64,000 bases of DNA from Eledone cirrhosa (lineage: Eukaryota). The stretch lies in NCBI GenBank assembly GCA_964016885.1, contig OZ024743.1, positions 52,700,001 through 52,764,000 on the forward strand, given 5' to 3'. Numbering within the stretch: position 1 is the stretch's first letter; every line of letters begins with the position of its first letter. The translations under genes and the position numbers were made by a program. A model generated the notes under the pieces. The model was not told the DNA's origin and did no database searches. It saw only the letters and a program-made list of their open reading frames with translations. Of the stretch, positions 1 to 64,000 are shown one piece after another.

Positions 1-808
1 TCACCTTGCCAGGATGAAGGATTCTAGAATACCAAAAACAACTCTTTTATGGAGAGTTGGTTAAAGGAAAACGACCGCCACATAAACCAAAAAAAGAGGT
101 ATAAGGATTCCTTGAAAGCCTCTCTGAAAGACGTTAACATCTCTGCTGATACATGGGAAAATATTGCTGCTGATCGTAATAAATGGAGAAAGACTGTATA
201 TGAGGGAAAACTTGCCTTTGAGGCATCTCGAATCGCACACGAGAAAGTAAAGCGGGACGTGAGGAAGGGCATTGCCGTTGCACTTCCAGACGGCGAGGGT
301 CCTCCTATGGTGCTGACATGCAGCGTCTGTGCGAGACTCTGCCTCAGCAAAGCTGAACTCGAAAGTCATCTTCGCAGTCATAAAGTAAGACCAGTGGTTG
401 ACTACCAGGCTGCTGTTGGAGATGCTACTCATCATGCTTGCCAAACATGTGGTAGAGAATGTAAATCAGCAGGCGGGCTCAAGCGACATGCAAAAGTACA
501 CGAACTCCAACCACAGCCGACTATTCGCAGTGAATGTTTTGGTTGCCGACTCTGTGCAAGACATTTTAGATCATTGGCTGGGCTAAAAAGCCACATTCGA
601 TCGCAGCGCTGTTAGTTGCTATCGTGTGTGTGTGTGTGTGTGTAGATATGCTTATGTGTGTGCGTGTGTGTGTATATATATATGTACATGTATATTATTA
701 TTGTTGTTGTCGTTATTATTATTGTTGTTATGATTATTATTATTATTATTGTTATTAATGTATGTGTGTGTATATGTGTGTGTGAGTGTGTGTGTGTGTG
801 TATATGTG

Positions 809-839
<31 letters not shown>

Positions 840-945
840 CTTTTTTTTTTTTTTTCTTTTTATTTATCTATTATTATTATTATTTTTTTTTTTTTCTTTC
901 TCCTCGTGCAATGGCCATACTCGATAACGAGGGGGCAGCCATCAT
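1..945 (+). mobile_element. 3' end of RTE-clade non-LTR retrotransposon: ORF C-terminus with three C2H2 zinc fingers, microsatellite-rich 3'UTR, terminal stem-loop, then (TATG)n
   Basis: ORF to 615 has KRYKDSLKASLK..WE..A.DR.KWR typical of RTE C-termini, then CSVC..H...H, CQTC..H...H and CRLC..H fingers. It ends GCCATACTCGATAACGAGGGGGCAGCCATCAT followed by (GTAT)n. The same end recurs at 23153-23198 (minus) and 54036-54080. Confidence 0.85.
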
Positions 946-1149
946 GTATGTATGTATGTATGTATGTATGTATGTATGTATGTATGTATGTATGTATGTA
1001 TGTATGTATGTATGTGTCTGTATGTATGTATGTATGAGTGTTGTATGTACGTATGTATGTATGAATGTATGTATGTATGTGTGTATGTATGTGTGTATGT
1101 GCGTATATATGTATGTGTGTCTGTCTGTCTGTATGTATGTTTGCATGTA

Positions 1150-4100
1150 TGTTTTCTCTTAATTTCGAGTACATTTTTGACCGGCCACCTTCCTGGGGGT
1201 GGGGGAGGGGTTGCTGTTTTGCTGCGGAAACACCTGGACCTCGTAACACAGACGGTACATCTGGACCCGGAGGGTCGTCTGGTGGTCCTAGACGTTGACG
1301 GTAGTGAAGGTGGAGACTTCAGGCTGGTGGCCGCATATGCCCCATCCGGGACACCGCGGCCAGACTTCTTCAAACGTCTAGAGACTTTTCTGGGAACGTC
1401 CCGCTCCTTGCTTTTAGTGGGGGACTGGAATGGAATTCTAGATGCACGTTGGGACTATGTGGGAGCATGTCCCGATAAAGGGGGGGGGGGGTGTAACAGC
1501 CTCAAACAGATAATCGACCGATTTGACCTGGCCGATAGATATCGACTAGATTTTCCGACTGCGCCACTGTGGACGTGGAGTAATCGTAGCGGAACATCTA
1601 GATAGTACCCAGATATGTTTCTAGTTAGAAATAAGGATAGGGACATGTTAAGCTGTCCACAAATGTTCATGGTTGCCTATTCAGATCACAAACTAGTGAC
1701 CTGCATGGCCAACCTTGATAGAACCCATAGACAAGGACCCGGCTACTGGAAGCTGAACTTGTCGTTACCGACAAGCAAAGCCTACAGTAGACGGATTAGC
1801 ACTTTAGTTAAACAGCACTTGACAGGGGCCATTGTCAACAACAGATGGTGGTACTCACTCAAGAGGGCAGTTAGATTAAACTCGATAGTTTTTAGTAAAG
1901 AATTAGCGTTAGATAGAAATAGAACCGAGAAGGAACTGGTAGATAAAGTAGAAGAGGCAATTAGAAGTGGCAACGTAGCCAGCGTGCTAGCAACGAGAAC
2001 GGCCTTGGACCAGTTCTTCGACGCAAAGCACGAGGGCTGCGTTGTCAGAAGCAAAATACGTGCTCTGGGAAACGAGGGAGCCGAAGCTGTTAGCTGGGCC
2101 CGAGTGACGGAGGCAAAAAGTGGCAACAAGTCCACGATTCGGTCTTTGAAGGACCAAAACGGACGCGTGATACGTGAGCCGAAGCAGATGTGTGCAGCTT
2201 TTCAGCGGCACTTTGCTCGGCTGTTCGGGGGGAGCGGCGCGCCGGGAGAGGCTATGGATTTCGGTCCATACCTCGACGGCCTACCGCGACTCTCGGACAG
2301 CGAGGCAAAGTTCTGCGAAAAGCCTATTTCAGCCACTGAGATAGGGGACGCGCTGAGCCAATGCGGCAAACGCAAATCTCCAGGTCTCGACGGTCTACCC
2401 TACGAATTTTACATAGCAATGCCGGACTTATTCTCCGGTCTCCTGGAAGCGGTCTACTGCAACTGGCAACAGAACGGGAGAATTCCCAGTTCTGTAACCG
2501 GGGGCGTGGTCACACTAATCAGGAAGGACGAGAATAAGGGGGATGACATAGGCAACTTCCGGCCCATAACTCTGCTAAACACAGAGTTACAGATTTTGGC
2601 CAAGGTGTTGGCAAAGAGGCTGGCGCTTGTCGTCGAGAACCTGGTGGGAGAAGCGCAGACATGCGCAATCCCGACCAGGTCCATACACGACAACCTCCAC
2701 CTCATGCGATACATCATAGAGAGGGTAGGGTGTAAACCCGGCATCGGTGGGGCCCTGATCAACTTGGATCAGTCTAAGGCTTTCGATAGGGTTGACCATC
2801 GTTACCTGGATGCGGTGCTCGAGGCGGCAGGCTTCGGACCCGTGTTCAGGGGCTGGATTGCTGCAATGCACAACAGCAACATCTGCTCAAGGGTCAAGGT
2901 GAACGGCTACCTCTCGGAGCCGTTCCATATTACGTGATCCATTCGACAGGGATGCCCTCTCTCCTCCCTTCTGTACGTACTGACTCTCGAGCCACTACTG
3001 CGGAAGCTGGAGCTATTGCAGGGCATCCCCCTGGAACCGGGACTGCGGAAAGCGGCGTCGGCCTACGCCGACGACGTGACAGTAATGGTGTCGAGCGCCT
3101 CGCAAATCGAGGAAGTCGGCACCTTACTGAAGGAATACGAAAGTGTCACAGGAGCGAAGCTGAACCGGGACAAGTCCATCGGTTTGCAACTCGGATCGTG
3201 GAGAGGCAGACCGATGCCTTCCGATGGCGTCGTCGGACGCTGGACGGAAGGACCGGTAAAGCTGCTCGGCGTCTGGTTTGGTCCGGACCTCCAGGTGGAG
3301 AAGAACTGGAACGAAGTGACGGCCAAGGTATTTGCACTCACCCAGAAGTGGGCCGAGTGCAAACTATCCTTGAAAGGTCGAGCGGAGGTGGCGAACACTT
3401 TTATAGCGTCCGCCATCTACTACCGCTTGACCGTCGTGCCTTGTCCAGCCAAAACGCTCGCCAAAATGGAGCGCGCGCTCTTCCGATTCCTTTGGAAGAG
3501 GCGGGCTTCTTTGGTGAGAAGATCCATCTGCTGCCAACACCCTTCTAACGGAGGGCTGGGGATGCCGTGGTTGACGATGCGCAAACACGCGCTCAGGCTG
3601 CGGCATCTCTACGTATTGCTCACCGGACAGCCGGTGTGGGCCCCGTTCGTGAGGTGAGCCTTCGCACGACTCGTCTCGCTGACCGAGCTGCAGTCCTGGG
3701 TCAAGCAAAGACCGAGGAAAATGGGCGACTGGCCCATCGAATGTGCTCAGGCGCTCACAGCCCTCTGACAGGCGGACCCGGCGATCAGTGGAGACTCCAC
3801 TTCGTCATTCTATAGAGGGTTGGTCCGCAGCAAGTGCGACGACGCGCTCGGTGAAACTCTAGGCGTAGAGGAAGATGAACTGGCCAGTCTGTTCGGTAGG
3901 ACCTTCCGCCCGGGACCGATGGACAACTTCCAAAAGTCCCTGGCCTGGCAGTGCTACCGAGGAGCTCTACCAGTTCGAGACAAGCTCTACAGACATGGGC
4001 GCCCGGGCAGGGGCCCTGCAAAGAAGATCTGTCCGAGGTGCGTGCGAGACGAAGAAACCGTCGCGCACGCATTCATACACTGCCCGGGCGTCACTGACCT

Positions 4101-4700
4101 GTGGGGTTGTAGAACGACTATTGTCGCGGGTAGGACCAATCCAGTTGACCACCGAGTCCATTGTCATGATCAAACCGCCACCCTCCTTCAAAAACGAAGG
4201 AGAGGCGGTTTTCCTTTGTGTGATAGCTATGGCGAAAGAGGTTGTATGGTGGACAAGGTTGAAAGGGCTGAGGTCAGACACCTTTCTCTCCGGCCAACAA
4301 CTGATTCTTTTTTTCAAATACCACTTTGGAAGAAGAATCAGGATGGAGAGAGAGGTGCTGTACCCCAGCAAGTTTTATGAAAGGTGGGTGAAAGTGGCGA
4401 GAATGGCCCGAGTGAATGGGCCTTCTCTCTATATCAGCCTGTAGGTTGAGGAAAAGGAGGTGGAGAGGAAAGGAGTACAAACTCTTCGTACTCCTGGAGA
4501 TGAGGGTTGCACATTTTTTTCGGGGGTATGTGTTACCCATATAAACTGTCTCCCTCTATTGGGGAAAATCGACTAACTTTTTAAATTCCATTTGTGATAA
4601 CATTTTACACGTTTTTATTGTATGTAAACTTCCCCCTTTGTATTTGTCCCCCTTTTTTGTGCCCCTATGGCTAATAAAGAAATATATCTATCTATCTATC
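1150..4700 (+). mobile_element. 5'-truncated Tx1/L1-clade LINE, ORF2 pseudogene (APE endonuclease, RT, C-terminal zinc knuckle)
   Basis: Motifs GVAVLL, GDWN, SDH, GPGYWKLN, KSPGLDG, FRPITLLN, DQSKAFDRV, RQGCPLS, YADD, GGLG, CPRC..ET..H...C. Stops at about 1605, 2937, 3657 and 3769, and a frameshift near 4108. AATAAAGAAAT then (ATCT)n tail. Confidence 0.93.
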
Positions 4701-4733
4701 TGTCTATCTGCCTCTCTCTCTCTCTTACCCCCT

Positions 4734-4864
<131 letters not shown>

Positions 4865-4898
4865 AATAATGGAGCTGCGGCGTTGCAAATGGGATACA

Positions 4899-5001
4899 TA
4901 TGAAAAAGTGAGTCCTTCATCAGTGACCCTCCAACCGTCCCAAAGCGATGAAATGCCTGGGACGGTTGGAGGGTCACTGATGAAGGACTCACTTTTTCAT
5001 A
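4899..5001. repeat. Perfect 44-bp-arm fold-back fragment containing a hammerhead 5' half (CTGATGA-AGGAC)
   Basis: 4899-4942 is the reverse complement of 4958-5001, with a 15-nt spacer. A related single copy lies at about 28647-28740 (minus). Confidence 0.8.
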
Positions 5002-5158
5002 CATATATATATATACATGTATATATATACAAATACACATTTATTTATAAGGTAAAACAAATCTAAGTGAACAGAGAAAGGGGAACATCAGGGAGTGTTC
5101 TTTAAAATTGTACATACATACATATAAATACACACACACAAACACACACGTGTGTGTA

Positions 5159-5215
<57 letters not shown>

Positions 5216-5348
5216 GTGTATTCATGTATAGACGAATCAAGCACCATATCAACAACAGAAGCATGATTGCAGTGGAAAAGGTCAAAGATTTGTAATTGTT
5301 TGTCAAACACACTTTGAAATATCAGTCGTATTTTGAAAACGTGACACA

Positions 5349-5390
<42 letters not shown>

Positions 5391-5717
5391 CACACACGCA
5401 CACACACATAAAAACACACACACACACACATACACACACATATACACATATATATATGGATACATACATATACACATATATATATATATATATATGTATT
5501 TGTATACACAAATATATCCACAAATAAACGCACATATACACAAAGACAACATACACAGATATATATAATTTGGGGATGTATTTGTGTGTATAAACACACA
5601 CATACACATACACACACACGCACACACAGTCACGCTCACTCACGTCCATACAGAGAGAAAAACCAATATAAACCAAATAAAATGGCGGCTATGAGAAAGC
5701 TGCGTTGGGAGTGGAGA

Positions 5718-6217
5718 ATGACAGTTGTGTGTATGTTGTGAGGTAGCACTGACATCTGTGTATGTTGTGAGGTAGCACTGACATCTGTGTGTGTTGTGAG
5801 GTAGCACTGACATCTGTGTGTGTTGTGAGGTACCACTGACAACTGTGTGTATGTTGTGAGGTATCACTGGCATCTGGGTATGTTGTGAGGTATCATTGAC
5901 ATCTGTGTGTATGTTGTGAGGTACCACTGACATCTGTGTATGTTGTTAGGTACCACTGATATCTGTGTGTGTTGTGAGGTACACTGACATCTGTGTGTGT
6001 TATGAGGTACCACTGACATCTGTGTGTGTGTTGTGAGGTACCACTGACAATTGTGTGTGTGTTGTGAGGTACCACTGACAACTGTGTGTGTGTTGTGAGG
6101 TACCACTGACAACTGTGTGTGTGTGTTGTGAGGTACCACTGACAACTGTGTGTGTGTTGTGAGGTATCACTGACAACTGTGTGTGTTGTGAGGTACCACT
6201 GACAACTGTGTGTGTTG
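5718..6217. repeat. ~29-35-bp minisatellite (GTTGTGAGGTACCACTGACA+(TG)n)
   Basis: Visible tandem units with variable TG tracts. Confidence 0.9.
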
Positions 6218-6269
6218 TAAAGTAGCTTTGTAGCCTCTGCTGACCTCTTTCTGAGTATCTTGTGATAAA

Positions 6270-9200
6270 TATAAAGTTGCTCTCGGGTGTTTGTTGACAG
6301 TGACCAGGCGATGGTATAAAGTTGCTCTCGGGTGTTTGTTGACAGTGACCAGGCGATGGTATAAAGTTGCTCTCGGGTGTTTGTTGACAGTGACCAGGCG
6401 ATGGTATAAAGTTGCTCTCGGGTGTTTGTTGACAGTGACCAGGCGATGGTATAAAGTTGCTCTCGGGTGTTTGTTGACAGTGACCAGGGGATGGTATAAA
6501 GTTGCTCTCGGGTGTTTGTTGACAGTGACCAGGGAATGGTATAAAGTTGCTCTCGGGTGTTTGTTGACAGTGACCAGGCGATGGTATAAAGTTACTCTCG
6601 GGTGTTTGTTGACAGTGACCAGAAATGGTATAAAGTTGCTCTCGGGTGTTTGTTGACAGTGACCAGGGAATGGTATAAAGTTGCTCTCGGGTGTTTGTTG
6701 ACAGTGACCAGGGAATGGTATAAAGTTGCTCTCGGGTGTTTGTTGACAGTGACCAGGCGATGGTATAAAGTTTCTCTCGGGTGTTTGTTGACAGTGACCA
6801 GGGAATGGTATAAAGTTGCTCTCGGGTGTTTGTTGACAGTGACCAGGCGATGGTATAATGTTACTCTCGGGTGTTTGTTGACAGTGACCAGGGAATGGTA
6901 TAAAGTTGCTCTCGGGTGTTTGTTGACAGTGACCAGGCGATGGTATAAAGTTGCTCTCGGGTGTTTGTTGACAGTGACCAGGCGATGGTATAAAGTTGCT
7001 CTCGGGTGTTTGTTGACAGTGACCAGGCGATGGTATAAAGTTGCTCTCGGGTGTTTGTTGACAGTGACCAGGCGATGGTATAAAGTTGCTCTCGGGTGTT
7101 TGTTGACAGTGACCAGGCGATGGTATAAAGTTGCTCTCGGGTGTTTGTTGACAGTGACCAGGGAATGGTATAAAGTTGCTCTCGGGTGTTTGTTGACAGT
7201 GACCAGGCGATGGTATAAAGTTGCTCTCGGGTGTTTGTTGACAGTGACCAGGCCATGGTATAAAGTTGCTCTCGGGTGTTTGTTGACAGTGACCAGGGAA
7301 TGGTATAAAGTTGCTCTCGGGTGTTTGTTGACAGTGACCAGGCGATGGTATAAAGTTGCTCTCGGGTGTTTGTTGACAGTGACCAGGCGATGGTATAAAG
7401 TTGCTCTCGGGTGTTTGTTGACAGTGACCAGGGAATGGTATAAATTTGCTCTCGGGTGTTTGTTGACAGTGACCAGGCGATGGTATAAAGTTGCTCTCGG
7501 GTGTTTGTTGACAGTGACCAGACGATGGTATAAAGTTGTCTCGGGTGTTTGTTGACAGTGACCAGGGAATGGTATAAAGTTGCTCTCGGGTGTTTGTTGA
7601 CAGTGACCAGGCGATGGTATAAAGTTGCTCCGGGTGTTTGTTGACAGTGACCAGACGATGGTATAAAGTTCCTCTCGGGTGTTTGTTGACAGTGACCAGA
7701 CGATGGTAGAAAGTTGCTCTCGGGTGTTTGTTGACAGTGACCAGGCGATGGTATAAAGTTGCTCTCGGGTGTTTGTTGACAGTGACCAGACGATGGTATA
7801 AAGTTCCTCTCGGGTGTTTGTTGACAGTGACCAGGGAATGGTATAAAGTTGCTCTCGGGTGTTTGTTGACAGTGACCAGGCGATGGTATAAAGTTGCTCT
7901 CGGGTGTTTGTTGACAGTGACCAGGCGATGGTATAAAGTTGCTCTCGGGTGTTTGTTGACAGTGACCAGGGAATGGTATAAAGTTGCTCTCGGGTGTTTG
8001 TTGACAGTGACCAGGCGATGGTATAAAGTTGCTCTCGGGTGTTTGTTGACAGTGACCAGGCGATGGTATAAAGTTCCTCTCGGATGTTTGTTGACAGTGA
8101 CCAGGCGATGGTATAAAGTTGCTCTCGGGTGTTTGTTGACAGTGACCAGGCGATGGTATAAAGTTCCTCTCGGATGTTTGTTTACAGTGACCAGGCGATG
8201 GTATAAAGTTCCTCTCGGGTGTTTGTTGACAGTGACCAGGCGATGGTATAAAGTTGCTCTCGGGTGTTTGTTGACAGTGACCAGGCGATGGTATAAAGTT
8301 GCTCTCGGGTGTTTGTTGACAGTGACCAGGGAATGGTATAAAGTTCCTCTCGGATGTTTGTTTACAGTGACCAGGCGATGGTATAAAGTTCCTCTCGGGT
8401 GTTTGTTGACAGTGACCAGGCGATGGTATAAAGTTGCTCTCGGGTGTTTGTTGACAGTGACCAGGCGATGGTATAAAGTTGCTCTCGGGTGTTTGTTGAC
8501 AGTGACCAGGCGATGGTATAAAGTTGCTCTCGGGTGTTTGTTGACAGTGACCAGGCGATGGTATAAAGTTGCTCTCGGGTGTTTGTTGACAGTGACCAGG
8601 GAATGGTATAAAGTTCCTCTCGGATGTTTGTTTACAGTGACCAGGCGATGGTATAAAGTTGCTCTCGGGTGTTTGTTGACAGTGACCAGGCGATGGTATA
8701 AAGTTGCTCTCGGGTGTTTGTTGACAGTGACCAGGCGATGGTATAAAGTTGCTCTCGGGTGTTTGTTGACAGTGACCAGGGAATGGTATAAAGTTGCTCT
8801 CGGGTGTTTGTTGACAGTGACCAGGCGATGGTATAAAGTTCATCTCGGGTGTTTGTTGACAGTGACCAGGCGATGGTATAAAGTTCCTCTCGGATGTTTG
8901 TTTACAGTGACCAGGCGATGGTATAAAGTTGCTCCCGGATGTTTGTTTACAGTGACCAGGCGATGGTATAAAGTTGCTCTCGGGTGTTTGTTGACAGTGA
9001 CCAGGCGATGGTATAAAGTTGCTCTCGGGTGTTTGTTGACAGTGACCAGGGAATGGTATAAAGTTGCTCTCGGGTGTTTGTTGACAGTGACCAGGCGATG
9101 GTATAAAGTTCCTCTCGGATGTTTGTTGACAGTGACCAGGCGATGGTATAAAGTTCCTCTCGGATGTTTGTTTACAGTGACCAGGCGATGGTATAAAGTT

Positions 9201-9909
9201 GCTCTCGGATGTTTGTTTACAGTGACCAGGCGATGGTATAAAGTTGCTCTCGGGTGTTTGTTGACAGTGACCAGGCGATGGTATAAAGTTGCTCTCGGGT
9301 GTTTGTTGACAGTGACCAGGGAATGGTATAAAGTTGCTCTCGGGTGTTTGTTGACAGTGACCAGGCGATGGTATAAAGTTCCTCTCGGATGTTTGTTGAC
9401 AGTGACCAGGCGATGGTATAAAGTTCCTCTCGGATGTTTGTTTACAGTGACCAGGCGATGGTATAAAGTTGCTCTCGGATGTTTGTTTACAGTGACCAGG
9501 CGATGGTATAAAGTTGCTCTCGGGTGTTTGTTGACAGTGACCAGGCGATGGTATAAAGTTGCTCTCGGGTGTTTGTTGACAGTGACCAGGGAATGGTATA
9601 AAGTTGCTCTCGGGTGTTTGTTGACAGTGACCAGGCGATGGTATAAAGTTCCTCTCGGATGTTTGTTGACAGTGACCAGGCGATGGTATAAAGTTCCTCT
9701 CGGATGTTTGTTGACAGTGACCAGGCGATGGTATAAAGTTCATCTCGGGTGTTTGTTGACAGTGACCAGGCGATGGTATAAAGTTCATCTCGGGTGTTTG
9801 TTTACAGTGACCAGGCGATGGTATAAAGTTGCTCTCGGATGTTTGTTTACAGTGACCAGGCGATGGTATAAAGTTGCTTTCGGGTGTTTGTTGACAGTGA
9901 CCAGGCGAT
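6270..9909. repeat. 45-bp tandem satellite (~80 units) with a local 270-bp six-mer higher-order repeat
   Basis: Unit GTATAAAGTTGCTCTCGGGTGTTTGTTGACAGTGACCAGGCGATG. The variant pattern recurs at 9121, 9391 and 9661. Confidence 0.97.
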
Positions 9910-10229
9910 TGCAAGCTCTCGACGTGATGGTAGTTATTCTACGCCACAGTTTGCACATTTTTTCACACTAGTGACAAGTTTTGGAAATGAAAAAGATTCG
10001 TGACACATTTATTAAGTTTTATTAGTGACACGAAATTAACGAAATAAATAAATATGCCATATCACGTTACATCAGTCACGTGTCTATTGTACACAGAATT
10101 CACAAATCTAAAACTCACTTCATAGTCAATTATTGGTAAAAACATATTTCAAGGATTGTAGAAGATTAAGAATTTTAAGCTTATACATTTTTCAGATTAT
10201 AGAAATGTTTTAGTCCGTGTATACAACAA

Positions 10230-10384
10230 GGCGGCGAATTGGCAGAGTCGTTAGAACGTCGGATAGAATGCTCTCTGGTATTCGTTCCGGCTTTCTGCTC
10301 TCTGAGTTCAAATCCCGCCGAGGTCAACTTTGTCTTTCATTCTTTGGAGGTCGATAAAAAGTTCCAGTCTAGTACTGGAGTCAA
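10230..10384 (+). mobile_element. tRNA-derived SINE (octopod-type family A)
   Basis: A-box-like TGGCAGAGTCG and B-box GAGTTCAAATCC. Body GCCGAGGTCAACTTTG..TTTCAT..GGTCGATAAAA is shared with six other copies in the window. Confidence 0.8.
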
Positions 10385-10791
10385 TTCCTCCTCTATATTT
10401 CTTTCTTATTTCCTCTCTCTCACTTTCTATGTTTTTCTGGAAGAAACCTGCTGTACTCAGGAGAGGAATGGGCTCCGCCAGGCTTAAAATGCCCAAGAAA
10501 TGCTGTATGTCACTACGGCGCTCCTATGAATCTATCAAGAGTTACGAAGAATATACAACAAACCAAGGGAATTACAGGGTGTCATCCAAATCTTTCATGA
10601 TCCTGAAATACACATGTCTGGCCTGTTATAGGTTCATGACAGGTTTGGGATTGAAACTGGATAGACATCCCTCGTCACCCAATAATTCATAAGGGACAGG
10701 AATAACTATTTGGCGTATATAATTAACCAAGGCAGTCAGAGAGACGTTTAATGGTGTTGGGACACACATTGGGGAATGTGTTACCCTAGAG

Positions 10792-11105
10792 CAGAGGTTC
10801 TGAAAGTGGGCGCTTCCCCCGGCGTAGAGAAGGTCCAGGGGTCACTAGGGTCTAATGGAGCGGTGGGGGTGGTAGAGATGATATATTGAATATCAAATGA
10901 TACATATATATAAATATAGTAAAATAAAAAATGTATATTAATTTATACATAGTATATATTATATATTATATATAAATTAACGACTTTATTATATATTCAC
11001 AATTTACGTGTAGGCAGGTCTCTCTAGAAATGGGAGGTGGGGTGACCAAAAGAGGGTGGGGTGACCAAGAGAGGGGGGGGGGGTCAACAGGTTAGAGAAC
11101 CTCTA
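10792..11105. mobile_element. hAT (Charlie-like) MITE
   Basis: TIRs CAGAGGTTCT / AGAACCTCTA. 8-bp flanking duplication CCCTAGAG (10784-10791) and CCCAAGAG (11106-11113). Confidence 0.75.
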
Positions 11106-11382
11106 CCCAAGAGGATGGTGAGGAAGATGTGCTGAAAGAGTGAGTCCATCTCACGGAGACTCGATTTTGTGAACTCATGGGACTCGTTCTTATGGGTGGC
11201 CAGCTCCAGCCCAATCCAAACAAAATAGGGAAATGGTACGTGAACCCAGGAAACCGGATAATCTTATCTTTCTAGATTCTATTAAATTAACTTAGAAGTC
11301 TAAAATCTCTCTCATGGACATTGCTGTTGGGTTAATTCCCCCCAAAATAACAACCGACTAGACCCCTTAAAATAAGAAACAC

Positions 11383-11608
11383 GTGTGTGTGTGACAGCTC
11401 ACACCTTATGCAGGTTTAGCTGGCCTCCTCCAAGGTATATCTCGTTGGAGGTGTCTTGGGTAATTTAATGATAAGGAGACTCGAGTCCTATCATCTCATT
11501 TCAACAGCTGAGTAAACTGGAGCAGCGTGAAATAAAGTGTTTTGCTCAAGGAAACAACACATCACCGAGAATTGAACTCACAACCTTTCGAAGCCATGCG
11601 CCTTCACT
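11383..11608 (-). mobile_element. tRNA-derived SINE family B copy
   Basis: Reverse complement of 20765-20925 (ACACTTTATTTCA..CTCCAGTTTACTCAGCTG..CCTCCAACGAG..GGAGGCCAGCTAAACCTGCATA). Confidence 0.65.
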
Positions 11609-11649
11609 TCAAATTTCAGCTTATGTCAAATTTTTAAAGAGAAATATGT

Positions 11650-11905
11650 ATTGGATCAACGATGAGTGATCCAGAGCAGCCTGCTCGTGAAATTAATGTG
11701 TAAATGAGGGAGCATTATACAGACACGTGTACCTTTAACGGAGTTATAGAGACTCAGTATGACACAATGTAATGAATTACAACTGGATGGACTAGAATAA
11801 CATGAAATAAGTCACTTATTCACGGACATTACGCACCACCAGGAATCGATCTCACGACCACACGATTACAAGCCGAGACAGCTAACCATCAAGCCACGAG
11901 TCTTC
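11650..11905. repeat. Degenerate interspersed repeat (CAGCCTGCTCGTGAAATTAA..ACAGACACGTGTACC), with related pieces at 14220-14470
   Basis: Shared CCACAGACACGTGT core in several copies. Resembles an abundant octopod repeat. Confidence 0.5.
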
Positions 11906-12067
11906 TCACAGAAATCTCTATAAACAAGGTTAGAAATAAGGTTAAGGGTAGAGGAGAATGTTTATCTTCCAGATTCTAATGTTTTCTCCCGATTAATAAC
12001 AAAGACGTATTAACTGAAGTAAACAGCACATGATGGAAGACAGAAGTAAAGAAAGTTCGCAATACGT

Positions 12068-12232
12068 CATTGTTGTTGTTGTTGTTGTTATTGTTGTTGT
12101 TATTGTTGTTGTTGGTAGTGGTGTTGCTGTTGTCGTTGTTGTTGTTGTTATTGTTGTTGTTGTTGTTGTTGTTGTTGGTAGTGGTGTTGCTGTTGTCGTT
12201 GTTGTTGTTGTTATTGTTGTTGTTGTTGTTGT
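12068..12232. repeat. (GTT)n microsatellite with internal duplication
   Basis: Seen directly. Confidence 0.9.
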
Positions 12233-12289
12233 CAACTGACTTAACATTTAACAATATTTTCTGACTGTTTAGAAAGTGAAGGAAGGTTG

Positions 12290-12720
12290 AAGGTGTGTGG
12301 CTTAGTGGCCTGAGGTGAGGAGGGCTCGCGATCGTATGATCGTAATTTCAATTCTCGTTGTGTCCTTCATCAAGACACTTTAATTCACCTTCCTCCAGTA
12401 CAATCAGCTGGCAAAGATGCATACCACCAGCAACAACAGCAACAGCAACAGCAACAGCAACAACAGTAGCAACAGTTGAGAGTTAATCCTGCGAATGACC
12501 GGCTACTCTTCCAGGGGTGAGTGGTTCATTAGCCTGCGACAACACTGGGTCCAAGCTGTATCGGCTTTTGCCTTTGGACAACATCGGTGTCGTGGGGAGG
12601 GGAAGATTGTAAGCTTGGGCAACTTGTCATCTTCCACAAAACACCTTTCACAGACTTGCACCTTGGAGAGGAACTTTCTGTGTGCAAACCCATGGTCTGT
12701 TATGATCAAAGAGGGTATTT
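12290..12720 (+). mobile_element. Degenerate tRNA-derived SINE interrupted by (CAA/CAG)n
   Basis: Head GTGTGGCTTAGTGG, core GTTGTGTCCTT..CAAGACACTTTA..CTCCAGT..CAGCTGGCAAA. Confidence 0.55.
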
Positions 12721-13728
12721 AAGAATGAAGGAAGAGCTATGCCTATGATCCTCTTCAAGAACTCCTCGACCAGGGGGCACGAGGGAGGGATATAGACTTA
12801 AAACAAAGTCTTATCTGGTCTGAATGTTTGCAATAGTGTGGATTGCACTAAATACACTCAACTATAAATAACAGAAAGAGTAGGAATATTAGTTATTCCC
12901 CCACACTACCGTAAAATAACGGGTTTTGTACTACTATGAACATAATTACTACCAATTAACATCCCTAACAGCAACAAAAAAGGATAATTAGGTTTATAAA
13001 TGTTAAATATAGGAAGTTCAACATTATTATGTCCAGTGCCCTTCCTAGTATTAGTTACCCTTTAATGTTTCTGTCACAATATAGATCCCAAAATAACCCC
13101 CTTCCCCCTTCTACACCCTACCCATTACACCCCCTCCCCTTCATCCAACCAATTTTATTACTGGATTACTTTGGGGGATAAAATTCGGTAACAAATTATA
13201 CATGTACACACACACAACTCCACACACACACACAACTCCACACACACACACAACTCCACACACACACACAACTTCAAACACACAAACGTACACTAGCTTC
13301 TAACCCCCCTCTCTCTCTCACACACACACATACATATATACATATATACATATATATAATCACAGACATACATATGATTTTGAAACACACACACACATGC
13401 GCAAACACACACACGCACGCACAAACAAACACACACACACACGCGCACAAACACACACACACACGCGCACACACATATATATATATATATGCAATCACAG
13501 GGACATGCATATGATTTCAAACACACACACACTCACTCTCAAGGAATGATACATCTAGGTACCTCGGTACACTTAACCAGTTTTCTAAGGACACCAGGTA
13601 GAGAACAGGTATGGATTCCCTAGGGTAAATGAACCTATAGCTCCTTCAGACCTCATTCCATTTAGTGTCTGTGTGTTGTGTGCACATATATATCATGCAT
13701 ATATATATAGAGAGAGGGATGTGTGCGT

Positions 13729-13781
<53 letters not shown>

Positions 13782-14627
13782 ACACCCCCCCCCCCCATAT
13801 ATATATATATATACATATCACAAACACATACACTACACTTTTGGTATTAATTAAGATATCTTCAAACGGAGTTATATTAATGATGACTGACATATCGTGA
13901 TTGAAGTTGGAATGTTGGGCCACCAAACATGACAGTCCTCACTTCATACCACCCCCACCCCCTCACCAAACATGACAGTCCTCACTTCATACCCCCCCCC
14001 ACCAAACATGACAGTCCTCACTTCGTACGACCATCCCACCCCAATACTGCTCTAACGGGGCCACCAAACACGACACCCCCTCAGGTGACATGACACCCCC
14101 TGTCGTGTATCTTTCTTTCTATGTATTTTACCAGATGTTAGGTTTGGAAACCCCTAAAGAATAAAAATGTCCGAAGCATCCCTAGATCCCGTTCTTAGCG
14201 AAGCCTGTGAGATGGAGCCTCCGTCGGTTTCGACGACGAACATCAAAACTAACGTGTGAGTGTTTGAGCAGTCCACAGACACGTGTGCTCTTACCATAAT
14301 CCTCAGGCAGAATCAGTGCGACAAAATATGTGACACGGCTGGACAATGGAATTACAGGTAGCTTTCATCTTGTATTACAGTGTATGTGGTTGAGTATTCC
14401 ACTGACACGTGTATCCTTAACGTGATCTCCAAGTTGATTCGGCGTGGGATAACATGTGACAAGAGTGGATCATTGAATTATAGATACAATCTCTCCGACG
14501 TGTTTCCACACTTTCTGTCAACCCTAAGGCTTGGGTCACCTTGAGGTTATGGTAAAGACACTTGTTCTAAATGACACCCAGTGAGATCTAACCCGGGACC
14601 TTATGATTACGAAGCAAACCCTCTTAA

Positions 14628-15061
14628 CCCTTTAGCATTTAAACCGGCCATATCCGGCCAGAATTTTCTCACCTCTTTCTGTTCAAACCGGCTGTAACTG
14701 GTCGCTCATAGTGATATTAAGGTATTGTTCTCAAAATAAATAATATCAAAATCTCATAGATTCAATATTATGTGATATAATTATGTAAGATAACGGCTTT
14801 AACATGAAAAAACAATGTATATATAGAGTATTGTAAATGTTGTGAGATATTATGTGAGGTAAAGTGTTTACTGTGAAAATACAAAAGTAAATATAGAGTA
14901 ATGTAAATGTTATGTGAGATATTATGGGGTAAAGCCTTTACTGTGAAAATACAATAGTATATATATAGAGTAAGGTAAATGTTATGTGAGATATTATGTG
15001 AGGTAAAGCCTTTACTGTGAAAATACAATAGTAAATATAGAGTAATGTATATGGTAAAGGG
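14628..15061. mobile_element. piggyBac-type MITE with internal ~72-bp tandem repeat
   Basis: TTAA on both sides (14624-14627, 15062-15065). TIRs CCCTTTAGCAT / ATGGTAAAGGG match at 10 of 11. Tandem units at about 14790-15048. Confidence 0.7.
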
Positions 15062-15199
15062 TTAACCATTCACTCATATTTGCCTGAACACCAATGAACA
15101 CCGATGCTTTTACATCGTGATTAAAGACATGGTAGTGATGGTGGTAGTGTTGTTGTAGGTGATATGATGATGATGGTGATGACGGAGTATATGGGTGTG

Positions 15200-15261
<62 letters not shown>

Positions 15262-15265
<4 letters not shown>

Positions 15266-15344
15266 AAAATGGAACGGGAACAAAACAGAGAGGCAGTACG
15301 AATAAAGGTTTATTAGTTTCACGCTCTTGAGAGTGAGGGGTGGT

Positions 15345-15406
<62 letters not shown>

Positions 15407-15485
15407 AAAATGGAACGGGAACAAAACAGAGAGGCAGTACGAATAAAGGTTTATTAGTTTCACGCTCTTGAGAGTGAGGGGTGGT

Positions 15486-15533
<48 letters not shown>

Positions 15534-15612
15534 AAAATGGAACGGGAACAAAACAGAGAGGCAGTACGAATAAAGGTTTATTAGTTTCACGCTCTTGAGA
15601 GTGAGGGGTGGT

Positions 15613-15614
<2 letters not shown>
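15262..15614. repeat. Three identical 85-bp units separated by (TA)n of different lengths
   Basis: Units at 15262-15346, 15403-15487 and 15530-15614. Confidence 0.9.
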
Positions 15615-15660
<46 letters not shown>

Positions 15661-16810
15661 ATGTTTGTGTGTGTGTGTTATAGAAGTGATAACATCCATG
15701 TTGTTTCTAGGCTACTTCTTCCTGTGGATAACGTTCACCATGGCTTGACTTTCTGGTCTGGATGGTGAGATAACTGGCGTGTGTGTAGGTGTGTGTGTAG
15801 GTGTCTGTGTAGGTGTGTGTGTGTGTATGTAGGTGTGTGAGTGTGTGTGTAGGTGTGTGTGTAGGTGTGTGTGTTTAGGTGTGTGTGTAGGTGTGTGTGT
15901 GTGTAGGTGTGTGTGTGTGTGTAGGTGTGTGTGTGTGTGTGCGTGCGTGTGCGTGTAGGTGTGTGTGTGTGTATGTGTGTGTGTGTACGTAGGTGTGTCT
16001 GTAACAAGTATATCTGTACCGGAATTCATGTAATTGTATTATATATGTGTATATGTGAGTACATCTGTATGTTTGGGGGGAAGAAGGAGGGAGAGAGAGA
16101 GGGAGAGAGAGAGAGGAAGGGAGAGAGAGAGAGAGAGGAAGAGAGAGAGAGAGAGAGGAAGGGAGAGAGAGACAGGAAGGGAGAGAGAGAGGGAGAGAGA
16201 GGAAGTGTGGAATGTAAATTTGACATGAGGACTTGGGTTGGTGGAAATATTAATGAAGATGATTGACTGGGGTCGTATGGGGATGGCACGGATGGAATGC
16301 TGGATTACATTGAAAGAAAATATAGAAAACCTTCTATGGTAATCACATATATACTCACATACACACACATACACATATATATATATGCACACTTATATAT
16401 TCACACATCAACAGATACACACACACACATACACACAGGTACACACACATACACACGTACACACATACACACACACACAGGTACACACACACACAGGTAC
16501 ATACACACAGGTACACACACATACACACGTACACACACAGGTACACACACATACACACATGTACACACACACACAGGTACACACACATACACACGTACAC
16601 ACACACACACACACACAGGTACACACACATACACACATGTACACACATACACACACATGTACACACATACACACACAGGTACACACACATACACACAGGT
16701 ACACACGATAAGTACTAAAACCATCAAGATGATTTGGTTAATTCAGCTGAATTAAGATGATAATGTGGGTAGGGTATACTGGAGGGAGGGGGTGATGGTG
16801 TTGGTGTTGT

Positions 16811-16847
<37 letters not shown>

Positions 16848-16897
16848 CATATAGGGATACAAGTAAAACTCTTTCTCTATTTGCTAAACCTTGATTT

Positions 16898-16989
<92 letters not shown>

Positions 16990-17021
16990 CACACACGCAC
17001 ACACACATATATATATATATA

Positions 17022-17228
17022 AATTTTCAATCACATATATTTTTATTTGTTTGACCCGAATTACTTGGTCGTTTCTATGGTTGTGCGGATGATTGCTTAA
17101 CCATCGTCTCAGTGTTTTTGGCCTTTAACGTATGTTGTAGCTCTGGTTCATCTGAATCATTGAGCGCTTGCCACACATCTCGGAAGTTGTTTTTCGTTAA
17201 TTCCTAAGCCGAAATACAATTCTCGCTA

Positions 17229-17232
<4 letters not shown>
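17022..17232. mobile_element. (TA)n-associated dispersed element with a fixed terminus. Other copies at 19335-19545 (inverted) and 28398-28498
   Basis: Shared GCTTGCCACACATCTCGGAAGTTGTTTTTCG..CGAAATAC..TCTC(G)CTAATTT terminus abutting (TA)n in all three. Confidence 0.7.
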
Positions 17233-17260
<28 letters not shown>

Positions 17261-17272
<12 letters not shown>

Positions 17273-17760
17273 ATAGCTTTCACCGTATTTTTGACTAAAG
17301 GAATTTTAGCTTGATAACGGGGTTTAGAACCCTCAGATAAATGGAAAAAGATGAGTATTGACGTACATGGGAGCCCACATCTGTGGTTATCGCGACCACT
17401 GTGCTACCATTACACCAACAGATCACCCATCTCTTTCCATTCAAATTAGAAACTACATTCTTAGCGAGTTTAAATGGCAAGTAAGTATGTTTTGAAACAG
17501 TAAGCGAGTTTGAAATTAGAAAATATATAGCTTTCACCGTATTTTTGACTAAAGGAATTTTAGCTTGATAACGGGATTTAGAACCCTCAGATAAATGGAA
17601 AAAGATGAGTACTGACGTACATGTACGTCAATACTCATCTTTTTCCATTTATCTGAGGGTTCTAAACCCCGTTATCAAGCTAAAATTCCTTTAGTCAAAA
17701 ATACGGTGAAAGCTATATATTTTCTAATTTCAAACTCGCTCACTGTTTCAAAACATACTT
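17261..17760. mobile_element. 254-bp-unit tandem plus inverted element carrying a tRNA-like domain, inserted in (TA)n
   Basis: Direct repeat at 17261 and 17515. Inversion centre TGACGTACATGTACGTCA at about 17621. Related diverged copy at about 27770-28040. Confidence 0.8.
17358..17423 (-). ncRNA. tRNA-like cloverleaf (pseudo-tRNA, T-loop deleted)
   Basis: TGGTGTAATGGTAGCAC D-arm/A-box and a perfect GTGGT/ACCAC stem with a 7-nt loop CGCGATA. Confidence 0.6.
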
Positions 17761-18053
17761 ATATATATATATATAAACAAGGTTTAGTAAATAATGAAAA
17801 AGTTTCAAAATAAATTTTAAAAAATTGACTTTACCTACTATAGTTACCTTTACCGACCGAAGAACAAACTTGGTCGTTCCGACTGCTGCTAGCAATAGCT
17901 GTGGCTAGTTTGACCTACCTCCTTTTGCCTCTATCGTTGCTACGGCCCTTGATAAACCTGTTCTACATCATCCACTCTCATCCCAGGAACAGTTTTTGAT
18001 AGCGCTAGTTTGTGATTTAGATTCAGGAATTTTATATTCTTTGAATGAAAAGA

Positions 18054-18137
18054 ACCTTCTGACGAGAATCTTTCTTTGCAACGAAGGCCGTATGGTCTCC
18101 GTTTTATTTTTGGGATTCGAAACCGATCGGTAAAGGT
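18054..18137 (+). ncRNA. Type I hammerhead ribozyme with a large loop 2
   Basis: Stem I ACCTT/AAGGT, core CTGACGA, stem II GAATCTT/GGGATTC, GAAA, palindromic stem III ACCGATCGGT, cleavage triplet GUA (after 18132). Confidence 0.85.
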
Positions 18138-18536
18138 AACTATAGTAGGTAAAGTCAATTTTTTTAAATTTATTTTGAAACTTTTTCATTATTTACTAAA
18201 CCTTGTTTATATTTGTTCTGGCTCGTTAATTTATTAACCCGCCATTGAACCACACTGGCATTTGGTTGGACAATACATGCGTACCTTGGCGCCTTATGCG
18301 TGAAGGAACGTATTTCATATTACTACTACCTCCACTAACGTTGAGAACAAACTTGGTCGTTCCGACTGCTGCTAGCAATAGCTGTGGCTAGTTTGACCTA
18401 CCTCCTTTTGCCTCTATCTTTGCTACGGCCCTTGATAAACCTGTTCTACATCATCCACTTTCATCCCAGGAACAGTTTTTGATAGCGCTAGTTTGTGATT
18501 TAAATTCAGGAATTTTATATTCTTTGAATGAAAAGA

Positions 18537-18620
18537 ACCTTCTGACGAGAATCTTTCTTTGCAACGAAGGCCGTATGGTCTCCGTTTTATTTTTGGGATT
18601 CGAAACCGATCGGTAAAGGT
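18537..18620 (+). ncRNA. Type I hammerhead ribozyme (copy 2 of the 483-bp unit)
   Basis: Same fold as 18054-18137. Confidence 0.85.
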
Positions 18621-19019
18621 AACTATAGTAGGTAAAGTCAATTTTTTAAAATTTATTTTGAAACTTTTTCATTATTTACTAAACCTTGTTTATATTTGTT
18701 CTGGCTCGTTAATTTATTAACCCGCCATTGAACCACACTGGCATTTGGTTGGACAATACATGCGTACCTTGGCGCCTTGTGCGTGAAGGAACGTATTTCA
18801 TATTACTACTACCTCCACTAACGTTGAGAACAAACTTGGTCGTTCCGACTGCTGCTAGCAATAGCTGTGGCTAGTTTGACCTACCTCCTTTTGCCTCTAT
18901 CTTTGCTACGGCCCTTGATAAACCTGTTCTACATCATCCACTTTCATCCCAGGAACAGTTTTTGATAGCGCTAGTTTGTGATTTAAATTCAGGAATTTTA
19001 TATTCTTTGAATGAAAAGA

Positions 19020-19103
19020 ACCTTCTGACGATAATCTTTCTTTGCAACGAAGGCCGTATGGTCTCCGTTTTATTTTTGGGATTCGAAACCGATCGGTAAA
19101 GGT
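19020..19103 (+). ncRNA. Type I hammerhead ribozyme (copy 3, G10.1>T mutation)
   Basis: CTGACGA-TAATC breaks the first stem II pair. Otherwise the same fold. Confidence 0.7.
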
Positions 19104-19276
19104 AACTATAGTAGGTAAAGTCAATTTTTTAAAATTTATTTTGAAACTTTTTCATTATTTACTAAACCTTGTTTATATTTGTTCTGGCTCGTTAATTTAT
19201 TGACCCGCCATTGAACCACACTGGCATTTGGTTGGACAATACATGCATACCTTGGCGCCTTGTGCGTGAAGGAACG

Positions 19277-19333
<57 letters not shown>

Positions 19334-19653
19334 TAAATTAAGGAGAGTCGTATTTCGGCTTAGGAATTAACGAAAAACAACTTCCGAGATGTGGCAAGCG
19401 CTCCATAGAAACTAGTGAACTAGAGCAACAACATAAGTTAAAAGGCCAAACACACTGAGACGATGGTTAAACCATTATCCGCACAACCATAGAAACGACC
19501 AAGTAATTCGGGTCAAACGAATAATAAAATATGATTGAAAATTATACCCGGACTCCTGGAAGGTTGGTAATATCCAGTATGGGGTTTCTGCAACTCCTAA
19601 ATCAAGTACTGTCTGCTTAGACAAATAATGTTAAGCTTTTGGTATGATGATCG

Positions 19654-19710
<57 letters not shown>

Positions 19711-19754
19711 CCATGATATTAAATAAATGGAAACTATATTTATAAAACCATATT

Positions 19755-19819
19755 TATTTTATTATATATATTTCAAGGGCGACCAAGCCAACCTTGGTGC
19801 GCTTTCATCAGATAAAATA
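19755..19819 (-). ncRNA. Type I hammerhead ribozyme, dispersed family C
   Basis: TATTTTAT CTGATGA AAG..ACCAAG/CTTGGT..CTT GAAA TATATA TA ATAAAATA. Confidence 0.75.
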
Positions 19820-20764
19820 CAAAGTTTGTTTTATAAATAAAGACGTACCCATGAAGATTCAACCTTATCGCTCGGAAATTCACTGGATAGTGGAAACATA
19901 TTAGGGAATATTCAAAGTTATGTATGAATATGCAAATGAATGTGTAAGTAATTGAAAAAACAACCGTTTATTTAAATGACGCTGGGGAGAAATAGGGAAG
20001 AAAGAGAGAGAGGAAAAAATATTAATATTGTGAGATGGAAAGAGAGATGAAATTTACAAGAGGATGAATAGAACTCATGTAAAGTAAATAAGTTTTAAGT
20101 TTATATCTACTAATGATACGTATATTTATTATTATTAAGTTGTTAACATTCATTTCTAATATAATATGATATAATATTTACTATTATAAGTAGATATAAA
20201 AAATAGATATATAAAAAATATATATAAAAATTATGTTGAAAAATAAATAGATAGAAAGATAGATATATAGAAGAATCAATAGATAGAAAATAGATAGATA
20301 GAAAAATAGATATATGAATGGATAGATGGGCATATCTTGTTATATATAATTGTTTTAATGAGTTATTGGTTGTAGTGCACCTGAGCACTGTACACAATAA
20401 TTTCATTATTATTATTTAAATCTAATAAAAAAATTTTCATTAAAAAATATAAAAAATATTTAAAATTCTGGAAAATTATCGGAAAATACTTTAAAAAATA
20501 CTTAAAAAACATTTAAAAAACATTTTTAAAATACTTTAAAAAATACTTAAAAAATACTTTTAAAATATTTTAAAAATATTTAGGAAAATATTTAAAAAAG
20601 ATTTTTAAAATATTTTTAAAATCCTTTAAAAAATCTTTAAAAAAGATAAAAAAAATAAAAAAAAAAAAAATACCACAGAAGGTGTGACGAAAGACCTGTG
20701 ACAATTATATGACCACCATGGATTAGTTACCTTACTAAAAATAACACTATGAAATTCGACATTT

Positions 20765-20925
20765 TTATTGAGACACTTTATTTCATGTTGCTCCAGTTTA
20801 CTCAGCTGTAGAAATGAGATGATAGGACTGGGGTCCCTATTATTAAATTACCCAAGACACCTCCAACGAGATATAACTTGGAGGAGGCCAGCTAAACCTG
20901 CATAGGTATGAATAGTCACACACAT
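20765..20925 (+). mobile_element. SINE family B copy
   Basis: Inverted match to 11383-11545. Confidence 0.6.
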
Positions 20926-21069
20926 GACCAGCACAAAATATCACAATATAGGCTTCAACACATGAGTTCACACAGAGAATCTTGCAAGTTGAAAAACACT
21001 GTTCTGTTATCAAAAGAAATGCATAACAACTCGACTTTGTAAAGCAATGCGTCTCTTCTGGAGTACATA

Positions 21070-21146
21070 CCTAACCCTAAACCCTAATCCTAACCCTAAC
21101 CCTAATCTTAACCCTAACCCTAATCCTAACCCCAACCCCAACTCCA
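21070..21146. repeat. Degenerate (CCCTAA)n interstitial telomere-like tract
   Basis: About a dozen CCCTAA/TCCTAA hexamers. Confidence 0.7.
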
Positions 21147-22030
21147 ACGTAAAAGAACTGAAACTCACCAATGGCTAAGCTGAAAGGCTGAAATAAACAC
21201 TATCTCTAAATATAAAAAGAAAAGTCTATGCAGAACTTAGCCAATAAGAAAATCGTAAGAGTATCTTACTGCTTGAGGTAAGACTATTACAGCAACAGAA
21301 AAAGAAAACAACAAAGACAGCCTTCATAAACAATTATGCAACAAGAATGCAACTGCATCACCCAGAAATGCAATAGATATTTCCACAAATAAATAACAGA
21401 ACAAACATAAACAGCAGACGATCGAGAAGAAAAGTAAATACCTGAATATTGTTATTCATAGAATAAACATGTCGGATATGGCACTGACAACCGAATTCGA
21501 CAGAAAAACTAAAGCAACGTGAAAGAACTCAACTAGATCTAGAAGAAAATACCTCTTCTCAAGTTACCACCGAATTACGTAACATACAAAGAGGTAAATT
21601 CATTAGAATGTCTGACTGACACTCGGGAGAATTAGATGGCGGCTAAGGAACAACAACAACAGTAGTGACAGTGACAGAAATAACAACAACAACAACAGTA
21701 GTGACAGTGACAGAAATAACAACAACAGTAGTGACAGTACAGAAATAACAACAACAACAACAACAGTAGTGACAGTGACAGAAATAACAACGGAAGAGAC
21801 AACAGCTGTAACACGAACAACAACCCATTCTACAACAATAACAACACAAACGACAACAATAATAACACAAACTACAACAACAACAACACAATGACCTTAC
21901 AACAACAACGACACGATGACCTTACAACAACAACAACAACACGATGACCTTACAACAACAATAACAAGAACAACGACTGAAAACAAAACAAAAGAATCTT
22001 CTAAATGTCGCACTAACCTAAGTAGCCCCA

Positions 22031-22074
<44 letters not shown>

Positions 22075-22514
22075 CACATAAACACACACACACACACACT
22101 CACACACACACTCACACACACACACACTCACACACACACACATATACTCACACGCACACTCACACACACACACGCTCACACACACACACACTCACACACA
22201 CACACACACACACACTCATATACACACCCACTCACACACATCCACTCACACACACACACTCACACACACACACTCACACACACACTCACACACACACTCA
22301 CACACTCACATACACACTCACACTCACACACTCACACACACAAACACGCACACATACACACACACTCTCACACACACACACACACTCACACACACTTACG
22401 CACCCACCCACACACATACTCACACACACACTCACACACTCACCCACACACACACTCACACACACTCACACACATACACACTCACACACACACAGACAGA
22501 CACTCACACACACG

Positions 22515-22990
22515 TACAGGGATGCCACTTGCACCGACACTTTCTGCAGCCACAACTTGGTGCAGTCTGCGACTAACCCAGATTCTGCTGCACGTCCGGC
22601 TGAGGAGGCCAAACTCTTCAAATACCGGTCACTCTCCGACAGGTTTGCGGTTGTACCCTTGGCAGTGGAGACTTCTGGTGTCCTCGGCCCTAGGGCTACC
22701 TCCCTACTCACCACAATAGGCGCTGAGCTGGCCAGCCGCAGGTGTGAGTCTCGCGAGCTGGAATGGCTTTTCCAGCGCGTCTCCCCTGCCGTCCTCCGGG
22801 GAAACGCCTTCTCCATTCTGTCCACCGGGGCTGTGGGGAGGCCACCAATATGATTGACTGACTTGTCATTTTATCAGTCAGATGTTAACTGCTTATAGAG
22901 AGTTACAAGTTAGGAATATCGACGGCTATACGACATTTTCGAAAGAATAATGTGTGCTGCTGAATTGAAAGTTAGATGATAAGAACATAC
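22515..22990 (+). mobile_element. 3' end of a CRE-like non-LTR retrotransposon (restriction-like endonuclease C-terminus)
   Basis: Translation DATCTDTF..AARPAEEAKLFKYRSL..VPLAVETSGVLGP..LFQRVS.AV.RGNA. 5'-truncated against a long (CA)n tract. Confidence 0.7.
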
Positions 22991-23361
22991 AATACGTGTA
23001 CATACATAGATACATACATACAAACATACATACATACATACATACATACATACATACATACATACATACATACATACAATACATACATATATACAATACA
23101 TACATACATACATACATACAATACATACATACATACAATGAATACATACATATGATGGCTGCCCCCTCGTTATCGAGTATGGCCATTGCACGAGGAGAAA
23201 AAAAAAATATATATATATATAGAAATTGGAATAAATGCTCTGAAATAGCGATATATATGTGAATATAGACATAGAATATTCGAAAATATTCTGTATGTTT
23301 ATAATAAACATTTTGAAGACCTAATCGCTATAGAATAGAATACGTCACGTATTACAATTAG

Positions 23362-23450
23362 ATTCTCGATAAAAGCAAGGGAAGTAATCTACGCGTTTCA
23401 TTCTCGTTAGAAATCATCAGGACTACATATCCAGTGCTTTTATCGAGAAT
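23362..23450 (-). ncRNA. Type I hammerhead ribozyme (310-bp unit, minus arm)
   Basis: Reverse complement of 23727-23815. Confidence 0.85.
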
Positions 23451-23726
23451 GACACAGCTAGAGACTTATAGAATACTTAGCTGTGTACAGGAACTGGTTT
23501 GAAAGAGCGGTTGCCGGTCCGGCAGAAATTAGAAATTGGAATAAATGCTCTGAAATAGCGATATATATGTGAATATAGACATAGAATATTCGAAAATATT
23601 CTGTATGTTTATAATAAACATTTTGAAGACCTAATCGCTATAGAATAGAATACGTCACGTATTACAATTAGATTCTCGATAAAAGCAAGGGAAGTAGGAA
23701 GTATTCTATAAGTCTCTAGCTGTGTC

Positions 23727-23815
23727 ATTCTCGATAAAAGCACTGGATATGTAGTCCTGATGATTTCTAACGAGAATGAAACGCGTAGATTACTTCCCTT
23801 GCTTTTATCGAGAAT
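23727..23815 (+). ncRNA. Type I hammerhead ribozyme with extended stem I
   Basis: Outer stem ATTCTCGATAAAAGCA/TGCTTTTATCGAGAAT (16 bp), internal loop, GTAGTC/GATTAC, CTGATGA, TTCT-AACG-AGAA (with a T.T 10.1-11.1 pair), GAAA, palindrome ACGCGT, GUA cleavage after 23787. Confidence 0.85.
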
Positions 23816-24036
23816 CTAATTGTAATACGTGACGTATTCTATTCTATAGCGATTAGGTCTTCAAAATGTTTATTATAAACATACAGAATATTTTCGAATA
23901 TTCTATGTCTATATTCACATATATATCGCTATTTCAGAGCATTTATTCCAATTTCTAATTTCTGCCGGACCGGCAACCGCTCTTTCAAACCAGTTCCTGT
24001 ACACAGCTAAGTATTCTATAAGTCTCTAGCTGTGTC

Positions 24037-24125
24037 ATTCTCGATAAAAGCACTGGATATGTAGTCCTGATGATTTCTAACGAGAATGAAACGCGTAGAT
24101 TACTTCCCTTGCTTTTATCGAGAAT
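24037..24125 (+). ncRNA. Type I hammerhead ribozyme (310-bp unit)
   Basis: Same sequence as 23727-23815, offset +310. Confidence 0.85.
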
Positions 24126-24346
24126 CTAATTGTAATACGTGACGTATTCTATTCTATAGCGATTAGGTCTTCAAAATGTTTATTATAAACATACAGAATA
24201 TTTTCGAATATTCTATGTCTATATTCACATATATATCGCTATTTCAGAGCATTTATTCCAATTTCTAATTTCTGCCGGACCGGCAACCGCTCTTTCAAAC
24301 CAGTTCCTGTACACAGCTAAGTATTCTATAAGTCTCTAGCTGTGTC

Positions 24347-24435
24347 ATTCTCGATAAAAGCACTGGATATGTAGTCCTGATGATTTCTAACGAGAATGAA
24401 ACGCGTAGATTACTTCCCTTGCTTTTATCGAGAAT
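24347..24435 (+). ncRNA. Type I hammerhead ribozyme (310-bp unit)
   Basis: Same sequence as 23727-23815, offset +620. Confidence 0.85.
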
Positions 24436-24533
24436 CTAATTGTAATACGTGACGTATTCTATTCTATAGCGATTAGGTCTTCAAAATGTTTATTATAAAC
24501 ATACAGAATATTTTCGAATATTCTATGTCTATA

Positions 24534-24587
<54 letters not shown>

Positions 24588-24912
24588 TAAATAAATAAAA
24601 AATAAAATATAATAAAAAAAAACACACACATATACATTAATAACAATAATAATAATAATAACAACAATAATAATAACGACAACAACAACAATAATAATAT
24701 ACATATACATATATATATACACACACACGCACACACATAAACATACCTATACACACACACACACGATAGCAACTAACAGCGCTGCGATCGAATGTGGCTT
24801 TTTAGCCCAGCCAATGATCTAAAATGTCTTGCACATACATACATACATACATACATACATACATACATACATACATACATACATACATACATACATACAT
24901 ACAATACATACA

Positions 24913-25315
24913 TAGTGGCTGCCAACTCGTTTTCGAGTACGGCCACTACTTTATATCCATGTAGGAGAACCCTTACCGATGCGCTGAACGAGTGTGACTT
25001 TTTAGTCCAGCCAGCGACTTGAAAACTCTGGTACAAACACTACACTTGTGACAATTATTGACACATAGTGCTGGGCCCATGGTACCATGTGATGACAAGT
25101 ACAGAGAGATCTCCAGATATAAAGCAATGCCTGTGCTGTGAAGCTTTTATAGTGAGCAAAGGCACTGCACAAAGCCAGTCCCACTCTCTTAACCAAGATG
25201 ATATTTACCAAAAAGAAGAACAAGTCAACATCATTGGATACCATCAGTGTTGCAGGTGTTATATCAGAGTTTTCCTTCTCCTAGAATTCTGCCTTGACAA
25301 AGGCTAAGGGGTCAT
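24913..25315 (-). mobile_element. Internally deleted (bipartite) non-autonomous RTE derivative
   Basis: RTE 5'UTR-like CTAGGAGAAGGAAAACTC, a zinc-finger remnant (KSLAGLKSH), and the 3' end GGCCGTACTCGAAAACGAGTTGGCAGCCACT followed by (ATGT)n. Confidence 0.65.
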
Positions 25316-25617
25316 CTCTCATACATACATACATACATACATACATACATACATACATACATACATACATACATACATACATACAAACATACAAACATAC
25401 ATACATACAATACATACATATATACAATACACATACTTACAACACACACATGTATCTACACTCACACATACAATAAATAAAACAAGATCTGTTTATTTAC
25501 TTAGCTATGGCCTATATTATATACTTAACTATGACTTATTTCATACAGCTGAAGAATAATCAAAATACCAGTGACAGGTCGGCAAGGTACAGCACCAGTA
25601 GGAACAGCGACAGAAAT

Positions 25618-25680
25618 ACTGTATACTCGAATATAAGTCGGCCCTCAATTCAAACCCCGTGTATAAGTCGAGGCAGCTAA
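25618..25680. mobile_element. Degenerate pogo/Tc2-like DNA transposon terminus
   Basis: TACTGTATACTCGAATATAAGTCG..GTGTATAAGTCGAGG resembles Tc2/pogo-type ends. Confidence 0.35.
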
Positions 25681-25994
25681 TCAATACATTATGTTTAGAT
25701 GGCGCGTTTTAAATTCGCAAGAATAGACCAGTTAAGGAAGAACACAACTAGTGACAAATAAATAGATAAATAAAAACACACACACCCGGATGAAACGCAT
25801 GCGCAAACTAAGCACACAACACACAACACTCAAAAAGAAGATGGTGTAGGACAGAACAAAGGAGAGACACAAAATAAAAACCTAGTCACTGACGAGGTCA
25901 CAGAATGTGTGACGCAATAGCTTAACGGGATCTTCAGAAGATCCCGTTAAGGGTGAAGGCAGCGATTCTTTGCTTAAACTTTAATCTGTTATTT

Positions 25995-26099
<105 letters not shown>

Positions 26100-26257
26100 A
26101 TTCAATTAATGAAAGTTGGTTAATCATATAATCCACCGATATTTCTTTTTGTAAACATGTAAAGACTTCTACGACTTGTATTCCTTAGGATTTTCTTGGT
26201 AAAGTACGAAATAGTTATACAAATTGTATAAAGCTATGCTTGAAGCGAAATCCTATT

Positions 26258-26326
<69 letters not shown>

Positions 26327-26329
<3 letters not shown>

Positions 26330-27425
26330 CATTGACTTTAGGAAGGCCTTTGATTCTGTGGACCGTTACTGCCTGATGAAGATCTTACAGGCTTATGGAA
26401 TCCCCAAGAGGATAGTGGACCTGATATCACTGCTCTACACCAACACCAAAGCCCAAGTCATTACACCTGATGGGATGACAGAGTTCTTTGAGATACTGGC
26501 TGGAGTGCTCCAGGGAGATACATTGGCTCCCTACCTTTTTATCATCGTAGTGGACTATTGTATGCGCCTTGCACTGGAGAAACACCAGGACTCTGGCTTT
26601 ACTGTGGCACCGGCTCAGAGCAGGAGAGTTGGGGCGAAAAAGGTATCGGATGCTGAGTTTGCCGACGACATAGTTTTGGTGACAAATACAGTGAAGGAGG
26701 CAGGGGATTTGATGCGGGAGGTTGAGACTGTGTCGATGAGTGTGGGGCTGAGAATGAATGAGACTAAAACAAAATATCTGGTAGAGAATGTTGAGAAGCC
26801 AGAGGGGATCACTAATGTAGGCGGGAAGCCGCTGGAATTGGTTGAGGACTTCCTGTATTTGGGAGCAAAGATTGGGAATACGGAAGATGATGTGGTTGAG
26901 AGGAAGAGCAAGGCCTGGGCGGCGTGTCACAGCTTGAGATCGGTGTGGAAGTCAGACCTTCGTAGAGACCTGAAAATCCGCCTCTTCATTGCTGTAGTGG
27001 AGTCTGTGCTGCTGTATGGGTCTGAGACTTGGACACTGACCAAGAGACTCACTCAGATGGTGGATGGGTGCTACACGAGAATGCTGAGGATGGCTCTGAA
27101 CATTAATCAGTATACACTGAGGATGAAAAACTCAGAGCTGTATGGGAGCATCCCAAAAGTCAGCTCAAAAGTGACACAGAGAAGACTGAGGTTGGCTGGA
27201 CATGCTCACCGACATCCAGAGTTGACATTGCACTCAGTGCTCCTTTGGGAGCCCCTACATGGACACACTGGAAGAGGAAGACCAAGGTTAACATATGTTG
27301 ATGCCCTAAGGACAGACACTGGTCTGTTGGAGATGCAGGATATGGCAGCGATAATGAGGGACAGAGACCGCTGGAGAGAACTCGTCCATGGATCTCGGGA
27401 ATTTTACCCGCCTTAGATAGATAGA

Positions 27426-27426
<1 letters not shown>
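26327..27426 (+). mobile_element. 5'-truncated RTE/RTE-X-clade LINE, open RT C-terminal half
   Basis: FIDFRKAFDSV, GVLQGDTLAPYLF, FADDI, FLYLG, SVLLYGSETW, GRPRLTY. Stop at 27416, then a short (GATA)n. Inserted in (TA)n. Confidence 0.9.
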
Positions 27427-27476
<50 letters not shown>

Positions 27477-27566
27477 GTGTGTGTGTATATATATATATCT
27501 AGGGAGTCTAACTCAGAGTTACTGTAGGTTCACCCGGATGAACACTCGATGTTAACGTTCACAATA

Positions 27567-27679
<113 letters not shown>

Positions 27680-27869
27680 ATTTAACCAGTTTTAAACTAG
27701 TAAGGCCACTGTTCAGAAGAGTACTCGATAGTTTAGATACGGGCCCCAACTCTTTTTAATATATATATATCAGCAGCTGAGCCGAAATTTTCCAGGCACA
27801 GATCCTTGAGATCGACGGATGCCAATACAGCCGATCCATGTTATTTTTCACTCATTTACTTTAATGGGT

Positions 27870-27940
27870 GACATATTGGTGTAAGGGTAACACAGTGGTC
27901 ATGATAGCCGAACATGTGGGTTCGTGTACCATGTACGTCA
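27870..27940 (+). ncRNA. tRNA-like cloverleaf inside a repeat (pseudo-tRNA)
   Basis: Acceptor GACATAT/GTACGTC+A, A-box TGGTGTAAGGG, T-arm GTGGG-TTCGTGT-ACCAT. Homologous to 17358-17423. Confidence 0.6.
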
Positions 27941-28046
27941 ATTCTCATCCTCTTTCCAATCTGGGTTTTTATAACTCCAACTATTAGACTAATTTACTTA
28001 GTCAAAAATACGGCGGAAGCTCTATTTCACTATCTAATATATATAC

Positions 28047-28090
<44 letters not shown>

Positions 28091-28351
28091 TTGCTAGGTT
28101 TTGGGGGAAACATGATAATAGTACCACTGATGATGTTGCAGATGTGCAACGAAAGAACTTTGTTAGACTATATATATATAAATATATATCTGTATTTTTG
28201 ACCGTTGGTCAGTCAGTGATAAATATTGATTGCCAAATAAATTAGCTATAGAGATATCAAAGATACAGAAGTGAAAACAAACCAAAGAGTGAGTGTGTTC
28301 TGTTATTATTTCTGGCAATATTATTACAACAATATGACTCTCCCCAAGTAT

Positions 28352-28404
<53 letters not shown>

Positions 28405-28495
28405 CTCTAGTTCACTAGCTTCTATGGACCGCTTGCCACACATCTCGGAAGTTGTTTTTCGCTAAATTCCAATAGTCGAAATACGAATCTCGCTA

Positions 28496-28653
<158 letters not shown>

Positions 28654-29250
28654 AAAGTTTGTCCTTCATCAGTGATCTTCCAACCATCATAGGCATTTCA
28701 TCGCTTTAAAGACCATATACCTCCGGTTGGTGCGAGCAACGGCTAAAAAAAGTCGTTGGGACACGTAAATAAAGGGGACGCGAGTGTAAACAAACAAAAT
28801 GGTGAAGCAACAGAAAGTGAGGAAGAAAGAGACAAGTCCCAGATTTCTATGAATTTAAATTCGGTGAAATCGTGAACGAGAGAATAAAGACCATCAAACC
28901 TGGTTGAAATGTGAGCAAGGAAGGAATTTCGCACAGGTCTAACGGGAGGAAGAAGGGGTCTGGTCTGCGAATTCGGTAAACATAAGTTCTGTGAAATCGT
29001 AGACGAGAGAGAAAAAATTCCGACCAGCTTGGCCGAGAATGTGAGAGAAAAGAATTACACACAGGTCAAACGGGAAGAAAGAGGAGGAGGAGAGGTAGTG
29101 ACAGAGAATGAGTGAGTGAAGGGTGAGGAAGAGGCGAACGGAGAGAGAGACTGCTAGAAAGGGTAAAGGTACATAGAACGAAAAAGACGTGTAGCAGCAG
29201 AGGAAAAAATATGTGTAAATATGATAATAAGTATATATATAAAGGTTTAC

Positions 29251-29284
<34 letters not shown>

Positions 29285-29341
29285 TTTGCAACGGGTCACT
29301 TTGTGGCTCAATGAAGAGTTAATAAATAAAATAATCAGAGC

Positions 29342-29582
29342 TATATCTCATAAAACATGTCTATAGAATCACCAGATAAAATATATACCATTTCCTCTCC
29401 CAATTAGCATAATTAACCATATAAAAATCGATTAGACCAAGCTATAAGAATAAAGGCTTCTATGAAGAAATCTCCGACAAATAACCGAATCAGCCCCTCG
29501 CGCCGGCTGCGAGTATTTATCGAGTATTTCGACAGCGGGAAATGGTATATATTTTATCTAGTCATTCTATAGACCTGTTTTA

Positions 29583-29588
<6 letters not shown>
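29342..29588. mobile_element. Element with ~50-bp terminal inverted repeats next to (TA)n. A related longer copy lies at 62626-63168
   Basis: TCATAAAACATGTCTATAGAATCACCAGATAAAATATATACCATTTCC versus its near reverse complement at 29538-29588. Confidence 0.7.
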
Positions 29589-29616
<28 letters not shown>

Positions 29617-29618
<2 letters not shown>

Positions 29619-29904
29619 GGAAAAAATGAAACGAAATTTCATTTCCCACTCTTAGTACGGCTGTTACTTAAATATAAGTATGTACACGTACATACATATA
29701 TGTATACATACTACGTCTGTATATATATATACATACATACATGCACACATATATATATGTACGTATGGTTTACAAACACACCGAGCATTATAATAAATGT
29801 TCGGTGAATCCATACGTACATATATATATATGTGTGCATGTATGCATATATATATATACATACTACTGTACGTCTGTATACATATATGTATGTACGTGTA
29901 CATA

Positions 29905-29908
<4 letters not shown>
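29617..29908. repeat. Low-complexity dispersed family F in fold-back arrangement (also 37262-37499, 38213-38337, 43862-43997)
   Basis: Shared GAAACGAAATTTCATTTCCCACTCTTAGTACGGC and CATACTACTGTACGTCTGTATAC. Inversion centre CGTATGGATCCATACG in two copies. Confidence 0.7.
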
Positions 29909-29980
<72 letters not shown>

Positions 29981-30279
29981 TATACGCATACATACATACA
30001 TAATATACATACATACATACTTACATATGTAAGTATGTAGAGACATACATGGGTGATTAGATTGTGGTCACCTTTGACACCACCACCAACAGTGGCGGTG
30101 TCGTACGTGATATCACTGACTCTGTCTTCTATGTAGGGTGATACTACGTCACACTGTACTCACTTTAACAACCCCACCACCCTGGGCAGGGGGTCACATT
30201 GGTCATAAATAACACTTAGCTACTACAATAACAACAACAAAGACTTATAACCCCTCCCCCCCACCAAAAACAACAACTC

Positions 30280-30609
30280 CACCACCACCACCACCACCAC
30301 CACCACCACCACCACCACCACCACCAGCACTACCACCAGCACTACCACCACCACCACTACCACCATCACCACCACCAGCACTACCACCACCAACATCACC
30401 ACCACCACCAGCACTACCACCACCACCATCACCACCAGCACTACCACCACCACCATCACCACCAGCACTACCACCACCACCACCACCACCACCACCACCA
30501 CCACCACCACCACCAGCACTACCACCCCACCTCCACCCCCAGCACTACCACCACCAGCACTACCACCAGCACCACCACCAGCACCACTACCACCACCAAC
30601 ACCACCACC

Positions 30610-30640
<31 letters not shown>

Positions 30641-30660
30641 GCAGCAATAATAGCAACCAT
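30280..30660. repeat. (CAC)n trinucleotide array
   Basis: Seen directly. Confidence 0.9.
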
Positions 30661-30926
30661 TTACTGTGATTATACACTACCTCAGTAGAGGGGGCGACAT
30701 ACTCTCCATAAACAACACTTAACTACAGCAACAATAACAACATTATATGAAATGATAAAAATGAGAATAACAACAACAACAGCAACAATATAAAAGATAA
30801 TGATAATGAAGTACTACAACAACAATGACAACGGCAGCAACAACAACAACAATACACGGAAGCTGACACAGGAGAACACAACAACAACAACAACACAATA
30901 TGATGATAAAGAAGGACAGCAGCAAT

Positions 30927-31110
30927 AATTGTTTCTACTTTTGGCACAAGGCCAGCAATTAACCCAGTGTATTACTGGTATTTTATTTTATTGATGCCAA
31001 AAGGATGAAAGGCGAAGTTAATCTCGGCAGGATTTGAACACAGAACGTAAAGGGCCATAACTATATGCCGTAAAGCATGGTATCTGACGCTCTACCGATA
31101 CTGCCAATCC
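30927..31110 (-). mobile_element. SINE family A copy
   Basis: Reverse complement of the family A body and tail (GGCCTTGTGCCAAAAGTAGAAACAATT). Confidence 0.8.
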
Positions 31111-31489
31111 AACAACAGCAATAATGTCAACAATAAAAGCAAGTAACAACAAAAACAACAACACAGACAACAGAAGATTATATAGAATACCCCCCCCCCC
31201 AACAACACACTATAAAAAAGTACAACACCAACAACACATAAAAATATGTACAACAACCAAATTAAAAGACATAAAGAAAAAGAAAGGTCCCTTATGAAGT
31301 GATAGTGGCACCTTCCTGGCACGTGAGGTGTCTTTGGCATTTCAAACCCGCAGGGATTTTAGCTGAGAGGGCCGTGCAGCGAAGCAAACACCGAAGCATT
31401 TAATCCGGCGTCCTAACCACTCTACTAATTAACTACCTTAATTAAAAAGCAACCGACCTGATGATGTTGCTTGGGACCACAAAATTATA

Positions 31490-34400
31490 GAATGTTCTAT
31501 TATCGAAGTCAACTGTCCCTTTTATGTCAATATGGCGTTCTATTGTGGGAGTCAACTGTTCCTTTTTATGTCAATATGGCGTTCTATTGTGGGAGTCAAC
31601 TCTCCCTTTTATGTCAATATGGCGTTCTATTGTGGGAGTCAACTGTCACTTTTATGTCAATATCACGGTTCTATTGTGGGAGTCAACTGGCCCTTTTATG
31701 TCAATATGGCGGTTCTATTGTGGGAGTCAACTGTCACTTTTATGTCAATATCCCGGTTCTGTTGTGGGAGTCAACTGTCCCTTTTATGTCAATATCACGG
31801 TTCTGTGGTGGGAGTCAACTGTCACTTTTATGTCAATATGGCGGTTCTGTTGTGGGAGTCAACTGTCACTTTTATGTCAATATCACGGTTGTATTGTGGG
31901 AGTCAACTGTCACTTTTATGTCAATATCACGGTTGTATTGTGGGAGTCAACTGTCACTTTTATGTCAATATCACGGTTCTGTTGTGGGAGTCAACTGTCA
32001 CTTTTATGTCAATATGACGGTTCTATTGTGGGAGTCAACTGTCCCTTTTATGTCAATATCACGGTTCTGTTGTGGGAGTCAACTGTCCCTTTTATGTCAA
32101 TATCACGGTTCTGTGGTGGGAGTCAACTGTCACTTTTATGTCAATATTACGGTTCTGTTGTGGGAGTCAACTGTCACTTTTATGTCAATATGACGGTTCT
32201 ATTGTGGGAGTCAACTGTCCCTTTTATGTCAATATCACGGTTCTGTTGTGGGAGTCAACTGTCCCTTTTATGTCAATATCACGGTTCTGTGGTGGGAGTC
32301 AACTGTCACTTTTATGTCAATATCACGGTTCTGTGGTGGGAGTCAACTGTCACTTTTATGTCAATATCACGGTTCTGTTGTGGGAGTCAACTGTCACTTT
32401 TATGTCAATATCACGGTTCTGTGGTGGGAGTCAACTGTCACTTTTATGTCAATATCACGGTTCTGTTGTGGGAGTCAACTGTCACTTTTATGTCAATATG
32501 ACGGTTCTATTGTGGGAGTCAACTGTCCCTTTTATGTCAATATCACGGTTCTGTTGTGGGAGTCAACTGTCCCTTTTATGTCAATATCACGGTTCTGTGG
32601 TGGGAGTCAACTGTCCCTTTTATGTCAATATCACGGTTCTGTGGTGGGAGTCAACTGTCCCTTTTATGTCAATATCCCGGTTCTGTTGTGGGAGTCAACT
32701 GTCACTTTTATGTCAATATCACGGTTCTATTGTGGGAGTCAACTGGCCCTTTTATGTCAATATGGCGGTTCTATTGTGGGAGTCAACTGTCACTTTTATG
32801 TCAATATCCCGGTTCTGTTGTGGGAGTCAACTGTCCCTTTTATGTCAATATCACGGTTCTGTGGTGGGAGTCAACTGTCACTTTTATGTCAATATCACGG
32901 TTCTGTTGTGGGAGTCAACTGTCACTTTTATGTCAATATCACGGTTGTATTGTGGGAGTCAACTGTCACTTTTATGTCAATATCACGGTTGTATTGTGGG
33001 AGTCAACTGTCACTTTTATGTCAATATCACGGTTCTGTTGTGGGAGTCAACTGTCACTTTTATGTCAATATGACGGTTCTATTGTGGGAGTCAACTGTCC
33101 CTTTTATGTCAATATCACGGTTCTGTTGTGGGAGTCAACTGTCCCTTTTATGTCAATATCACGGTTCTGTGGTGGGAGTCAACTGTCACTTTTATGTCAA
33201 TATCACGGTTCTGTTGTGGGAGTCAACTGTCACTTTTATGTCAATATGACGGTTCTATTGTGGGAGTCAACTGTCCCTTTTATGTCAATATCACGGTTCT
33301 GTTGTGGGAGTCAACTGTCCCTTTTATGTCAATATCACGGTTCTGTGGTGGGAGTCAACTGTCACTTTTATGTCAATATCACGGTTCTGTTGTGGGAGTC
33401 AACTGTCACTTTTATGTCAATATGACGGTTCTATTGTGGGAGTCAACTGTCCCTTTTATGTCAATATCACGGTTCTGTTGTGGGAGTCAACTGTCCCTTT
33501 TATGTCAATATCACGGTTCTGTGGTGGGAGTCAACTGTCCCTTTTATGTCAATATCACGGTTCTGTGGTGGGAGTCAACTGTCCCTTTTATGTCAATATC
33601 CCGGTTCTGTTGTGGGAGTCAACTGTCACTTTTATGTCAATATCACGGTTCTGTGGTGGGAGTCAACTGTCACTTTTATTTCAATATGGCAGTTCTGTTG
33701 TGGGAGTCAACTGTCACTTTTATGTCAATATCACGGTTCTGTTGTGGGAGTCAACTGTCCCTTTTGTCAATATCACGGTTCTGTGGTGGGAGTCAACTGT
33801 CCCTTTTATGTCAATATCCCGGTTCTGTTGTGGGAGTCAACTGTCACTTTTATGTCAATATCACGGTTCTGTGGTGGGAGTCAACTGTCACTTTTATGTC
33901 AATATCACGGTTGTATTGTGGGAGTCAACTGTCACTTTTATGTCAATATCAGGGTTCTGTTGTGGGAGTCAACTGTCACTTTTATGTCAATATCACGGTT
34001 GTATTGTGGGAGTCAACTGTCACTTTTATGTCAATATGGCGGTTCTGTTGTGGGAGTCAACTGTCACTTTTATGTCAATATCACGGTTCTATTGTGGGAG
34101 TCAACTGTCACTTTTATGTCAATATCACGGTTGTATTGTGGGAGTCAACTGTCACTTTTATGTCAATATGGCGGTTCTGTTGTGGGAGTCAACTGTCACT
34201 TTTATGTCAATATCACGGTTCTATTGTGGGAGTCAACTGTCACTTTTATGTCAATATCACGGTTGTATTGTGGGAGTCAACTGTCATTTTTATGTCAATA
34301 TCAGGGTTCTGTTGTGGGAGTTAACTGTCACTTTTATGTCAATATCACGGTTCTGTTGTGGGAGTTAACTGTCACTTTTATGTCAATATCACGGTTCTGT

Positions 34401-34986
34401 GGTGGGAGTCAACTGTCATTTTTATGTCAATATCAGGGTTCTGTTGTGGGAGTCAACTGTCACTTTTATGTCAATATCACGGTTCTGTGGTGGGAGTCAA
34501 CTGTCACTTTTATGTCAATATCACGGTTCTGTTGTGGGAGTCAACTGTCCCTTTTATGTCAATATCACGGTTCTGTGGTGGGAGTCAACTGTCACTTTTA
34601 TGTCAATATCACGGTTCTGTTGTGGGAGTCAACTGTCCCTTTTATGTCAATATCACGGTTGTATTGTGGGAGTCAACTGTCACTTTTATGTCAATATCAC
34701 GGTTCTGTGGTGGGAGTCAACTGTCACTTTTATGTCAATATCACGGTTCTGTTGTGGGAGTCAACTGTCCCTTTTATGTCAATATCACGGTTCTGTGGTG
34801 GGAGTCAACTGTCACTTTTATGTCAATATCACGGTTCTGTTGTGGGAGTCAACTGTCCCTTTTATGTCAATATCACGGTTCTGTGGTGGGAGTCAACTGT
34901 CACTTTTATGTCAATATCACGGTTCTGTGGTGGGAGTCAACTGTCACTTTTATGTCAATATCCCGGTTCTGTTGTGGGAGTCAACT
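31490..34986. repeat. 44-bp tandem satellite (~79 units) with block duplications
   Basis: Unit GTGGGAGTCAACTGTCACTTTTATGTCAATATCACGGTTCTGTT. The rare variant AACTGGCCC recurs at a 1056-bp (24-unit) offset. Confidence 0.97.
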
Positions 34987-35031
34987 TTACACATAATGTC
35001 TGTTAAGAAAGTTCCCCCATTTTCAGCTTGA

Positions 35032-35230
35032 TACAGGTAAAATTCTTTTATAACGAATACCATCGTAACGAATCTTTCAATATAACGAAATTTTCTTCAA
35101 TCCCCGGCCACAAGCTTATTAAAACAACGGTAAAAGAATCTCGTTATAACGAAATTCATCATGAATATTTCAGTACAACGAACTAAAATTGAACCACAAT
35201 CAGCCAAAATTCCTGGCTACAACGAAATCA
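35032..35230. mobile_element. Tigger/pogo-like DNA transposon end
   Basis: TACAG terminus followed by repeated (T)AACGAA subterminal motifs. Confidence 0.45.
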
Positions 35231-35470
35231 AAAGAGACATATGTACCACGTGGGTGAAAGTATCGCTGAACTTGGACCTATGCGTTAGAAGGTCACCATA
35301 GTATCTGGAACAATAATGATCTGCAAGACTTTCCTAAAATATAAGGCGTGATGGTCACGCACAAAACGAGGAAGAAAAACAGATCTCCTTATCTTTAAAA
35401 GAAGTTCTTTACAGCTTAGACACTTCAATCAGGAGAAGAAAGCCTGCTCACGTACATACATACATTCACA

Positions 35471-35530
<60 letters not shown>

Positions 35531-36182
35531 CACGTATATGCGTATGTGTATACATATATACACACATACATACACATATGCATTCATGCATACATCCGAA
35601 TATACATATATACGCGCGCGCACACACACACATACACATGTATATTATATACATTCACACATACACATACATACATACATACACAAATAAGCGCGCGCGC
35701 GCACACACACACACACATATATATATATAAACATATATCGGTCAGAAAGCTTCGCTAATGGAATTGTATTAAAATACATTATTATTCTCATATTGGCAGA
35801 GAATTACATATATTGGATGAACGAGTGAGAGGGAGAGAGAGAGAGGGAGAGAGAGAGAGAGAGAGGGAGAGAGAGGAGGGAGAGAGAGAGGGAGAGATAA
35901 AGAGAGGGAAGAGAGAGGGGGAGAGATAAAGGTGGTGATGTTAGGGGTAATGATTGGGATGATGTCGGTGGTGTTGTTGGTGATGGGAGTGGTGGGAGTG
36001 GTGATAGTAATAATCGAAAGATGAGAGAAGACACAAACCAAATGGAATTTGGTGATTTCTCATCGAGATCGAAGCCAAATTTCCAGATATTTCTGGAGAT
36101 CGATCGTTTCAGTCAGTTTTCAAACATAAGCTCTGACCTAGTTACGCAGCTCGTGAACATGGCAGAAACTTTCTCGTCATAC

Positions 36183-36286
<104 letters not shown>

Positions 36287-36548
36287 GTGTGCGTATGTGT
36301 GTGTATGTGTGTGTATGTGTGTGTATGTGTATGTGTATGTGTGTGTGTGTGTATTATGTGACTGTGGGTGTATGTATGTATGTATTTATGTATGTATATA
36401 TCTAGGTAAGTATGTAAGTATGTATGTATTTATGTATGTACGTATATACGTATGCATGTATGTATATATTTATGTATGTATGTTGATAGTATGTATGTAT
36501 GTTTGAGAGTGCGTGTATGTGAATTTGTGTTTATGTGTGTGTGTATGC

Positions 36549-36621
<73 letters not shown>

Positions 36622-36624
<3 letters not shown>

Positions 36625-36833
36625 GAACGAGTAGGACCCCGACGGCTGAGCTCAAGCCGTTTCGACGGCTAATTCTGGACGGCTAATTCTGGACGTGTCC
36701 AGAATTAGCCGTCGAAACGGCTTGAGCTCAGCCGTCGGGGTCCTACTCGTTCTTATTACCCACTCTACTACCCTAAGTATTGAGTACTTTGGTGCGTTAT
36801 GGTCCACCTGGTTCCTTACCACCTTTCCTCCGT

Positions 36834-36834
<1 letters not shown>
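36622..36834. mobile_element. Fold-back element family D with a hammerhead 3' half (also 56524-56715 and 52087-52226)
   Basis: Inverted arms centred on CTGGAC-GT-GTCCAG. Contains GAAA CGGC-TTGAGCTCA-GCCG TC GGGGTCC. Confidence 0.75.
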
Positions 36835-36901
<67 letters not shown>

Positions 36902-37167
36902 TACACACACACATAAATACAAATTCACATACACGCACTCTCAAACATACATACATACTATCAACATACATACTCTCTACATACATACATACATACATAT
37001 ATATGTACATACATACATAAATATATACATACATACGTACGTATATACGTACTTACATAAATACATACATACTTACATACTTACATACATATATACATAC
37101 ATAAATACATACACCCACAGTCACATAATACACACACACACACATACACATACACATACACATACAA

Positions 37168-37217
<50 letters not shown>

Positions 37218-37517
37218 ACACATACACATACATAGAAGTATGACGAATATATATATATATAAACGGAAAAAATGAAACGAAATTTCATTTCCCACTCTTA
37301 GTACGGCTATTACTTAAATATAAGTATGTACACGTACATACAGACGTACAGTAGTATGTATATATATATACATACATGCACACATATATATATGTACGTA
37401 TGGATCCATACGTACATATATATATGTGTGCATGTATGTATATATATATACATACTACTGTACGTCTATATACATATATGTATGTACGTGTACATACTTA
37501 TATATATATATATATAT

Positions 37518-37696
<179 letters not shown>

Positions 37697-37724
37697 ACAT
37701 ATATACATATACATATATATATAT

Positions 37725-37776
<52 letters not shown>

Positions 37777-37783
37777 TATATAT

Positions 37784-38200
37784 GTAGAAGTTCTATTTAA
37801 ATTGTTGGGATACAACAAGCAAATATTTTTATAACTGATATAAAGCACTCGATATATTAACAAATGGAAACTATATTTATAAAACCATATTTATTTCATT
37901 ATACATATTTCAAGGACACCAAGTTAAATTATGGTGTGCTTTCATCAGATAAAATATAATATAGATCAGTTTTATAAATAAATATTGACATACCCTTAGA
38001 GAATGCGACCATTTCTGTTGGAAGCTCCCGGATAGAATGGTCGCACTCTCTAAGGGTATGTCAATATTTATTTATAAAACTGATCTATATTATATTTTAT
38101 CTGATGTAAGCGCACCATAATTTAACTTGGTGTCCTTGAAATATGTATAATGAAATAAATATGGTTTTATAAATATAGTTTCCATATGTTAATATATCGT
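37784..38200. mobile_element. Family C fold-back insertion with two hammerheads (37892-37956 minus, intact; 38093-38157 plus, core CTGATGT mutated)
   Basis: Arms at about 37850-38013 and 38034-38199 are reverse complements, flanked by (TA)n. Confidence 0.8.
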
Positions 38201-38333
38201 ATATATATATATATGCACACATATATATATGTACGTATGGATCCATACGTACATATATATATGTGTGCATGTATGTATATATATATACATACTACTGTAC
38301 GTCTGTATACATATATGTATGTACGTGTACATA

Positions 38334-38409
<76 letters not shown>

Positions 38410-38841
38410 AATTTAGACGGCCTCCTACGGTGTTGTATCTCCTAAGAGGTTTCTTGGCTATTTTAATGATTATGTCTTCAGTACTGTCACACATGTCTTC
38501 CTGTAAGGTTGTATCCCATAGGAGGTTTTAAAGCTAAGGGCCTACAGCCCTAACAGGTTGTTGCTGCAGCACACACCTATGTAGGTTTAGCTGGCCTCCT
38601 ATGAAATGCAACCTCATACGATGTTTCATTGGTGGTTTTTAATAATAGGGGCCTGAGTCCCACGACCAAATGAAACTTTTGGCTCAAGAACGTTCAAGGG
38701 ATCGAGTCTGAATTTGTGATCTTAAAAACCAAACCCATAAAGGGCTAAATACACTGAAAATTTGGCTCTAGTTCAGGTGTAGACATTGAATATCGAGCTG
38801 TTATTTTCAAATGTCTTTATTAGTATTTTTATTATTTGCCA

Positions 38842-39028
38842 AGGCGGCGGATGGCAGTATCGGCAGAGCGCAGACAATATGCTTTGCAGTGTAGAGTTAC
38901 GGCGTTTTATATTCTGAGTTGAAATCCCGCCGAGGTTAACTTTGCCTTTCATCCTTACAGGGTCGATAACATAAAGTACCAGTAATACACTAGGATAATT
39001 ACTGGCCTTGTGCCAAAAGTAGAAACAA
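38842..39028 (+). mobile_element. SINE family A copy
   Basis: GGCGGCGGATGGCAG..CTGAGTTGAAATCCCGCCGAGG..GCCAAAAGTAGAAACAA. Confidence 0.8.
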
Positions 39029-39898
39029 ATATGTGTGTATGTGTACATTTATATGTATGTGTCTGCATGTACCTAGCCTCATAAAAGGTTTCATCTCATA
39101 CTTAGAAGGATTCTCAGCGTGTTAATGGTTGGGGCTCTAGTCCTATCATAAAAAGCAATGTCAAGTGAAGTGTCTTGCTCAAGAATACAATGTGGAGTTG
39201 CCCGGCCAGGAATTTAACCTGCGACTTTATGCTCACGAGTCTAACACTCTAACCACTAGGTCACATGTCACATAAACATGATGCTTGTTTAGTTTATCAA
39301 GTTTTTTTTTTTTATTCATTATTTTCGTATTTCCTTATTAATAGTTTTACGATTTGCTTAAACCAATAAATTTACAACGGCCATGAAGGTTTCATAACCT
39401 ACATGGTCTTATCTTCAGGAAGAAAATAGTTTTATTGGCGACTTTAAAAAAATTGCTTATATTAAACGTGGGCTAGTGTCATATGTTTGTTTCTCACTAA
39501 GTTTATTTCATGTCGAAAGATAACAACCAAGATACAAACTCAACAGAGGCCTACCCCTCACGTGATTGCCGCTTACGACAATAAAAACTGCAATAACAAC
39601 TGCCATTAAAATTATTTCATACTGAAGATAAGACTAGGTAAATGTTGAAACGTCGTCGACGGAGATTGGAGATTTTAGTATCCCCAAAACAAAATCATTA
39701 AGTAGTAATAAGGAAATCTATAAAAAGAACTCTTGAAACAAATGTTGACTGGAATATAGTAAACAAATATATACATTAATACGTACACAACGAATTCATA
39801 CATACGTACATACATACGTACATACATGCGCACATATACACGTACATACATGCGTACATACATACATATATACATATATACATATATACATACATACA

Positions 39899-40215
39899 TG
39901 ATGGTTGCAACTCAATTTGCAGTAATGCCATAAGCATGAGCATTACGGACGTGGCTTTTTAGTCCTGTTATGGACTTGCCTATGGCCAGCAATACCATGT
40001 ATCGCAATAAATGTCACATATCAAGCGATGCCTGAGCTTGAAGCTTTTTTAAGTAAGAAAAGGCTTTGCACAGAACCAATCCCACTCTCTGAAGATGAAA
40101 TACATTTGACCCAAAAGAAGAATTGGTCTACATAATTGGATGTAAACGAAGTCACAGGTTTTATATCAGATTGACCTTCTCCTAGAGAGATGTCTTAATG
40201 AAGACTAGGTGTCTC
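39899..40215 (-). mobile_element. Degenerate bipartite RTE derivative
   Basis: Collinear with 24913-25315 (CCCACTCTCT, CCTTCTCCTAGA, GTGGCTTTTTAGTCC). Ends at a (CATA)n tract. Confidence 0.5.
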
Positions 40216-40305
40216 TCGCTCCACAAAAGAAAACAATTCATAGATACATACATTAACACATACATACACATATATAAAACACTCTTTATATATATATAAG
40301 AGAGA

Positions 40306-40394
<89 letters not shown>

Positions 40395-40439
40395 TAGCCT
40401 AGTAAGCAATAACTTTCATTACAACACTTTTAAGTTTTA

Positions 40440-55158: not shown

Positions 55159-55353
55159 CGCGGTGGATTGGCAGTATCAGTAGAGGGTCAGACGACACGC
55201 TTTGCAGCATAGAGTTACGGCCCTTTAAAGTCTGAGTTCAAATCCTGCCGAGGCTAACTTTGCCTTTCATCCTTACGGGGTCGGGTCGATAAAATAAAGT
55301 ACCAGTAATACACTGGGATAATTGCTGACCTTGTTCCAAAAGTAGAAACAATT
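55159..55353 (+). mobile_element. SINE family A copy
   Basis: TGGCAGTATCAG..CTGAGTTCAAATCCTGCCGAGG..AAAAGTAGAAACAATT. Confidence 0.8.
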
Positions 55354-55663
55354 ATCTTATCAACTTCCAATATCCCTAATTACTTATAACCTTCATAACC
55401 TTTCCCGATGGAAGGACAAACCCCTAAATGCTTTTAATGTTACCTCTGTTCAAAATTAACACATCACACGTTTTTAATCCGAACTCCATTCTGATGTCAA
55501 CACTAAATGAAACAGTTCTGGTTCTGTAGGAGCCATTTTAACAAGACTCAATTTTTAGCTTTTATAATAAAGAATATTAAAACTCTGCTTCGGTATTGAG
55601 TACTCCATTCTCTCAGCCGTCAACCACAATCACACACACACACACACACGCATATATATATAT

Positions 55664-55815
55664 AATTGTTTCTACTTTTGGCACAAGGCCAGCAATTATC
55701 CCAGTGCATTACTGGTATTTTATTTTATCGACCCCGTAAGGATGAAAGGCAAAGTTAACCTCGGTGGGATTTGAACTCAGATCGTAAAGGGACGTAACTC
55801 TATGCTTCAAAGCAT
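55664..55815 (-). mobile_element. SINE family A copy
   Basis: Reverse complement of the family A body. Confidence 0.8.
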
Positions 55816-55867
55816 GACACATATATATAATGTGTATGTGTCTGTATGTCAATCTCTCTCTCTAACC

Positions 55868-55943
<76 letters not shown>

Positions 55944-56146
55944 CACACACATACGTACTCCTATATGACGTGATCAATAGTTATTACGATATGCTGTCTA
56001 TATATAACCATGGAGTGCACATGTGAAGTTGTATGTCATTAATATCGATATTACTTGATGAAACGGCACATTGCATCTATTTATGCACATACAATATATA
56101 TATATATATATGTATTTATATATATGTATATATATATATGTATATA

Positions 56147-56234
<88 letters not shown>

Positions 56235-56412
56235 TATATACACACTTATGTCTTCACTAAAATAATGAGAAATAAGCAATAGAGCTAAATATAGCAATGT
56301 GTGTCTATATGTGTTTGTGCGTTTGTGTATGTGTATATGTGTCTATATGCAGGTGCTTGTATATGTAAATACTATATACATACATACATACATACATACA
56401 TACATACATACA

Positions 56413-56746
<334 letters not shown>

Positions 56747-56948
56747 CACACACACACACACACATATATATATAACTATATATATATATATATATATGTA
56801 CACGTCATGACGGTGTTACCCCTTGGATGGATAGATACGTTAAAGTATAGATATAGACACAACACATGCATTCACTGAGAGTAATAAACAAAGAAAAACC
56901 AAGACAAATATAGAAAAAGAAAACAACGAAAAATAAATAAACAGAAAG

Positions 56949-56991
<43 letters not shown>

Positions 56992-57542
56992 CGGAGGGAT
57001 GAGACAAAGAGTGAGAGAGAGAGTGAGTGAGAGAGAGGGAGAGAGAGAGAGTGAGAGGGATAAGAGATAGATATATATATATAGATATATAAGATAGATA
57101 GATAGATAGATGATAGAGAGCCAGTAGATGAAATACCAACGCCAATAGAGTGTCGAGTAGAGTTCTCACAGAATCGTATTACCGAGAGCGTGAATCAGCT
57201 GAGATGTGAAGTAGGATAAATAAATAAGATATATAGATATATAGTAGGAAAATACTAGAGAAACCACTGTTCACCCGGGGATATATTCCGGCAACGTTTA
57301 ATTATAGTAACAAGGCTATTGGGAAAACTGAGATGGACGTTCGGCCTTCAAACATCGTCACTGTAAAACACTCGAGCGGCCATTTTGGAAAGATTTTCCT
57401 CGGTACTCACCTCATCTTGATAATAAACACTACTTTCTCAAGTCGTTTTTGTATTATATCTACTCTTTTCTTTTGTGTGTTATTGTTTCTTTTATGTTTG
57501 ATTGTTTAGTTGGATAGCTGATTAAATGGTTGGTTGTATTTC

Positions 57543-57639
<97 letters not shown>

Positions 57640-57910
57640 ATCTATCTATTAATCTATCTTTCCTTTATATGTAATATATGTACGAGTTGCATCAGAAAGA
57701 TAACAGGACTTAGTGTGCTGTGTGAGCTATGATATGGCTAGGGTTTAGCGCCTTACGTCACCGTGTGACGTAATATCCAGGAAGTGTATCCCTGCAGCCA
57801 TTGTATGTTTCTTTCACCTGCTTTTGTTAACTGCTCAAGTTTTTCCAGGAAAAACTTGAACCGTTAAGATCTTCTTCCTGGATATGTCAATATTTATAAA
57901 ACAAACTTTG

Positions 57911-57971
57911 TATTTTATCTGATGAGAGCGTACCAAATTTTTGGTACCCTTGAAATATATATAATAGAATA
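57911..57971 (+). ncRNA. Type I hammerhead ribozyme, family C
   Basis: TATTTTAT CTGATGA GAG C GTACCAA/TTGGTAC C CTT GAAA TATATA TA ATAGAATA. Confidence 0.78.
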
Positions 57972-58067
57972 AATATGGTTCTAGTCCTGTAGAATTTCTA
58001 GTCCTGTAGAAGCCATTTCTATATTAAGTACCTTCCTTACTGTGGTTACACCCGATTGAACGCGTGA

Positions 58068-58159
<92 letters not shown>

Positions 58160-58163
58160 CACA

Positions 58164-58199
<36 letters not shown>

Positions 58200-58911
58200 C
58201 ATACACATGTATATATATTTATACATACATATATAATTAGACGTACACGAACATATGCACCTATATAAACATACAAACGCATATATTAATATATATCCAT
58301 AAACTCCCACAATTCTCTGTGTGTGCGTGCGTGTGTATCTACATACGAACGCACACACACAAGTGTATGTATAGATATTCATACAAAGAACGTAACTCAA
58401 TCCATAGCTTCATCTCTGTATAAACTCGTAAATCTTATATTCTAGATACACCCCGCCTTAACACTTTCTCCTCTACTTACACGCCAGATCCTATTTTACA
58501 ATATCATTGCTTACAAACCTATCTAAAATCATAGCATAAAAATTTATAAGCTCTCTCTACTCATTCCAATCTCACTGCTTTTAAAAGACCAAGTTATAAA
58601 TTGCTTTACTCTATTTCCCCAAACATTAAACCCTTAAGTGACAGCGATCAGGCATCTTAGTTTAACTATTAAGTGTTATATTACTTAAGTCTCAGCTACA
58701 AACGTATTGCAACAGAAGGTAAAGTGCAGTAAACTGATGGATTCATAAGCATATATAAATGGCTGACAACGTGAACGTTAAGCTCTTCTCTGAGGCAGCA
58801 GACGATAAATTGTTTGCTGGTTTTAAAGCGAAACCAGCGTTTCGTGAATTGGTAAAAAGATAAACGGGAAACAGCAAGCGAAAGGAAACAAATCAAAAGC
58901 GAAACCTACTG

Positions 58912-58943
<32 letters not shown>

Positions 58944-59140
58944 TGTATGTATGTATGTATGTATGTATGTATGTATGTATGTATGCACACATGCATCAAT
59001 GTATGTATGTACATATGTATGAAAACACACACATACGCGCGCGCGCGCATACACCAACACATACTCACACACACACACACACATACAGATGTGTGTGTAA
59101 AATGAAAAAATTGGAACTGAAATATGAAACGAAATATATA

Positions 59141-60597
59141 ATTGTGGTGGTGGTGGTGGTTGTGGTTGTGCGGTGGTGGTGGTAGTGGTGGTGGTGGTTG
59201 TGGTTGTGTGGTAGTCGTAGTTGTGTGGTGTTGGTGGTGTTGGTGGTGGTTGTGGTTGTGGTTGTGTGGTAGTGGTGGTGGTTGTGGTGGTGGTGGTTGT
59301 GGTTGTGTGGTAGTGGTGGTTGTGGTTGTGGTGGTGCTGCTGGTGGTGGTTGTGCGGTGGTGTGGTGGTGGTTGTATGGTTGTGGTGCTGGTGGTTGTGT
59401 GGTTGTGTGGTGGTGGTTGTGTGGTGGTGGTTGTGTGGTGGTGGTGGTTGTGTGGTGGTGTGGTGGTGGTGGTGGTTGTGTGGTGGTGTGGTGGTGGTGG
59501 TGGTTGTAGTTGTGTGGTGGTGGTGGTGGTTGTGTGGTTGTGTGGTGGTAGGGGTAGTGGTGGTGGTGGTGGTGGTTGTGTGGTGGTGATGGTTGTGGTG
59601 GTGGTTGTGGTGGTGGTGGTTGTGTGGTGGTGTGGTGGTGGTTGCGTGGTGGTGGCGGTGGTGGTGGTTGTGTGGTAGTGGTGGTTGTGGTGGTGGTGGT
59701 GGTTGTGGTTGCGAGGTGGTGGTGGTAGTGGTGGTGGAGGTGGTGGTTGTGGTGGTTGTGTGATGGTGTGGTGGTGGTTGCGTGGTGGTGGCGGTGGTGG
59801 TGGTTGTGTGGTAGTGGTGGTTGTGGTGGTGGTGGTGGTTGTGGTTGCGAGGTGGTGGTGGTAGTGGTGGTGGAGGTGGTGGTTGTGGTGGTTGTGTGGT
59901 GGTGTGGTGGTGGTTGTGGTTGTGTAGTGGTGGTGGTGGTTGTGTGGTGGTTGTGGTGGTGGTGGTGATTGTGTGGTGGTGTGGTGGTTGTGGTTGTGTG
60001 GTGGTGGTGGTTGTGTGGTGGTGGTGGTGGTGGTGGTGGTTGTGTGGTGGTGTGGTGGTGGTTGTGTGGTAGTGGTGGTTGTGTGGTGGTGGTTGTGTGG
60101 TAGTGGTGGTTGTGGTGGTGGTGGTTGTGTGGTGGTGGTGGTTGTATGGTGGCGGTTGTGTGGTGGTAGTAGTGGTTGTATGTTGGTGTTGGTGGTTGTG
60201 GTGGTGTGGTGGTAGTGGTGGGGTGGTGGTGTTGGTGGTTGTGGTGGTGTGGTAGTAGTGGTGGTGTGGTAGTGATGGTGGTTGTGTGGTGGTGTTGGTG
60301 GTTGTGGTGGTGTGGTGGTGGTTGTATGGTGGTGGATGTGTGGTAGTGGTGGTGGTTGTGTGGTGGTGTTGGTGGTTGTGGTGGTGTGGTGGTAGTGGTG
60401 GGGTGGTGGTGTTGGTGGTTGTGGTGGTGTGGTAGTAGTGGTGGTGTGGTAGTGATGGTGGTTGTGTGGTGGTGTTGGTGGTTGTGGTGGTGTGGTGGTG
60501 GTTGTATGGTGGTGGATGTGTGGTAGTGGTGGTGGTTGTGTGGTGGTGTTGGTGGTTGTGGTGGTGGTGTGGCGGTAACAATGGTGTTGTGTGGTGG
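59141..60597. repeat. (GGT)n/(GGTTGT) compound array with a terminal 180-bp duplication
   Basis: 60191-60370 is repeated at 60371-60550. Confidence 0.9.
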
Positions 60598-60676
60598 AGG
60601 AGGGATATGTCTGAAAACAGCGACATGGTTTTTGATCGTGTATCAAACTGAAGATGTCTTTACAGTAACTTAAGAG

Positions 60677-60730
<54 letters not shown>

Positions 60731-60764
60731 GCACGCACACACGCACACACACACACACACTCTT

Positions 60765-60801
<37 letters not shown>

Positions 60802-60809
60802 GACACACA

Positions 60810-60947
<138 letters not shown>

Positions 60948-61101
60948 CTTTCTTTCTTTCAGAACTGATCTCAAACTTGTAATTAATCCTCTTCCTTCCT
61001 TCCTTCCTTCCTTCCCACCCTCCTGTCGATCCATAATACCGAAAGATTATCTTAGGAAATTTTAAGCTTCTCTTTCTTTGTTTTTTGTTGTATTTACTCT
61101 A

Positions 61102-61252
61102 GGTGGAGGTATGGCTCAGTGGTTAAGGAGTTTGCTGGCAACCACACGATTTCGGGTTCAGTCCCCTCTGTGTGTTGGGCAGGCGTCTCTTCTACTATAG
61201 CTTCCAGTTGTCTTGCTAGTGAAACTTAGTAGACGGAACCCGGATACCGTCC
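61102..61252 (+). mobile_element. tRNA-derived SINE (octopod-type family C)
   Basis: A-box TGGCTCAGTGG, B-box-like GGGTTCAGTCCC, core TTGGGCAGGCGTCTCTTCTACTATAGC. Confidence 0.65.
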
Positions 61253-61744
61253 TCTGTGTGTGAGAGTGTGAGAGTGTTTGAGAGTATGAGAGTGTGTGCG
61301 AAAGTGTGTGTGTGTGCGTGTGTGAGTGTGTGTGAAAGTGTGAGTGTGTGTGAGTGTATGAGAGTGTGTGTGAGTGTGTGTGAGTGTGTGTGAGAGTGTG
61401 TGAGAGTGTGTGAGTGTGTGTTGGTGGTGGTGGTTGTGTGGCGGTGGTGGTAGTTGTGCGGCAGTGATGGTGGCTGTGTGCCGGTGCTGCACAATCGTAG
61501 GTTGATGATGGCGTTGGCTTTTGTGTGTGTTTGGTATATGCCGAGCTCATATGACCTGTTGCGCCGGGTTGCCGAGCTTACGTGACCTGTTGGCCCGGGG
61601 GCTGTCGAGCTCATGTGACCTGTTGGGCCGGGGCTGTCGAGCTCATGTGACCTGTTGGGCCGATGAAAATATTACACAAATACAAGGAAAAAATAAAGTA
61701 AAATAAAATAAAAGTATAGATAAGTGGTCGGACAAAATGATAGG

Positions 61745-62426
61745 AAGACGTCACACATAAAGATAGACTTATACATAAATACTAAACCGTCACACATAAA
61801 GATAGACTTATACATAAACACTAAGCCGTCACACATAAAGATAGACTTATACACAAATACTAAGACGTCACACATAAAGATAGACTTATACATAAATACT
61901 AAGACGTCACACATAAAGATAGACTTATACATAAATACTAAGACGTCACACATAAAAATAGACTTATACATAAATACTAAGACGTCACACATAAAGATAG
62001 ACTTATACATAAATACTAAGACGTCACACATAAAGATAGACTTATACATAAACACTAAGCCGTCACACACAAAGATAGACTTATACATAAACACTAAACC
62101 GTCACACATAAAGATAGACTTATACATAAATACTAAGACGTCACACATAAAGATAGACTTATACATAAACACTAAGACGTCACACATAAAGATAGACTTA
62201 TACATAAACACTAAGGCGTCACACATAAAGATAGACTTATACATAAACACTAAGACGTCACACATAAAGATAGACTTATACATAAATACTAAGATGTCAC
62301 ACATAAAGATAGACTTATACATACATACTAAGACGTCACACACAAAGATAGACTTATACATAAACACTAAGCCGTCACACATAAAGATAGACTTATACAT
62401 AAACACTAAGCCGTCACACATAAAAA
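61745..62426. repeat. 39-bp minisatellite (~17 units)
   Basis: Unit ACTAAGACGTCACACATAAAGATAGACTTATACATAAAT. Confidence 0.95.
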
Positions 62427-62516
62427 TATCTTACCTTCTCCAATAAAATATATTATGCATTTTTGCGAAATCCAGAGACTTTTAATAATGACTTTAGGTC
62501 TTTCATAGTCACTCAG

Positions 62517-63168
<652 letters not shown>

Positions 63169-63287
63169 TTGCTCTGATTGTTGATTATTTAATTAATTCA
63201 TTCGTCATTGAGCCAGACCGTGAATGGTTGCCAAAAACATATATATATATCTATGGCTCTGTCTAGTTTATGTATATATAAACTTCT

Positions 63288-63379
<92 letters not shown>

Positions 63380-63477
63380 TTAGTTAAGCAAAACAAGACC
63401 ACAAATTTCACAAGGAAGACATTATTTAAAGATTGTCAACATAGTTGTAGTTTAATGTAAGGAATGTAAGGAATAAT

Positions 63478-63586
63478 AATTGTTTATACTTTAGGCACAA
63501 TGCCAGCAAGTACTCAGTGCATTACTGGTACTTTATTTTATCGACCCCGTAATGATGAAAAGCAAAGTCAACCTCGGCGGGATTTG
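63478..63586 (-). mobile_element. Truncated SINE family A copy
   Basis: ATCGACCCCGTAATGATGAAAAGCAAAGTCAACCTCGGCGGGATTTG. Confidence 0.7.
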
Positions 63587-63852
63587 TAAGGAATAATAAT
63601 AATACTAATAATGTCCGTTTACAATTGTTTCGCTACTCCATATAATGTTTCTGGATCAAATGATTATAGATCATTATTGATCTGGGCCAGATGAAGATAA
63701 TTAACTTAGGTAAAAATGGAGCAGCTCATCGGAACTTCAAAAGAGATAATGAAAATATTGATAAGGAATATAAATTGGCTTCTAACTAATTCACCAATCT
63801 CTTCTCCTCTCCTATCTCCATCTCTCTCTTTAAGATTGGTTTACTCTTGAAC

Positions 63853-63950
<98 letters not shown>

Positions 63951-64000
63951 ACCTTCACCAGGATTTGTTTTGTCAGATGTCTTTAACCAATTGATACCAG

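Follow-up and report, generated by a model that had tools for sequence, protein, structure and literature searches.

tRNA-derived SINEs consist of a tRNA head followed by an unrelated body. Their 3′ region is recognised by a partner reverse transcriptase (RT) (PMC6685494), and the element reported here resembles them in its head, in its unrelated body and in a 3′ region probably recognised by a partner RT. A second group of relatives comprises the non-autonomous Penelope-like elements (PLEs), for example MRC1, which depends on Chlamys; as outlined in PMC8557442 and PMC11167929, they share with our element the partial tandems, the inverted 5′-truncated copy, the tail at one end, the (TA)n target and the lack of an ORF. 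PLE insertions in general show partial tandems, an inverted 5′-truncated copy, a 30-40-bp tail and, as in the Naiad and Hydra clades, a (TA)n target (PMC8557442), and two internal RT start sites have been shown in vitro for PAc (PMC11167929); some PLE clades are described in the same two sources as also being without hammerheads. Animal non-LTR retrozymes (PMC7229834; bioRxiv 10.64898/2026.07.22.740005), as presented there, likewise have a short non-coding tandem unit and a proposed dependence on PLEs. Finally, the SINE-like hammerhead repeats of Schistosoma carry a Pol III-type promoter inside a tandem unit, as does our element; by the description in PMC6765202, the upstream unit transcribes the next one and single copies lose the promoter.

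We compared with these systems an element within a 64,000-nucleotide stretch of Eledone cirrhosa DNA (contig OZ024743.1, positions 52,700,001 to 52,764,000; "the window"), whose parts are listed in Table 1. Very probably it is a real, young and ribozyme-free PLE passenger with a tRNA-like head. Units are numbered from the first acceptor-stem base, so that the head spans unit 1-71, the T loop 52-58, and the canonical A58 corresponds to unit 56. The family unit measures 259 bp; in the window copy the T loop is shortened by 5 nt (unit 52-56) and the acceptor stem carries one change. This deletion stops exactly at the A58 position, an anecdotal case (1 in 105). Repeat mapping agreed with the original prediction that the unit has the tandem, inverted and (TA)n-flanked architecture of its hammerhead-bearing neighbours. 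The internal cloverleaf predicted on the minus strand at 17358-17423 was recovered and refined to 17359-17424. A more complete cloverleaf had been placed at 27870-27940; a head does lie there, but in a copy of another family (family B), ~75% identical, rather than of the same one.

Table 1. Coordinates in the window of the tRNA-headed element, its parts and two related or neighbouring elements
Feature	Position	Strand	Description
Whole element	17262-17761		Left arm of 1.4 units (254-bp spacing) plus inverted right arm; (TA)n on both sides
Direct repeat	17261-17369 / 17515-17623		Spacing 254; 98% identical
Inverted repeat, perfect centre	17482-17621 / 17622-17761		140 nt; 98%
(TA)n tract, outer end of left arm	17232..17261		Target
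Left arm	17262..17621	tRNA sense on minus	1.4 units, from upstream-unit position ~63 to 169; short outer end S (locus L001)
tRNA-like head (unit 1-71)	17359..17424	-	With A box; T loop/B box shorter by 5 nt (unit 52-56) in this copy; D arm resembles the genome's tRNA-Gln
Predicted stalk, 5′ strand (unit -19 to -1)	17425..17443	-	
Predicted stalk, 3′ strand (unit 74-92)	17338..17356	-	Contains T5 run 17345-17349, a potential Pol III terminator
Inversion junction	17614..17629		Palindrome centred at 17621/17622; both arms begin at unit 61-65, the family hotspot
Right arm	17622..17761	+	Unit ~63 to 202; long outer end T with PLE-type tail
(TA)n tract, outer end of right arm	17762..17775		Common to the next element
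483-bp family neighbour (control)	17771..19286	+	Type I hammerhead core; 3 tandem units plus inverted arm
Family B relative	27864..28038	+	One arm, -6 to short outer end; head 27870-27940; T for A at position 58

An intact copy of the window element's family (family A) matched the Rfam tRNA model over model positions 1-71 with 44.3 bits (cut-off 29; E 2.3e-8), which answers the Infernal-type check proposed for the fold. The window copy itself lies below detection: ARAGORN called no tRNA in the window, and Rfam returned no tRNA match over 17255-18400 at E<=5, because five T-loop nucleotides are missing and the acceptor stem is changed. Intact heads of families A, C and D were called by ARAGORN, and the two family B copies given to it were not; its Ser call on the head comes with a 4-nt variable region. 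At 17/18 nt the D arm is identical to the tRNA-Gln genes of this genome, which the whole head matches at ~60%. Both the A and B boxes are intact in the family A head, which is tRNA-derived as in SINEs, and they make Pol III transcription of the element plausible, as had been predicted. Features of a functional tRNA gene were absent, the family A loop having G33 and T37 in place of U33 and a purine at 37. In an alignment of 11 sequences (nine heads and two tRNA-Gln genes), 91.8% of the cells of the cloverleaf were paired, and 0/500 shuffles scored as high; the 17 two-sided changes in this alignment come nearly all from the contrast with the two tRNA-Gln genes. A cluster of ~29 motif matches lies on contig C1 at 168.21-168.28 Mb (L377-L405), where the scanned loci hold tRNA-Gln genes, one of which ARAGORN called Pyl (CTA anticodon).

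In each of the four families, leader and trailer of the head are predicted to pair as a stalk of 18-19 bp, with energies of -19 to -25 kcal/mol that 0-1 of 1000 shuffles reached; for the intact family A copy the duplex reached -25.2 kcal/mol, compared to -10.1 +/- 2.6 for shuffles, none of 1000 being as low. Folding of the full family A monomer yielded the cloverleaf and placed the monomer's 3′ end in pairing beside its 5′ end; no cloverleaf appeared when 180 nt were folded as a single strand (z -0.73). All four families keep a T5 run at unit 81-85, 10 nt downstream of the head. It should end many Pol III transcripts, which counts against our model, and its conservation may reflect the stalk. 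As predicted, no hammerhead core (CTGANGA) was present on either strand of the family A, B, C or window units; both neighbours have one. Rfam also reported no ribozyme in the units, a weak test in that it missed the neighbour's hammerhead as well. Over the whole window, the 150 Rfam matches listed of 211 contained only microsatellite-driven miRNA matches below cut-off.

The unit is dispersed in the 3.0 Gb genome (1,656 candidates, of which 40 were scored). A 23-nt 3′ motif of family A had 888 exact matches and a spacer motif 90, about ten times fewer, so that most copies must be shorter than one unit. The head pattern matched 1,635 times, and all 30 of the 30 loci read had this kind of body. 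Four families could be distinguished: A (unit 259 bp), C (271 bp) and D (272 bp; 2,302 matches), all with the T loop GUUCGA, and B (293 bp; 35 exact motif matches), which has GUUCGU, with T at position 58 in 63/63 alignments. Their heads are 86-96% alike and their bodies 59-81%. The tandem units, 259-293 bp, are short and non-coding, with up to ~2.5 units per arm. Family B is older (~92% identity) and was possibly copied by another RT than family A.

To describe the insertions we took the first 100 of the 888 family A motif matches, all on contig C1, which represent 79 loci; removal of 8 duplicates and 2 segmental paralogues left 69. Two arms were present at 50 of these, head-to-head in 50/50. 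In 43 of the 50, one arm had its outer end at ~161/169 (short, S) and the other at ~206/210 (long, T); six of the remaining loci combined a long with an atypical end, and one had two short ends. The two classes thus lie ~40 nt apart, with a tail of the 30-40-bp type at one end only. By analogy, they match the two internal RT starts described for PAc (PMC11167929). Beyond 102 of 114 outer ends, at least three TA units followed within 12 nt. Neither poly(A) nor any simple tail besides the target TA was found at the outer ends, as the original prediction had it, and there were two internal end classes in place of one LINE-type 3′ end; the (TA)n target leaves any target-site duplication unreadable.

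These ends bear on the simplest alternative, that the repeat is a SINE of the usual kind, dependent on a LINE, or else a fold-back repeat formed at the DNA level, its tandem and inverted forms having arisen secondarily. The tRNA-Gln-like head with its A and B boxes fits a SINE, as do some copies that run from ~+1 to one outer end, and 5′-head copies starting at ~-6 to +20 do exist in family A. Given these copies, the element is more SINE-like than was claimed in the original prediction, which set it apart from a SINE by a tRNA part internal to a tandem unit. However, two fixed outer ends split between the arms, the head-to-head arrangement in 50/50 and the lack of a tail besides target TA make this alternative very improbable. 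The element differs from tRNA-derived SINEs also in that its acceptor and T stems stay paired and that flanking spacer is needed for the stalk, in addition to ends of PLE type rather than LINE type. In its working it resembles a SINE whose partner is a PLE, and it has neither the hammerhead of a retrozyme nor the tail of a SINE.

A helper of the appropriate class is available in the genome: 10,596 GIY-YIG candidates were found, of which 150 were scored, and many RT plus GIY-YIG ORFs had a Cx4CxxC linker. One such RT plus GIY-YIG family stops at (TA)n at two points ~45 nt apart. A PLE family with RT, Cx4CxxC linker and GIY-YIG (L204, L205, L208, L213 and L214) has two ends at (TA)n and a minimal hammerhead-like motif in its 3′ region; L214 consists of two truncated ORFs, head-to-head. 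Among 40 GIY-YIG loci out of the 10,596 candidates, blastn and nhmmer identified no autonomous PLE with the 3′ body of families A-D. The partner is thus assigned by class only, since none of these 40 PLE loci shares that body, and this is a point against our model. The element differs from the described non-autonomous PLEs in its tRNA-derived head with A and B boxes and in a pile-up of inner ends at one site, and no 3′ sequence shared with an autonomous PLE was found in these loci.

That pile-up was seen when we mapped the inner ends of the arms. Of 119 inner ends from the 69 loci, 60 fell in unit 61-66 and 66 in 56-70, with none in 34-55 and three in 71-76; the most that any 6-nt stretch collected over 20,000 uniform simulations was 18. 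The original prediction of non-random junctions is thereby confirmed, and the start shared by both arms in the window holds there, but genome-wide it is a hotspot (60/119 ends in unit 61-66), not a fixed point. A hotspot-type end was present in 42 of the 69 loci and on all sub-haplotypes; it takes part in many kinds of junction, among them those of one-armed copies that abut TA directly. A single truncated master copy as the source was rejected on account of its presence on all sub-haplotypes. We also rejected readings with a fixed junction or no hotspot, which came from a best-match set (3/66 ends in 56-70) that is biased to long arms. Inner ends mapped at 55-56 were all explained by microhomology with the partner arm; therefore, the true edge of the hotspot lies at 57-58, immediately 3′ of A58.

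The sister families provided a comparison with and without this base. At the first head met, copies stopped or read through in ratios of 53/24 in family A, 29/7 in C and 21/12 in D, all with GUUCGA, and of 3/30 in family B with GUUCGU (Fisher p vs family B: 4e-9, 1e-9 and 7e-6, respectively). For these counts identical contexts were collapsed; B comprised 34 loci, C 26 loci by best 3′-body match, and D the first 30 matches, and the arms of one insertion are not independent, and a few duplicates remain in the C and D counts. Three palindromic 4-mers lie near the hotspot, at unit 61, 64 and 66, and family B, without a hotspot, keeps the same junction 4-mers as well as the cloverleaf and the stalk. 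The A58-less control is, however, one older family in which loss of A58 also weakens T-loop folding, so that methylation and structure are not separable by it. We conclude that the junction hotspot is real and that it is tied to A58.

One candidate for such a block is 1-methyladenosine (m1A). It usually also causes misincorporation, and this signature was absent here: read-through copies were changed at unit 56 in 2/105, vs a 2.1% background, so that there is no excess change at the A58 position, which speaks against m1A. In laboratory RT, as reported in PMC4787781, the enzyme stops at +1, one base 3′ of m1A, and a methyltransferase knockout abolishes this signature; TRMT6/61A methylates GUUCRA hairpin loops outside tRNA, according to 10.1101/202747. 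Judged from sequence and from these other systems, the element RNA of this animal likely carries m1A58, and the copying stop after A58 likely records a methylated base blocking reverse transcription, not cutting by tRNA enzymes.

On the same passenger, the RT could instead pause for structural reasons where the T arm is folded (the T54:A58 pair and the D-T loop contact), with resolution at the palindromic 4-mers and without methylation. In family B, which lacks A58, the T loop would be looser too, and the 4-mers at 61, 64 and 66, the missing misincorporation signal and the slowing of long arms across 28-55 are all in keeping with a pause. Against it, the edge is sharp, with no short-arm ends in 34-55, the stronger 18-19-bp stalk helix gives no comparable pile-up, the second head of long arms is mostly read through, and the stop signature is lost without the methyltransferase in the laboratory RT experiments of PMC4787781. 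We regard a pause without methylation as unlikely, if the foremost competitor to m1A58.

Another possibility is that a host nuclease cuts the RNA in the T loop. The hammerhead neighbour has a weaker cluster of ends at its own cut site (14/64 in 266-290), and cutting that left a template 5′ end at ~57-59, the tRNA fold replacing self-cleavage, would predict the same sharp boundary together with clean read-through of uncut RNA, free of misincorporation. 3′ tRNA fragments do arise by T-loop cutting. Such a cut would have to depend on A58, and it would discard the promoter and leave dead copies, which is not what a maturation step does; we consider it rather unlikely. Truncation at the hotspot removes the promoter and so does not define a unit-length RNA. 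The element differs in this from the Schistosoma repeats, whose multimers are cut by a hammerhead (as described in PMC6765202), whereas here there is none and the promoter is lost by truncation inside the head.

The remaining part of the original Pol III and RNase proposal, that RNase P and/or RNase Z act on the internal cloverleaf to set a unit-length, perhaps circular, RNA in place of a ribozyme, did not hold up and appears improbable. In its favour, the cloverleaf is kept, the monomer's 3′ end is predicted beside its 5′ end, and a second, smaller cluster of inner ends lies at about -6 to +22, near +1, with 11/119 in -6 to +19. Its position is compatible with Pol III transcription, though no proof of it. 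Yet RNase Z would leave ends at unit 72 or beyond, where 71-76 holds just 3/119, and RNase P would bound the ends at +1, while the hotspot lies at 57-66 and several ends of the second cluster at -6 to -2. The leader-trailer stalk would be expected to hinder both enzymes, and exact matches to the spacer motif number a tenth of those to the 3′ motif (90 vs 888). A sharp start at -6 was not established, as eight ends also lie at -24 to -8.

Long arms allowed us to consider the origin of the tandems. In 89 spacer-bearing arms (90 motif places), inner ends fell in 213-259 (3), 172-212 (28), 71-171 (35), 56-70 (6), 28-55 (16) and 1-27 (1). Only 4-6 of ~27 arms stopped in 56-70 of the second head, the same sequence being mostly read through; that this head is seldom a sharp stop, and that the broader 28-55 cluster is not fully explained, both weigh against m1A58. 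Of the 16/89 family A arms that end in unit 28-55, three of the best-match set end at exactly 32, and a second block in the anticodon arm of the head is possible from the long-arm ends. Discordant sites were counted at 26 loci that have two arms, including a long one: 53/99 set the upstream unit apart from both downstream copies, with 23 and 23 in the other two classes (p 3e-5); in 49 of the 53 the upstream unit was the mutated one, and shared derived changes occurred at 4 sites in 2 loci only. Copying round a circle or across joined ends, with copies identical at birth, would give equal classes, so the 53/23/23 split leans against it. Rolling-circle copying of RNase-processed circles does not predict such divergence. 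The pattern leans towards long-arm tandems copied from contiguous read-through templates. The asymmetric divergence, the mostly sub-monomer copies and the missing hammerhead core, of which type I would be expected in each unit, set the element apart from retrozymes.

Taken together, these data favour, by a modest measure, a model in which a dispersed non-coding 259-bp repeat is mobilised in trans by a (TA)n-targeting PLE, with most copies ending just 3′ of A58 through an m1A58 RT stall. The head would act as the element's internal promoter for Pol III and would be folded and modified as a tRNA is. The PLE protein would nick both target strands, and one cDNA would start at each internal RNA site (161/169 and 206/210), as for PAc in vitro. 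cDNAs stalled at m1A58 would be joined, either to one another or to the target, through whichever 2-4-nt microhomology lay nearest, which would produce the pile-up at 61-66 and dead copies without a promoter. The rarer tandem copies, including the long arm in the window, would derive from read-through RNA of tandem source loci, with few sharp stops.

A wider reading is more tentative and, in our estimate, falls somewhat short of even: that thousands of genomic copies of this SINE-like PLE parasite form a fossil RT-stop map of m1A58 on its own RNA, that the host tRNA methyltransferase brakes the element by cutting most new copies from their promoter, and that one lineage escaped by losing A58 at a cost to its B box. 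With this element, PLEs would join the partners known for tRNA-headed short elements, and the slot that a hammerhead fills in a PLE passenger would be seen to accommodate a Pol III module. Should the hotspot be m1A58, the genome sequence by itself would reveal an RNA modification made in the germ line, and the spread of retroelements would be limited by a housekeeping tRNA methyltransferase. The four natural families, with and without A58, make the m1A58 reading directly testable. Literature searches turned up neither a tRNA SINE with a PLE partner nor a case of m1A setting the truncation point of genomic copies; Repbase, Dfam or supplements may already list the family.

The 483-bp neighbour served as a control. 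Its family had 701 motif matches, outer ends at 352 and 460 in 34/45 and as many as nine units per array. Inner ends in this family are widely spread and only modestly enriched close to the cut predicted after 272 (14/64 in 266-290; p 1e-4). The tRNA head lies ~90-100 nt upstream of the first outer end, and the neighbour's hammerhead cut site ~80 nt upstream; the head thus occupies the hammerhead's slot relative to the RT start, with a much sharper, promoter-destroying mark. The outer ends of the 483-bp family are 108 nt apart, far beyond the usual 30-40-nt PLE tail, and its hammerhead, missed by Rfam, has a long insert in stem II.

A further tandem and inverted element with a hammerhead core occupies 23220-24546. 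Its unit is 310 bp and its outer ends are 31 nt apart; the hammerhead region matches GIY-YIG loci L206, L210 and L218, and another part matches L182. Another TA-ending repeat, 88% alike between copies, lies in opposite orientations around the cluster (17022-17235, 19332-19543 and 28395-28502), and the tRNA-headed and 483-bp elements are nested in the TA tract between its copies. The long ORFs of the window, inspected by eye, comprised LINE-type RT frames (928-4444, 26298-27416 and 49078-51840) and simple repeats, with no recognisable PLE ORF. Minisatellite arrays are located at 6270-9909 (45-bp x 81), 31507-34986 (44-bp x 79) and 45037-48408 (12-bp x 281).
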